Shown here piece by piece: positions 1 to 54,520 of a stretch of DNA of 54,520 nucleotides (positions are counted from its first letter, which is position 1; each line of letters begins with the position of its first letter). Source of the stretch: an uncultured Bacilli bacterium (GTDB lineage: Bacteria > Bacillota_I > Bacilli_A > RF39 > UBA660); assembly GCA_944358545.1 (NCBI GenBank), contig CALVRJ010000004.1, positions 1 through 54,520 of the forward strand, written 5' to 3'. A model generated the notes under the pieces. It was not told the DNA's origin and did not search any database. It saw only the letters and a list, made by a program, of their open reading frames with translations. A program made the translations under genes and the position numbers.

Positions 1-220
1 CCGGTTGGACCAGTAGCTCCTGTAGCACCTGTTCCAGATGGTCCGGTTGCTCCTGTAGGTCCGGTAGGCCCGGTTGGACCAGTAGCTCCTGTAGCACCTG
101 TTCCAGATGGTCCGGTTGCTCCAGTTGGACCAGTGGCTCCAGTTGGACCAGTAGCTCCGGTAGGTCCAGTTGTTCCAATACCTGTAGGTCCGGTAGGCCC
201 GGTAGGACCAGTTGCTCCGG
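1..220. repeat. Coding tandem repeats (9-nt Gly-X-Thr units, plus a ~53-nt exact duplication at 1 and 70)
   Basis: ccggttggaccagtagctcctgtagcacctgttccagatggtccggttgctcc occurs at 1 and 70; locally GC-rich. Confidence 0.85.
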
Positions 221-437
221 CAGGGATTGAAAAGTTTAAAACAGCAGCTTGATTGGTTCCAGTGTTTGTAACGGTAGCTGCCGTTCCAGGAGTACTTGTA
301 GAGGTTAAACCAACAGCAATCGTTGCTGGTCCGGTAGGTCCAGTGGGCCCAGTTGGTCCTTGAACTGGAAGTTTAGCTTGACAACGTTTTCCTTCTTCGA
401 GTATTTGCTGAATACGGTCTGGTAAACAATCGTTCAT
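1..437 (-). CDS. Collagen-like (GPT/GAT repeat) BclA-type protein, 5' part; runs off the window start
   Basis: Not in the ORF track. The minus strand reads [86 protein letters not shown]..., with AAGGAGG RBS at 443-449 and ATG at 437. Confidence 0.9.
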
Positions 438-457
438 TTTATCCTCCTTTCTTTATT

Positions 458-484
458 ATTTTATGTAAATTAGGTATTAATGGT
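458..484 (-). promoter_or_regulatory. Putative sigmaK-type promoter of the collagen-like gene
   Basis: Minus strand AC-17 nt-CATAAAAT upstream of the RBS; matches the Bacillus sigmaK consensus AC-(16-18)-CATAnnnT. Confidence 0.45.
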
Positions 485-579
485 TAGTTATTTTAAAATA
501 AAAAACTTATGTTTTTAAAATATTGATGGATTTTTAAATGATTGTTTGGTAAACTGATTATAGTAAAGGAGGCTTAAAA

Positions 580-1815
580 GTGAAAAAAAAGATATTATTT
601 GGCGTATTGATTGTTATTTTACTTATTATAATTATAATGGTGATTATTTATTTAAATAATAGAATTGTTGATGATAATAGTGGTTTTGTATTAAAAAAAG
701 ATTTAACAGCTGAGGTTTATAGTAAGGTTGATCTCGAAGATTATATTAAGAAAATAGATGGCAAGATTATTTCAAAAGATAAGATTAATACAAAAAAGGT
801 TGGCAAGAAAAATGTTAGTTTTATTTACTTAAATGCAGATGATAAAAAAAGACGAGGAACTTTTGAAGTCTCGGTTGTCGATACGGAAAAGCCGTTAGTT
901 TGGCTTAGTAGTAGTTATAGAACACCACTTGGAGAAAATATTGATTTAGAAAATGATGTGATGTGTGTAGATAATTATGATAATAATCCTTCATGCCGGG
1001 TTAAGGGTGATTATGATATAAATACTGAAGGAAGTTATCCTTTGACTTTTGTAGCAAAAGATAGTAGTGGCAATGTTTATTCACAAAGTTTTAATTTAAC
1101 TGTTTATAATCCTGATAATATATCTAGTGAAAAACAAGAGGTTAGTTCACAGACTGAGGAAGAGATTCCAGTGACTAATTTCAGTGATGTTTTGAATAAT
1201 TATAAAGCAGAAAATACAGAGGTTGGTATCGACGTTTCTAAGTATCAAGGGGATATTGATTTTACAAAGGTTAAAAATGCGGGTGCGACTTTTGTAATGA
1301 TTAGAGTAGGGACGCAAAATGGAGTAGGTGGAGATTATCAAATTGATCCTTATTTTGAAGGTAATATTAAAGGTGCTTTAGAGAATGGATTAAAGGTAGG
1401 GGTTTATTTTTATTCTTATGCCGACAGTAATGAGGAAGCTAGAAAGCAAGCTAGGTGGGTTATTAAGCAAATTAAGGATTATGATGTAAGTTTACCAGTA
1501 GTTTTTGATTTTGAAAGTTTTAAATCTTTTAACGAGATGGAACTTAGTATATTTGGTCTTAATGAGATTGCAGATACTTTTATTAAAACTATAGATGATG
1601 CGGGTTATAACGGAGTTTTATATGGAAGCAAGAGTTATTTGAATTCTATTTGGAAATATCATACAGCTCCGGTTTGGCTTGCACATTATACTGATGAAAC
1701 AGATTATACTGGCGATTATTTTATTTGGCAGATGTGTGATGATGGTGTTATCGATGGGATTGACGGTTATGTTGACATTGATGTACTTTATAAAAATAAA
1801 ATGAAAAAAAGTTGA
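580..1815 (+). CDS. Membrane-anchored GH25 muramidase with N-terminal Ig-like domains
   Basis: N-terminal TM helix; Ig-like segment (GDYDINTEGSYPLTFVAKDSSGN); GH25 motifs GIDVSKYQG, VFDFE, IWQ..DDG.IDGIDGYVDID. Confidence 0.9.
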   Translation: MKKKILFGVLIVILLIIIIMVIIYLNNRIVDDNSGFVLKKDLTAEVYSKVDLEDYIKKIDGKIISKDKINTKKVGKKNVSFIYLNADDKKRRGTFEVSVVDTEKPLVWLSSSYRTPLGENIDLENDVMCVDNYDNNPSCRVKGDYDINTEGSYPLTFVAKDSSGNVYSQSFNLTVYNPDNISSEKQEVSSQTEEEIPVTNFSDVLNNYKAENTEVGIDVSKYQGDIDFTKVKNAGATFVMIRVGTQNGVGGDYQIDPYFEGNIKGALENGLKVGVYFYSYADSNEEARKQARWVIKQIKDYDVSLPVVFDFESFKSFNEMELSIFGLNEIADTFIKTIDDAGYNGVLYGSKSYLNSIWKYHTAPVWLAHYTDETDYTGDYFIWQMCDDGVIDGIDGYVDIDVLYKNKMKKS

Positions 1816-2132
1816 TTTGGCAATATAGTGATATCGTTTTGATGCCGGGTGAAAATCATTCTGAGTGGTCTGTACGTATAGCAAATAGTATATTGAATAT
1901 CATAAATGATTTGAGTCATAATGTTCAGTCAATAAACGTAACACATCGTGGTGCAATTTTTGAAATTCAAAAAATAATTGAAATGGTTAATGGTTATATA
2001 CAGATAAATCAAGTTGAAAAATACGAAACTTCATGGATGCCTTATTGTAAGGATTATATATTACATATAGATGATTTAAAGTCAGCAAAAATTCTTACAA
2101 AAAAATATATTTATCAAAGGAGTAAGAAATGA
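1812..2132 (+). pseudogene. C-terminal fragment of a histidine phosphatase (PGM-family) protein
   Basis: Has PGEN..E...R and INVTHRGAI but lacks the N-terminal RHG motif; TTG start without RBS; in-frame TAA at 1797. Confidence 0.55.
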
Positions 2133-3226
2133 AAATAATTATTAATCAACCTCGTTCTTCTTATTTTGTTGGTGGTGCTGAAATGATTTCTTTTAATCAT
2201 GCAATTAATTTTTTAGAACAAGGGCATGAAGTTTACTATTTTACGATATTGCCAAGTAGTATTGGATTAAAGTATTCGTCTCAGTTTAAAGCATTTTATA
2301 AAAAATATCATAATAAAATTAATATTATTGAAATTAAGCAAGATGAGAGCGTTAAATATATTTATAAAATTCAACCTGGAGAAGATAGGTGTAGATGGAA
2401 TATCGAATCTATTTTTTATAATCAGAAAATGTATGAGTATATTTCTGAGCATGGTGTGAGATATGATGTTGTTTTTTCTTATTATATATTGGATGCTGTA
2501 TTTGTTCCGAGAGAATTAGTTCAAAAGAATGTTTTATATTTGTGTGGGACTCCTAAACAACAGAATGATTTTCAAGGAAGCTTTTTGTCAGCATATGATG
2601 TTGTTATTGCAATTTCTCAAAATGTGAAGACTTCTTGGAAAAAATATTATAATAAAAATATGAGTGTAATTTCAACCGGTATTGATTGTGACAAATTTGC
2701 ATTAAAGATATTTCCGATAAAGGAAACTGAGTATATAACGGTTTTATATGTTGGACGCCTCATATCTAGAAAAAATGTAGATAAAATAATTTATGCTTTT
2801 GAAAAATTATATAAGAAGTATAGGTTAAGATTACTTATAGTTGGTGATGGTCCAGACAGAGAACATTTGGAGAGTATTTCTAGGCATGTGGAATTTATTG
2901 GTACTGTGGCAAATACAGAAACTTTTTATAAGCAGTCAGATATTTTTGTTTCTCCCTCTGAATATGGTGAAGGACTTCAGGGTTCTGTTCTTGAAGCAAT
3001 GAGTTGTGGCTTAACAGTAGTTGCGACTAAAACTCAAATAAATATGCAATTATTAACAGACGGACGAGGTTTTGTTGTAGCTCCAACAGTTGAATCTGTT
3101 ATAGCCGGAATTGAAGAAGCTATTAAAGCAGATAGGAAAGAAATAGCAAAAAAATGTCGAAATTATGTTGTTGAAAATTATGATTGGAAAAATAAGGTTA
3201 ATGAAATATGGGAGGTAATAAAATGA
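2129..3226 (+). CDS. Glycosyltransferase family 4
   Basis: GGAE, YVGRL..RKN, IVGDGP, EGL..SVLEAMSCG motifs. Confidence 0.92.
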   Translation: MKIIINQPRSSYFVGGAEMISFNHAINFLEQGHEVYYFTILPSSIGLKYSSQFKAFYKKYHNKINIIEIKQDESVKYIYKIQPGEDRCRWNIESIFYNQKMYEYISEHGVRYDVVFSYYILDAVFVPRELVQKNVLYLCGTPKQQNDFQGSFLSAYDVVIAISQNVKTSWKKYYNKNMSVISTGIDCDKFALKIFPIKETEYITVLYVGRLISRKNVDKIIYAFEKLYKKYRLRLLIVGDGPDREHLESISRHVEFIGTVANTETFYKQSDIFVSPSEYGEGLQGSVLEAMSCGLTVVATKTQINMQLLTDGRGFVVAPTVESVIAGIEEAIKADRKEIAKKCRNYVVENYDWKNKVNEIWEVIK

Positions 3227-4800
3227 ATATAATTTTTATGAGACATGGAGAGGCGACAGATAATGTTAAGGAATTAATTTCGGATAAAGAAATATATTGG
3301 TCAGTACTTACGGAAAATGGTAAAAAAACAGTTTTAGAATCGGTGAATGCTTTACCAAAAAATATTGATAAAATTTATGTTTCACCTTTCCCGAGAACTG
3401 TTGAAACTGCTCATTTTGTTTTTGAAAAATATCCTAATATAGAAGTAATTATAGAAAAGAGATTACATGAAATATATTACGGAAAATATTCTGGTCAAAA
3501 AAACAACGAAGAACTTGATCAAACAAGAGTAAAACAAATCGCAGGAGATTATTTTACACGATTTGGTGAATATGGTGAGAATAAATTTGATATAGAAACT
3601 AGGTTATGTGATTTTTTAAGTGATGTATATGCTAATAATTTTAATGATAACACTATTTTAATTGTTTCACATGGTTCTATTACGTCTTATATGAAAAGAA
3701 TTTTAAAAATAAAATCTCCACATATTAAAACTGGTAAAATAGAGGAATTTGTCAATGTTGATTTTTCTCCTTTATTTAAGCATTTACAATTATTAAAAAG
3801 TATAAAGATACAATGCATACGAGAAAGAACCAAAATGGTTAAATCGCTAAATGTTAATGACAAATTAAAAGCAAATATGATGAAAATTGCGAAAGATTTT
3901 AATAATATAGAGTTTTCTGAAAGTTATTTTTCAAATTTTATAAGTGGAATAAAGACAAATAATTTAGTTCAAAGAAAATTTTCTGAATTTGATGACGGAA
4001 TAATTTTAATATGTTTTTATAATAATTTTGAAAATTTTGCTCAAAAATGGATGGACCATTATCTTAGTATAGGAATTAAAAATTTTGTTTTGGTGGATAA
4101 TAATTCTACAGATAATTCAACCAAAATTTTAGAAACATATGATGAAAAGGCAAATATATCCTTTTGGAAAATAAACGAACAATATAATTGTTATAAAATG
4201 TGTGGCATGAAGCAACAGATTTTGGAATATTATGGTTCTGGGAGAAAGTATCTAATTGTAGATTCTGATGAATTATTTATATATGAGAATTATCGAAATG
4301 TTTTATTTGATGAGTATGTGGTAAAAAACAAAATATCATTTATTAAAAGTTTAATGTTAGATGTTTATACTAATAAAAATATTTTTGATGGGAAACTTGA
4401 TGATTTTAAATTTGTTGATAAAGGTACATATAGAATAACTAGTACAGTTCCTTATAGCCAACGTTTTTATGGTGGCCCTAGAACTAGAATTTTTGGAATA
4501 ACTCCTAGCTTACAAAAAATACCATTCATTTCATACTCGGGTAGCGAAATTTTAGCAAATGACCATTATTATTATCCATGGAACATAAATAATAAAGCGA
4601 AATATTGTTCATATTTACTTCATTATAAATTTTTGCCGGGTGATAGGAAAAAATACGAAATGTTTGTGAAAGATGAAAGGCACTGGAATAATTCACGCGA
4701 ATATAAAATTTATCAAGATGTATTATTAAGAAATCCAAAAACTTGCTTTTATGATAATGATATATCAATTTCTATTGATAAGATAGATTTTAAGTTTTAA
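3223..4800 (+). CDS. Histidine phosphatase fused to a GT2-like (GT-A) domain
   Basis: MRHGE, SPF.RT.ETA, IVSHG; C-half has HYLSIGIKNFVLVDNNSTD, VDSDE, LLHYKF. Start moved to ATG 3223 (GGAGG RBS, ATGA overlap). Confidence 0.85.
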   Translation: MNIIFMRHGEATDNVKELISDKEIYWSVLTENGKKTVLESVNALPKNIDKIYVSPFPRTVETAHFVFEKYPNIEVIIEKRLHEIYYGKYSGQKNNEELDQTRVKQIAGDYFTRFGEYGENKFDIETRLCDFLSDVYANNFNDNTILIVSHGSITSYMKRILKIKSPHIKTGKIEEFVNVDFSPLFKHLQLLKSIKIQCIRERTKMVKSLNVNDKLKANMMKIAKDFNNIEFSESYFSNFISGIKTNNLVQRKFSEFDDGIILICFYNNFENFAQKWMDHYLSIGIKNFVLVDNNSTDNSTKILETYDEKANISFWKINEQYNCYKMCGMKQQILEYYGSGRKYLIVDSDELFIYENYRNVLFDEYVVKNKISFIKSLMLDVYTNKNIFDGKLDDFKFVDKGTYRITSTVPYSQRFYGGPRTRIFGITPSLQKIPFISYSGSEILANDHYYYPWNINNKAKYCSYLLHYKFLPGDRKKYEMFVKDERHWNNSREYKIYQDVLLRNPKTCFYDNDISISIDKIDFKF

Positions 4801-4819
4801 TCTTTTTTTGGAGGTAGTT

Positions 4820-5455
4820 ATGAAATATTTAATATTAAAAGACAAGAAAAAAATTAAAAGTATAATTAACTACTTAATTAGTATAGAATCTCTTCCTAAG
4901 ATACAAAGACGATTGAATATTTTTCCAGTAGATGATACATTTCAAATTGAAATTTTAAATAATAGGGTCAGTTATAGACGAGGAAATAGGAAGAAAGCTA
5001 TTTTTATTGAAAATAAAAATCTTAAATATTTTTTTAAAACCTTAGATAATTCGAAAGAATATTATATTAATGATATTTCTTTTTTAAGATTTAATAATTG
5101 TTCTTTATTGTTTGATACTTATCATGGTACTATAATTTCTGTGGAAAGTGAACAATTATGTCAAAATCTTGAGAGAAAATTTAAACTAACACATTATGAT
5201 AATATTAATGACCATAAATTTATTGTTAATCCTAAATCTGAGCATTTATTTGATGAAGTTGGCGTTTTAAATTCGAAAATAAGAAATTATGGAATTAAAA
5301 CGGGATTGGATATTCGTTCGACTAGTACTTCTTTAAAAGTTAGGCTGTCAAATATGTCTAATGATTATTCTTACTTGGAATATTATTATGAGAATATAAT
5401 GAATCATCACTTGTTATCTACTGTTTCTCATCAAAAAAAGAATGTTCAATTGTAA
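4820..5455 (+). CDS. Hypothetical protein; probable N-terminal domain of a frameshifted fusion with the downstream GT2
   Basis: GGAGG RBS before ATG 4820; ends just after an A7 run; the -1 frame is open into the GT2 ORF. Confidence 0.6.
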   Translation: MKYLILKDKKKIKSIINYLISIESLPKIQRRLNIFPVDDTFQIEILNNRVSYRRGNRKKAIFIENKNLKYFFKTLDNSKEYYINDISFLRFNNCSLLFDTYHGTIISVESEQLCQNLERKFKLTHYDNINDHKFIVNPKSEHLFDEVGVLNSKIRNYGIKTGLDIRSTSTSLKVRLSNMSNDYSYLEYYYENIMNHHLLSTVSHQKKNVQL

Positions 5456-5457
5456 AT

Positions 5458-6309
5458 ATGAGTATAATAATTCCTGTGTATAATCAAGATGTAACATATA
5501 CTTTATTATCTATACAGGGGCAAAATTTATCAAAAGATGATAAGAAAAAACTTCAAGTTATTGTTGTTGATGATGGTTCGGAAAATGATGTTATAAGTGA
5601 AATTAATAAAATTAAAAGCAAGTTAGATTTTGAATTGCAAATAATTTCGCTTGAAGATAATATGGGATTGTTTAACGCAAGAAATGTTGGATTCGCAATT
5701 TCTAAATATAATCAAGTTCTTTTTATTGATTCAGATATAATTTTAAGTAAAAATTATATATATGATATGAATATAAGAATTCAATTGATACCCAATGCTA
5801 TATTTACTTGTATGAGAAAAAATATTGATAAAAATTCTAGTATTTTAGAGACAGGTAACTTGTTATTAGGTATTGATTCTAGTACTGATTTTGACGATAG
5901 TAGAGTTATTACTAAAGGAAAGGATTATCACATTGGATGTGATAAAGCATATGTAAATGAAGAGCTTTCTATATTAGACGATACAGATTATTTTAAGGAA
6001 TTGAGTTTTGGTTCACAAATAGGTATTTATAATATTGCTACTGTAGTATCCGGGCATAATATTGCTTTAAATAAGTCATTAATAAAATCTTCAACGCCAT
6101 TTAGTTCAAAATTTAAAGGATGGGGTATGGAAGATGCATATTTCTCCGCTAAATTGATATCGGAGGGTTGTTATGTTATTCCGGTTTTATCATCATGCGT
6201 TTATCATATTAACCATTTGCCAAGAAGCGGAAGCATAGAGCAAAAAAATAAAGAAGCCTATAATAATTACAACATTTATAACGAATTATTAAACCAACCA
6301 TGGAAATGA
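5458..6309 (+). CDS. Glycosyltransferase family 2
   Basis: SIIIPVYN, VIVVDDGS, ARNVG, FIDSD, FKGWGMED; no clear RBS of its own. Confidence 0.9.
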   Translation: MSIIIPVYNQDVTYTLLSIQGQNLSKDDKKKLQVIVVDDGSENDVISEINKIKSKLDFELQIISLEDNMGLFNARNVGFAISKYNQVLFIDSDIILSKNYIYDMNIRIQLIPNAIFTCMRKNIDKNSSILETGNLLLGIDSSTDFDDSRVITKGKDYHIGCDKAYVNEELSILDDTDYFKELSFGSQIGIYNIATVVSGHNIALNKSLIKSSTPFSSKFKGWGMEDAYFSAKLISEGCYVIPVLSSCVYHINHLPRSGSIEQKNKEAYNNYNIYNELLNQPWK

Positions 6310-6459
6310 TAAATTCATATATAATAATTTTGCTTTTGGGTTAATTATTATAATGGTAAATTAAATTATATCAATGTGCAGTTTTTCATGCTCTTTTAAA
6401 AAACGCTTTATTTTTAGAGTATTGTAGTTAATATTACTTTTATTACAATTAGAAAAATA

Positions 6460-6838
6460 AATAGTTTATACAAAAGAATATATAGATAGAAAGGAATTAA
6501 TCAAGGAATTAAATATATTTTATATGCTTGATTATATGAAAAATTATATGGATTTATTTAAGGAGTATTTTAAAGGTTCATTATATAAAGATATATTTAA
6601 TTCTACAAATGATTATTGTTTAGTTGTTTTATATGTTTTTGTTGGATATCCAGAGCATCAAACTATGACTCGATTTATGTATCCCAATATAAAACTAAAA
6701 AAAACTTTAAAGCCAATTGAAACTAAGAAAAAATACGAGAAAGAAATTTTAAAAATATAATGTAAAATATGATTTGTTCGTCTATATGGATTAGATATAT
6801 TAGAAGAAATTGTGATTGAAGATAAGATGAAAAAATAG
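6460..6838 (+). pseudogene. Degraded gene remnant of unknown family
   Basis: The reading frame extends upstream of the tracked ATG (YTKEYIDRKELIKELNIFYMLDY...) to a stop, and protein-like sequence continues past stops after 6760. Confidence 0.4.
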
Positions 6839-6857
6839 TTAATTTGCCAATATTTGA

Positions 6858-6887
6858 TTGTACAAATTCATATAAATATGTTATAAT
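6858..6887 (+). promoter_or_regulatory. sigmaA promoter of rpsB
   Basis: TTGTAC-18-TATAAT with TG extension (TGtTATAAT at 6879-6887). Confidence 0.65.
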
Positions 6888-6904
6888 AGCCTTGGCTTTT
6901 TTAA

Positions 6905-6985
6905 AAACACATGAATACGGATTTTCGAGCCTAGTGCCTATTTCATAGGTGGTGCGATTTTGAAGTGTTCAGAGGATAATAACAA
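6905..6985 (+). ncRNA. rpsB 5' leader (S2 autoregulatory / t44-like structure)
   Basis: Position upstream of rpsB; basal stem TGAATAC (6912-6918) / GTGTTCA (6965-6971) and internal hairpin CCTAT..ATAGG. Confidence 0.55.
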
Positions 6986-7000
6986 AAGGAGGATGAGAGA

Positions 7001-8059
7001 ATGGCCGTTGTGTCAATGACTAATTTATTAGAGGCTGGTGTTCATTTTGGACATCAAACTAAAAGATGGAATCCAAAAATGAAGGAATACATCTTTACTG
7101 CAAGAGATGATATTTATATTATCGATTTACAAAAAACTGCAAAGAAAATCGAAGAAGCTTATGCAGCTTTAAAAGAAATTGCTGCTAATGGTGGAAAGGT
7201 TTTATTTGTAGGTACAAGAAAACAGGCTCAAGAAGCTGTAAAAGAAGAAGCTTTAAGAACTGATTCATTTTATGTTAATGAAAGATGGCTTGGTGGAACT
7301 TTAACTAACTTTAAGACTATTAGAAGAAGAGTTAAAAGACTTGAACAAATTGAGAAGATGGAAAAAGATGGAGTATTCGATCTTTTACCTAAAAAAGAAG
7401 TTGTTCATATTAAAAAAGAATATGCTAAGTTAAACAAATTACTTGCCGGTATTAGAAATATGTACAAATTACCACAAGCTTTATATATTGTTGATCCTTC
7501 AAAAGAAGAGATTGCAATTAGAGAAGCTAGAAAATTACATATTCCAGTATTTGGTATTGTTGATACTAACTGTGATCCTGATATGGTTGATTATGTAATT
7601 CCTGGTAATGATGATGCAATTAGAGCTGTTAAATTAATTACTGGTGTTATGGGTAATGCGATTGCTGAAGCTAATGGTGGAAAGTTAGTTGATTATGTAA
7701 GTGGCGATGGTCACAGAGAAGAAAAAGGCGAAGATATTATGAAGAGAGCCTTAGAAACTGTTAAGAAAAAAGAAGACAGAAAGCCAAGATTTGACCGTAA
7801 GGATAGAAAACCTTTCAATAAATCATCTGATAATAAATCATCTGAAAAAAGTGAAGCTCAACCTAAAAAAGTTCAAAAGACTGAAGAGAAACCTTCAGTA
7901 AAAGAAGAAGTCAAAGAAGTTCAGGCAGAAGAAACTAAAAAAGCCGATGTAGATTTATCTACAAAAAATGTAGCTGAACTTCGTGAAATGGCAAAAGAAA
8001 AAGGACTTAAAGGTTATTCAACAATGAAAAAAGCTGATCTTATTGAAGCTTTAAAATAG
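7001..8059 (+). CDS. rpsB: 30S ribosomal protein S2 with long C-terminal extension
   Basis: [45 protein letters not shown]. Confidence 0.99.
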
Positions 8060-8064
8060 TTAAC

Positions 8065-8091
8065 AAAAGATGATTTAAAATCATCTTTTTT
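8065..8091 (+). terminator. Hairpin plus T-run between rpsB and tsf
   Basis: AAAAGATGATTT/AAATCATCTTTT inverted repeat followed by T's. Confidence 0.65.
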
Positions 8092-8114
8092 AAATAAAAA
8101 AGGAGAGTAGAAAA

Positions 8115-8984
8115 ATGGTAAGTGCAAGTTTAGTAAAAGAACTTAGAGAGAAGACAGGAGCAGGAATGCTTGACTGTAAAAAAGCTTTAGAAGCTAACGA
8201 TGGAAATATCGAAGCATCTATCGATTGGCTTAGAGAAAAAGGTATTTCTAAAGCTGCTAAAAAAAGTGATAGAATTGCTGCAGAAGGAATTGCTTCTATT
8301 TTAGTTGACGGTAATGATGCTGTTATTTTGGAAATGAATTCAGAAACTGATTTCGTTGCTCAAAATGAAAAATTTAAAGAACTTGTTGCAAGTGTGTTAA
8401 AAGCTATTATTAAAAGTGATGCAAAAACTGTAGAAGAAGCTTTAGCTTTACCTTGCGAAGATGGAACAGTTAATGATTTAATTATTTCTAAAACTGCAAC
8501 TATTGGTGAAAAACTTTCTTTAAGAAGATTTGCCAAAGTTACTAAAGGTGATAATGAAACATTTGGTTCTTACATTCATATGGGTGGTAAAATTGCCGTA
8601 CTTATTGTAACTGAAAACACTTCAGAAGAAGTAGCTAAAGATGTAGCAATGCACGCTGCTGCAATGAGACCTAAATATGTTAAGACTACTGATGTTCCAG
8701 CAGAAGAGGTTGCTAGAGAGGAAGAAGTTTTAAAAGAACAAGCTGTTAATGAAGGTAAACCTGCCGAGATTGCTGAAAAAATGGTTAAGGGTAGAATTAA
8801 TAAGTTCTATAAAGAAATTTGTCTTGAAGAACAACCATTTGTTAAAGATGGAGACATCAATGTTAAAACTTATGTTAAGAACAATGGTGGCGAGATTAAG
8901 GCAATGTACCGTTATGAAGTAGGCGAAGGTATGGAAAAAAGAGAAGAAAATTTTGCTGAAGAAGTAGCTAAACAAATGAAATAA
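8115..8984 (+). CDS. tsf: Elongation factor Ts
   Basis: [29 protein letters not shown]. Confidence 0.99.
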
Positions 8985-9008
8985 GTATCTTAAAGGATAC
9001 TTTTTTTG
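8983..9008 (+). terminator. Intrinsic terminator of rpsB-tsf
   Basis: AAGTATCT/GGATACTT stem followed by a T-run. Confidence 0.7.
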
Positions 9009-9115
9009 TAAATTAAAAATTTATAGTAAATATTTAATAATAGTTAAGCATAATATTATAGTTTAATAAAATATTATGATGGTGATATACTTTCTATAAA
9101 GCAAGGTTGTTATAT

Positions 9116-9446
9116 ATGGAAGCAATTAGTATGATAAGTATTCAAGTTGATTCTAGCAATAAAGAAATAGCTAATAAGATTTCGAAAAATCTTGGACTTA
9201 ATATGAGTACTTTTGTAAATATGGTAATAAAACAATTGATTTATACTAATGGTTTTCCTTTTTGATGTTAAAATTCCCAGACCTAGTAAGGAACTTTTGG
9301 TTGCTTTAGAGGAAGGTGAAGACATTTTAAATGGTGATGTAGAGGCAAAAGAATATCATAATATTAATGATTTACTTGAGAATTTGAAAAATAAGTTGAA
9401 TACTGTAACAGATACAAAATATGAGATAAAATATACAAGTAAATAA
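9116..9446 (+). pseudogene. RelB/DinJ-family antitoxin, frameshifted
   Basis: MEAISMISIQVDSSNKEIANKISKNLGLNMSTFVNMVIKQLIYTNGFPF, then one extra T in the run at 9259-9263; continues DVKIPRPSKELLVALEE..YHNINDLLENL. Confidence 0.85.
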
Positions 9447-9672
9447 AAAAATAATTTAAGTAAATGTTAAAGCAAGGAAAAAACGAAAAGAATTTTTCAG
9501 AAGTTTTAGAATATTTGGCTAATGAAAAAGAACTACCAGAATAGTATAGAAATTATACTTTGTTTGATAGCAAAAAATATTTAAAATGTTGTGAATGTCA
9601 TATTGAACTAGATTGGTTACTTGTATATAAAATAAAATGATGAATTAATATTATTATTTTTGGCTACTTTTT
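9410..9672 (+). pseudogene. YafQ-family mRNA interferase toxin, multiply disrupted
   Basis: Across stops and frameshifts: YEIKYTSK*..KQGKNEKNFSEVLEYLANEKELPE*YRNYTL...CECHIELDWLLVYK..ELILLFLAT (YafQ ECHI.PDWLL.Y motif). Confidence 0.85.
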
Positions 9673-9725
9673 CAGCAGCCTCATTTTTTACTTTGTTTTT
9701 TAGTTAAAAATTTTATTTTATATAG

Positions 9726-9815
9726 TTATCTATGAAAAACGTGATATTTTCTGTGATTTTATCTATGAAAAACGTGATATTTTTTACAATTTTATCTATG
9801 AAAAATGTGTGATTA
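9726..9815. repeat. Three direct repeats with exact 33-bp period
   Basis: TTATCTATGAAAAACGTGATATTTT at 9726 and 9759; degenerate third copy TTATCTATGAAAAATGTG at 9792. Confidence 0.92.
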
Positions 9816-9864
9816 ATTTTCTTTTTAACTTTTAAAATGTTAATATAAATATAGGTGATTATCT

Positions 9865-11181
9865 ATGGACAGAAAAATATATAATGAATTACTTAAATGG
9901 AAAAACGAAAAGAATAATATAAAACCACTTATGGTTTTAGGGGTTAGGCAGTCAGGAAAAACTTATATTATCGATGAGTTTTGTAAAAGAGAATATAAGA
10001 ATTATATTTATGTTAATTTATTTGAAAATGACGATGTAATTAAGCTTTATAATTCAGACTTAAATTCTGATGAAAAGTTTGCTCAATTTAAGGTTTTGCT
10101 TAACTTTGATTTTGATAAAGAGGATCCAATTTTATTTATCGATGAGATTCAAGAGTCTGAAAAACTTATTTCAGAGCTTAAGTATTTTTGTGAGAGACAC
10201 AATAATGTGAAAATTATATGTGCGGGCTCTTTGCTTGGCGTTAAACTTAAAAGATCTAAGTTTTCATTTCCTGTCGGAAAAGTAAAGATGCTTAATATGT
10301 ATCCAATGGATTTTGAAGAGTTTTTAATGGCAATGGGTGAGAATTTATTAATTAAGATGATTAGAGATAGTTATAAAAATAATAAAGCTTTATCTGAGCC
10401 ATTACATAATAAAGCAATGAGACTTTATTATACTTATTTAATTACTGGTGGAATGCCTGAGAGTGTTAAATCAATGGTGGCAACTAATGGTGATTATATA
10501 AAATATGATATTTCAATTTTACCAGATATAGTTAGTTCATATTTTAAGGATATGGATAAATATGTGACAAGTGAAGCAGAATCTTTAAAAATACAAAGAG
10601 TTTATAATTCGCTTCCTTCACAACTTTCTAATTTATCAAATAAATTTCAATTTTCGAAGGTTGTTAAAGGGGCAAGAGCTAGAGAATACGAAACTTCTTT
10701 AGACTGGCTTTTAGCTAGTAATATGGTTCTTTTATCTAAGATGGTTAGGGTACCTGAGATTCCTTTGGTAGGTTATGCATATAATGATATTTTTAAGATA
10801 TATTTGAGTGATGTTGGGATACTTAATAGTATTTTAAAAATATCAATGAATGATATTTTGTCAAATAATATTTCTTTATATAAAGACGTAATTGCGGAGA
10901 ATTATGTGGCTAATCAACTTGTTTGTAATAATCATGATTTATTTTATTGGCAGAATAATACGTCTAAGGTTGATTTTTTACTTTATTCAAAAGAGGGAAT
11001 TATTCCGGTAGAAGTTAAAGCTTCTGATAATGTTAGATCAAAAAGTTTAAATGTTTATTTTGAAAAGTATCATCCTAAGTACATGGTAAGAATTAGTGCG
11101 AGAAATTTTGGATTTGATTCTAAGAAGAATATTAAGTCAGTTCCACTTTATGCGGTATTTTGTATCGAAAAAGATTTGTAA
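9865..11181 (+). CDS. AAA+ ATPase (AAA_14 type) with DUF4143 and C-terminal PD-(D/E)XK-like motif
   Basis: Walker A GVRQSGKT, Walker B LFIDEIQ, AGSLLG, YPMDFEEFL, GGMPE, KIYLSDVG, ENYVA, VDFLL...PVEVKAS. Confidence 0.9.
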   Translation: MDRKIYNELLKWKNEKNNIKPLMVLGVRQSGKTYIIDEFCKREYKNYIYVNLFENDDVIKLYNSDLNSDEKFAQFKVLLNFDFDKEDPILFIDEIQESEKLISELKYFCERHNNVKIICAGSLLGVKLKRSKFSFPVGKVKMLNMYPMDFEEFLMAMGENLLIKMIRDSYKNNKALSEPLHNKAMRLYYTYLITGGMPESVKSMVATNGDYIKYDISILPDIVSSYFKDMDKYVTSEAESLKIQRVYNSLPSQLSNLSNKFQFSKVVKGARAREYETSLDWLLASNMVLLSKMVRVPEIPLVGYAYNDIFKIYLSDVGILNSILKISMNDILSNNISLYKDVIAENYVANQLVCNNHDLFYWQNNTSKVDFLLYSKEGIIPVEVKASDNVRSKSLNVYFEKYHPKYMVRISARNFGFDSKKNIKSVPLYAVFCIEKDL

Positions 11182-11290
11182 ATTTAAACAAAGTAGATGT
11201 TTTACTTTGTTTTTTCATTGATAGTTTAGTGTTTATTTGCTATAATGAGAACAGTGTAGAAGACATGTTCTATATTAAAGGAGTATAAAA

Positions 11291-12019
11291 ATGGATTATA
11301 GTAATTTAAAAGTGCCTAATCACGTGGCAATTATTGTCGATGGAAATGGAAGATGGGCAACAGAAAGAGGTCTTTCTAGAAGTAAAGGACATGAACAAGG
11401 TTTTATTAATGTAAAAAAACTTAGTAGATATATTTTTTCAAAAGGAATTAATTATTTAAGTGCTTATCTATTTTCAACGGAAAATTTTAAAAGAAGTAAG
11501 GCAGAAGTAGATTTTTTAATGAATTTACTTACGGGCAGAATGAAAGATATATTGGATTTTTGTCATGAAGATAAAATAAAGGTTGTTTTTTCTGGTAGAC
11601 GTGAGGGTTTATCAGAAAAAGTAATAAAAACTATTTTAGAAATTGAAGAAGAGACTAAAGATTATGATAAAGTATTTAACTTATGTTTTAATTATGGTGG
11701 ACATGCAGAAATTGTCGATGCAACGAAAAAAATAGTTAAAGATGTAGAAAGTGGAAAACTTAATATAGATGATTTAAACGAGGATATTTATAGTCATTAT
11801 TTATATCAGGATTTGCCACCAGTAGATTTACTTATAAGAACAAGTGGAGAAATGAGACTTAGTAATTTTTTACTTTGGCAAGTTTCTTATGCAGAGTTTT
11901 ATTTTCCAAAGACTTATTTTCCGGATTTTGACGAAAAAGAATTCGATAAAGCTATAGTCGAATATACAAAACGTGATAGAAGGTTTGGAGGGATAAATTA
12001 TGAAGACAAGAGTAATTAG
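11291..12019 (+). CDS. uppS: Undecaprenyl diphosphate synthase
   Basis: PNHVAIIVDGNGRWA, FSTENFKR, DLLIRTSGEMRLSNFLLWQ. Confidence 0.97.
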   Translation: MDYSNLKVPNHVAIIVDGNGRWATERGLSRSKGHEQGFINVKKLSRYIFSKGINYLSAYLFSTENFKRSKAEVDFLMNLLTGRMKDILDFCHEDKIKVVFSGRREGLSEKVIKTILEIEEETKDYDKVFNLCFNYGGHAEIVDATKKIVKDVESGKLNIDDLNEDIYSHYLYQDLPPVDLLIRTSGEMRLSNFLLWQVSYAEFYFPKTYFPDFDEKEFDKAIVEYTKRDRRFGGINYEDKSN

Positions 12020-12800
12020 TGCGATTGTTGCTTTGATTATTTTAGTTCCACTTATTATAGTAGGAGGAACAGCTTATAATATAGGTGTTTATGTTATTGC
12101 TTTACTTGGGTTAAAAGAGTTTTTAGACATTAAAGCAACTAAGAAACCATTTCCAATATTTATTCAATTTATGGCTTATGTATTTATGACGTTAGTAATT
12201 TTGAGTAATGAAAAGTTACTGTCTATGGATTTTGAACTTGATTTTCGACTTTTAGCTGCTTTGTTTATTACATTTTTATTACCGGTCGTTCTATATCATG
12301 ATCAAAAAAAATATAGTATTAATGACGCATTTTATATGATGGGGGGCCTTTTATTCTTAAGTATTTCGATGACTCTATTAATGATTGTTCGAAATATTGG
12401 TCTTGAAATGCTTATTTATTTACTTTTAATTACAACAATGACAGATATTTTCGCTTATGTAACAGGAATGCTTATTGGCAAGCATAAATTATTAGAGGTT
12501 ATTTCACCAAATAAGACTTGGGAAGGTACAATAGGTGGAACTATTATGGGGGTTTTTGTAAGTGCGATGTTTTATCATACGGTTATTGACCCTGAATTTT
12601 CTAAAGTTTACTTACTTTTGATTTCTCTTTTCTTATCAATTTTAGGACAATATGGTGATTTAGTATTTTCAGCTATTAAAAGATATTTTGGAAAGAAAGA
12701 TTTTTCAAATATTATGCCAGGACATGGTGGAGTTTTAGATAGACTTGATAGTTTAATTTTTGTTCTTCTTGGTTTTGTGTTTTTTGTAAATATTTTATAG
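12000..12800 (+). CDS. cdsA: Phosphatidate cytidylyltransferase
   Basis: ISPNKTWEG, SAIKR, KDFSNIMPGHGGVLDRLDS. Confidence 0.97.
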   Translation: MKTRVISAIVALIILVPLIIVGGTAYNIGVYVIALLGLKEFLDIKATKKPFPIFIQFMAYVFMTLVILSNEKLLSMDFELDFRLLAALFITFLLPVVLYHDQKKYSINDAFYMMGGLLFLSISMTLLMIVRNIGLEMLIYLLLITTMTDIFAYVTGMLIGKHKLLEVISPNKTWEGTIGGTIMGVFVSAMFYHTVIDPEFSKVYLLLISLFLSILGQYGDLVFSAIKRYFGKKDFSNIMPGHGGVLDRLDSLIFVLLGFVFFVNIL

Positions 12801-12814
12801 AAAAGGGGTAATTT

Positions 12815-13849
12815 ATGACTTTAATATATTTTATCTTGATTTTAGGTATTGTGGTTTTGGTTCACGAGTTTGGCCACTTTATTTTTGCAAAAAAAGCCGG
12901 GGTATATGTTTATGAATTTTCGATTGGTATGGGTCCAAGACTTTTTAAATGGATGAGAAAAGGTGATGAAACTGAGTATTCGCTCAGACTTTTACCAATA
13001 GGTGGTTATTGTCAGCTAGCTGGTGAAGAAATAGATGACGATGAAAATGTTCCGAAGGATAAAAAGTTTGCCAGAAAGACATTTGGTCAAAAGATGATTA
13101 TTGCTTTTGCAGGAATTATGAACAACTTTATTTTGGCTATTATTTTACTTTTTATAATTGCACTTTTTAATGGTGCTCCGCAAAATAAAGCTTTAGTTGG
13201 AGAGATAAGTAAGGGTTTTCCAGCTTATACTTCTGGTCTTCAAGAAGGCGATGAAATTTTAACAATTAATGGTAGGAATGCTAGTAGTAATGATTTATTA
13301 GCTTTAGAGCTGCAGGTAAACGTTGGTAAAACTATCGATATGGAAGTTGAACGTAATGGTCAAGTTTTAGAGTTTACGATTAAACCAAAGAAAGTAAAAA
13401 TTGATGGTGAGGAAACTTATAAATATGGTTTTGTAATTAATGATGAAGTGAAACATGGCTTATGGGCTTCAATTGTGTATGCATTTACGAAAACACTTAG
13501 TATGCTTTGGCAAATGGTGTTGATGATTGTTTATTTATTTACGGGACAGCTTGGTCTTTCTTCTTTAGCTGGACCAGTAGGTATTTTTAGTGCGGTTGGG
13601 ACAGCAGCACAAAGTGGATTATGGTCTTTAGTTAGTTTTACAGCTTTGATTAGTGCGAATGTTGGGTTTATCAATTTACTTCCAATTCCGGCTTTTGATG
13701 GTGGAAGGATTTTCTTCTTAATTGCCGAAAAGATTAAGGGTAAACCAGTTGATCCAAGATTTGAAAATACGGTTCATGCGATTGGCTTTTTCTTATTAAT
13801 GCTTTTGATGATTTTGATAACTTACAACGATATATTAAGACTTTTCTAA
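12815..13849 (+). CDS. rseP: RIP metalloprotease RseP
   Basis: HEFGH, PDZ domain, NLLPIPAFDGG. Confidence 0.96.
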   Translation: MTLIYFILILGIVVLVHEFGHFIFAKKAGVYVYEFSIGMGPRLFKWMRKGDETEYSLRLLPIGGYCQLAGEEIDDDENVPKDKKFARKTFGQKMIIAFAGIMNNFILAIILLFIIALFNGAPQNKALVGEISKGFPAYTSGLQEGDEILTINGRNASSNDLLALELQVNVGKTIDMEVERNGQVLEFTIKPKKVKIDGEETYKYGFVINDEVKHGLWASIVYAFTKTLSMLWQMVLMIVYLFTGQLGLSSLAGPVGIFSAVGTAAQSGLWSLVSFTALISANVGFINLLPIPAFDGGRIFFLIAEKIKGKPVDPRFENTVHAIGFFLLMLLMILITYNDILRLF

Positions 13850-13859
13850 TGGAGGAATT

Positions 13860-14759
13860 ATGTTAAAGGTTTCACATATTAAGAAATATTATGACGATTT
13901 TTTGGCAGTTGATGATTTATCTTTTGAGGTTAAACCTGGTGAGATTTTTGGCTTGCTGGGAGTTAATGGAGCCGGAAAGACAACAACTTTTAGAATGATA
14001 ATTGGACTTTTGGAGCCTTCTAGTGGGAAAATTACGTTAGATGGAAAGCCTATTGATTATAGTGTGACTGATAAGATTGGCTTTTTAACGGAAGAAAGAA
14101 GTTTACTTACAAAGTTAACTGTTTTAGAGCAAGCTATTTATTATGGTGTTTTAAAAGGAATGAAGGAAGAAGACATCGAGAGACGATTAGATGAGCTTTT
14201 AGAAAAATTTAAGATTGCTGATTATAAGAATAAAAAGATAAAGGAACTTTCAAAAGGTAATCAGCAGAAAGTTCAATTTATAATGGCTATTATAAATAAT
14301 CCTAAGCTTTTAATTTTAGATGAGCCTTTTTCAGGACTTGATCCTTTTAATGTCGAACTTTTTAAGGATGAAATAAAAGAGATGGCAAGTAATGGCAGTA
14401 TGATCATTTTTTCTTCGCACCGAATGGAACATGTTGAACTTTTTTGTAAAAAGTTAATTGTCTTAAAAAATGGGAAGTCTGTTTTAGAGGGCGATTTAAA
14501 GGAAATAAAGCACAAGTTTAGGAAGAAGAATATTATTATATCAGGAGAAGTTGATACGGAAGAGATAAAAAAGATAAAAGGTGTGATATCTGTTAATAAA
14601 AACAATTTGGATTATGAGGTCAAGATTGCCGATGAGAGTGTTGTTGATTTAGTTTTTAAAGTTGTAAGTAAAGGTAAAAATATAACTAAATTTTTAGTGG
14701 AAGAACCAAGTTTAAATGAAATATTTATCGAAAAAGTAGGTGAGACTTATGAAAAATAA
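13860..14759 (+). CDS. ABC transporter ATP-binding protein (YhaQ/NatA-like)
   Basis: GVNGAGKT, LSKGNQQK, LILDEPFSGLDP. Confidence 0.93.
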   Translation: MLKVSHIKKYYDDFLAVDDLSFEVKPGEIFGLLGVNGAGKTTTFRMIIGLLEPSSGKITLDGKPIDYSVTDKIGFLTEERSLLTKLTVLEQAIYYGVLKGMKEEDIERRLDELLEKFKIADYKNKKIKELSKGNQQKVQFIMAIINNPKLLILDEPFSGLDPFNVELFKDEIKEMASNGSMIIFSSHRMEHVELFCKKLIVLKNGKSVLEGDLKEIKHKFRKKNIIISGEVDTEEIKKIKGVISVNKNNLDYEVKIADESVVDLVFKVVSKGKNITKFLVEEPSLNEIFIEKVGETYEK

Positions 14760-16065
14760 ACTGAAGTTTTTAGTTAAAATAAGTCTAAATCGAAAAATAA
14801 AGACTAAATGGTTTGTTTTAGCTAATGTGATATTTGCTGTATTAATAGTTGGACTTTTTAATGCGGATACGATTATAAATGCTTTTGGTGGTGATTTTGA
14901 CGAGGTTCAAAAGGTTTATGTCAAGGATAATAGTAATTCAGAGTATAAGACTTATAATCTTTTGAAGGAGCAAAATGAGTCTTATAAAAAGCTTACAAGT
15001 AATTCGGATAATGCGTTTAAATTTAAGAAGACTAAGGATAATGCTAAGGATATAATAAAAAAAGATAAGGATGCATGGGTTTTAGTAATCGATAATGATA
15101 AGGACAATGTTATTCGGGTAAAGCTTGTTTCAGAAGGCTATGCTAGTGCGAGTGAGTATGCACAAATTACGACGATTTTAAACGATGTTAAATCTTCTTT
15201 AGCTTTATCTTTGAGTAATATTAGTTCTGCTGAACTTAAGAAAATTTCATCACCGATTCAGCTTGAGAGAAAGATTTTAGATGAAAGCAAAAAGAGTGAA
15301 GCTGAAGGTACACAGATGATTATGAGTACGGTATTTCCTTTAATTATTTTACCATTTTTTGCTTTAACGATATTTTTAGTTCAGATGGTTGGAGCAGAAG
15401 TTAACGACGAGAAAACAACCCGAGGAATGGAAATTATTATTTCTAATGTTTCACCAAAAGTTCATTTCTTTTCGAAAGTAATTGCAAGTAATTTATTTGT
15501 TTTGGTGCAAGGAGTATTATTAGTTGGATATGCTTTACTCGGAATTGGAATTAGGTCTTATTTTGGAAGTAAAAGTATACTTGGGGCAAGTAGTTTTGAT
15601 ATAAAAGGTTTACTTAATAGTATAATTGGTAGTGATGTAATGTCTCAGCTTGGGTATGTTATTCCACTGGCTTTAATACTTATGATTTTGACTTTTATTG
15701 GATATGCTTTACTAGCCGGAATACTTGCTTCAATGACAACTAATACAGAAGATTTTCAACAGTTACAGATGCCAATTGTTATTTTATCTTTGGTGGGATA
15801 TTATTTAGCAATGATGGCAGGTGTATTTGAAGGGTCAATTTTTATTAAAATATTTGCTTTTGTACCGTTTATTTCAGCAATACTTGCTCCGTCGCTTTTA
15901 ATTTTAGGACAGATTGGGGTTGTAGAGTTTGTTATTGCAATTATACTTATGATAGTTACTAATTATGTCTTAATAAAATATGGCCTCAGAATTTATAAGG
16001 TAGGTATTTTAAATTATTCTTCGAAGAATTTATGGAAGAAAATGTTTAAAGCTTTAAGGAGATAG
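14749..16065 (+). CDS. ABC-2 type permease (YhaP/NatB-like)
   Basis: Multiple TM helices, EVNDEKTTRGMEIIIS; overlaps the ATPase gene. Confidence 0.9.
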   Translation: MKNKLKFLVKISLNRKIKTKWFVLANVIFAVLIVGLFNADTIINAFGGDFDEVQKVYVKDNSNSEYKTYNLLKEQNESYKKLTSNSDNAFKFKKTKDNAKDIIKKDKDAWVLVIDNDKDNVIRVKLVSEGYASASEYAQITTILNDVKSSLALSLSNISSAELKKISSPIQLERKILDESKKSEAEGTQMIMSTVFPLIILPFFALTIFLVQMVGAEVNDEKTTRGMEIIISNVSPKVHFFSKVIASNLFVLVQGVLLVGYALLGIGIRSYFGSKSILGASSFDIKGLLNSIIGSDVMSQLGYVIPLALILMILTFIGYALLAGILASMTTNTEDFQQLQMPIVILSLVGYYLAMMAGVFEGSIFIKIFAFVPFISAILAPSLLILGQIGVVEFVIAIILMIVTNYVLIKYGLRIYKVGILNYSSKNLWKKMFKALRR

Positions 16066-16071
16066 GTAACA

Positions 16072-16461
16072 ATGGAATTTATCGAGAAACATAAACTTTT
16101 GATTTCAATAATTATTTTAGTTATTTTAGTTATTATGGTTGCCGGACAAAATAAAAAGGCAGTTATTGTAAATGCGACTGACCCAGAGAGTGTTAGTGAG
16201 CTTACTGCAGATAAAGATGTCGTAATTATTGACGTACGCAGTAAATCGGAGTATAATGATGGACATATTCCGCATGCTAAAAATATCGAATATACACAAA
16301 TTAGAGATAAAGTTAAATATGATTTAAATACAAAGATTGCGGTTTATTGTCAAACAGGCGCTCGTAGTCATGTGGCTGCGGTTCAACTCAATGAAATGGG
16401 TTATAAGTATGTTTATGATATGGGTGGCATCGATAATTATAGAGGTAAACTTGTTAAATAG
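16072..16461 (+). CDS. Rhodanese-domain protein with N-terminal TM
   Basis: IIDVRS..EY..GHIPHA, YCQTGARS. Confidence 0.93.
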   Translation: MEFIEKHKLLISIIILVILVIMVAGQNKKAVIVNATDPESVSELTADKDVVIIDVRSKSEYNDGHIPHAKNIEYTQIRDKVKYDLNTKIAVYCQTGARSHVAAVQLNEMGYKYVYDMGGIDNYRGKLVK

Positions 16462-16472
16462 TTTACTTTTAT

Positions 16473-16558
16473 GCATGGGTGGCGGAATGGTAGACGCGCT
16501 ACTTTGAGGGGGTAGTGAGGGAGACCTTGTGCGAGTTCAAATCTCGTCTCATGCACCA
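16473..16558 (+). tRNA. tRNA-Leu(GAG)
   Basis: GCATGGG acceptor, GGAATGGTAGAC D-arm, CTACT-TTGAGGG-GGTAG anticodon arm, long variable arm, GTTCAAATC, encoded CCA. Confidence 0.96.
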
Positions 16559-16573
16559 TTTTTTGAATTTAAT

Positions 16574-16596
16574 GGGACTTTTTAAAGTCTCTTTTA
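16574..16596 (+). terminator. Terminator after tRNA-Leu
   Basis: GGGACTTT/AAAGTCTC stem plus T-run. Confidence 0.7.
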
Positions 16597-16623
16597 ATTT
16601 TTTGAAGAAAGAAGTGAATATAG

Positions 16624-17418
16624 ATGAATGAGGTACCAAAGTTTTTATATAGAGGAATTAAGGTTAAGTTACAAGATATTGCTGGTTTTGATTTTAAAGG
16701 TGATATAACACCATATTACGAATCGAAAACAGATGATTTTGGCCGAGAAATTGTTAGAGATGGCAATGAGTATGGTATTTATATGAGTGATAATAAAAGG
16801 GTGGCAATGGGTGTATATGGAAAACCAGATATTACAGATGGAACAATTATAATAAAGATAGGTTTAGATGATTATTTGAGATATCCTTGTATAGGAATTG
16901 TTTATGAAATAGATACAGATAATATTTTGGTTCGGAGACCTTGGATAACAGGTTATTTAAAAGAAGTTTATAATAATGGTTTTCAAGGTAATGAATATAT
17001 TACGGATTTTATTCCAAGAGAAAGTTATAAGATAATTAGAATTACGATAGGAGAAGATTATTTACATAAATCTTTAAAGATAGATGTAGATGATTTAGAT
17101 AAATGCATTTTAAAATTACAGGATGAAATAAAGAAAAGAATTACAGATATTAATAATTTTGCAAGTTATGTTAAAAATATGCCAAAAGGTAAGCAGATGA
17201 GTTTAAGTATGTATAAAGATTTAATGGTAGATTTATTTGGAAGTAATGGAATAGCAAATAGGGATGATTTTGCTTTAAATGATGATAAAGATGGTTTAGA
17301 TTTTTTGTTAAAAAAAGAATTGTATACGTATGATTTTCAGCATATGAAAGATATTTTGAGTTTAAAGAGAGATTTAAAAGATAATTTTGATGATGTTTTA
17401 AGTAATAGAAGATATTAG
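16624..17418 (+). CDS. Hypothetical protein, possible ADP-ribosyltransferase fold
   Basis: LYRG ... GIYMSDNKRVA ... GIVYEID ... QGNEYITDFIP ordered motifs. Confidence 0.55.
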   Translation: MNEVPKFLYRGIKVKLQDIAGFDFKGDITPYYESKTDDFGREIVRDGNEYGIYMSDNKRVAMGVYGKPDITDGTIIIKIGLDDYLRYPCIGIVYEIDTDNILVRRPWITGYLKEVYNNGFQGNEYITDFIPRESYKIIRITIGEDYLHKSLKIDVDDLDKCILKLQDEIKKRITDINNFASYVKNMPKGKQMSLSMYKDLMVDLFGSNGIANRDDFALNDDKDGLDFLLKKELYTYDFQHMKDILSLKRDLKDNFDDVLSNRRY

Positions 17419-17536
17419 ATTTTATTAAATGGGTTGTTTTTTAAAGAAATTTTGGCTTTTAAAATTATTTTGACATATGATTATAAAAAGATTGCTTAAA
17501 AGCGATAGTAAATGTTATAATTACAAAAGGAGATGA

Positions 17537-18682
17537 TTGGTCATGAAGGATATAGGATTTAAGATGATGACTTTTTTGATGATTTTTTTAGTTCCAATAT
17601 CTGTTTTGGCTGATCCAATAACAACAGATCCAACTAATCCTAGTACAGGAGATACAACTATACCTTCGACGCCAGAGGTTCCTAGTACAGGTGATAATAC
17701 GAATCCGACACCTGATATATCTGATAATAATAATCAGTCTAATTCGCAAAATAATAGTGATAATGCTGGTGATGTTATTTATCAGCAGAACCAGAATACT
17801 AGCCGAAGTACAAATGCTAATTTAGGTTCTTTGAAAGTTGATGGAGTAGATATTGCGATTAATAATGAAATGTATGCGACAACGGGTAATGAAAATCCGT
17901 CGATTGTAGCTATTCCTAGTAGTGACAAAGCTTCAATTAAAATCGATAAGCCAGAGAAATTTGTATATGGTGATAATATAGTGACGATTACTATTACGGC
18001 AGAAAATTTTTATGTTGTTAAAACCTATACTTTGCATTTGAAATTAGTAAGTACAGATGCAACACTGAAAAATTTAAAAATAGATGGTAAAAAGGTAAAA
18101 ATATCTGATAAAACCGAGTATAGAACGGATAAGAAAAAAATTAGTATCGAAGCAGTTACAAATAATAAAAATGCAACGGTTAGTTTTGAAAATGCGGATA
18201 ATTTAAAACTTGGTAAGAACAAAGTTATTGTTAGAGTTACAGCTGAAGATGGGGTAACTGTAAAAGAATATATAATTAATGTTACTAGAGTTAAACATTT
18301 AATTGGCGATGTTGGAGTTACGGTTACAGTTAATGGTGAGAAAGCAGATTTTAAAGATTATAAGAGTAAAATAATTTATATTGATAATGAGGTTAATAAA
18401 TTAAATATAAAATATAAACTTTCAGATAAGTATGCGGAAATCGACTTAAAATACGATAAAAAAATAGAAGTTGGCGATAAGGAAATTACTTTTACAGTAA
18501 CTGCAGAAAATGGTAAAAAACAAGAATATGTTTTAAATATACATCGGTTTAGTATATTTGAAGAGATACTGGCTTCAGGAATCGGTGTTTGTATTATGGG
18601 AGCAGTGGCGGTTTTAATTTTCTTTATTGCTAAAAAGATTATAAAAGAGAAAAAACATAGAATTTACAAGGTTAAATTATAA
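17537..18682 (+). CDS. Surface protein with cadherin-like beta-sandwich repeats
   Basis: Signal peptide, P/T/N-rich linker, three ..VTAE(D/N)..(K)xY repeats, C-terminal TM plus basic tail. Confidence 0.85.
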   Translation: MVMKDIGFKMMTFLMIFLVPISVLADPITTDPTNPSTGDTTIPSTPEVPSTGDNTNPTPDISDNNNQSNSQNNSDNAGDVIYQQNQNTSRSTNANLGSLKVDGVDIAINNEMYATTGNENPSIVAIPSSDKASIKIDKPEKFVYGDNIVTITITAENFYVVKTYTLHLKLVSTDATLKNLKIDGKKVKISDKTEYRTDKKKISIEAVTNNKNATVSFENADNLKLGKNKVIVRVTAEDGVTVKEYIINVTRVKHLIGDVGVTVTVNGEKADFKDYKSKIIYIDNEVNKLNIKYKLSDKYAEIDLKYDKKIEVGDKEITFTVTAENGKKQEYVLNIHRFSIFEEILASGIGVCIMGAVAVLIFFIAKKIIKEKKHRIYKVKL

Positions 18683-18752
18683 AATCACAAATAATTATTT
18701 TTTGTGATTTTTTTGTGAAATATATGATATAATTTTTATAAGGAGGAAGTTT

Positions 18753-19271
18753 ATGAAGAGAGTTTTATTATGTGGTTTACTTACTACAATTATTTTGTTT
18801 ACTGGAGGCTGTGGCGACGAGGACGTTACGAATAATAAGAAAGCCGACGATAATAAAAAAGAAAATGTAGTAAAAGAAGAAAGTTCTAAAAATATTCATT
18901 GTACACTTTCTACAGAAAACAATGGAGTGTCACTTAATTCAGAATATACTATTCATGTTAATGGTAAATATGCGGATAAAGTAGAAACACTTGAAACGGT
19001 AAATGTTTCTTCTGATGAGTTAGCAAATTTTTATAAGAGTTATTTTGAAAACACTTATAATGCAATGAATGATTCATATGGTGGATATGATATTAATGTG
19101 TCGATTGATGGAACAAAGGTTACATCTGATACGACTATCGATTATACCAAGATGAATATTGAGCAACTTGCTAAAGATGATTCTTCAATAAATTCTATTG
19201 TTGAAAATGGTAAAATAAAAGCAGATGGACTTAGAAGTGTTTATGAAACTATGGGCGCAACTTGTAAATAA
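18753..19271 (+). CDS. Lipoprotein (YehR/DUF1307-like)
   Basis: Lipobox-like FTGGC; IDYTKMN..L and terminal YE.MGATCK. Confidence 0.7.
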   Translation: MKRVLLCGLLTTIILFTGGCGDEDVTNNKKADDNKKENVVKEESSKNIHCTLSTENNGVSLNSEYTIHVNGKYADKVETLETVNVSSDELANFYKSYFENTYNAMNDSYGGYDINVSIDGTKVTSDTTIDYTKMNIEQLAKDDSSINSIVENGKIKADGLRSVYETMGATCK

Positions 19272-19310
19272 AAAAGTACTTAATCTATTTGATTTAGATT
19301 AAGTATTTTA
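19272..19310. terminator. Hairpin terminator after the lipoprotein gene, possibly bidirectional
   Basis: AAAAGTACTTAATCTA / TAGATTAAGTATTTT. Confidence 0.7.
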
Positions 19311-19366
19311 TTATAAATTAAGTAAAAAAAACGCTGAAACTGAATTTCAACGGATAATTACATAAC

Positions 19367-19442
19367 TGGTGCTGGAAACAGGACTTGAACCTGCGACCTG
19401 CTGATTACGAAACAGCTGCTCTACCAACTGAGCTAATCCAGC
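19367..19442 (-). tRNA. tRNA-Thr(CGT)
   Basis: Reverse complement GCTGGATTAGCTCAGTTGGTAGAGCAGCTGTTTCGTAATCAGCAGGTCGCAGGTTCAAGTCCTGTTTCCAGCACCA (76 nt). Confidence 0.95.
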
Positions 19443-19549
19443 GTATTGATATGTGAATTCAGGTACATAAACATTATATACTTTTTTTTACGTTTTGAAT
19501 AGATGTTTTTGTTTAAATTTTAGTGTATAATGGTTTTTAGGGTGATTTT

Positions 19550-21331
19550 ATGTCAGTAATTAAAGTTATGGATGAACTTCTTGCTAATAAGATTGCAGCT
19601 GGAGAAGTTGTTGAAAGATGTGCTTCTGTAGTTAAGGAACTTGTTGAAAATAGTATTGATGCGGGTTCAACAGAGATTAAGGTAGAACTTGAAGATGCCG
19701 GGACAAGGGAAATTAGGGTAACTGATAATGGCAAGGGTATGGATGAAACTGATGCAATTTTAGCTTTTTCAAGACACGCAACCAGTAAGATAAAAGATGA
19801 GGATGATTTATTTAGATTACAAACTTTAGGTTTTAGAGGTGAGGCTTTGGCGTCTATTGCAGCTGTTAGTAAGGTTGATTTAAAGACTAGTATGGGAGAA
19901 ATTGGAACTCATGTGGTTATAAATGGTGGTAAGATTTTGGTGGTTGAAAAAGGCGATGCGAGACGAGGAACAATTATGACAGTTAGTGAACTTTTTTATA
20001 ATACTCCCGCAAGACTTAAACACATGAAGAGTTTATATACGGAACTTGCTAGTATTACGGATTATCTGAATAAGCTTGCTTTATCAAGACCAGACATTAG
20101 ATTTGTTTTAAAAAATAACGATAATTTAATTTTAAGAACTGATGGGTCTGGAAATTTACTTAAAGTAATTCAAAGTATTTATGGAAATGATGTAGCGAGA
20201 AGAATGATTCCAATTAAAAACGAAAATGCTGATTATATTATAACTGGTTATATTTCACTACCGGAAATTCATAGGTCAAGTAGAAATAATATGGTTACCA
20301 TTGTTAATGGAAGAGTTGTGCGAAATCAAGAGATAAATAGGGATATAAACGATGCTTATCATTCATATAAGCCCGATAATCGATATCCAATTACGGTTAT
20401 TAATATTTTGGTTGATCCTAGTGTGATAGATGTAAATATTCATCCGACAAAGATGGATATTAAGTTTAGTAAGATGGATAGTTTACTTTCTTTAATTCGG
20501 GATACGGTTGTTTCGGCAATAACTGGTAGGACTTTAATACCAGAGGTTCGAAAAGAGGATCCGATTAAACCAAGGTATGAAAATATGATGTTTAATTTGG
20601 AACGTCATGGGTCAAAGGTTGTACAGCCAGAACATATAGATTTACCTGATGAAAAAATTTTAACTAATAGTTTTGAAGAGGTAAAAAGTGAGATTAGAGA
20701 GCGTGAAGAGTACGAAGCAACTAAGAGTGAACTTATGCCAGAAATGTGGCCAGTTGGTTTAGTACATGGAACGTATATTGTCGCACAAAATGAAAAAGGA
20801 ATGTATTTAATCGATGAACATGCGGCTAAGGAAAGGTGTAATTACGAAAGGTTTAAAAAGATGATGGGTAATCCAAAACTTGCTAGTACGCCACTTTTAT
20901 TTCCAATTACGATTGAGCTTTCTAACGAAGAGTTTATGGTTTTGAAGGAAAATATGGATATTTTGCGAGAACTTAAATTCGATATCGAAGAGTTTGGAGT
21001 TAATTCAGTTATTATTAAAGAACATCCGGCTTGGATTCCTAATGATATGGTAGAGGAAGATATAAGAAGAATAATTGAAATTGTAATTCATACACAAAAA
21101 AAATTTGATATTGAAAAGTTTAACGAAAGTGTGGCAATTATGATGAGTTGTAAACATGCGATTAGAGCTAATACAAATATTACTTTAGATGATATGGAAG
21201 CTTTAATTGAAGATTTAAGAAAATGTAAAAATCCATTTAATTGTCCACACGGAAGACCTTCAACGATATTTTATTCTAATTACGATTTGGAGAAGTTATT
21301 TAAAAGAAGTGGATTTGACACTAAAAAATAA
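19550..21331 (+). CDS. mutL: DNA mismatch repair endonuclease MutL
   Basis: NKIAAGEVVER, GFRGEALAS, DVNIHPTK, DEHAAKER, SCK, CPHGRP. Confidence 0.98.
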   Translation: MSVIKVMDELLANKIAAGEVVERCASVVKELVENSIDAGSTEIKVELEDAGTREIRVTDNGKGMDETDAILAFSRHATSKIKDEDDLFRLQTLGFRGEALASIAAVSKVDLKTSMGEIGTHVVINGGKILVVEKGDARRGTIMTVSELFYNTPARLKHMKSLYTELASITDYLNKLALSRPDIRFVLKNNDNLILRTDGSGNLLKVIQSIYGNDVARRMIPIKNENADYIITGYISLPEIHRSSRNNMVTIVNGRVVRNQEINRDINDAYHSYKPDNRYPITVINILVDPSVIDVNIHPTKMDIKFSKMDSLLSLIRDTVVSAITGRTLIPEVRKEDPIKPRYENMMFNLERHGSKVVQPEHIDLPDEKILTNSFEEVKSEIREREEYEATKSELMPEMWPVGLVHGTYIVAQNEKGMYLIDEHAAKERCNYERFKKMMGNPKLASTPLLFPITIELSNEEFMVLKENMDILRELKFDIEEFGVNSVIIKEHPAWIPNDMVEEDIRRIIEIVIHTQKKFDIEKFNESVAIMMSCKHAIRANTNITLDDMEALIEDLRKCKNPFNCPHGRPSTIFYSNYDLEKLFKRSGFDTKK

Positions 21332-21401
21332 GACTTTTAGCTTAAGTCTTTTATTTTTAATTTATAGATGTTATAATTTTTTTAGAAAGAACGTGAAGAG
21401 A

Positions 21402-22514
21402 ATGACTTATTTAGATTATAGTGCGACAACACCAGTATTAGATGAGGTTATGGATAGTTTTGTCAAGGCTTCAAAGTATATTGGAAATCCTAATTCACTT
21501 CATAAACTTGGAAGAGAAGCTAATGCTTTAATCGAGGCAGCTACTAGGCAGATTGCTTCGTTACTTAAGGTGGATAAGGATGAGATTATATATACTTCAG
21601 GAGCGAGTGAGGCTAATAATACGGTTATTAAAGCGATGGGGGATTATAAAAATAGGGGGTGCGAAATTATTACGACAGAACTTGAACATTCTTCTATTTA
21701 TGCACCACTAAAGTATATGGAAGCTAAAGGGTTTATCATTAAATATGTTCCTTTAGTAGATGGGATTGTTTCTCTTTCGAAACTTGAAGAGATGATAAGC
21801 GAGAATACGGTTTTGGTAACGATTAGTATGGTTAACAGTGAAACTGGGGTTAGGCAACCAATTGAGGAGATTGGTAAAATGCTTAGGAAGTATCCAAAGG
21901 TAATGTTTCACAGTGATATTACTCAGGCTTTGGGAAAAATCCCTTTTTCTTTAGAAAATGTCGATTTTGCTTCTTTTTCAGCGCATAAGTTTTTTGGAAT
22001 TAAAGGTATAGGCGGGCTTATAAAAAAGAAGAACATAAAAATCGAGCCACTTATTGGCGGAGGTAAAAGCACGACGATTTACCGAAGTGGAACACCACCT
22101 ACAGCTTTGATTGTTTCAATGGCTAAGGCTCTTAGGCTTAGTTATGAGAATATGGATGAGGATATTTTAAGAATAAGGAAATTAAATAATAAGGTTAAAG
22201 ATGAATTCAGTAAGTATGAGGGTGTTTATATAAATAGTAATAATAACTCGATTCCACATATTTTGAATATAAGTATTTTGAAATCGAAACCAGAGACATT
22301 TATGCATAGTTTAGAGGAAGATGAAGTGTATGTTTCAACAAAGAGTGCTTGTTCAAGTAACGATATTTCAAGAGCGGTTAAAGCAGTTACTTTAGATGAT
22401 AAAAAGGCTTATCACAGTATTAGAATAAGCATTTCAAGGATTACAACGGAAGAGGATATCGATAATTTTTTAAAGGCGTTTGATAAAAGTTATAGAAAGT
22501 TGGGAAGTTTATGA
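21402..22514 (+). CDS. Cysteine desulfurase (IscS/NifZ type)
   Basis: YLDYSATT, SFSAHKF, RSGT, STKSACSS; start moved to ATG 21402. Confidence 0.93.
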   Translation: MTYLDYSATTPVLDEVMDSFVKASKYIGNPNSLHKLGREANALIEAATRQIASLLKVDKDEIIYTSGASEANNTVIKAMGDYKNRGCEIITTELEHSSIYAPLKYMEAKGFIIKYVPLVDGIVSLSKLEEMISENTVLVTISMVNSETGVRQPIEEIGKMLRKYPKVMFHSDITQALGKIPFSLENVDFASFSAHKFFGIKGIGGLIKKKNIKIEPLIGGGKSTTIYRSGTPPTALIVSMAKALRLSYENMDEDILRIRKLNNKVKDEFSKYEGVYINSNNNSIPHILNISILKSKPETFMHSLEEDEVYVSTKSACSSNDISRAVKAVTLDDKKAYHSIRISISRITTEEDIDNFLKAFDKSYRKLGSL

Positions 22515-23650
22515 AAAAAATATTTTTAAGTTTGTTTTTGTTCTTACTTATTCCTTTGGGAGCAAAAGCAGAGGTTGTAGTTAATTTATTTTACGGTGAT
22601 ACTTGTGCGTTTTGTCATCAAGAGAGAATATATTTAGATTCGCTCGAGAGACAATTTGGAGATAATATTATAGTTAGAGAATATGAGGTTTGGAACAACA
22701 AGGAAAATAATGATTTGATGATGGATGTTAAGGATAACTTTGATGATAAAGGTGATGGAGTTCCTTATACGGTAATTGGAAATAAGACATATACTGGTAT
22801 TAGTGAAGAAATTAAAGATAGTATAAGAACAGATATTCTAGATGGCATAAAGTATCCAAAGTTAGATGCAGTTGAATATATAAAAAGTGGTAAAGAGGTT
22901 CCTACAAATTTATTAATCGATGGTGATAGAATGCTTTCTTTGCCAGTTATGGGGGAAGTTAATTTAGATAAAGATAGTTCGACAATACTTTCGTTTGTAA
23001 TGGGTGTTTTAGATGCGTTTAATCCTTGTTCGATTTGGATTTTTGTGGTTTTAACCGGACTACTTTTAGCTATTTATGATAAGAAGAAGAGAACAAAACT
23101 AGGTCTTACTTTTGTAACGGTGGCTTCTTTAGTTTACTTTATATTTATGCTGACGAATGTAAATATGGTAATTAGTGAAGTTCCTTTAATGGTTTTAAGA
23201 CTTGGGGTTAGTATTGCGTTGATTGTCGTGGGTGCTTTATTTATCGATTCTTTTATAAAATTTGAAAAGAAAGATAAAAGTTATTTAGGAAAGTTACAAG
23301 CTTTGATGGATAAAAGAGAGATGCCAATATTTATCGTGATTATGGCGGCTCTTTCAATGGTTGTAAGTACAGTACAGATTGCTGGTTCTGGGGGAATGCC
23401 AGTTTTATTCGAGATAGCTATGGATGTAAATGAGATTAGCGGTTTTACTTATGGTCTTAGAATATTTAATTATATTTTAAGTTTCTTCCTTGTTAATTTG
23501 GCTATGCTATTTATTATTACAAAGCTTATAGATAGGCTTGTAATGAATACGACGTTAAGATCTTATTCAAGGCTTATTGGGGGAATTTTAATTCTTTTAG
23601 CGGTCGCATTTTTGATATTTTTCCCAGAAGTTCTTAGATTTGTTTCATAA
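22511..23650 (+). CDS. Thioredoxin/glutaredoxin-like domain fused to a CcdA/DsbD-like membrane domain
   Basis: Signal peptide, CAFC, GVPYTVIG, then DAFNPCSIW and about six TM helices. Confidence 0.75.
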   Translation: MKKIFLSLFLFLLIPLGAKAEVVVNLFYGDTCAFCHQERIYLDSLERQFGDNIIVREYEVWNNKENNDLMMDVKDNFDDKGDGVPYTVIGNKTYTGISEEIKDSIRTDILDGIKYPKLDAVEYIKSGKEVPTNLLIDGDRMLSLPVMGEVNLDKDSSTILSFVMGVLDAFNPCSIWIFVVLTGLLLAIYDKKKRTKLGLTFVTVASLVYFIFMLTNVNMVISEVPLMVLRLGVSIALIVVGALFIDSFIKFEKKDKSYLGKLQALMDKREMPIFIVIMAALSMVVSTVQIAGSGGMPVLFEIAMDVNEISGFTYGLRIFNYILSFFLVNLAMLFIITKLIDRLVMNTTLRSYSRLIGGILILLAVAFLIFFPEVLRFVS

Positions 23651-23721
23651 AGGTGGGTTATTCCATCTTTTTATTTGTTTTTTTATGTTTTTAAGGTATA
23701 ATATTTATTGGTGATAGAAAT

Positions 23722-25029
23722 ATGTTTGAAAATTTAGGAGATAGATTACAAAGTGCGCTTAATAAAATAAAAGGTTATGGAAAGATAACTGAGGATAATA
23801 TAAGCGATGTCACGAGAGAAATTAGACTTGCTTTACTTGAAGCGGATGTTAATTATAAGGTTGTTAAGGAATTTATAAATAATGTCAAAGAGAAGGCTTT
23901 AGGTGAAGAGGTTAAGAAGAGTTTAAAACCGGGAGAGGTTTTTGTTAAGATTGTTAAGGATGAGCTTGTAGATTTACTTGGTAAGGAAGATGAGCCACTT
24001 ATTGTGGTTAAGCCAATGACGATTTTAATGATGGCAGGTCTTCAAGGTAGTGGTAAAACGACAACAACTGGAAAATTAGCTTTGCTTTTAAGAAAAAAAT
24101 ATGGTCTTAAGCCTTTAATGGTTGCTTGTGATGTTTATCGTCCAGCGGCTATTAATCAACTTGAACAATTAGGAAAAGAGCTTAATATACCAGTTTATAG
24201 TGAAGGTCAGGGAAATCCGGTGGAGATTGCCAAAAACGGTGTAGAGTACGCGAAGGAAAATGGATACAATTATGTTTTAATCGATACGGCTGGTAGACTT
24301 CATATAGATGATGATTTGATGGAAGAACTTCAAAAGATTAATGAAGAGGTTAAACCTAATGAAATTTTGCTTGTTATCGATAGTATGATGGGTCAAGATG
24401 CGATTAATGTCATTGAAGGTTTTAATGAAAGGTTACCTCTTACTGGGGCAGTTTTGACAAAACTCGATGGTGATACGAAAGGTGGTGCAGCTTTATCAAT
24501 TAGGCATTTGACAAATATTCCAATTAAGTTTGTCGGTGTTTCTGAAAAGATGGACGGTTTAGAAGCTTTTCATCCGGAACGCATGGCCAATAGAATTCTC
24601 GATATGGGTGATTTAATGGGAATGATTGAAAAGGCCGAGGATGTGTTTGATGAGGAAGAGACTTTAAAAGCAGCTAAGAAGCTACAAAAAGGTAAGTTTG
24701 ATTTGGAGGATTTTTTGACGCAACTTAACCAAATTAAAAAGCTTGGACCACTGGAGAATTTAATTAAGTTATTGCCAGGGGCCAAAAAGATGGGGCTTAA
24801 CAATGTGAGTATCGATCCAAAGCAAATGGCACATATTGAAGCAATTATTTTATCGATGACACCAGCCGAGAGAAGAAATCCAGATATTTTAAAAGCTAGT
24901 AGGAAAAGAAGGATTGCGGCTGGATGTGGCAGAAGTGTCGAAGAAGTAAATAGATTACTTAAGCAATTTGAACAAATGAAGTTGATGATTAAGCAGATGA
25001 AAAACGGTAATTTGAAGATGCCTTTTTAG
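23722..25029 (+). CDS. ffh: Signal recognition particle protein
   Basis: GLQGSGKTT, DTAGR, TKLDGD, M-domain SMTPAER. Confidence 0.99.
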   Translation: MFENLGDRLQSALNKIKGYGKITEDNISDVTREIRLALLEADVNYKVVKEFINNVKEKALGEEVKKSLKPGEVFVKIVKDELVDLLGKEDEPLIVVKPMTILMMAGLQGSGKTTTTGKLALLLRKKYGLKPLMVACDVYRPAAINQLEQLGKELNIPVYSEGQGNPVEIAKNGVEYAKENGYNYVLIDTAGRLHIDDDLMEELQKINEEVKPNEILLVIDSMMGQDAINVIEGFNERLPLTGAVLTKLDGDTKGGAALSIRHLTNIPIKFVGVSEKMDGLEAFHPERMANRILDMGDLMGMIEKAEDVFDEEETLKAAKKLQKGKFDLEDFLTQLNQIKKLGPLENLIKLLPGAKKMGLNNVSIDPKQMAHIEAIILSMTPAERRNPDILKASRKRRIAAGCGRSVEEVNRLLKQFEQMKLMIKQMKNGNLKMPF

Positions 25030-25042
25030 GAGATGATAATGG

Positions 25043-25813
25043 ATGAATATAGATGAGATGTTAAAGGATAATGTGGCAAATGGCCGAAGGTTTTGTTTTT
25101 TGTCAGAAGTAACTGGAACAGATGGAAATGATTTACTTTTTAATGGATTTGTTCATGGGAAAGTTAAGGTTAATGATGCTATTTATATAATGAAGCAAGA
25201 TGAGCCAATTATGGTGGCAACTATTGGTGACTTAAAGGTAGATGACAAATCTTTAGAAGAGGTTTGTGATAAAAGATGTGAAATTAGAATTAAGGATATT
25301 AAAGATAAGGTTAAAACTGATGGTTTTATCGTGATTACTAGTATTAGACCACAAAGAGAGGTGAAACTCGATGTAACTGTGGAAAATCCTTTTTTACTTG
25401 GGCTTTCTTACGGTTTTCAAAGGTTTGGAAATGATATGAATTATTTAGTAGCTTTAATAAAGGAACTTACTAAGGCTAATTATTTAGTACCAGTTATTTT
25501 GGCTTCAGTGCCAGAGGGAATAAAAGATGGAAAGATGCCAGAGGGAACGGTATTTTCTGTGCCATCATTTTTAAATCCAAGTGATAAGAGTAAAAGTTTG
25601 CTTCCGGTTTTTACCGATTTTGAAGAGGTTCGGTCTTGGAAGAATGATGTTTGGCAAAAGCAAAAGACAACTATTGTAACAAACTTTAAGGATACGGCAG
25701 ATTTATCTAAGAAAAACGACAATGGAATGGTTATTAATCCATTTGGAGAAAATCCAATTATTTTAACAACTGAAATGATAGATGGTATTTTAAATAATGG
25801 AAAGAAAGATTAA
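25043..25813 (+). CDS. SseB-family protein with N-terminal beta-barrel
   Basis: ANYLVPV, LPVFTDFEE, GMVINPFG. Confidence 0.75.
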   Translation: MNIDEMLKDNVANGRRFCFLSEVTGTDGNDLLFNGFVHGKVKVNDAIYIMKQDEPIMVATIGDLKVDDKSLEEVCDKRCEIRIKDIKDKVKTDGFIVITSIRPQREVKLDVTVENPFLLGLSYGFQRFGNDMNYLVALIKELTKANYLVPVILASVPEGIKDGKMPEGTVFSVPSFLNPSDKSKSLLPVFTDFEEVRSWKNDVWQKQKTTIVTNFKDTADLSKKNDNGMVINPFGENPIILTTEMIDGILNNGKKD

Positions 25814-25851
25814 ACTAAGGTTTAATTTTTTTTTATGAAAAATAATGACTT

Positions 25852-26127
25852 TTAGAAGCCATTATTCATGAATTTACAACAACTGCCTGGGTCATTATTG
25901 ATTATTTGATTTTCTTCAGTAGTGGTGTATGCAGGAGTGTATGTATGATTGTAGATATGTTTGTTAATTACGTGAGTATTAATTGGACAGATATGTTTTA
26001 CTTCGTGACAAAATTCTCTTTCGACACATTTATTGATTACTGGTTCGATTATTGGGCAATTTGGTTCTTCATTACAGCCACACCCCATGTTTGGATTTAC
26101 TGGCATTCCAAAATTTCTTTTAAACAT
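25852..26127 (-). CDS. CotD-like spore coat protein
   Basis: Cys/His-rich PIIEP..KCVEREFCHEVKHICPINTHVINKHIYNH; AGGGGG RBS. Confidence 0.75.
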   Translation of the reverse strand: MFKRNFGMPVNPNMGCGCNEEPNCPIIEPVINKCVEREFCHEVKHICPINTHVINKHIYNHTYTPAYTTTEENQIINNDPGSCCKFMNNGF

Positions 26128-26261
26128 TATTTTTCCCCCTTGTCTAATTTATGATATGTAGGTTTTAAACCTTTGATTATGTCAAATGTTTATAAGACGC
26201 TTTATTTATAATATTAGGTGTGATAAAATATAAATAAAAATTAGAAGGGATTTGGTTAAAT

Positions 26262-26543
26262 ATGAAGTATAAAGTGATACCTAAAAGTGGTATGGCTATT
26301 TTGAAAAAAAATAGTAGAATACATGCGATTATTGGAGAGAATGTATTATTTAAACAAGCTAATGAATATATCGATAGCCATTATAAGTTTGAATTTCTTG
26401 AAATTTCAAAGCCTCGGGATAAGCATTTAGAAACAGATGTTCTTGGGAATCGGATTTTTTTGGACAAAGATGATTCAGGAGAGTATAAAATAAGTGGAGA
26501 TATAGTAAATAAAATTAAAGTTATTAGATTTAATGACATGTAA
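26262..26543 (+). CDS. Hypothetical protein
   Basis: 93-aa ORF with upstream GAAGGG; no recognised motif. Confidence 0.55.
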   Translation: MKYKVIPKSGMAILKKNSRIHAIIGENVLFKQANEYIDSHYKFEFLEISKPRDKHLETDVLGNRIFLDKDDSGEYKISGDIVNKIKVIRFNDM

Positions 26544-26560
26544 AAAAGATAACGCTTTGG

Positions 26561-26926
26561 TTATCTTTTAATTTTATTAAATATTTCTTCTGGCTTAAGT
26601 TTAGTTTGTTTTTCTTTATATTGTGGTTTTAAATGAAGATGAAAATGTTTTACTTCTTGATATAAACCATTATTTTGAACTAAGGTTAAACCATCAGTAT
26701 TTAATTTTTCTCTTAATGTTTGGTCTAGCTTTCTGGCAACATCCATGATGTGGATTAATGTTTCATTATCAATATCAAATAAATCTTTATAATGTTTTTT
26801 TGGAACGATTAAGGTATGTCCATTAACATCTGGGTTTGTGTCTAAGAAAGCTTTAACAACATCGTCTTCATAAACTGTATATGAAGGAATTTCTCCTTTT
26901 ACTATTTTACAAAATATGCAATCCAT
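26561..26926 (-). CDS. HIT family hydrolase
   Basis: CIFCKI, GHTLIVPKKH, HFHLH. Confidence 0.95.
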   Translation of the reverse strand: MDCIFCKIVKGEIPSYTVYEDDVVKAFLDTNPDVNGHTLIVPKKHYKDLFDIDNETLIHIMDVARKLDQTLREKLNTDGLTLVQNNGLYQEVKHFHLHLKPQYKEKQTKLKPEEIFNKIKR

Positions 26927-27094
26927 AATTTCACCTCATTTTCAGTATACCACAAAAAGAAAAGAAATTATTCTTTTCACGTGAATATCTGCGAATATTC
27001 TATTTTTATATTGGTAAAATAGGTTATTTTTTATACAAAAAGGTAGGAAAAATATATAAAAAATGTTAAAATATAGCTGGAAGGTGAAATTTAT

Positions 27095-27847
27095 ATGCAA
27101 AATATTTTAAAGATAGAAAATCTAACAGTTAAAGTTGGATATAAAGAAATTTTGAAGGATTTTAATTTAGAGATTAAGTCTGGAGAAATTCATGCGATTA
27201 TGGGGCCTAATGGGACTGGTAAGAGTACCCTTACTAAGGTTATTATGGGAGACCCTAATTATAAAATTATTAAAGGAAGTATTTATTATAATGATAAACT
27301 TCTTAATGATATGCCGGTTAACGAAAGAGCTAATTTAGGTATTTTCTTAGGTATGCAGATGCCAATGGCTATTGAGGGTGTTAGTAATGCGGATTTCTTA
27401 AGAAGTGCTTTAAGAAGCAGGGAAGGTAATGATTTTAAACTTTTACCTTTTATTAAAGAACTTGATAAAACGGTTGACAAGTTACATATGGATCCGGAAA
27501 TGATACATAGAGGAGTTAACGATGGATTTTCTGGTGGTGAAAGAAAGAAAAATGAAATTTTACAGATGAATATTTTGAAACCAGATGTCGTTATGTTAGA
27601 TGAAATTGATTCAGGACTTGATGTCGACAGTTTAAAATTAGTTGGTGAGAGTGTCATGGATTATTATAAAGAGAAGAAACCAGCAATTTTACTTGTTACT
27701 CATTATCATAGACTTCTCGATTATATTAAGCCAGATTTTGTTCATATTATGCGAGATGGAAAAATCGTTAAGAGTGGAGATGCTAATCTTGCTTACCGAA
27801 TTGAAAAGGAAGGCTATGATAAAGTAGTTGGTGAGGCAGATGAATAA
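27095..27847 (+). CDS. sufC: Fe-S cluster assembly ATPase SufC
   Basis: MGPNGTGKST, GFSGGERKKNEILQ, LDEIDSGLDVD. Confidence 0.97.
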   Translation: MQNILKIENLTVKVGYKEILKDFNLEIKSGEIHAIMGPNGTGKSTLTKVIMGDPNYKIIKGSIYYNDKLLNDMPVNERANLGIFLGMQMPMAIEGVSNADFLRSALRSREGNDFKLLPFIKELDKTVDKLHMDPEMIHRGVNDGFSGGERKKNEILQMNILKPDVVMLDEIDSGLDVDSLKLVGESVMDYYKEKKPAILLVTHYHRLLDYIKPDFVHIMRDGKIVKSGDANLAYRIEKEGYDKVVGEADE

Positions 27848-28628
27848 AATAATTTTCGATGGTGATAAAACTCGGTTAGTAGAAACTGACGGAAATATTA
27901 GTTTTGAATTAGTTAAACGCGATAATGCTTTAGATGTATACGATATTAAAATTGTAATCGAAGATGATACGGATATTTTAGTCGAATGTCATAGTGATTT
28001 TAAGGCTTCAGTGGAAATTGATGTTTTGAAAGAGGTGAAGGCTAATTTATACGAGTTTAAAACGGATGGTGATTATAAGTTTCAATATAAGTATAATTTA
28101 GAAAAAAAGGCTGATTTGCGGGTTGAGAAAGTTTACGATGTAAAAACAGCTAATGAGATGACGATTATCGATTTAAATGGTGATGAGGCAAAGTTAAATT
28201 ATTTCTTTAAAACTGTAAGTACAGATAAAGAAAAATACAGTTTTTTAGTTCATCATAATGGTAAAAAATCAATAAGTAACATAATAAATAATGGAGTCAA
28301 TATTTTAAACGGGTCTTTGGAGTTTAATGTTTCTGGTTTTGTCAATAGAGGAGTTATCGGATGTGACGTTAATCAAAATAATAGAATAATAAATTTAACG
28401 AGAAATAAATGTGTTATAGAGCCTAATTTGTTTATTGATGAATATGATGTTGTGGCTAATCATGCGGCACATATTGGAACGTTTTCATTCGATGAAATTT
28501 TCTATTTGATGAGTAGAGGTATTCCAGAGGAAGATGCGGAGAATTTACTGACTAAAGGTTTTTTACTTAAAGATATTACAAAATATAAAGAGGAACTTAG
28601 TGAGGTTATAAATAAGTATTGGAGGTGA
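27840..28628 (+). CDS. sufD: SufD-family protein (short)
   Basis: PNLFIDEYDVVANHAAHIG, FYLMSRGI; located between sufC and sufS. Confidence 0.88.
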   Translation: MNKIIFDGDKTRLVETDGNISFELVKRDNALDVYDIKIVIEDDTDILVECHSDFKASVEIDVLKEVKANLYEFKTDGDYKFQYKYNLEKKADLRVEKVYDVKTANEMTIIDLNGDEAKLNYFFKTVSTDKEKYSFLVHHNGKKSISNIINNGVNILNGSLEFNVSGFVNRGVIGCDVNQNNRIINLTRNKCVIEPNLFIDEYDVVANHAAHIGTFSFDEIFYLMSRGIPEEDAENLLTKGFLLKDITKYKEELSEVINKYWR

Positions 28629-28633
28629 TGATT

Positions 28634-29827
28634 ATGCACCGCGAGGATTTTAATGTTTTAGGAACAGGAGTTATTTATTTTGATAATGGAGCGACGACAT
28701 TAAAACCGAAGATTTTAGCCGAAGCAATCAGCGATTATTATAATAATTACAGTAGTAATGCTCATAGAGGCGATTACCAAATGAGTATTAAGGCAAGTTC
28801 GATGTATGAAAGGACTCGTGAACTTACGAGAAGACTTTTAAACGCGGATAATGCTAGTGAAATTGCGTTTACTAGTGGTTCAACTGATTCAATTAACAAG
28901 ATTGTTTTTGGCTATTTCAGGTATCATTTGAAAAAAGGTGATGAGGTTTTACTTACTAAGAGTGAACATGCATCAACTTTACTTCCGTGGTTTGAACTGG
29001 CTGATGAGTTAGGGCTTTCTATTAAATATATAGATCTTGATGATAATCATGAAGTAACTATAGATAATGTTAAAAGAGCGATTACTTCTAAGACTCGGGT
29101 TATTTCTATTGCTCACGTCAGTAATGTAATGGGGGATATTAGACCTATTAAGGAGATAAATAAAATAGCCCATGAAAAGGGAATTTTAGTTCTAGTTGAT
29201 GGGGCTCAAAGTGTGCCACATATGAAGATAGATGTTAAGGATTTAGATATTGATTTCTTAGCTTTTTCCGCTCATAAGATGTGTGGTCCAACTGGAGTTG
29301 GAGTTTTGTATGGTAAAAGTGAGCTTTTAAAAGAATTTCGGCCAATTATTTTTGGCGGAGGCATGAATGCGGATTTTAGTACAGATGGGACGAGAATCTA
29401 TAAAGAGATGCCAGATAAGCTTGAGGCTGGTACACCAAATGTTGCCGGGGTAATAGGCTTTGGCTTTGTGATTAAATATTTAATGAATATCGGTTTTGAT
29501 AAGATTCATGAATATGAAAAAGAGCTAAAAAAATATGCGGTTTCAAAATTAAAAGAAAATCCTAATATTACCATTTATAATGAAAACAGCGAATCGGCAG
29601 TTATTGCTTTTAACTATGAGGGTATTTTCCCACAGGATGTAGCAATTTATCTCGATAAATACAATATATGTATTAGGGCTGGTAATCACTGTGCGAAGAT
29701 ATTAAAGGATGAGATTCATAAAAAGAATACGTGTAGAGCTAGTTTATATTTTTATAATACTAAAGAGGAGATTGATAAGCTTGTAGATGCACTTGCCAAT
29801 CCTAATATAAAAAACGAGATTATTTAA
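28634..29827 (+). CDS. sufS: SufS-type cysteine desulfurase
   Basis: YFDNGATTLKP, NAHRG, DGAQS, FSAHKMCGPTG, RAGNHCA. Confidence 0.93.
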   Translation: MHREDFNVLGTGVIYFDNGATTLKPKILAEAISDYYNNYSSNAHRGDYQMSIKASSMYERTRELTRRLLNADNASEIAFTSGSTDSINKIVFGYFRYHLKKGDEVLLTKSEHASTLLPWFELADELGLSIKYIDLDDNHEVTIDNVKRAITSKTRVISIAHVSNVMGDIRPIKEINKIAHEKGILVLVDGAQSVPHMKIDVKDLDIDFLAFSAHKMCGPTGVGVLYGKSELLKEFRPIIFGGGMNADFSTDGTRIYKEMPDKLEAGTPNVAGVIGFGFVIKYLMNIGFDKIHEYEKELKKYAVSKLKENPNITIYNENSESAVIAFNYEGIFPQDVAIYLDKYNICIRAGNHCAKILKDEIHKKNTCRASLYFYNTKEEIDKLVDALANPNIKNEII

Positions 29828-29919
29828 ATTTCGTTTTTTATAATTATGGATAATTTTTATATTGTATGTTATTATTTATGTAATATTAATTAAAATATTT
29901 TATGATGGGAGAGTTATAT

Positions 29920-30960
29920 ATGGTAAAACCAAAAAAGTTACAAAAAGGCGATACTGTTGCGATTGTGAGTCTTTCAAGCGGAATGGCAGGTGATGATTTA
30001 TTTAGGCATAGATATGAACAGGGCAAAAGAAGACTTGAAGAAGTGTTTGGTTTAAAGGCTATTACTATGCCAAATGCTTTAAGAGGAAGTGATTATCTTG
30101 CAAAACATCCAGAGGCCCGGGCTGAAGATTTTATGAATGCTATAAAAGATAAAAACATAAAAGGAATTATATGCAATATAGGTGGGGCTGATACGGTTAG
30201 ATTACTACCTTACATTGATTATGACCTTATAAAAGAAAATCCAAAAGTTTTTATGGGGTATTCTGATACAACGGTTAATCATTTTATGATGTATAAAGCG
30301 GGAGTTACTTCGTATTATGGTCCAGCGGTGATGGGTGAGTTTGCCGAAAATTATGAAATGCATGATTATACGAAAAAGTATGTTAAAGAAGTGTTATTTC
30401 AAAATAAAGAAAATATTAAAATTATTTCTAGTCCAGAGTGGACAAGTGAATATTTAGATTGGGCAAATGCTGAATATGATAACGTAAAAAGAAAAATGAA
30501 TAAGGAAAAACACGGATATGAAATTTTACAAGGTAAAGGTATTTTTGAAGGTGAATTATTAGGTGGATGTTTTGATGTTTTTCCAATGTTTATTGGAACA
30601 GATATATGGCCAAAGAAAGATGAATGGAAAGGTAAGATATTATTTTTAGAAACTAGTGAAGATGAACCAGAACCTGACTATATTGAATATTATTTGTGTA
30701 ATTTAATTGCTCAAGGAATAATTGATGAGATTAATGGAATTATTGTAGGTAAACCTCAAAATGAAAAATATTATGAAGAATATAAAGAGGTATATAAAAG
30801 ACTTATTTCTGAAGAAGCAAATAGGCCTGATTTACCAATTTTATACAATGTTAATATTGGTCACACTGCACCTATGTGTATATTTCCTATGGGACAAAAA
30901 GTGAGAGTTGATTTAGAAAAAAAAGAAATTGTTTTTCTAGAAAAGCCAATGAGTGACTAA
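29920..30960 (+). CDS. S66 family LD-carboxypeptidase / MccF-like peptidase
   Basis: GYSDTT, FLETSE, IGHTAP catalytic triad motifs. Confidence 0.92.
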   Translation: MVKPKKLQKGDTVAIVSLSSGMAGDDLFRHRYEQGKRRLEEVFGLKAITMPNALRGSDYLAKHPEARAEDFMNAIKDKNIKGIICNIGGADTVRLLPYIDYDLIKENPKVFMGYSDTTVNHFMMYKAGVTSYYGPAVMGEFAENYEMHDYTKKYVKEVLFQNKENIKIISSPEWTSEYLDWANAEYDNVKRKMNKEKHGYEILQGKGIFEGELLGGCFDVFPMFIGTDIWPKKDEWKGKILFLETSEDEPEPDYIEYYLCNLIAQGIIDEINGIIVGKPQNEKYYEEYKEVYKRLISEEANRPDLPILYNVNIGHTAPMCIFPMGQKVRVDLEKKEIVFLEKPMSD

Positions 30961-31046
30961 TTATTGAATTTAAAATAAATGATTTGCTAAAAAAAACTTG
31001 TTACAATATGATATGAACCGTTTTTTGTTTATAAAGAAAAATTCTA

Positions 31047-31075
31047 TTGTAGAACTAGGAAGAATGTGTTACAAT
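31047..31075 (+). promoter_or_regulatory. sigmaA promoter for the putative antitoxin RNA
   Basis: TTGTAG-17-TACAAT with TG extension; no ORF downstream before a terminator. Confidence 0.65.
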
Positions 31076-31081
31076 GTATAT

Positions 31082-31198
31082 AGATGAAGGAAACTTCATA
31101 TAATAAAAAGGGAGTACTTAAGCATTGCCTAAAGTACTTGCTCAAAAAGTTTTTTTGTTTAAGTACTTAATCTATAAAAGATTGAGTACTATTTTTTT
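31082..31198 (+). ncRNA. Putative type I antitoxin sRNA (~115 nt)
   Basis: Bounded by a promoter and the terminator AGTACTTAATCT/AGATTGAGTACT + T7; convergent with and overlapping the 3' end of a small hydrophobic ORF. Confidence 0.65.
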
Positions 31199-31278
31199 AT
31201 ACATAGAATCATTAATGAAACTATTAATAAAATGATGATTATTACTTGAAAAGTAATTAAAAAATCCTTTTTGTTCAT
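31189..31278 (-). CDS. Small hydrophobic peptide, putative type I toxin (29 aa)
   Basis: MNKKDFLITFQVIIIILLIVSLMILCIKK*, with AGAAGGAGG RBS at 31290-31298; below the ORF-track length cutoff. Confidence 0.8.
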   Translation of the reverse strand: MNKKDFLITFQVIIIILLIVSLMILCIKK

Positions 31279-31347
31279 AAAACATCAAGCCTCCTTCTAT
31301 TTGAAGTTGGCAAGTACTCAAGACAGTTAAAGTATTCCCTAAAGAAA

Positions 31348-31376
31348 ATTATACCAAACATTTGTTTTGTGTGCAA
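31348..31376 (-). promoter_or_regulatory. sigmaA promoter of the small peptide gene
   Basis: TTGCAC-17-TATAAT with TG extension on the minus strand. Confidence 0.78.
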
Positions 31377-31474
31377 GCACTTTGGACTTTGAAACCAACA
31401 TGTTTTAAAGTATAAATTTATAGCAGTGTCATATAGGTAAGAAAAAAATATTTTAAATTTTTCATTTTTTTATA

Positions 31475-31504
31475 TTGACAAGTGTATGAAAATACGCTTA
31501 TAAT
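31475..31504 (+). promoter_or_regulatory. Promoter with palindromic operator upstream of the NrtR-like gene
   Basis: TTGACA-18-TATAAT; the spacer contains the AAGTGTAT-GAAA-ATACGCTT inverted repeat. Confidence 0.7.
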
Positions 31505-31519
31505 GTAGACGGTGGTTAT

Positions 31520-32194
31520 ATGGAAGTTAATAATCCAAAATATAGGAATCAAGGTATTCACGTTGTATGTAGTATTTTTACTGTTGACAAAGGAGTGACA
31601 AAAGTTTTACTTATTAGAAGAAAGAATGAACCTTTTAAAGGAATGTGGGCTTTAGTTGGCGGGGCTTTATACAATGATGAAGAGTTAATCGATGGCTTAA
31701 AGAGAGAACTTAAAGAAAAGACTGGAATCGAAAATATTCATTTGGAAATGGCAAATGTTTATAGCAGGATTGATAGATCACCAGTTATGAGAATGGTTGC
31801 CATTTCTTATATTGGAATAGTTGATAAGAATAAGCTTTCAATTTTAAAAGAGACTTTAAAGACTGTTGATTGTGATTGGTTTCCTTTAGATAGAATTCCG
31901 AAACTTGCTTATGATCACAATGAAATATTAGAGGATGCGGCAAAGTTACTAAAAGAGAGAATAAAAAAGACAGATATGCTTAGGTATTTATATCCATCTG
32001 GATTTACAATGCCGGAGATTCAAAAGGTTTATGAAAGTATTTTAGGTGTTAGCTTTGATAGAAGAAATTTTAGAAAAAAATTACTTAGTTTAGGTTTTAT
32101 AAAAGAGACTAATAAAACAGAAAGGTTTGAGGGAAAGAAACCCGCTAAGATATATGAGTTTAAAAAACAAAATGAGATAAAAAGTATTTTTTAA
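31520..32194 (+). CDS. NrtR-family regulator (Nudix + wHTH)
   Basis: PFKGMWALVGG...RELKEKTG, LAYDHNEI, FTMPEIQKVYESILG..FDRRNFRKK, GKKPAKIY. Confidence 0.9.
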   Translation: MEVNNPKYRNQGIHVVCSIFTVDKGVTKVLLIRRKNEPFKGMWALVGGALYNDEELIDGLKRELKEKTGIENIHLEMANVYSRIDRSPVMRMVAISYIGIVDKNKLSILKETLKTVDCDWFPLDRIPKLAYDHNEILEDAAKLLKERIKKTDMLRYLYPSGFTMPEIQKVYESILGVSFDRRNFRKKLLSLGFIKETNKTERFEGKKPAKIYEFKKQNEIKSIF

Positions 32195-32249
32195 CTTTTT
32201 TATTCCAGTGTGAAGTGTAACTTTGTACATATGTATTAAGGAGGATAAA

Positions 32250-32768
32250 ATGTTTGTAGTGATTAGACGAAATGATTATAGTAAGGAAATTGTAAGAAAA
32301 AGATTGCGTTATGGTGGATTTGAAGATGAGTTTAAATTTTATGACGATATATATCTGAGGGGATGGGATTACGATATTTATGAAATTGATAAGACATTAG
32401 TAGTGATTAGTTATGATAAAGATTTATTTTATCTAAAATTTGGTGATGCTTCTCGTAGGATTATTAAAGAAATTCTTTCAAAAGATAGTGAACTTGGTTT
32501 TTTAAAACTTAGTAAATATATGAATTTTTCGGCGGCCATTTTAAAAGATAATTTACTTTGGGGATGTTCATACGGACCTGCCAGAACTGCTTTTTGGCCA
32601 AATCTTTGTTATTGTAATTTAGGTGGTAAGGCGGAGATGTATGCCGATAATGGTGCGGAGATATTATTTTCGGAATTTTTAAGTAAAGATGATAAACTCG
32701 TTTATTTATATAATAAAGAGGGTTTGAATATATATGAAGAGGGTAAACTTAAAGTTTTGAAGAAATAA
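32250..32768 (+). CDS. Hypothetical protein
   Basis: AAGGAGG RBS before ATG 32250; ends EEGKLKVLKK. Confidence 0.7.
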   Translation: MFVVIRRNDYSKEIVRKRLRYGGFEDEFKFYDDIYLRGWDYDIYEIDKTLVVISYDKDLFYLKFGDASRRIIKEILSKDSELGFLKLSKYMNFSAAILKDNLLWGCSYGPARTAFWPNLCYCNLGGKAEMYADNGAEILFSEFLSKDDKLVYLYNKEGLNIYEEGKLKVLKK

Positions 32769-32787
32769 TTGGAAAGGAAAATGATAT

Positions 32788-33783
32788 ATGTTAAAATTTA
32801 GATTGTTAACAGAAAATGAAATGAAAGAAATGTCAAAGTATGGGTTTGGAAAGATACCAAAGGTTACTGATTTTGCTATTTTATCTGGTATTTCAGGCAA
32901 TTATTTGACAAAAGAAGAATATTATGATTTGGATAGAAGAAGAGAGAAAGATAGGTATCGTTGGCTACTTTCTTCTGATATTTGTGTTTATCATAGCTAT
33001 GTTAATGATAAAGGTGAAGTTTTGGACTGGGGCCTTAGTCATTCTTTTCCAGCAGCGGTTGATAGAAAGGGCAATATTACTTATGCTATATGTAATGAAC
33101 CTGGTTACGGAATACGTCCGGTTACTGTTTTGAATGAGGATATTGCGATAGGTGCTAATATTATTGACGAAAATATTATGGAAAATGAGAAATTTTTGGT
33201 TTTACAATATGGAGAATATATTAGAGATGTAGTAGATGAAGATTTAAACTATTATTTAGATAAGGAGTTAGAGGAAGGAAATATTTTTAAAACTTCTAAA
33301 GAATATTATCCATATTGGCGTTATTATGATGTAAAGGAATCCTACTGTCGTCATATGCCAATTTTTAGAAAAAGCACAAATGAAAATTTTCAAGAGTATT
33401 TATTTAATGGAAAAAAATTTGTAGTTGTTAGAACAAATAAGAACAGTTTGAATATCGGTAATAAATTACATGATGATAGAAGAATAGAACCTGATAAATC
33501 TTATTGGTTAATGGTTGAGCCTATTCAATGGACACTTTATATGGATAATAATTTGATGGTTGCTGATGAGGTTTTGCTTTGTGGTGAAGATAGTAGACAT
33601 TGCCTTGTTCATTCTCCATATAGGCCTAGATATAATTTTGATAATACCGATAATATGAAGATGGATAATTATTTAAATAAAGTGTTTGCAAAAGATATTA
33701 TTCCTAGTAATTCTTTATATAAAAAAGAATTTCCTAGGGATAGAGATAGTTATAAAAAATTAGTTAAGCTTTTAAATAATTAG
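32788..33783 (+). CDS. Hypothetical protein, DUF6273-like
   Basis: TDFAILSG, WLLS, AVD..G.....GIRPV, YGEY, NGKKFV.V, VEPIQW. Confidence 0.6.
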   Translation: MLKFRLLTENEMKEMSKYGFGKIPKVTDFAILSGISGNYLTKEEYYDLDRRREKDRYRWLLSSDICVYHSYVNDKGEVLDWGLSHSFPAAVDRKGNITYAICNEPGYGIRPVTVLNEDIAIGANIIDENIMENEKFLVLQYGEYIRDVVDEDLNYYLDKELEEGNIFKTSKEYYPYWRYYDVKESYCRHMPIFRKSTNENFQEYLFNGKKFVVVRTNKNSLNIGNKLHDDRRIEPDKSYWLMVEPIQWTLYMDNNLMVADEVLLCGEDSRHCLVHSPYRPRYNFDNTDNMKMDNYLNKVFAKDIIPSNSLYKKEFPRDRDSYKKLVKLLNN

Positions 33784-33886
33784 ATATAAAAATTTTAAAA
33801 AAAATATGAAGATGGATTTTTAGAAGATTCATCTTTTTATAATGCTTTAATAGAACAAAAAATAATTTTCTTTTTTTAATTTTATA

Positions 33887-33939
33887 TTGACACGGTGTCA
33901 GAAGAGATATATAATGAGAATGTAATTGACATAATGTCA
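33887..33939 (+). promoter_or_regulatory. Consensus promoter with two TetR-type operators
   Basis: TTGACA(33887)-17-TATAAT(33910); TGACA-N3-TGTCA at 33888-33900 and 33927-33939. Confidence 0.85.
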
Positions 33940-33951
33940 GGAGATGATTAA

Positions 33952-34554
33952 ATGCACAATGACTTAAGAAAAAATGAAATAGTAAATGCTTGTATGAAAT
34001 TATATGACAAGTATCAGTTTAAAGATATTACGATGAAATTAATCAGTGAGGAAACATCTTTTTCAAGGCCTTCAATTTACAATTATTTTGAAACAAAGGA
34101 AGAGATATTTTTAGCTTTATTTGCCAAGGAATATGATGAATGGAGTGATGAGGTTAAAAGTATTTATGATGAAAATGATGCTCTTTCAAAAGATGAATTT
34201 GCGAGAAAGCTTGCTTATTCAATGAAAGATAGAGAAAGGCTTTTAAAATTACTTTCCATGAATATGTATGATTTAGAAGAAAATAGTAGAATGGAAAGGC
34301 TTATTGAGTTTAAAAAATCATATAAGGAAGCTGTTCATTCAGTGAAGATGTGTTTAGAAAAGTTTTTCCCAGAAATGAGTGAGGAGAATATTACTGAATT
34401 TTTATATTCGTTTTTCCCATTTATGTTTGGCATATATCCTTATACAGTAGTTACAGATAAGCAAAGAGCGGCAATGGAAAAGGCAGAAGTTAATTATAAA
34501 TATTATTCTATTTATGATATGGCTTATATGGGAATTAGAAAGTTACTCGGGTGA
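33952..34554 (+). CDS. TetR/AcrR family regulator
   Basis: ITMKLISEETSFSRPSIYNYFETKEEIFL helix-turn-helix. Confidence 0.95.
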   Translation: MHNDLRKNEIVNACMKLYDKYQFKDITMKLISEETSFSRPSIYNYFETKEEIFLALFAKEYDEWSDEVKSIYDENDALSKDEFARKLAYSMKDRERLLKLLSMNMYDLEENSRMERLIEFKKSYKEAVHSVKMCLEKFFPEMSEENITEFLYSFFPFMFGIYPYTVVTDKQRAAMEKAEVNYKYYSIYDMAYMGIRKLLG

Positions 34555-34557
34555 TTT

Positions 34558-35004
34558 ATGAAAAAGATAATATTTATAGTTTTAGGAATAATTTTATTAA
34601 TATTTTTAATTTTTGTTTATGCTAGTTTTAAAAATAATAAAGAAGAAGTGGAGGACGAGATGATAATAAGAGTTAGTTCAGGCGATAATGTTATTACATT
34701 TGAACTCAATGATAGCAAGGCGGCTAAAGATTTGTACAGTCAGTTACCACTTGATTTAGAAGTTTCTGACTTTAGTACAAATGAAAAAGTTTTTTATCCA
34801 GAAAAGTTAGATGCTTCAGATGCCCCATTTGCAAAAGGTGGTAAAGGAGTACTTGCTTATTATGAACCTTGGGGTGATGTTGTAATGTTTTATGATGATT
34901 TTAGTTCAAATAATGATTTGTATGAACTCGGAAAAGTAATTGATGGCGTGGATATGATTGAAAATTTAAGTGGTAATATTGTAATAGAAAAGGTAGAAGG
35001 GTAG
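34558..35004 (+). CDS. Cyclophilin-like fold protein
   Basis: LNDSKAAKDLYSQLPL, NEK, LAYYEPWGDVVMFY. Confidence 0.85.
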   Translation: MKKIIFIVLGIILLIFLIFVYASFKNNKEEVEDEMIIRVSSGDNVITFELNDSKAAKDLYSQLPLDLEVSDFSTNEKVFYPEKLDASDAPFAKGGKGVLAYYEPWGDVVMFYDDFSSNNDLYELGKVIDGVDMIENLSGNIVIEKVEG

Positions 35005-35012
35005 GAGATATT

Positions 35013-35783
35013 ATGATTACAAAGAAAGCTTTAGAAAATCACGATTCAATTTTTGAAGGGGTTAAATATGCCCCAGCTGGAGAGACTAGACCGATGGGGG
35101 AGACTAATCCAGAGTATGTCGAGACGTTTTTGAATTTTGCGTTTGATGAAGTTTATGACCATGGAAGTTATGAAAAGAAACTTAGATGGATGGTTATTTT
35201 GGCAAGTATGATTGCCCAAAATACAAGAGATAGGTATAAGGTATTTTTAGCTGCTGGACTTAATATTGGAATTACACCTGAGGAAGTTATGGAAATAGTT
35301 TATCAAGCTGTTCCTTACTGCGGAATTGCAAGAGTATTTGATATTATTTACGATACTAATGCAGTTTTAGAAGCTAATGGAGTGAAACTTCCAGTAAAAG
35401 GTGGGATAAGAGTAAGTCATGAAGATAGATTTAAAGAAGGTTTAAAGGTTCAAAAATCTATTTTTGGTGATGAGAATATTGAAAATATGCGAAAAACAGC
35501 GCCGGAAGATGAGAAACATATTCAAGATTATTTAAGTGCGAACTGTTTTGGCGATTATTATACGAGAAGTTATTTAGATGTTCGAACAAGAGAAGTTTTA
35601 ACTTTGGCAATGCTTATTTCTCTTGGAGGATGTGAGCCACAGGTTAAAAGTCATATTCAAGGTAATTTAAATGTTGGAAATACAAGAGAATTTTTAATCG
35701 AAACGGTTACACAACTTTTACCATATATCGGTTATCCAAGAGCGCTTAATGCCCTTAGATGTATAGATGAGGTTACAAAGTGA
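35013..35783 (+). CDS. Carboxymuconolactone decarboxylase family protein (two domains)
   Basis: QAVPYCG, NCFGDYYTR..LD..TRE, LPYIGYPR.LNAL. Confidence 0.92.
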   Translation: MITKKALENHDSIFEGVKYAPAGETRPMGETNPEYVETFLNFAFDEVYDHGSYEKKLRWMVILASMIAQNTRDRYKVFLAAGLNIGITPEEVMEIVYQAVPYCGIARVFDIIYDTNAVLEANGVKLPVKGGIRVSHEDRFKEGLKVQKSIFGDENIENMRKTAPEDEKHIQDYLSANCFGDYYTRSYLDVRTREVLTLAMLISLGGCEPQVKSHIQGNLNVGNTREFLIETVTQLLPYIGYPRALNALRCIDEVTK

Positions 35784-36316
35784 GAATTTTAGTTTTAACA
35801 GGAAGTCCACATAGAAGAGGTACATCTAATACTTTAGCGGATGAGTTTATAAAAGGAGTACAAGCATCTGGACATGAGGTTATCCGGTTTGATACTCCTT
35901 TTTTGAATATTCATCCTTGCATCGGATGTGACCGGTGCGGAATGAATGGTCCCTGCGTGTTTAACGACGATATGCCAAAGATATTAGATACGATTTTAGA
36001 TTCTGATATGATAGTTTTTGCAACACCAATTTATTATTTTGGCTTTTCATCACAGATTAAAGCGGCAATCGACAGGTTTTATTCGAGAAATGGAAGGATA
36101 CAAAGTAAGCATTTAAAGTCGGCTTTTATTGTCACGGCGTGGAATAATGATAATCAGGTTATGCGGTCAATAGATAAACATATAGATATTTTAATAGATT
36201 ATTTGAATTTAGATAATTTAGGAAAAATTTTAGCCAAAGGTTATGGTTATGTCGGAGCTAGATTAGAAGATGAATATAAAAAGGAAGCTTATGAACTTGG
36301 AAGGAGTGTGAGGTAG
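35780..36316 (+). CDS. Flavodoxin / NADPH-dependent FMN reductase family (iron-sulfur flavoprotein type)
   Basis: GSPH..GTS, CIGCDRC.....C, ATPIYY. Confidence 0.92.
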   Translation: MRILVLTGSPHRRGTSNTLADEFIKGVQASGHEVIRFDTPFLNIHPCIGCDRCGMNGPCVFNDDMPKILDTILDSDMIVFATPIYYFGFSSQIKAAIDRFYSRNGRIQSKHLKSAFIVTAWNNDNQVMRSIDKHIDILIDYLNLDNLGKILAKGYGYVGARLEDEYKKEAYELGRSVR

Positions 36317-36320
36317 TTTT

Positions 36321-37231
36321 ATGATAGATGCTTATGCACATGTGTTACTACCAGAGTTTTATAAAAAATGCTTGAGATTAAGCCTTATTTAAAAGAGGTT
36401 ATGCCTTTTATAAACAACGAGGTTTTAACTGATATAGAAAAGAGAAGAGAGCTTCTTCCGAAAGGAGTTTTACAAATTATTTCACATGTAAACGTGAATC
36501 CTGAGGATTATGTGGATGGAGATGAAGCTTATAAGCTGTGCTTTTCGGCAAATGAAGAACTGATAGATGTGATTAATAAAAATCCGGATATATTTTATGG
36601 CGGTGTGGCAATGGTTCCGATGAATAATATAGACGGAGCAGTTAAAATAATGGAAGAGCAGGTAAAGAATAGTGATAAATTATTTGGAATTCAGCTTTTT
36701 ACAAGAGCTTTAGGTAAAAGTATTGCGGCAGATGAATATAGGAAAGTATTTGAAGTTGCTTATAAAAATAATTTGACTATTTGGATTCATCCAATTTTTG
36801 ATGAGAGAAAACCCGATAATAATTTAGTTTTTAGCTGGGAATATGAGCTTTCACAGGCAATGATGGAAATTGTAAAGGCCGGAATTTTTAAAGATTTTCC
36901 TAATATAAAGATAATTATTCATCATGCAGGAGCGATGGTGCCGTTTTTCTCAGGCCGAATTAAATATATTTTAGGAGATGAGGCACTTGATGATTTTAAG
37001 AAGTTTTATGTCGATACGGCTATTCTTGGAAATCCAAAAGCTTTGGAACTCGCTTTAGATTTTTATGGGCTAGATCATATTCTTTTTGGAACTGACGCAC
37101 CTTTTGGTATTTTGCCAGCTGGCGGAACTAAAGAGATAAAAGAGGCGATAGAAAGGATGAATATAAACAAAGATGAGCGCGATAGTATTTTTTATAAGAA
37201 TATTGTAAATATGATAAACGAGACTAAATAG
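36321..37231 (+). pseudogene. Amidohydrolase family protein with frameshift near the N-terminus
   Basis: MIDAYAHVLLPEFYKK from ATG 36321 (GAGG RBS) is out of frame at A6 (36363-36368) with the body (WIHP, HHAGAMVPFF, FYVDTA, FGTDAPFG). Confidence 0.8.
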
Positions 37232-37312
37232 TTTCGTTTTTTATTTAAAATTTTTTAATTAAAATTTGTATATTTTTGGATTTTACTATATAATTATGGT
37301 GTGGTGATGGGG

Positions 37313-38230
37313 ATGAAAAAATGTGCACTTGTGTGTAATCCTAATAGTGGGCACAATAAAAAGAAGCCGATTATCGAAAAAATGATAGATGTATTAAAAG
37401 ATTATGATTATGAGACAGAAGTTTATTATACGAAGTATTCTGGTCATGCAAAGAAGATTATCATGAGTTTAAAGGACGATATTGATTTAGTTGTATCACT
37501 TGGCGGCGATGGAACTTTCAATGAGGTTGTAACAGGTAATTTTAAGAGACCAAAAAAGCTTCTTTTATCACATATTCCACTTGGAACGACTAATGATTTG
37601 GGGGCAATTTTTGGTCTTGGAAAAAATCCAATTACAAATTTAAAAATGATTTTAGAAGGTACAGTAAAAGGTATTGATATATGTATGATTAACGATCAAC
37701 CTTTTGTGTATGTCGCAGGTCTTGGAAAATTTACGGACGTGGCTTATAATACGCCAAGAAAACTTAAGAAGAATTTCGGTTATATGGCTTATATGTTTAA
37801 TGCTTTAAAGTCATTTAATCAGAAGACTCATTTATTTGAGATGAGTTACGAGATTGATGGAGAAGTTTATACTGGTCTTTATTCTTTTGCTCTTGTTTGT
37901 AATGCGAGAAGAATGGCGGGCATAAATGTTTTTCAAGATGTAAAAATGGATGATGGAAAATTTGAGGTTTTATTTTCAAATATTACGGCAAAGAAGGATA
38001 TTATAAAGAGTTTATATTATTTTAAGGCGAATGGAATTAAAAATGTTCCAGGATTTTATTTCTTTAGAACTGATAATTTAAAAATTAGACTAAAAGATTA
38101 TCCGAAAAACAATTGGTGTATAGATGGGGAGAAGCTAAGAGATAGAAGTTTAACTTTCGACATTAAGATTGTTAAGGGTCTTGAGATGCTTTTACCTAAT
38201 AAAGAGCTTAAGAATATATTTATATCATAA
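37313..38230 (+). CDS. Diacylglycerol/lipid kinase family (YegS-like)
   Basis: NPNSG, GGDGTFNEV, PLGTTND, IDGE. Confidence 0.93.
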   Translation: MKKCALVCNPNSGHNKKKPIIEKMIDVLKDYDYETEVYYTKYSGHAKKIIMSLKDDIDLVVSLGGDGTFNEVVTGNFKRPKKLLLSHIPLGTTNDLGAIFGLGKNPITNLKMILEGTVKGIDICMINDQPFVYVAGLGKFTDVAYNTPRKLKKNFGYMAYMFNALKSFNQKTHLFEMSYEIDGEVYTGLYSFALVCNARRMAGINVFQDVKMDDGKFEVLFSNITAKKDIIKSLYYFKANGIKNVPGFYFFRTDNLKIRLKDYPKNNWCIDGEKLRDRSLTFDIKIVKGLEMLLPNKELKNIFIS

Positions 38231-38295
38231 TTGCTTTTTGATTATATTTTTGGTATAATTGAAGAGCTTTTTAACGAAAAAGAAAGGAGACGGAA

Positions 38296-39942
38296 ATGAG
38301 TAAAATTAAAATTTTTGCGCTCGGTGGTTTAAACGAGGACGGAAAGAATATGTATGTTGTCGAAGTTGACAGGGATATATTTGTTTTTGATGCTGGTTTA
38401 AAGTATGCCGATGATAAGATGTTAGGCGTCGATTATATTATTCCTAACTATGATTATATTAAAGATAATATTAAAAGAGTAAAAGGAGTTTTTATAACTC
38501 ATGGTCATGACAATTATATGGGAGCTTTGTGTGATATTTTAAAAGAGGTTCCTGAGCTTAAGATTTATGGTACTAAATTTACTTTAGAGATTATCAAAGA
38601 TGAACTTGAAAGTGATGGCATTAAGAGTAATAATTTAATAGAGATTACACCACATAAAAAGATCGATTTTGGTAAAAATAGTATTTTCCCAATAACTGTA
38701 ACTTATATGATTCCAGATGCGGTTGGATATGTTTTATATACTCCAGATGGGGCAATATTCTATACGGGTAATTTTGTATTTGATCCAACAATGCTTGGTC
38801 CTTATAAGATGGATATTGGAAAGCTCGCTTACGTTGGTAAACAAGGAGTTTTATGTTTACTTTCAGAGTCACTTTATGCAGAGAAGAAAGGTTTTACTTC
38901 TCCAAATCATAGGGCGGCTGATGCGATAAGCGAGGTTGTTAATAATCATGATGGCCGAATTTTATTTAATATTGATCAAACACAGATTTATAGAGTTCAA
39001 GAACTTTTTAATGAAATTAAACATACGAAACGAAATGTAGTTATTTTAGGAAAGAGAATGGAACAAAATATTTTAAAGGCAATAAATATGAAATATGTAA
39101 ATTTTGATGCCAAAAGAATTTGTTCAATTAAACATGTAAATGATGAGGGAATTATTGTAATTATTTCTGACGAAAGAGAAAGACCTTTTTCTAATTTGAA
39201 GAGAATTGTTAGAGGTTATGATAAGTTTGTGACAATTACCGATAAAGATACGTTTGTTTTAGTATCACCAATTGACGATGGAATGGAAGGAACTGCTACA
39301 AAGATTTTAGATACATTAGCGCGTATTGGGGTAGATACTGTTGTTTTAGATAAGCGCAATTACTTGTCACATCATGCTTCTTCAGAAGATTTGATGTTGA
39401 TGATTGATTTGATGAAACCAAAATATTATATGCCAGTTATTGGTGAATATCGTCAGCAAGTAGCTAATGCGAATGCGGCTAAACAAATTGGAATGAAATG
39501 TGACCATATTTTACTTAAGTTAAATGGTGATGTAGCTTATTTCGAAAATGGCGAACTTGTCGATAAAGATATGAAAGTACCTGTGGATGACATTTTAATC
39601 GATGGACTTTCAGCAGGGGACGTTGGCGATTTAGTTATTAAAGACCGTGAGCTTTTAAGTGATAATGGTATTGTTATAATTACAGCTACATTAGATAGAA
39701 AATCAAAAGAAATTTTAGCTGGACCAGAGGTTTTGACAAAAGGTTTTGTCTATGTTCGCGACAATATCGATTTGATTAAAGAAGTGGCAAAGATTTCAAC
39801 AGAAGTTATTCAAAAGAATGTTAAGGGAAATTATGTCGACTTTAATAAGGTTAAATCAGGTATTAGAGATAAGGTAGGAAAATATTTATACGATGAAACT
39901 GAGTGTAAACCGATGGTTATAGTTGTCATAGGAGAAGTTTAA
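38296..39942 (+). CDS. rnj: Ribonuclease J (J2-like)
   Basis: ALGGLNEDGKNMY, THGHDNY, MPVIGEYR, DRELLSDNG. Confidence 0.93.
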   Translation: MSKIKIFALGGLNEDGKNMYVVEVDRDIFVFDAGLKYADDKMLGVDYIIPNYDYIKDNIKRVKGVFITHGHDNYMGALCDILKEVPELKIYGTKFTLEIIKDELESDGIKSNNLIEITPHKKIDFGKNSIFPITVTYMIPDAVGYVLYTPDGAIFYTGNFVFDPTMLGPYKMDIGKLAYVGKQGVLCLLSESLYAEKKGFTSPNHRAADAISEVVNNHDGRILFNIDQTQIYRVQELFNEIKHTKRNVVILGKRMEQNILKAINMKYVNFDAKRICSIKHVNDEGIIVIISDERERPFSNLKRIVRGYDKFVTITDKDTFVLVSPIDDGMEGTATKILDTLARIGVDTVVLDKRNYLSHHASSEDLMLMIDLMKPKYYMPVIGEYRQQVANANAAKQIGMKCDHILLKLNGDVAYFENGELVDKDMKVPVDDILIDGLSAGDVGDLVIKDRELLSDNGIVIITATLDRKSKEILAGPEVLTKGFVYVRDNIDLIKEVAKISTEVIQKNVKGNYVDFNKVKSGIRDKVGKYLYDETECKPMVIVVIGEV

Positions 39943-40005
39943 AACTTCTTTTTTTGACCTATAAGGTTCATCTATTTAATTAGGTGAATATGATAAGATG
40001 AGGGG

Positions 40006-40434
40006 ATGAATTTAATGAAAATTATAAAAAAAATGAAGAAAAAGTTAACTAATACAGTTTCTAACGCTTTAAAAAATAGTAAAAGAGAGGAATATGTTAC
40101 AGAAGGTTTTGGGTTAGTAAAACATGAAGAAATGGATGAATGGATAAAGTTTGTCGATGCAGCATTGATAGGAACGAAATATAGTGATAATTATTATGTG
40201 ATGATGGGAGACTTGCGTTCAGAGGTTATTTTAGAAAATGTTATCGATGGGTTAGTAATGCTTGATAAGGGGTATGATTTTAGTGATGTCGATAAGACAA
40301 TGAGAATGTATAGTCAAGGGGAAGAGCTTAGATTTATTAGAAGAAGTTTGATTAAGTTTAGTGTTTATGGCATGGAGTATTTTAATTATTTAAAAGGTGA
40401 TGAACCAGTTAAAGTTAAGGTTAAAAGACACTGA
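40006..40434 (+). CDS. Hypothetical protein
   Basis: GAGGGG RBS; ends EPVKVKVKRH. Confidence 0.7.
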   Translation: MNLMKIIKKMKKKLTNTVSNALKNSKREEYVTEGFGLVKHEEMDEWIKFVDAALIGTKYSDNYYVMMGDLRSEVILENVIDGLVMLDKGYDFSDVDKTMRMYSQGEELRFIRRSLIKFSVYGMEYFNYLKGDEPVKVKVKRH

Positions 40435-40489
40435 TTATTGAAGTATTTAAATAAATGTGCTATTATCTATGAAGAAATGAGTTGATTTT

Positions 40490-41899
40490 ATGTTAGTACC
40501 AAATGCTTTAGAAGAAAAAAAGAGAACAGGGAATGCGGTTAAAATAAGAAAATACGAGATAAAAGATGAATATAAAAATTTAGGTGCCGGTAAAAGTTAT
40601 TTTGTGAAGACTTATGGTTGTCAGATGAATGTCCACGATAGTGAAAATATAAGGGCAATGCTTGAGGAAATGGGCTATAAGGAAAGTGCGAAGATGGAAG
40701 ATGCTGACCTTATTTTACTAAATACTTGTGCGATTAGAGAAAATGCACATAATAAGGTATTTGGAATGCTTGGAAGAATTAAACATTTAAAGTCAGAGCG
40801 TCCTGATATAATGGTTGGACTTTGCGGATGTATGGCACAAGAGGAGTCTGTGGTTCAGGATATTTTAAATCATTATAAATGGATGGATTTTGTGTTTGGA
40901 ACACACAATTTAGATAGATTACCTGATGTTTTATATAATTCTATTTTAAAGAAGAAGTTAGAGGTTGAGGTTTATAGTTGTGAGGGCGATTTAATCGAAG
41001 ATATGCCGGTTAAACGCGATAGTAAATATAAAGCGTGGGTTAATATTATGTATGGTTGTGATAAATTTTGCACTTACTGTATTGTGCCTTTTACAAGGGG
41101 TAAACAAAGAAGTAGAAGACCACATGATATTTTAATGGAAGTAAGGAAACTTAAAGAAGAAGGGTATCAAGAGGTAACTTTACTTGGACAAAATGTCAAT
41201 GCATATGGTAAAGATTTAGGTAATTACGATATGAGTGATTTACTTCGTGATGTAGCGGAAATAGGTATTCCAAGAGTAAGGTTTATTACTTCTCATCCTT
41301 GGGATTTTACTGATGAGATGATTGGGGTTATTGCCAAATATGATAATATTATGCCATATATTCATTTGCCACTGCAATCTGGGTCTAATCGAATTTTAAA
41401 GTTAATGGGAAGACGTTATACAAAGGAAAGTTATTTGAAATTATTTCATAAAATTAAAGATACGGTTCCAAATGCGACGATTACAACAGATATTATAGTT
41501 GGTTTTCCTGGAGAGACAGAAGAGGATTTTGAGGATACTTTAGACGTGGTTAACGAGTGTGAATATGAGTCTGCATTTACGTTTATATTTTCTCCAAGAG
41601 TTGGGACTCCGGCGGCTAAAATGAAAGATAATACTTCTTTGAAGGAGAAAGAAGATAGACTTCACAGACTTAATAAGGTGGTTAATAAGTATTCAAGAAA
41701 GGCAAATGACAAATATTTAAATAAAGAGGTTAAAGTTTTACTTGAAGGTGTTTCACTTAAAGATGAAAATATGCTTATGGGTTATTCTGAAGAGATGAAA
41801 CTTGTAAATGTACGAGCACCTAAAGATAAAATAGGAAAAATTGTACCAGTGAGGATTACTGATGTAAAAACATGGAGTTTAGATGGTGAAATGGTATAG
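40490..41899 (+). CDS. miaB: tRNA methylthiotransferase MiaB
   Basis: TYGCQMN.HDSE, CDKFCTYCIVP, TRAM domain. Confidence 0.97.
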   Translation: MLVPNALEEKKRTGNAVKIRKYEIKDEYKNLGAGKSYFVKTYGCQMNVHDSENIRAMLEEMGYKESAKMEDADLILLNTCAIRENAHNKVFGMLGRIKHLKSERPDIMVGLCGCMAQEESVVQDILNHYKWMDFVFGTHNLDRLPDVLYNSILKKKLEVEVYSCEGDLIEDMPVKRDSKYKAWVNIMYGCDKFCTYCIVPFTRGKQRSRRPHDILMEVRKLKEEGYQEVTLLGQNVNAYGKDLGNYDMSDLLRDVAEIGIPRVRFITSHPWDFTDEMIGVIAKYDNIMPYIHLPLQSGSNRILKLMGRRYTKESYLKLFHKIKDTVPNATITTDIIVGFPGETEEDFEDTLDVVNECEYESAFTFIFSPRVGTPAAKMKDNTSLKEKEDRLHRLNKVVNKYSRKANDKYLNKEVKVLLEGVSLKDENMLMGYSEEMKLVNVRAPKDKIGKIVPVRITDVKTWSLDGEMV

Positions 41900-41992
41900 T
41901 CAAGACATATTGGTTTTGGCTTTTTTCTTATATTCTCTTGTAATGATGTGTGAAATTTGTTATATTATTCTTAAGAGTAGGAGTTAGAACTT

Positions 41993-43333
41993 ATGAAAGA
42001 TAAGAAAAATAAAATTTCAGATTTTGTTTCTAAGGTAGAAGATGGAACAAATGAAGCGTTTGATAGGATAAATGATCCGTTAATGGACGAAGATGCAGCC
42101 GAGGCGGATAGTTCTAATATAAATTATAGTGATATCGTAAAAACATCGCCAGAAGATAAAAGAAAGAAGCTCCCATGGATTGTGGCAATTGTTTTGATTA
42201 TATTAATTGTATTGTCTTTTTGTGCGTTATTTTTTCAAAGTAATCCTAAGACAATTTTTGTGAAAGCTGTAGATGGGCTTTTTAATGGGGTTACGAGTAA
42301 ACTTGGTGATAGTGCGTATGATGTAGTGAATGGCAATTTAGATTTAGAATACAAGGTACATAGTGATATAGATGATAGTAGTTTAGATGATGAGATTAGT
42401 AAGATTAAATGGCAAGCAAAATATAATTTAGATGTTACTAATGACCGAGCTTTTGCTAAAATTACTGGAAATAATGGGAATGATGAGATTAAATTAGATG
42501 TTTATAGTGAAAAAGATGATAAATATATTAAACTCGATAGTTTTGAGAATTATTTAAAAATTGGTCAAGGTCATTTTAGTTTAAATATTTTAAATAGTTT
42601 TGGTGATGTTAGTACACTTTTTGAAGGTGTTAATCAAGCTTTTGATAAGGCAGTTGCTTCTGAAAAGATTATAGGAGGTAATAAAACGATTAATTTAAAT
42701 GGCGAAGAGATGAAGGTGTACGAGTCTAAATTAGTCGTTAATGATAGTAATAAAGAGAGATTTAAAGAAACTTTTATAAATTCAATGGCAGCAAATACAT
42801 CTTTTATCAAAGCTTTACATAATATTCGAAATACGGATATTAAAGATGAGGTTTTAAATGTTCAGACTAGTAAGGATAATTTGAATAAAATGATAGATGA
42901 GGCTGGCAAGATTGAAATTAGTATTTATACAAAAGGAAAAAATCAAGATTTTGTTCAATTGAATATTAAAACTGATAAGGGTGGATTTAATTTAGTTAAA
43001 GGTAGTGATGGTTATAATTATAGTTTAACTAATGACGATGAAGTTATTAGTGGAACAATGGATATTAAAGTAAATAAAAATAATCATAAATTTGATATTT
43101 CTTTAGAAAAAAAAGAAAATGATAAGGTACTATATACGCAGAATATTAAAATCGATTTAAAGACGAAAAATAATGGTAGTTTTAAAAATGTCGATACAGG
43201 AAATTTTGTAGAGTATGCGAATATGAGTGATGTTGATAAATTTAATTTACAGACAAATATTGTTTCTAATCCGGTTATTTCAAAACTAGTTTCGGCTGGG
43301 CTGGAAGTTAATTTAGATGAATGGTTTAAATAG
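41993..43333 (+). CDS. Membrane-anchored hypothetical protein
   Basis: Acidic N-terminus, single TM (LPWIVAIVLIILIVLSFCALFF), large beta-rich ectodomain. Confidence 0.75.
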   Translation: MKDKKNKISDFVSKVEDGTNEAFDRINDPLMDEDAAEADSSNINYSDIVKTSPEDKRKKLPWIVAIVLIILIVLSFCALFFQSNPKTIFVKAVDGLFNGVTSKLGDSAYDVVNGNLDLEYKVHSDIDDSSLDDEISKIKWQAKYNLDVTNDRAFAKITGNNGNDEIKLDVYSEKDDKYIKLDSFENYLKIGQGHFSLNILNSFGDVSTLFEGVNQAFDKAVASEKIIGGNKTINLNGEEMKVYESKLVVNDSNKERFKETFINSMAANTSFIKALHNIRNTDIKDEVLNVQTSKDNLNKMIDEAGKIEISIYTKGKNQDFVQLNIKTDKGGFNLVKGSDGYNYSLTNDDEVISGTMDIKVNKNNHKFDISLEKKENDKVLYTQNIKIDLKTKNNGSFKNVDTGNFVEYANMSDVDKFNLQTNIVSNPVISKLVSAGLEVNLDEWFK

Positions 43334-43409
43334 AAAAAGTTATCAATTATGATAATTTTTTTGTGTTTTTTTCGCTTTAGTTGCATATTTTAAAGTGAGG
43401 GGTGATAAA

Positions 43410-43952
43410 GTGGCATCTTATAAAGAAATAGTAACTAAGGCGATTATCGGAAAAGGCAAGAAACATTTTAAGGACAAGTATACAATAGATATCCAAGATG
43501 ATAATAAACCGACGACAATACTCGGGTGCTGGATTATAAATAATCGTTTTAAGGGGTATAAGTCTGGAGATAAGGTCGGAGTAGATGGTTCTTTTGATAT
43601 AAATATATGGTATTCTTATGATGATGATAGTAAAACGGCGGTTCTTAATAAGAAAATAGAATATAATGATTTGTTTAATGTAAAAATCCGAGATAATGCT
43701 GATTTGTCTGGAGATACGGATATCATAGTTAGAGCTTTAAAGCAACCTACTTGTTCGTCTGTTAACATTTTAGATGATAATAAAATTTCTTTTGATATCG
43801 AAAAGGAACTTGGAGTGGAAATTGTCGGAGAAACAAAGGTAAAAATAGCGGTAGAAGAAGATGAGGAGCCTTGGGATGAAATTGTCGATGACGTAAGTGA
43901 TGATACACTCAAAGAAATAGATGAAAATGTCGACGAAAATTATATAAAGTAA
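43410..43952 (+). CDS. cotE: Outer spore coat morphogenetic protein CotE
   Basis: YKEIVTKAIIGKGKK, PTTILGCWIINN, GSFDINIWYSY, EIVGETKV, acidic tail; near miaB as in Bacillus. Confidence 0.92.
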   Translation: MASYKEIVTKAIIGKGKKHFKDKYTIDIQDDNKPTTILGCWIINNRFKGYKSGDKVGVDGSFDINIWYSYDDDSKTAVLNKKIEYNDLFNVKIRDNADLSGDTDIIVRALKQPTCSSVNILDDNKISFDIEKELGVEIVGETKVKIAVEEDEEPWDEIVDDVSDDTLKEIDENVDENYIK

Positions 43953-44010
43953 GCGTTCATAATTGAATGCTTTTTAATTTTGTGATATATTGATTTGGGT
44001 GACGAAGAAA

Positions 44011-44712
44011 TTGAGTAATATTTATTTAATTAGACATGGTTTTACGCCGGCTAATAATGCAAGTTATAATAATCAAAGAGGAATGTCAGAGATTGCAATA
44101 GATAGTTATATGCCCCTTGAAAAACATTATGGAAGAAGGCAAGCAGAAGAGCTTGGTAAGTTTTTAGATACAATTAAAGGTAAGACACTTATTTTGGTAA
44201 GTCCTTATAGCAGAACTTTGGAAACTTTAGAAATTGCGCTTAAATATATGCATGGTGATTATAGAGTTATGATAAAGGATGAGCTTCACGAAATTAATTC
44301 GGGTATTCATTATGCAAGAACAAAAGATGAGGTTTTAGAATTGTTTCCAGAAACCGGTAAGTCTTTTTATCGTTTGAAAAAGTGGTTTCCTAATGCGACG
44401 CATTATATATATGGAGAATCCGAGAGGGATGTAGAGTACAGAGTGTATGATATTAGCGTGTATATTGAGGAAATGGCAACGGAATATGATAATGTTTTTG
44501 TGTTTGGTCATGGGACGGTAAATAAGTGGATTTATTATTGGATAAGTGATGAGAATGTGCTTGATCATAATATGAAAAACTGTGAAGTTATAAAGATTAA
44601 TGGGAAAAAGGCTGAAACTGTATTTGTGCCTGAGACGGTTGTTCCAAAAGGGTATATGGTTGATATTGATGAATATGTTCGGAGAAGAGGAAATAAAATT
44701 AAACAAAAGTAA
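44011..44712 (+). CDS. Histidine phosphatase family protein
   Basis: IRHG, SPYSRTLET, GES, FGHG; start uncertain. Confidence 0.9.
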   Translation: MSNIYLIRHGFTPANNASYNNQRGMSEIAIDSYMPLEKHYGRRQAEELGKFLDTIKGKTLILVSPYSRTLETLEIALKYMHGDYRVMIKDELHEINSGIHYARTKDEVLELFPETGKSFYRLKKWFPNATHYIYGESERDVEYRVYDISVYIEEMATEYDNVFVFGHGTVNKWIYYWISDENVLDHNMKNCEVIKINGKKAETVFVPETVVPKGYMVDIDEYVRRRGNKIKQK

Positions 44713-44782
44713 GTGTTATACAAAAAAGGTTGACAGACTTACTTGAATATGGTAAAATCATTTAAGAAATGGAGGGATTAAG

Positions 44783-45061
44783 ATGGTTAAAATTAGACTT
44801 ATGAGAATGGGTTCAAAGAAAAGACCTTTTTACAGAATTGTTATTGCCGATGCAAGAACTAAAAGAGATGGTAAATATATTGAACTAGTTGGTACTTATA
44901 ATCCAATTACAGATCCTGCAGAAATTAAAATAAACGAAGAAGTTGCTTTAAAATGGCTTAAGGATGGAGCTGTACCAACTGATACTGTTAAGAGTTTATT
45001 TAATAAAGCCGGAATTAACAAAAAATTTCATGAAATGAAAATGAAAAAAGATAGTGAGTAG
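44783..45061 (+). CDS. rpsP: 30S ribosomal protein S16
   Basis: [25 protein letters not shown]. Confidence 0.99.
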
Positions 45062-45064
45062 TTT

Positions 45065-45307
45065 ATGAATTTGGAGAAGTTAACGGATTTTATAGTAAAG
45101 AGTTTAGCTAAGAGACCAGATTTAGTAAAAGTAAAACTTTTTGATGATGAGGATTTGATTACAATCGAAGTTTTAGTAAGTAAAGACGATGTTGGTGGTG
45201 TTTTGGGTCACGATGGAGTGAATGCAAAAGCGCTTGGAACAATTGTAAAGTCTTGTGCACTGGCTAAACTTGGAAAAAGAGTAAAGATTAACATAGAGTC
45301 TTTTTAG
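45065..45307 (+). CDS. khpA: KH-domain RNA-binding protein KhpA
   Basis: Follows rpsP; DVGGVLGHDG.NAKAL.TIV. Confidence 0.85.
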   Translation: MNLEKLTDFIVKSLAKRPDLVKVKLFDDEDLITIEVLVSKDDVGGVLGHDGVNAKALGTIVKSCALAKLGKRVKINIESF

Positions 45308-45369
45308 ACTTTATGTTTTTTGTTTACTTAGATATTTTATTGTGATATATTTAAATATAGGTGAGGAAC

Positions 45370-45744
45370 ATGCGAAAAGGTTTTACGTTAATTGAACTTA
45401 TGGCTGTAATTATAATTTTAGGAATAATACTAGTTATTATTATTCCTAATGTAACAGGTATTTTAAATAGGTCACAAGAAAGGCTTAATGAGGAACAAAT
45501 AAGAGAAGTTGAAAATGCTGCTTCACAATGGGGAATTAGAAATTTAAGAATTAAAGATGATAAACCTTATAAAGGTAGTAGCGAAGTTAAATTTGTAACA
45601 CTTGATACTTTACAAAAGGAAGGTTTTTTAGAGAATAAAGATATACGTGATTTAACTGACAATAGTGATGTTTCTTTGAATACTAAAGTTTGTATTAGTT
45701 ATGAGAATCATCAATTTGTTTATGAATATGGCGGTGATTGTTAG
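45370..45744 (+). CDS. Type IV prepilin-like protein
   Basis: MRKG|FTLIELMAVIIILGII class III signal; C-terminal Cys pair. Confidence 0.92.
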   Translation: MRKGFTLIELMAVIIILGIILVIIIPNVTGILNRSQERLNEEQIREVENAASQWGIRNLRIKDDKPYKGSSEVKFVTLDTLQKEGFLENKDIRDLTDNSDVSLNTKVCISYENHQFVYEYGGDC

Positions 45745-46119
45745 ATGAGGAAAGGTTTTACGTTAATTGAACTTCTGGCGGTTATTGTATTACTTGGGGT
45801 AATTGTGACAATTATTACTTCAACAGTTTTATCGACAGTAAATAAATCGAAAGAATCTTTATCAGATACACAAATTTCAACTATTGAGAAGGCAGCAAGT
45901 AAATGGGTAACAATTAATGCGGATAAGATGCCTTCAGAAAACGGAAAGTATATCGATGTTTCAGTTGATACTTTATCAGCGGATGGATTTTTAGATGCTT
46001 CTGATTTAAAGAATCCGACTAATGGTGGGAAACTATGTGGTTATGTTAGAGTTACTTATATAAATAATGAAACTTATAAAAATCAGTATGAGTATAAGTT
46101 TCATGAAAAAAACTGTTAA
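45745..46119 (+). CDS. Type IV prepilin-like protein
   Basis: MRKG|FTLIELLAVIVLLGVI; C-terminal Cys pair. Confidence 0.92.
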   Translation: MRKGFTLIELLAVIVLLGVIVTIITSTVLSTVNKSKESLSDTQISTIEKAASKWVTINADKMPSENGKYIDVSVDTLSADGFLDASDLKNPTNGGKLCGYVRVTYINNETYKNQYEYKFHEKNC

Positions 46120-46173
46120 CTATAATTAATATAGTTTTTTTTATGTTATAATATCTATTTGAGTGAGGTATTT

Positions 46174-47211
46174 ATGAAAAGGTTAATTAATTTTTTAAAG
46201 GTGCTTTGGAAATGGTTTATATCTTTGTTTAAAAAGAAGAAAAAGAAAGATTTAGTTTTTAATAGTTATGAGGAACAATCAGATAAAAAACAAATAAGTA
46301 ATGGAAGTTTACCAAATACAAGTCATGATTTTTATTTTGATAAGATGATTTTTTTGGCTATTCCAATGATTATTTTATGGGCATTATTTGATAAAGAAAA
46401 AAAGGTTAAGGTGTATAGAGATATACCAGCTCAAGAGGTAGTTATTCCAAAGAAAAATATAAAAATGTTAAAATTTGATAGCAAGATGATTCAAGAGAAG
46501 AATATGAATGAGATGAGAATTGTTCAAGATATTCAAAAGAAAAAAGATGATTTAACAGAAAAGAAGATAGATGTTAGTAAGAGTTTAAATGTTAAGATAG
46601 TTAATAATTCGAAAGTAAAAAAAGCCGATGAAATTAGTTTAGAGAAAAAAGATAATACATTTAAGGTGTTCAAATCTGCAAAGAAAAATATAATGGTTGG
46701 GCCTAAAGACATGCTTAAGGGAAGAGTAATTAAATTAGATGAAGCAATAGATGTTCAAAAGGCAAATGACGAAGATATTGTTAGACAAAGAAGTATACTT
46801 AAAAATAGTAAAGGTCTTATGGCTATCGATAAATTAATGATAGGTATTTTAGCGATGCCTTTAATTGGAATTTTAGGGATAAATTATATTGGCAGGGCTT
46901 TTAAGCAGGTTAGGATAAACAACAGACTTAGTATGGCTTTGGGTGAGGTTGATGACAACAGTTTAAGTTTAAGAAGAATTAATCCATTTATGTTTTTTAG
47001 CAAAAAGAAGACAGAAAAATTTACAAATAAATTACAGGTAAGTAATTTGATAGGGGCAGAAAGACTTAAATCAGGTATTTTTCGAAAATATGGTGGTCAA
47101 AGAAAAACAAATAGTTTTAAAAAAGTGATTAATAGTGTAAATAATTTAGAAAACAATTTGAATAAGGGACTTTATAAAAGACAAAAAGGCAAGGTAAAAG
47201 TTTTAAAATAG
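46174..47211 (+). CDS. Lysine-rich hypothetical protein with two hydrophobic segments
   Basis: TGtTATAAT promoter element and GAGG RBS; ends QKGKVKVLK. Confidence 0.7.
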   Translation: MKRLINFLKVLWKWFISLFKKKKKKDLVFNSYEEQSDKKQISNGSLPNTSHDFYFDKMIFLAIPMIILWALFDKEKKVKVYRDIPAQEVVIPKKNIKMLKFDSKMIQEKNMNEMRIVQDIQKKKDDLTEKKIDVSKSLNVKIVNNSKVKKADEISLEKKDNTFKVFKSAKKNIMVGPKDMLKGRVIKLDEAIDVQKANDEDIVRQRSILKNSKGLMAIDKLMIGILAMPLIGILGINYIGRAFKQVRINNRLSMALGEVDDNSLSLRRINPFMFFSKKKTEKFTNKLQVSNLIGAERLKSGIFRKYGGQRKTNSFKKVINSVNNLENNLNKGLYKRQKGKVKVLK

Positions 47212-47260
47212 AATGTTATATTCTATTTTTTTTGACATATTTTTAAATAGGGGCGATGTT

Positions 47261-48415
47261 ATGAAAAAAATGTTTATATTTTTGATATTAACGAGTTTTA
47301 TTTTTAGACCTTCTGTTTATGCAGAGGATTTAAAACTTGCAGAAAATGCAAAATCGGCTATTTTAATAGAAGCTAGTACAGGTCAGGTTTTGTTCGAAAA
47401 AAATGCGGATGAAAGATTAGTTCCAGCCAGTATGACAAAAATGATGAGTATGCTTATAATTATCGAGGCGATTGAAAGAGGAGATTTAAAGTGGAATCAG
47501 GAAATACAAGTGAGTGAGAATGCTTCGGGTATGGGTGGTAGTCAAATTCTTTTGGAAACAGGTGAAAAGATGACTGTTCGAGATTTATTTAAAGGGGTAG
47601 CGGTCGCTTCAGGAAATGACGCAGTGGTGGCTCTGTCAGAAGCAGTGGCAGGGACGGAGGATGCTTTTGTTTTAAAAATGAATGAAAGAGCCCGGGAACT
47701 TGGACTTAAGAATACTAATTTTAAGAATCCTCATGGGCTTGATACGGCTAATCATTATTCTAGTGCAAGGGATATGGCACTTATTGCTAAAGAGCTTGTT
47801 AAACATAAAAAAGTTTTAGAATTTACTTCTATTTATGAAGATTATTTAAGGGAAAATACAGATAGAAAGATATGGCTTGTGAATACTAATAAACTTATTA
47901 GGTTTTATGATGGGGTTGATGGTTTAAAAACAGGTTATACTGAAGGTGCTGGATATTGTCTTACGGCAACGGCTTTAAAAAATGGAATGAGAGTTATTGC
48001 AGTTGTAATGGGTGAACCAGATAGTAAAATGCGAAATAAAGAGGTTAGTGAGATGTTAGATTATGCTTTTGCTCAGTACGAGGTAGAAAATTTATTGGAT
48101 AATGGTTATTCTTTGGGGAAATACAAGGTTTATAACGGGACTGATGAATTTGTTTCAGTTGTGCCTAAGGATGGGGCAACGGTACTTCGAAAGAAGGGTG
48201 AGAAGAGGGATAAGGCGACTTATGAAGCTTCAGTTAAGGATTTAAAAGCTCCTTTAAAAAAAGGTGAGGTGGTTGGCGAACTTAAGATTAAAGAGAATGG
48301 TAAGGTTATAAGAAAGGTAAAGTTAACGGTTAATAAAAATATTGGAAAGATTAATTATTTAAATCTTTGGTTTAGAAATGTAAGGGATATGGTTACTGGA
48401 AGAATAGTTTTATAG
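47261..48415 (+). CDS. D-alanyl-D-alanine carboxypeptidase (S11, DacF-like)
   Basis: PASMTK, SGNDA, NPHGL, WLVNTNKL, GLKTG. Confidence 0.93.
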   Translation: MKKMFIFLILTSFIFRPSVYAEDLKLAENAKSAILIEASTGQVLFEKNADERLVPASMTKMMSMLIIIEAIERGDLKWNQEIQVSENASGMGGSQILLETGEKMTVRDLFKGVAVASGNDAVVALSEAVAGTEDAFVLKMNERARELGLKNTNFKNPHGLDTANHYSSARDMALIAKELVKHKKVLEFTSIYEDYLRENTDRKIWLVNTNKLIRFYDGVDGLKTGYTEGAGYCLTATALKNGMRVIAVVMGEPDSKMRNKEVSEMLDYAFAQYEVENLLDNGYSLGKYKVYNGTDEFVSVVPKDGATVLRKKGEKRDKATYEASVKDLKAPLKKGEVVGELKIKENGKVIRKVKLTVNKNIGKINYLNLWFRNVRDMVTGRIVL

Positions 48416-48501
48416 AAAATTTATTCTTTCTTTTTTGGGTTGTTAAAGATTTAAAAATTTGTTATAATTATTAGTATGTGAAAGGGGTTATGATGTAAAA
48501 T

Positions 48502-48753
48502 TTGTATAAGACTTTAGATGACAAGATAATTTATGAAAATAATAAAAAGGAAATAATGGGGGAAGCTTGTTTTAAAAGAGCCAGTGATACAATTGATGTT
48601 TATCATATCTTTGTAAATGAGAGATACCGGGGCAGAGGAATTGCCAGTGAATTTATGAATATTTTGGTTAATTACTGTAAAGAAAATAATTTGAAGTTAA
48701 TTTGTACATGTCCTTATGCAAAGGCATGGATGGAGAAAAATGGAGGAGAATAG
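48502..48753 (+). CDS. Small GNAT-family acetyltransferase (YjdJ-like)
   Basis: HIFVNERYRGRGIA, CTCPYA. Confidence 0.85.
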   Translation: MYKTLDDKIIYENNKKEIMGEACFKRASDTIDVYHIFVNERYRGRGIASEFMNILVNYCKENNLKLICTCPYAKAWMEKNGGE

Positions 48754-48756
48754 AAT

Positions 48757-49323
48757 ATGAATAAAAATGTAAAAATTATTGCAATAGTAGCTGCAGTTAT
48801 CGTTGTTGTGATTATCGGGATTGTTTTATTTTTAAATTTAAGGTATATTAGTAAAGATGAGGTTCGTGAGGCTGTAGCTAGCAAAATGAATGCTGATGAA
48901 AAGGATTTGAGATTTTCAAGTATTGATTTAGAGACTGATGAAAAAGTTTATGATGTGGATGTTTATTATAATAATATGGAGTATGAGTTTAAGGTAGATG
49001 CTCATGATGGAGAGGTCGTTTATACAAATTATACACCATCAAATGATACAGGTAATACAAATGGTCAAGGAAATGTAAATGGTGATGTTCAAGGACAGCC
49101 AGTTGTTGACGAGGGTATTACAATTGATGAGGCCAAAGCTTTGGTTTTACAAGATAATAATTTAACTGAAAACGATGTTCAGTTTACAAAAGCTGATAGA
49201 GATTATGATAACAATAATCTTGTTTATGATATTGAATTCGTTTATAATAATGTGGAATATAATTACGAGGTTAGAGCTATCGATGGTCAGATAATTAGCT
49301 TTGAACAAGATGATGCTCATTAA
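48757..49323 (+). CDS. PepSY-domain membrane-anchored protein
   Basis: TM plus two repeats ISKDE/ITIDEAK...VYD(V/I)...EY...VDAHDG/VRAIDG. Confidence 0.88.
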   Translation: MNKNVKIIAIVAAVIVVVIIGIVLFLNLRYISKDEVREAVASKMNADEKDLRFSSIDLETDEKVYDVDVYYNNMEYEFKVDAHDGEVVYTNYTPSNDTGNTNGQGNVNGDVQGQPVVDEGITIDEAKALVLQDNNLTENDVQFTKADRDYDNNNLVYDIEFVYNNVEYNYEVRAIDGQIISFEQDDAH

Positions 49324-49385
49324 GGTATTAGCTTATTGGTTAATACTTTTTTAAAACTTAGTAGTAAATAAGAAGGTAGATATAT

Positions 49386-50885
49386 GTGTCAAAAGTATTA
49401 GATAGTATTTTAGGATTAGCTATTGGTGAAGCTATGGGCATTCCTTTAAAATATAATGAGAGAAAAAAACTTTTTAAAAATCCAGTTACAGAAATGATTG
49501 GTAATGGAAGCTATAATATGCCAAGCGGTACATGGGGTGAGGTTACTTCTTTGTCACTTGCTACTATGGATTCGATTATTAAAGCAAGAGGTTTAAATTA
49601 TAAAGATATGGTTACAAAGTTTTGTAATTATATGTCTAAAGCGGAATATACGGCAGCAGGTGAGGTTTTTGATTTAGATAAGACAACGAAAATGGCTTTG
49701 GAAAATTTTTTGAAAAGTGGGAATATTTTTGAAGGTTCAGTAAGTGATAACGGTAATGGTTCATTAATGAGGATGATACCAATAGCTTTCTATACTTATT
49801 ATGAGATGTTTGATGATGAGGAGTTATATGAAGTTGTGAGAAACACTTCGAGACTAACGCATGCTAGTGACATATGTATTATGGGATGTTATATTTATTG
49901 TAAATTTATTCATTTGATTTTAGATGGGGTCGATAAAACTAGTGCTTATAAGTATATTAAAAATTTAACTTATGCAAAATTTACAGCTGATGCAAAGAGG
50001 AGTTATAAAAGATTTTTGATGACTGATTTAGATAAGGTTGATATAGATTATATTAGGTCATCTGAGTATATTGTCGATACGTTAGAGGCCGTGATATGGA
50101 TTGTTTTAAATACAAATTCATTTACTGGGGCAATTGTTGGAGCAATTAATTTAGGTGGTGATACTAGTACAATCGGTGGATTAGTAGGTGCTTTAGCAGG
50201 AATTATTTATGGTTATGACAATATGCCGGCGGAATTCATAAATGGAATAAAGAATAAGGATTTAGTTTTTAATATGACTAAAGATTTTGAAAAAAATGTT
50301 CGGGAACGAGTTATGAAATATGACCAAGAGTTTAAAAATCAATATGGGGTTATTTTAGGTAATAATAAGGTTTTGTTTATTAAGACAGAGCTTGATTCTG
50401 ATATTTATGGGATTGATAACAGGTATTTAAAGATTGCAAGAAAAGCTAATTATTTATATGGGGTAACGGTTGTTGTATCGGCTTGCCGTGATATGGATAA
50501 GAAGCTTCTCGACCGTGATTTTGAACTTATAGATGATTGTTTTGATGAGGATTATGACATTTATTATATGGGAATAGCTAATGGTGCTTTACTTGGAATT
50601 CAATATGAATGTGATAATTTAAATATTCGGAGAATGCTTTTGATTAATACACCACTTACAATTAATTTACATAAGACAAAAGAGGGTATTGAAAAGTTTG
50701 ATGGTGAGCTTTTTATGATATATGGCGATAAAGATTTATCGGTTAACTATATTCCACTTATAAAGGAATACGAAGGGCAGAATGTTAAAATTATAAAATA
50801 TAAAGGTCAGGATCATAATTTTAATAAAGGAAATGAATTTTTGAATTTACCATTTTTATATTTGATAAATGATTTAAAAAAATAA
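49386..50885 (+). CDS. ADP-ribosylglycohydrolase-family domain fused to an alpha/beta hydrolase-like domain
   Basis: GNGSLMRMIP, SRLTH, AINLGGDT; C-domain IYYMGIANGA, LLINTP, MIYGDKD, GQDHNF. Confidence 0.85.
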   Translation: MSKVLDSILGLAIGEAMGIPLKYNERKKLFKNPVTEMIGNGSYNMPSGTWGEVTSLSLATMDSIIKARGLNYKDMVTKFCNYMSKAEYTAAGEVFDLDKTTKMALENFLKSGNIFEGSVSDNGNGSLMRMIPIAFYTYYEMFDDEELYEVVRNTSRLTHASDICIMGCYIYCKFIHLILDGVDKTSAYKYIKNLTYAKFTADAKRSYKRFLMTDLDKVDIDYIRSSEYIVDTLEAVIWIVLNTNSFTGAIVGAINLGGDTSTIGGLVGALAGIIYGYDNMPAEFINGIKNKDLVFNMTKDFEKNVRERVMKYDQEFKNQYGVILGNNKVLFIKTELDSDIYGIDNRYLKIARKANYLYGVTVVVSACRDMDKKLLDRDFELIDDCFDEDYDIYYMGIANGALLGIQYECDNLNIRRMLLINTPLTINLHKTKEGIEKFDGELFMIYGDKDLSVNYIPLIKEYEGQNVKIIKYKGQDHNFNKGNEFLNLPFLYLINDLKK

Positions 50886-50905
50886 TTTAGGAAGGTTGGA
50901 TGTGA

Positions 50906-51427
50906 ATGGAAGAATATATACCAGATGTTTATGCAAAAAGTATTTATACAGTTGATTATGCTAAGCTTTGGGGTCAGGGAATAAAATGCCTTTTGTTTGA
51001 CCTTGATAATACGATAGTTCCTTCGCATGAAAGTGAACCGCCTAAAAAGGCCAAAGAGTTATTTACTAGTTTGAAGCAAAAAGGCTTTAAGGTGATTATT
51101 TTTACAAATAGTCCAATGATAAGACTTCGCGGGTTTAAAAATAATTTTGGCGTCGATGGAGTAAGTTCTGCGTTTAAGCCGTTCACGTATAAACTGAAAA
51201 AGTTACTTAGAAAATATCATTATACAATTAACGAAGTGGCAATTATCGGTGATCAGATGATGACGGATATAAAAGTCGGTAATAAAATTGGAATTACGAC
51301 GGTTTTAATCGAACCGGTTTCAAAGAAGGATTTTATTTTGACAAAAATAAATAGGCATAAAGAAAAGAAAATTATGAAAAAACTTAGAAATTACGATTTG
51401 TTTTGCAAAGGAAGATATTATGACTAA
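50906..51427 (+). CDS. yqeG: YqeG-family HAD IIIA phosphatase
   Basis: FDLDNT, KP, IGDQMMTDI; upstream of yqeH. Confidence 0.92.
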   Translation: MEEYIPDVYAKSIYTVDYAKLWGQGIKCLLFDLDNTIVPSHESEPPKKAKELFTSLKQKGFKVIIFTNSPMIRLRGFKNNFGVDGVSSAFKPFTYKLKKLLRKYHYTINEVAIIGDQMMTDIKVGNKIGITTVLIEPVSKKDFILTKINRHKEKKIMKKLRNYDLFCKGRYYD

Positions 51428-52382
51428 ATGTTTGGGTTGTGGAGCTATTTTACAAGATAAGGATAGTTTCAAAGAAGGTTATACGAGAGATTTAGATAAT
51501 AAATTTTGCGAAAGATGTTTTCAGATAAAACACTATAACAAGTATTCGTTTGTAAATTTGGATAGCAAAAAATATTTAGCTAATATTGAGAAAATCGAGA
51601 AAACTGGTGATTTGGTTTTATTGGTTACGGATTTTTTGAATTTGGATAATATTAAAAAAATAAAGGTTAAAAATCCGACTATATTGGTTATTACAAAGAG
51701 AGATATTATGCCTAAAGGGATGTATGAGGAGAAAATTTTAGCTAATATTAAGGGTAGTTTTGTGTATAAGATTTTTGTTTCGGCAAAAAATAATTATAAT
51801 TTGGATTTACTTTTAAGAAAGATTGAAGAGTTTAAGAAAAGTAAGAATGTTTATGTGATTGGCTTTACTAATGCTGGGAAATCCACTTTGATAAATAAGT
51901 TTTTAAAAAATTATGGTGGGATGGAAGAAGAACTTACAACGAGTATTTTGCCTTCGACAACGATAGATTTTAATTATATAAATATTAATAATGATTTAGT
52001 TTTAGTCGATACGCCAGGCTTAATTGACGAAGGAAGTATTTATAATTTAGTTGGTGGCGAAGAGCTACGTAAGATTATTCCGAGAAAAGAGATTAGACCA
52101 ATTATTTATCAAGTTAAGTCTTTACAGACGATTGTTTTAGATAAGTATGCTAGTTTATTTTTAGATGACAATAATATTACGATTTATATGTCTAATGATT
52201 TAGTTATTTCAAGGTTTTACAAGGAAAAGGTTATCGATGATTTTAATTTTTATGATATAAATGTTTTGGCTAATCATGATTTGGTTATCGAAGGTCTTGG
52301 GTTTATCAAGTTTAAAAAGGGTGGTAAGGTTAAGCTTGGGTTATTAAAAGGTGTTTCTTATTTTATGAGAAAATCTTATTAG
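51420..52382 (+). CDS. yqeH: Ribosome biogenesis GTPase YqeH
   Basis: C.GCG...CERCF zinc finger, TKRD, G.TNAGKSTLIN, DTPG. Confidence 0.92.
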   Translation: MTKCLGCGAILQDKDSFKEGYTRDLDNKFCERCFQIKHYNKYSFVNLDSKKYLANIEKIEKTGDLVLLVTDFLNLDNIKKIKVKNPTILVITKRDIMPKGMYEEKILANIKGSFVYKIFVSAKNNYNLDLLLRKIEEFKKSKNVYVIGFTNAGKSTLINKFLKNYGGMEEELTTSILPSTTIDFNYININNDLVLVDTPGLIDEGSIYNLVGGEELRKIIPRKEIRPIIYQVKSLQTIVLDKYASLFLDDNNITIYMSNDLVISRFYKEKVIDDFNFYDINVLANHDLVIEGLGFIKFKKGGKVKLGLLKGVSYFMRKSY

Positions 52383-52572
52383 AAAAATACACGATATTTT
52401 AAATATATCGTGTATTTTTTGACTTAAATTTTATGAATATTATTTATAAAATTTTACTTGATAGTGTTAGGAGAAATGAGATAGTCTGGAGTTTCAAGAA
52501 ATAAGGAACGAGTTTTTAAATGGTTATTTTAATTATTTTATGTTTGTGATAAAATGATAATAGGAGGTGCGT

Positions 52573-54351
52573 ATGTTAGGGGCTATAATAGGTATCGAAG
52601 AGGATACAGTTTTAGTTAAACTTAATATTGATCTTAATAAATTTCAGAATTTAGTTAATTTACACGTAGTTATGGAAGATGCAAACGATATGTTAGTTGG
52701 TGAGATTGTCGATATTAAAGAGGGCATAGCTTATGTTAATTTAATGGGACAAATTATCAATAATGAGTTTGTGTTTGGAGTTATGAGAAAGCCTTCTTTT
52801 GGGGCATCTGTAAAACTTATTTCAAAGGAAAGAATTCCAATGATTATAAGTGTCGATAATCCAACTGAAAGAAAAGATGTTTTTATTGGTGAGAGTCCAA
52901 TTTACCCTGGGGTTAGAATAGGATTTAATATTAATGAGTTTTTTGCAAATCATTTTGCAATATTTGGGTCAACTGGTAGTGGTAAGTCTTGGGGTGTTGC
53001 AAGACTTATTCAGAGTATTTTTGATAAGAAGTCAACGGTTGCTTATAGAGCTAGTATTTTTATTTTTGATGCGTATGGTGAGTATCATGCAGCCTTTAAA
53101 ACATTAAACGAAAAAGTTCCGGAACTTAGTTTTAAGGCTTATACAACTAATACAAATATTAACGAAGCTGGGACAGAGCTTTTGAAAATTCCTCTTTGGC
53201 TTTTGACTACTGATGATATTGCTTTATTACTTAATGCTGAGTCGCCTAATCAATTACCGATTATTGAGAAAGCATTAAAGCTTGTTGGTGTTTTTGCTCG
53301 TGATGAGGAAGAGGTTATAAAACAAAAGAACGATATTATTGCTAGAGCAACATTAGATATTTTATCATCAGGTAAAAATTCTTCACAAATTAGAGATCAG
53401 ATTTTTTCAATTTTATCGACTTATCATACAAAAGATTTAAATTTAGAGACGACAATTTATCAGCCTGGGTATGCTAGACCACTTAAACAGTGTTTGATTA
53501 TCGATGCTTCAGGTAAGATTAGAGAGATGGAATTACTTACTAATTTTATGCAGTCATTTAAGGATGATACGATTGAACTTGAAATGCCAGATGGTTCATT
53601 TAAGTATGGACTTGAGGATTTAAAAGTTGCTCTAGATTTTGCTTTGATAAGTGAAGGTGCTTTAACAAGTGATAAGGTTTATGATGAAGATAATATTTTA
53701 AAGGTTCGCCTTCATAATTTGTTAAACGGTGATTATGCAAAATATTTCGAATGTGATGAGTATGTTTCAAGAGATGATTATATTAAAGATTTGCTTATGG
53801 CAAGTAATGGGCGTAAAGCTCAAATTATTAACTTTAATATTAATTATGTCGATGACAGGTTTGCTAAAACAATTACAAAGATATATTCTAAATTGTTATT
53901 TGAGTATGCTAAGAATTTAGAAAGAAGAGCTTCACTGCCGTTTCATATTATTTTGGAAGAAGCCCATAGATATGTTCAAAATGATAATGATATTAATCTA
54001 CTTGGATATAATATATTTGATAGAATTACTAAAGAGGGTAGAAAATATGGTGTTTTGCTTGGATTGATTTCGCAAAGACCATCTGATTTATCTGAGACTT
54101 CAATATCGCAGTGTAATAATTTCTTAATATTTAAGATGCTTCACCCACGAGATATTCAATATATTAGAGATATGGTTCCAAATATTACGAATGAGATTGT
54201 TAAGAGATTAAGGGTTTTACAACCAGGTAATTGTATTGCATTCGGAAATGCATTTCATGTTCCTGTTTTGATTAAAATGGATAAACCAAGTCCACCACCA
54301 TCAAGTAGTAGTTGTGATATTTCAGAAAATTGGTTTATCGATAGAAAGTAA
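52573..54351 (+). CDS. HerA/FtsK-superfamily ATPase (DUF87)
   Basis: N-terminal barrel, HFAIFGSTGSGKS, FDAYGEY, LEEAHRY, KEGRKYG, SQRPSDLS..ISQCNN. Confidence 0.93.
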   Translation: MLGAIIGIEEDTVLVKLNIDLNKFQNLVNLHVVMEDANDMLVGEIVDIKEGIAYVNLMGQIINNEFVFGVMRKPSFGASVKLISKERIPMIISVDNPTERKDVFIGESPIYPGVRIGFNINEFFANHFAIFGSTGSGKSWGVARLIQSIFDKKSTVAYRASIFIFDAYGEYHAAFKTLNEKVPELSFKAYTTNTNINEAGTELLKIPLWLLTTDDIALLLNAESPNQLPIIEKALKLVGVFARDEEEVIKQKNDIIARATLDILSSGKNSSQIRDQIFSILSTYHTKDLNLETTIYQPGYARPLKQCLIIDASGKIREMELLTNFMQSFKDDTIELEMPDGSFKYGLEDLKVALDFALISEGALTSDKVYDEDNILKVRLHNLLNGDYAKYFECDEYVSRDDYIKDLLMASNGRKAQIINFNINYVDDRFAKTITKIYSKLLFEYAKNLERRASLPFHIILEEAHRYVQNDNDINLLGYNIFDRITKEGRKYGVLLGLISQRPSDLSETSISQCNNFLIFKMLHPRDIQYIRDMVPNITNEIVKRLRVLQPGNCIAFGNAFHVPVLIKMDKPSPPPSSSSCDISENWFIDRK

Positions 54352-54360
54352 TACTTTAAA

Positions 54361-54392
54361 ATCTATGAAATTAATTTTTCATAGGTTTTTTA
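54361..54392 (+). terminator. Terminator after the HerA-type gene
   Basis: ATCTATGAAA/TTTCATAGGT stem plus T-run. Confidence 0.7.
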
Positions 54393-54465
54393 TTTACTCG
54401 AAATATAACCCTCCCCCTCATAAAATGACGTATTTTTTTGTAAAAAAATTAATCCCCCTGAAAGC

Positions 54466-54507
54466 TTGATTTTTCTGGGGGGGGGGGGTGTACAATAAAA
54501 TTGTACA
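54466..54507 (+). promoter_or_regulatory. Promoter with poly-G spacer and overlapping inverted repeat
   Basis: TTGATT(54466)-19 nt including G12 (54477-54488)-TACAAT(54491); TGTACAAT-AAA-ATTGTACA palindrome; AGGAG at 54512. Confidence 0.6.
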
Positions 54508-54520
54508 TTATAGGAGTAGA

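What the first reader, a model, noticed from the sequence alone, without database searches (positions are those of the whole stretch)
9726..11181. 33-bp-period repeat array upstream of an AAA+/DUF4143 ATPase-nuclease
Seen: TTATCTATGAAAAACGTGATATTTT starts at 9726 and 9759, with a degenerate copy at 9792 (exact 33-bp period, ~8-nt variable linkers). The core TTATCTATG recurs at 9859 and supplies the gene's own start codon. The protein has an AAA+ domain, DUF4143 and a D...EVK nuclease-like motif. Known: this family is widespread and poorly characterised; phased direct repeats (iterons) are loading sites for AAA+/winged-helix proteins; 33 bp is about three helical turns. Inference: a cognate cis array for the protein (autoregulation or loading), or a short repeat RNA acting with a single-gene defence or selfish module. 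The linkers are too short for CRISPR spacers and no cas genes are present.
Basis: partly seen in the sequence, partly recalled or inferred. Interest (0 to 1): 0.75.

Follow-up and report, generated by a model that had tools for sequence, protein, structure and literature searches.

The report
Self-operator repeats of defence-candidate ATPase
Three evenly spaced (33-base) DNA repeats in front of an ATPase-nuclease gene are a conserved companion of this very common, uncharacterised candidate anti-phage gene family, and are most likely the docking sites through which the protein controls its own promoter.

Summary
Window 9726-9824 carries three 33-bp-spaced direct repeats, about 25 bp conserved plus about 8 bp of variable linker. 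They lie upstream of a 438-aa AAA_14+DUF4143 protein (PADLOC candidate PDC-S01).

In 88 different upstream regions of homologues (30-100% identity, different genomic contexts), 81 have their best self-match at period 32-33. Shuffles gave 18 of 440. Most arrays have 2-4 copies, ending about 53 bp before the start codon.

- **Unit anatomy:** a clade-specific box A plus a family-wide box B (AAAAA-N-GTG).
- **Promoter phasing:** the -35 lies in the last linker, and the -10 sits one further period downstream.
- **Co-mobility:** array, promoter and ORF move as one 1.49-kb cassette.
- **Specificity:** paralogues within one genome carry different repeats at the same period.
- **No regulon:** the motif is phased nowhere else in this genome.
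- **Covariation:** residue 271 (R or K) at the start of the winged-helix recognition helix tracks the base before GTG in 88 of 89 rows. Only 4-5 switches are independent, so this is suggestive.

Best reading (about 0.6): the protein's own operator or loading array, probably autorepression. Binding is inferred, not shown. This scan noted the same design before on other DNA. I found no published description.

The parts
9704..11191 (+). Cassette of array, promoter and ORF, shared as DNA with homologous cassettes that sit in unrelated genomic contexts
   Evidence: blastn matches window 9704-11191 to L035 and L071 (79.4-79.5% over 1494 nt) and 9711-11182 to L036 (77.5%). The flanks are unrelated. 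Homology to the closest relative G024, which lacks the gene at this site, resumes at the stop codon.
9726..9758 (+). Repeat unit 1: box A TTATCTATG, box B AAAAACGTGATA, about 8-nt linker
9759..9791 (+). Repeat unit 2. Its first 25 nt are identical to unit 1 and the linker differs.
9792..9824 (+). Repeat unit 3 (box B AAAAATGTG, 3' part diverged). Its linker occupies the place where relatives carry the -35 hexamer TTGAC.
9825..9857 (+). Degenerate fourth unit, in phase with the array. It carries the likely extended -10 (TG at 9838-9839, TAATAT at 9841-9846) at the box-B position, and the ribosome-binding site AGGTGA at 9853-9858.
   Evidence: Stacked 33-nt rows of the window and 25 relatives. 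The last GTG lies 33-35 bp before the -10 in 38 of 70 arrays. This promoter was read by eye and by homology; the consensus scan did not list it.
9859..9867 (+). Fifth, in-phase recurrence of box A (TTATCTATG), overlapping the start codon ATG at 9865
   Evidence: It is present in this locus only, not in the 81-83% relatives L007 and L036.
9865..11181 (+). Gene for the 438-aa AAA_14+DUF4143 ATPase-nuclease (PADLOC PDC-S01). Domains: AAA+ about 1-155, lid about 160-230, winged helix about 237-314 (recognition helix from R271), PD-(D/E)xK-like domain about 337-433.
11186..11215 (+). Terminator-like hairpin (AAACAAAGTA / TACTTTGTTT) followed by a T run. It is shared with the cassette-free relative G024.
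   Evidence: Read by eye. It aligns to G024. The scan did not list it, because that scan requires 3 G-C pairs.

Best explanation
The repeats are the cognate cis-acting operator or loading array of the protein encoded just downstream.

- **The protein:** an ORC/Cdc6-STAND-like AAA+ ATPase, followed by a winged-helix domain and a PD-(D/E)xK nuclease domain.
- **Inferred binding:** each 25-bp unit is read sequence-specifically. The winged helix reads the family-wide box B (AAAAA-N-GTG). Another surface, or a second protomer, reads the clade-specific box A.
- **Inferred assembly:** protomers bound head-to-tail every 33 bp (three helical turns, so on one face of the DNA) act cooperatively.
- **Inferred regulation:** occupancy extends onto the in-phase, weaker fourth unit that contains the -10, and here onto a box A at the start codon. 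The protein would thereby limit its own synthesis (negative autoregulation of a potentially toxic nuclease).

Shown by computation: the conserved anatomy, the co-mobility of array and gene, the paralogue specificity and the promoter phasing. Inferred: the binding, its sign (repression rather than activation) and any role of ATP.
For: 1. **Conservation.** In 81 of 88 non-identical upstream regions of homologues (30-100% identity), the best self-match has period 32-33, against 18 of 440 shuffles. The score reaches 15 or more in 63 of 88, against 0 of 440 shuffles. Copy number is 3 in 41 regions, 2 in 23, 4 in 7, and none was called in 17. Spacing is 33 bp in 103 and 32 bp in 15 of 126 intervals. 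A second, more distant set from metagenome and viral contigs gives period 32-33 in 48 of 79.
2. **Footprint-like profile.** Within-array identity is 0.6-0.9 from -18 to +6 around the GTG and falls to 0.3-0.45 in the roughly 8-nt linker. Box B is conserved across the family (A 0.91-0.92). Box A is conserved within arrays but not across clades (74 arrays, 149 unit pairs).
3. **Promoter register.** In relatives a TTGAC -35 lies in the last linker. The -10 starts 33-35 bp after the last GTG in 38 of the 70 arrays with a 5/6 -10. In distant clades the last box B is itself the -10, or units flank the -10 and the ribosome-binding site.
4. **Co-mobility.** DNA homology to cassettes in other contexts covers exactly array plus promoter plus ORF, window 9704-11191. 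Relatives sit behind ychF, uvrB, gpsA, infB and spo0A-like gene ends.
5. **Not one host factor.** Different repeats at the same period precede paralogues of one genome. In G033, 5 of 12 regions score 13 or more at period 33 with mutually different units. In G018, L007 and L028 differ. In G000 itself, the window array differs from the array of a truncated paralogue on contig C9. In the 1.38-Mb genome, phased AAAANGTG pairs occur at the array (2) and at only 2 other places.
6. **Covariation.** Residue 271 is R with a pyrimidine before GTG in 63 rows and K with a purine in 25 rows. One of 89 rows is discordant.
7. **Fold.** The AF2 model has pLDDT 91.5. Its best Foldseek matches are archaeal AAA+ ATPases 2qen and 2fna (E 5e-10, 3e-9), ORC subunits, and Cdc6/Orc1 bound to origin DNA (2qby, E 4e-6). 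Residues 235-316 match winged-helix DNA-binding domains at Z 5.1-5.6.
Against: - No binding, footprint or expression data exist. Everything is comparative.
- The covariation rests on only 4-5 phylogenetically independent switches (sign test p = 0.125). It breaks down outside the A[RK]xR clades.
- About 30 of 79 distant relatives show no 33-bp array, so the design is not universal.
- My control set of other upstream regions was contaminated by the same kind of array: 15 of 125 scored 15 or more, and the best ones were family arrays seen from a neighbouring ORF or a second array.
- In the main clade the strong units are centred near -52, -85 and -118 from the inferred start. That geometry also suits an activator or UP-like A-tracts.
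- This window's own -35 is poor, and its promoter was not picked up by the consensus scan.
- The winged-helix and nuclease fold matches are of middling strength (Z below 8).
Confidence: 0.6

Rival explanations
1. The array is bound by the protein, but its main role is not gene regulation. It would be a nucleation or parking platform on which the ORC-like ATPase-nuclease oligomerises. That could be a standby complex of a defence sensor, or an origin-like or homing-like site of a selfish cassette. Autoregulation would then be a by-product.
For: The fold is closest to ORC/Cdc6 and STAND ATPases, which assemble on DNA or ligands. Archaeal orc1/cdc6 genes also lie next to their repeated recognition boxes (recalled, no call). 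The cassette is highly mobile, patchy in the genus (14 of 24 genomes) and inserted in a hot spot. There are three strong sites where one operator would suffice for repression.
Against: One genome carries up to 13 paralogues, each with its own array, which is hard to reconcile with origins. The array is on one side of the gene only. The strict register with the -35 and -10 points to promoter control. No data bear on oligomerisation.
Confidence: 0.15
2. The units are promoter-architecture elements read by the host machinery or by another trans factor, not by the encoded protein. Examples would be phased A-tracts acting as UP-like or curved DNA.
For: Every unit has an A5-6 tract, and often a second A-run 11 bp upstream. 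The last A-tract lies about -52 to -47 from the inferred start, where UP elements act.
Against: GTG and box A are conserved within arrays, yet box A differs between paralogues of the same genome. The motif is not phased elsewhere in the genome. The array travels with the gene between Bacilli-like and Clostridia MAGs. The residue-271/base association holds in 88 of 89 rows.
Confidence: 0.12
3. The array is a neutral local tandem duplication of promoter or 5'-end sequence, with no function.
For: Box B resembles the extended -10 region. In this locus box A equals the sequence around the start codon, so the units may have arisen by duplication of promoter-proximal DNA.
Against: The period, copy number and position are kept across homologues down to about 30% identity, while the linkers drift to background. 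In the contigs of all four runs laid, the three copies are kept with point changes only, apart from one extra T after 9779 in run X5.
Confidence: 0.02
4. The array is transcribed and acts as a short repeat RNA (CRISPR-like or sRNA) together with the ATPase-nuclease.
For: Contigs from two RNA libraries cover the array, but such contigs cannot show transcription, its strand or its start.
Against: The linkers are about 8 nt. The inferred promoter lies downstream of units 1-3. No Rfam family matches window 8900-11400 at E up to 1. Units differ between clades in the way protein-binding sites do.
Confidence: 0.02

Closest known systems
PADLOC phage-defence candidate PDC-S01 (Pfam AAA_14 + DUF4143; COG1373)
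   Same: P0001 matches the PDC-S01 models over its full length (E 7e-141). It has both Pfam domains and conserved Walker A, Walker B and D..EVK motifs.
   Different: The family is defined by protein models only. PDCs are described as untested candidates (passages of 10.1101/2024.01.29.577857; PMC12988326). None of the passages I read mentions upstream repeats. The cis array is the added feature here.
Iterons and operators of plasmid Rep initiators (for example pPS10 or pSC101 RepA, R6K pi; recalled from general knowledge, no call)
   Same: Several head-to-tail repeats lie next to the gene of the winged-helix protein that binds them, and are coupled to autoregulation of that gene.
   Different: The period is 33 bp rather than about 22. 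The protein is an AAA+ ATPase with a nuclease domain, not a Rep_3-type initiator. The setting is a chromosomal single-gene cassette, many per genome. There is no sign of a replicon.
Archaeal Orc1/Cdc6 with origin recognition boxes
   Same: The AAA+ plus C-terminal winged-helix architecture is the best structural match after two uncharacterised archaeal ATPases: ORC subunits at E about 2e-7 and 2qby (Cdc6/Orc1 on origin DNA) at E 4e-6. That the recognition sites are bipartite and repeated beside the initiator's own gene is recalled.
   Different: The repeats here are direct, phased with a promoter, and not arranged around an unwinding element. The protein carries a PD-(D/E)xK domain. Sequence similarity is undetectable.
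NrdR and its tandem NrdR boxes (recalled)
   Same: Sites of a nucleotide-dependent oligomeric repressor, spaced about three helical turns apart at a promoter.
   Different: NrdR has a zinc ribbon and an ATP-cone, and its boxes are palindromes. No such domains are found here.
McrC, Can2 and Card1 nuclease domains
   Same: The C-terminal domain superposes on PD-(D/E)xK nucleases of defence systems: Can2 at Z 7.2, McrC at Z 7.0 and Card1 at Z 6.7.
   Different: The Z values are middling and concern the fold only. There is no CARF domain and no McrB-type partner.

Membership tests
PDC-S01 (PADLOC) / COG1373 AAA_14+DUF4143 | Full-length match to the family HMMs | tested here: met
   PDLC04786 matches at E 7.3e-141 over residues 1-436, and six further PDC-S01 models also match.
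PDC-S01 (PADLOC) / COG1373 AAA_14+DUF4143 | N-terminal AAA_14 ATPase with Walker A and B, and C-terminal DUF4143 | tested here: met
   PF13173 matches at E 2e-25 and PF13635 at E 4e-28. G26, G31, K32 and D93 are invariant; T33 and E94 are at least 90% conserved.
PDC-S01 (PADLOC) / COG1373 AAA_14+DUF4143 | PD-(D/E)xK catalytic motif and fold in DUF4143 | tested here: met
   D370, E383 and K385 are at least 90% conserved in 54 sequences. The fold matches Can2 (Z 7.2), McrC (Z 7.0) and restriction enzymes; these Z values alone are middling. DUF4143 is listed in the PD-(D/E)XK superfamily survey (PMC3424549, passage).
PDC-S01 (PADLOC) / COG1373 AAA_14+DUF4143 | Anti-phage activity | not testable with these tools
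   PDCs are 'untested phage defence candidates'. The window's context is housekeeping genes (rpsB, tsf, uppS, cdsA), not a defence island.
Autoregulatory operator / iteron array | Several phased repeats adjacent to, and co-inherited with, the gene of a DNA-binding protein | tested here: met
Autoregulatory operator / iteron array | Sites overlap or abut the core promoter elements | tested here: met
   The -35 lies in the last linker. The -10 lies one period after the last GTG in 38 of 70 arrays. In distant clades units overlap the -10 or the ribosome-binding site. Promoters are inferred from sequence only.
Autoregulatory operator / iteron array | The encoded protein binds the repeats and changes its own transcription | not testable with these tools
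   Only indirect support: paralogue-specific repeats and the residue-271/base association in 88 of 89 rows, with 4-5 independent switches and p = 0.125.
ORC/Cdc6-type initiators | AAA+ module followed by a winged-helix domain | tested here: met
   Foldseek matches ORC subunits at E about 2e-7 and 2qby at E 4e-6. Winged-helix matches reach Z 5.1-5.6.
ORC/Cdc6-type initiators | Recognition boxes arranged around an unwinding element of a replication origin | tested here: not met
   All units are direct repeats on one side of the gene and in register with a promoter. One genome holds up to 13 copies. Origin activity itself is not testable here.
CRISPR array | Repeats separated by spacers of about 26-40 nt, with cas genes nearby | tested here: not met
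   The linkers are about 8 nt and there are three strong units. The cas genes were not searched for.

The most novel reading that the evidence does not exclude
The array is more than an operator. It would be the DNA template on which an ORC-like ATPase-nuclease assembles into a defined oligomer: one protomer or dimer every three helical turns, with box A and box B read by two different surfaces. That parked nucleoprotein complex would be the resting state of one of the commonest candidate defence genes of prokaryotes. A trigger would release or activate the nuclease, while the promoter-embedded weak fourth site makes the system self-limiting. The same cis element would also make the 1.5-kb cassette a self-contained, transferable unit.
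Probability: 0.15. Interest if true: 0.8.

Novelty: new variant of a known kind. Interest (0 to 1): 0.6.

Why it matters
PDC-S01 is reported as the fourth most common defence candidate across prokaryotes, with about 29,500 bacterial and 10,000 archaeal hits (PMC12988326, passages). It has no known mechanism or ligand. A conserved, gene-linked DNA site gives the family its first concrete, testable molecular handle. It provides a defined 25-bp ligand for binding, footprinting and structural work, and a predicted specificity pair (residue 271 against the base before GTG) for swap experiments. It also provides a built-in regulatory circuit that must be respected when these genes are cloned for phage assays. 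Finally, it shows that an ORC/Cdc6-like module is used in bacteria with phased direct repeats at a promoter.

Tried and rejected
- **Homodimer prediction** (complex prediction): no verdict (score 0.00), so it counts neither way.
- **Sequence search of the PDB**: nothing below E 0.2.
- **NCBIfam**: no family for P0001 or for the two small ORFs.
- **Rfam on 8900-11400**: no match at E up to 1.
- **Promoter and terminator scan**: it listed neither the gene's promoter nor a terminator in the region. Both are read by eye or by homology.
- **Laid contigs**: contigs of two RNA and two DNA libraries cover the region but cannot show a transcription start, strand or level. X18's RNA contigs break near 9929 and 10072-10101, and I draw nothing from that.
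- **Control upstream regions from the same loci**: these were contaminated by the same arrays, so I rely on shuffles and on downstream regions. Of 86 downstream regions, 7 scored 15 or more and 10 had period 32-33.
- **Simple R/K to pyrimidine/purine rule**: it does not extend to distant clades, where [AG]R-A-[KN] proteins have A before GTG. Adding the metagenome set did not raise the number of independent concordant pairs above 4.
- **Basic residues at 271 and 273 against presence of an array**: only a trend. Counts were 83 with both, 37 with neither, 27 basic but no array, and 15 array but not basic, of 162.
- **Target-site duplication**: I considered the 16-nt direct repeat at 9686 and 11200 as a target-site duplication of the cassette. 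I rejected this because the right copy is part of a terminator also present in cassette-free G024, and cassette homology starts only at 9704.
- **26-codon in-frame ORF across the units**: I considered that the array encodes it. I rejected this because it has no ribosome-binding site and relatives' units lack the ATG.
- **Literature search 'AAA_14' plus 'nuclease'**: it returned only unrelated papers.
Full report
**Observation**

The repeat is real and far beyond chance.
- Tandem Repeats Finder reports 9726-9809 with period 33, 2.5 copies and 90% matches.
- The 25-mer is exact at 9726 and 9759, with 0 expected in shuffles.
- An in-register third copy starts at 9792.
- TTATCTATG recurs at 9859 over the start codon. 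The window holds 5 copies in all against 1.1 expected.
- Stacking the sequence in 33-nt rows shows that the 9859 copy is in phase, at 4x33+1 bp.

**The gene**

- ORF 9865-11181 encodes 438 aa with AAA_14 and DUF4143.
- It matches PADLOC's candidate family PDC-S01 over its full length (E 7e-141).
- In 54 aligned homologues, Walker A (G26, G31, K32, T33), Walker B (D93, E94) and D370, E383, V384, K385 are invariant or at least 90% conserved.
- No solved structure is detectable by sequence.
- The AF2 model (pLDDT 91.5) shows four parts: AAA+ (about 1-155), a helical lid, a winged helix (about 237-314) and an alpha/beta domain (about 337-433).
- Foldseek's best matches are the archaeal AAA+ ATPases 2qen and 2fna, then ORC subunits, Cdc6/Orc1 on origin DNA (2qby), Apaf-1 and CED-4.
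- Residues 232-438 folded alone give pLDDT 87. Residues about 326-438 superpose on PD-(D/E)xK nucleases (Can2 Z 7.2, McrC Z 7.0). Residues about 235-316 superpose on winged-helix DNA-binding domains (Z 5.1-5.6). The tool itself rates these Z values as middling.

I collected homologues from relatives of the genome and from one genome per species. I then analysed 88 non-identical 200-nt upstream regions.

| Measure | Homologue upstream regions | Shuffles |
|---|---|---|
| Best ungapped self-match at period 33 | 70 of 88 | not counted separately |
| Best self-match at period 32-33 | 81 of 88 | 18 of 440 |
| Score 15 or more | 63 of 88 | 0 of 440 |

- Downstream regions gave 7 of 86 at score 15 or more.
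- My set of other upstream regions from the same loci was not clean. Of 125, 15 scored 15 or more, and the best of these were the same arrays, or further arrays of this type.
- A 70%-identity rescan copies in 41 regions, 2 in 23, 4 in 7, and none in 17.
- Spacings are 33 bp in 103 and 32 bp in 15 of 126. The last copy ends a median 53 bp before the start codon.
- A second, more distant set (31-72% identity, 79 regions from metagenome and IMG/VR contigs) gives period 32-33 in 48 of 79. About 30 have no such repeat. The design is therefore widespread, not universal.

**Anatomy of a unit**

I anchored units on the phased GTG.
- Within-array identity between adjacent units is 0.6-0.9 from -18 to +6. 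It falls to 0.3-0.45 in an 8-9-nt linker (74 arrays, 149 pairs).
- Box B (AAAAA-N-GTG-x-AA) is conserved across the family.
- Box A (about 11 nt upstream) is conserved within an array but differs between clades. Examples are TTATCTATG here, and AAAGTCGTTAG, ATCTCC and AAAGTGGGTGC elsewhere.

**Register with the promoter**

- In the main clade the GTGs sit at about -125, -92 and -59 from the start codon.
- A TTGAC -35 lies in the last linker.
- The best -10 starts 33-35 bp after the last GTG in 38 of the 70 arrays that have a 5/6 -10. That is the box-B position of a degenerate next unit.
- In distant clades the last box B is itself the -10 (for example GTGATATAAT), or units flank the -10 and overlap the ribosome-binding site.
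- In this window the fourth, degenerate unit (9825-9857) carries an extended -10 (TG at 9838-9839, TAATAT at 9841-9846).
- These promoters are inferred from sequence. The consensus scan did not list this one.

**Evidence that the array belongs to the gene's own product**

1. *Co-mobility.* DNA homology to cassettes in unrelated contexts spans exactly window 9704-11191 (L035 and L071) or 9711-11182 (L036).
   - The tsf-uppS gap is a variable hot spot. It is 134 bp and empty in G042, holds other inserts in G012, G020 and G022, and holds other DNA without this gene in the closest relative G024.
   - Homology to G024 resumes at the stop codon.
2. *Paralogue specificity.* In G033, which has 13 matches, I fetched 12 upstream regions.
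   - Five score 13 or more at period 33, with mutually different units.
   - Three more have weak best matches at period 32-33.
   - L153 shows three AAAAAAGTG boxes 33 bp apart by eye.
   - Two regions were cut by contig ends.
   - G018's two paralogues differ likewise.
   - In G000 itself, a truncated paralogue on contig C9 keeps its own, different three-copy array at 32-bp spacing.
3. *No regulon.* The 18-mer occurs only at the array, plus one 2-mismatch hit. Of the 4 pairs of AAAANGTG sites spaced 32-34 bp apart in the 1.38-Mb genome, 2 are the array.
4. *Covariation.* Residue 271 lies at the start of the winged-helix recognition helix.
   - Where it is R, a pyrimidine precedes GTG. Where it is K, a purine does.
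   - In the first set, 54 + 24 rows agree and 0 of 78 are discordant.
   - With the added sequences, 63 + 25 rows agree and 1 of 89 is discordant.
   - On the tree this amounts to 4-5 independent pairs. Four go the same way and none the opposite (p = 0.125), so it is suggestive only.
   - The rule changes form in distant clades.

**Strain and RNA data**

The stretch is held in chicken-gut and other runs. Contigs of four runs, two from RNA libraries, span the array.
- All keep three copies.
- They show point changes only, for example 9740 C>T, which keeps a pyrimidine before GTG. The one exception is an extra T after 9779 in run X5.
- Contigs cannot show a transcription start.
- One run also holds a G024-like junction at 11205, which indicates a co-occurring strain without the cassette at this site.

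**Mechanism**

The best-supported model (about 0.6) is as follows.
- The protein reads its own units through the winged helix (box B), and through a second surface or protomer (box A).
- It binds head-to-tail every three helical turns.
- It extends cooperatively onto the weak, promoter-embedded unit, which gives negative autoregulation.

The sign of regulation, the stoichiometry and the role of ATP are inferred. The rivals are:

| Rival | Estimate |
|---|---|
| Assembly or parking platform with a role beyond regulation | 0.15 |
| Promoter architecture or another factor | 0.12 |
| Neutral duplication | 0.02 |
| Repeat RNA | 0.02 |

**Comparison with what is known**

- *Membership.* The protein is a clear member of PDC-S01/COG1373.
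- *What it works like.* The nearest analogues are the iteron and operator sets of plasmid Rep proteins and the origin boxes of archaeal Orc1/Cdc6. The differences are the 33-bp period, the strict promoter register, the nuclease domain and the many-per-genome cassette form.
- *Literature.* I searched 'DUF4143' (4 papers; passages read in 3). I searched 'PDC-S01' (7 papers; passages of PMC12988326) and 'COG1373' (8 papers, listing only). I also read passages of the PDC preprint.
- *Result.* None of what I saw mentions upstream repeats. I did not read whole texts, and supplements were closed.
- *Earlier notes of this scan.* They report the same gene-plus-array design on other DNA, mostly at 23-bp period or as palindromes, and once at 33 bp. 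These are unverified AI notes that agree with my reading, which I had formed. They are not independent evidence.

**Verdict**

The cis-array interpretation is supported comparatively, and the RNA alternative is not. This is a new variant of a known kind (a self-operator or iteron-like array), attached to a very abundant uncharacterised ATPase-nuclease. Interest: 0.6.

Noticed in passing
window 9086-9640: Remnants of a DinJ/RelB-like antitoxin lie in two frames (9086-9265 and 9240-9446). A YafQ-like toxin is split in pieces (9464-9544, and 9545-9640 with the ...CECHIELDWLLVYKI motif). The family names are my reading of the translations; Pfam and NCBIfam gave no hit for 9249-9446. Run X5 lacks one base at 9259.
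   Followed up: partly
window 8985-11290 and loci L144-L149: The tsf-uppS intergenic region is a cassette hot spot in this genus. It is 134 bp in G042 and holds 657-1478 bp of unrelated inserts in G024, G012, G022 and G020. Here tsf is followed directly by uppS. I did not look for pyrH or frr elsewhere.
   Followed up: partly
L006 (G000:C9) about 1385-1665: A truncated paralogue (about 60 codons, 45% identical over residues 2-53) keeps its own three-copy array at 32-bp spacing (GGAATT-TGTGA-type units). The last unit overlaps the -10-like region.
   Followed up: partly
window 9553-9581, 9686-9714, 11200-11227: Three similar copies of a terminator tail (TTTTACTTTGTTT...GATAG) lie at successive junctions of the inserted segments. 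They may be traces of repeated insertion or recombination at one site.
   Followed up: partly
window 7001-8059: Ribosomal protein S2 is 352 aa long and carries a C-terminal Rho_N domain (Pfam E 1e-10). The same 352-aa query length aligns in relatives.
   Followed up: no
window 1-224: Triplet-based tandem repeats (periods 9, 18, 27 and 69) typical of a collagen-like Gly-X-Y coding region on the minus strand, cut by the window start.
   Followed up: no
window 9726-9812: Because 33 is a multiple of 3, the array reads as an open frame of repeated MKNVIF... segments. It has no ribosome-binding site, and relatives' units lack the ATG.
   Followed up: yes
loci L242-L261 (IMG/VR): Twenty viral or proviral contigs encode relatives (28-42% identity). 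Some have the same 33-bp arrays, for example five phased units in L245.
   Followed up: partly
G033 (same class, other family): One 2.1-Mb genome holds 13 matches to this protein family, several of them in pairs on the same contig.
   Followed up: partly
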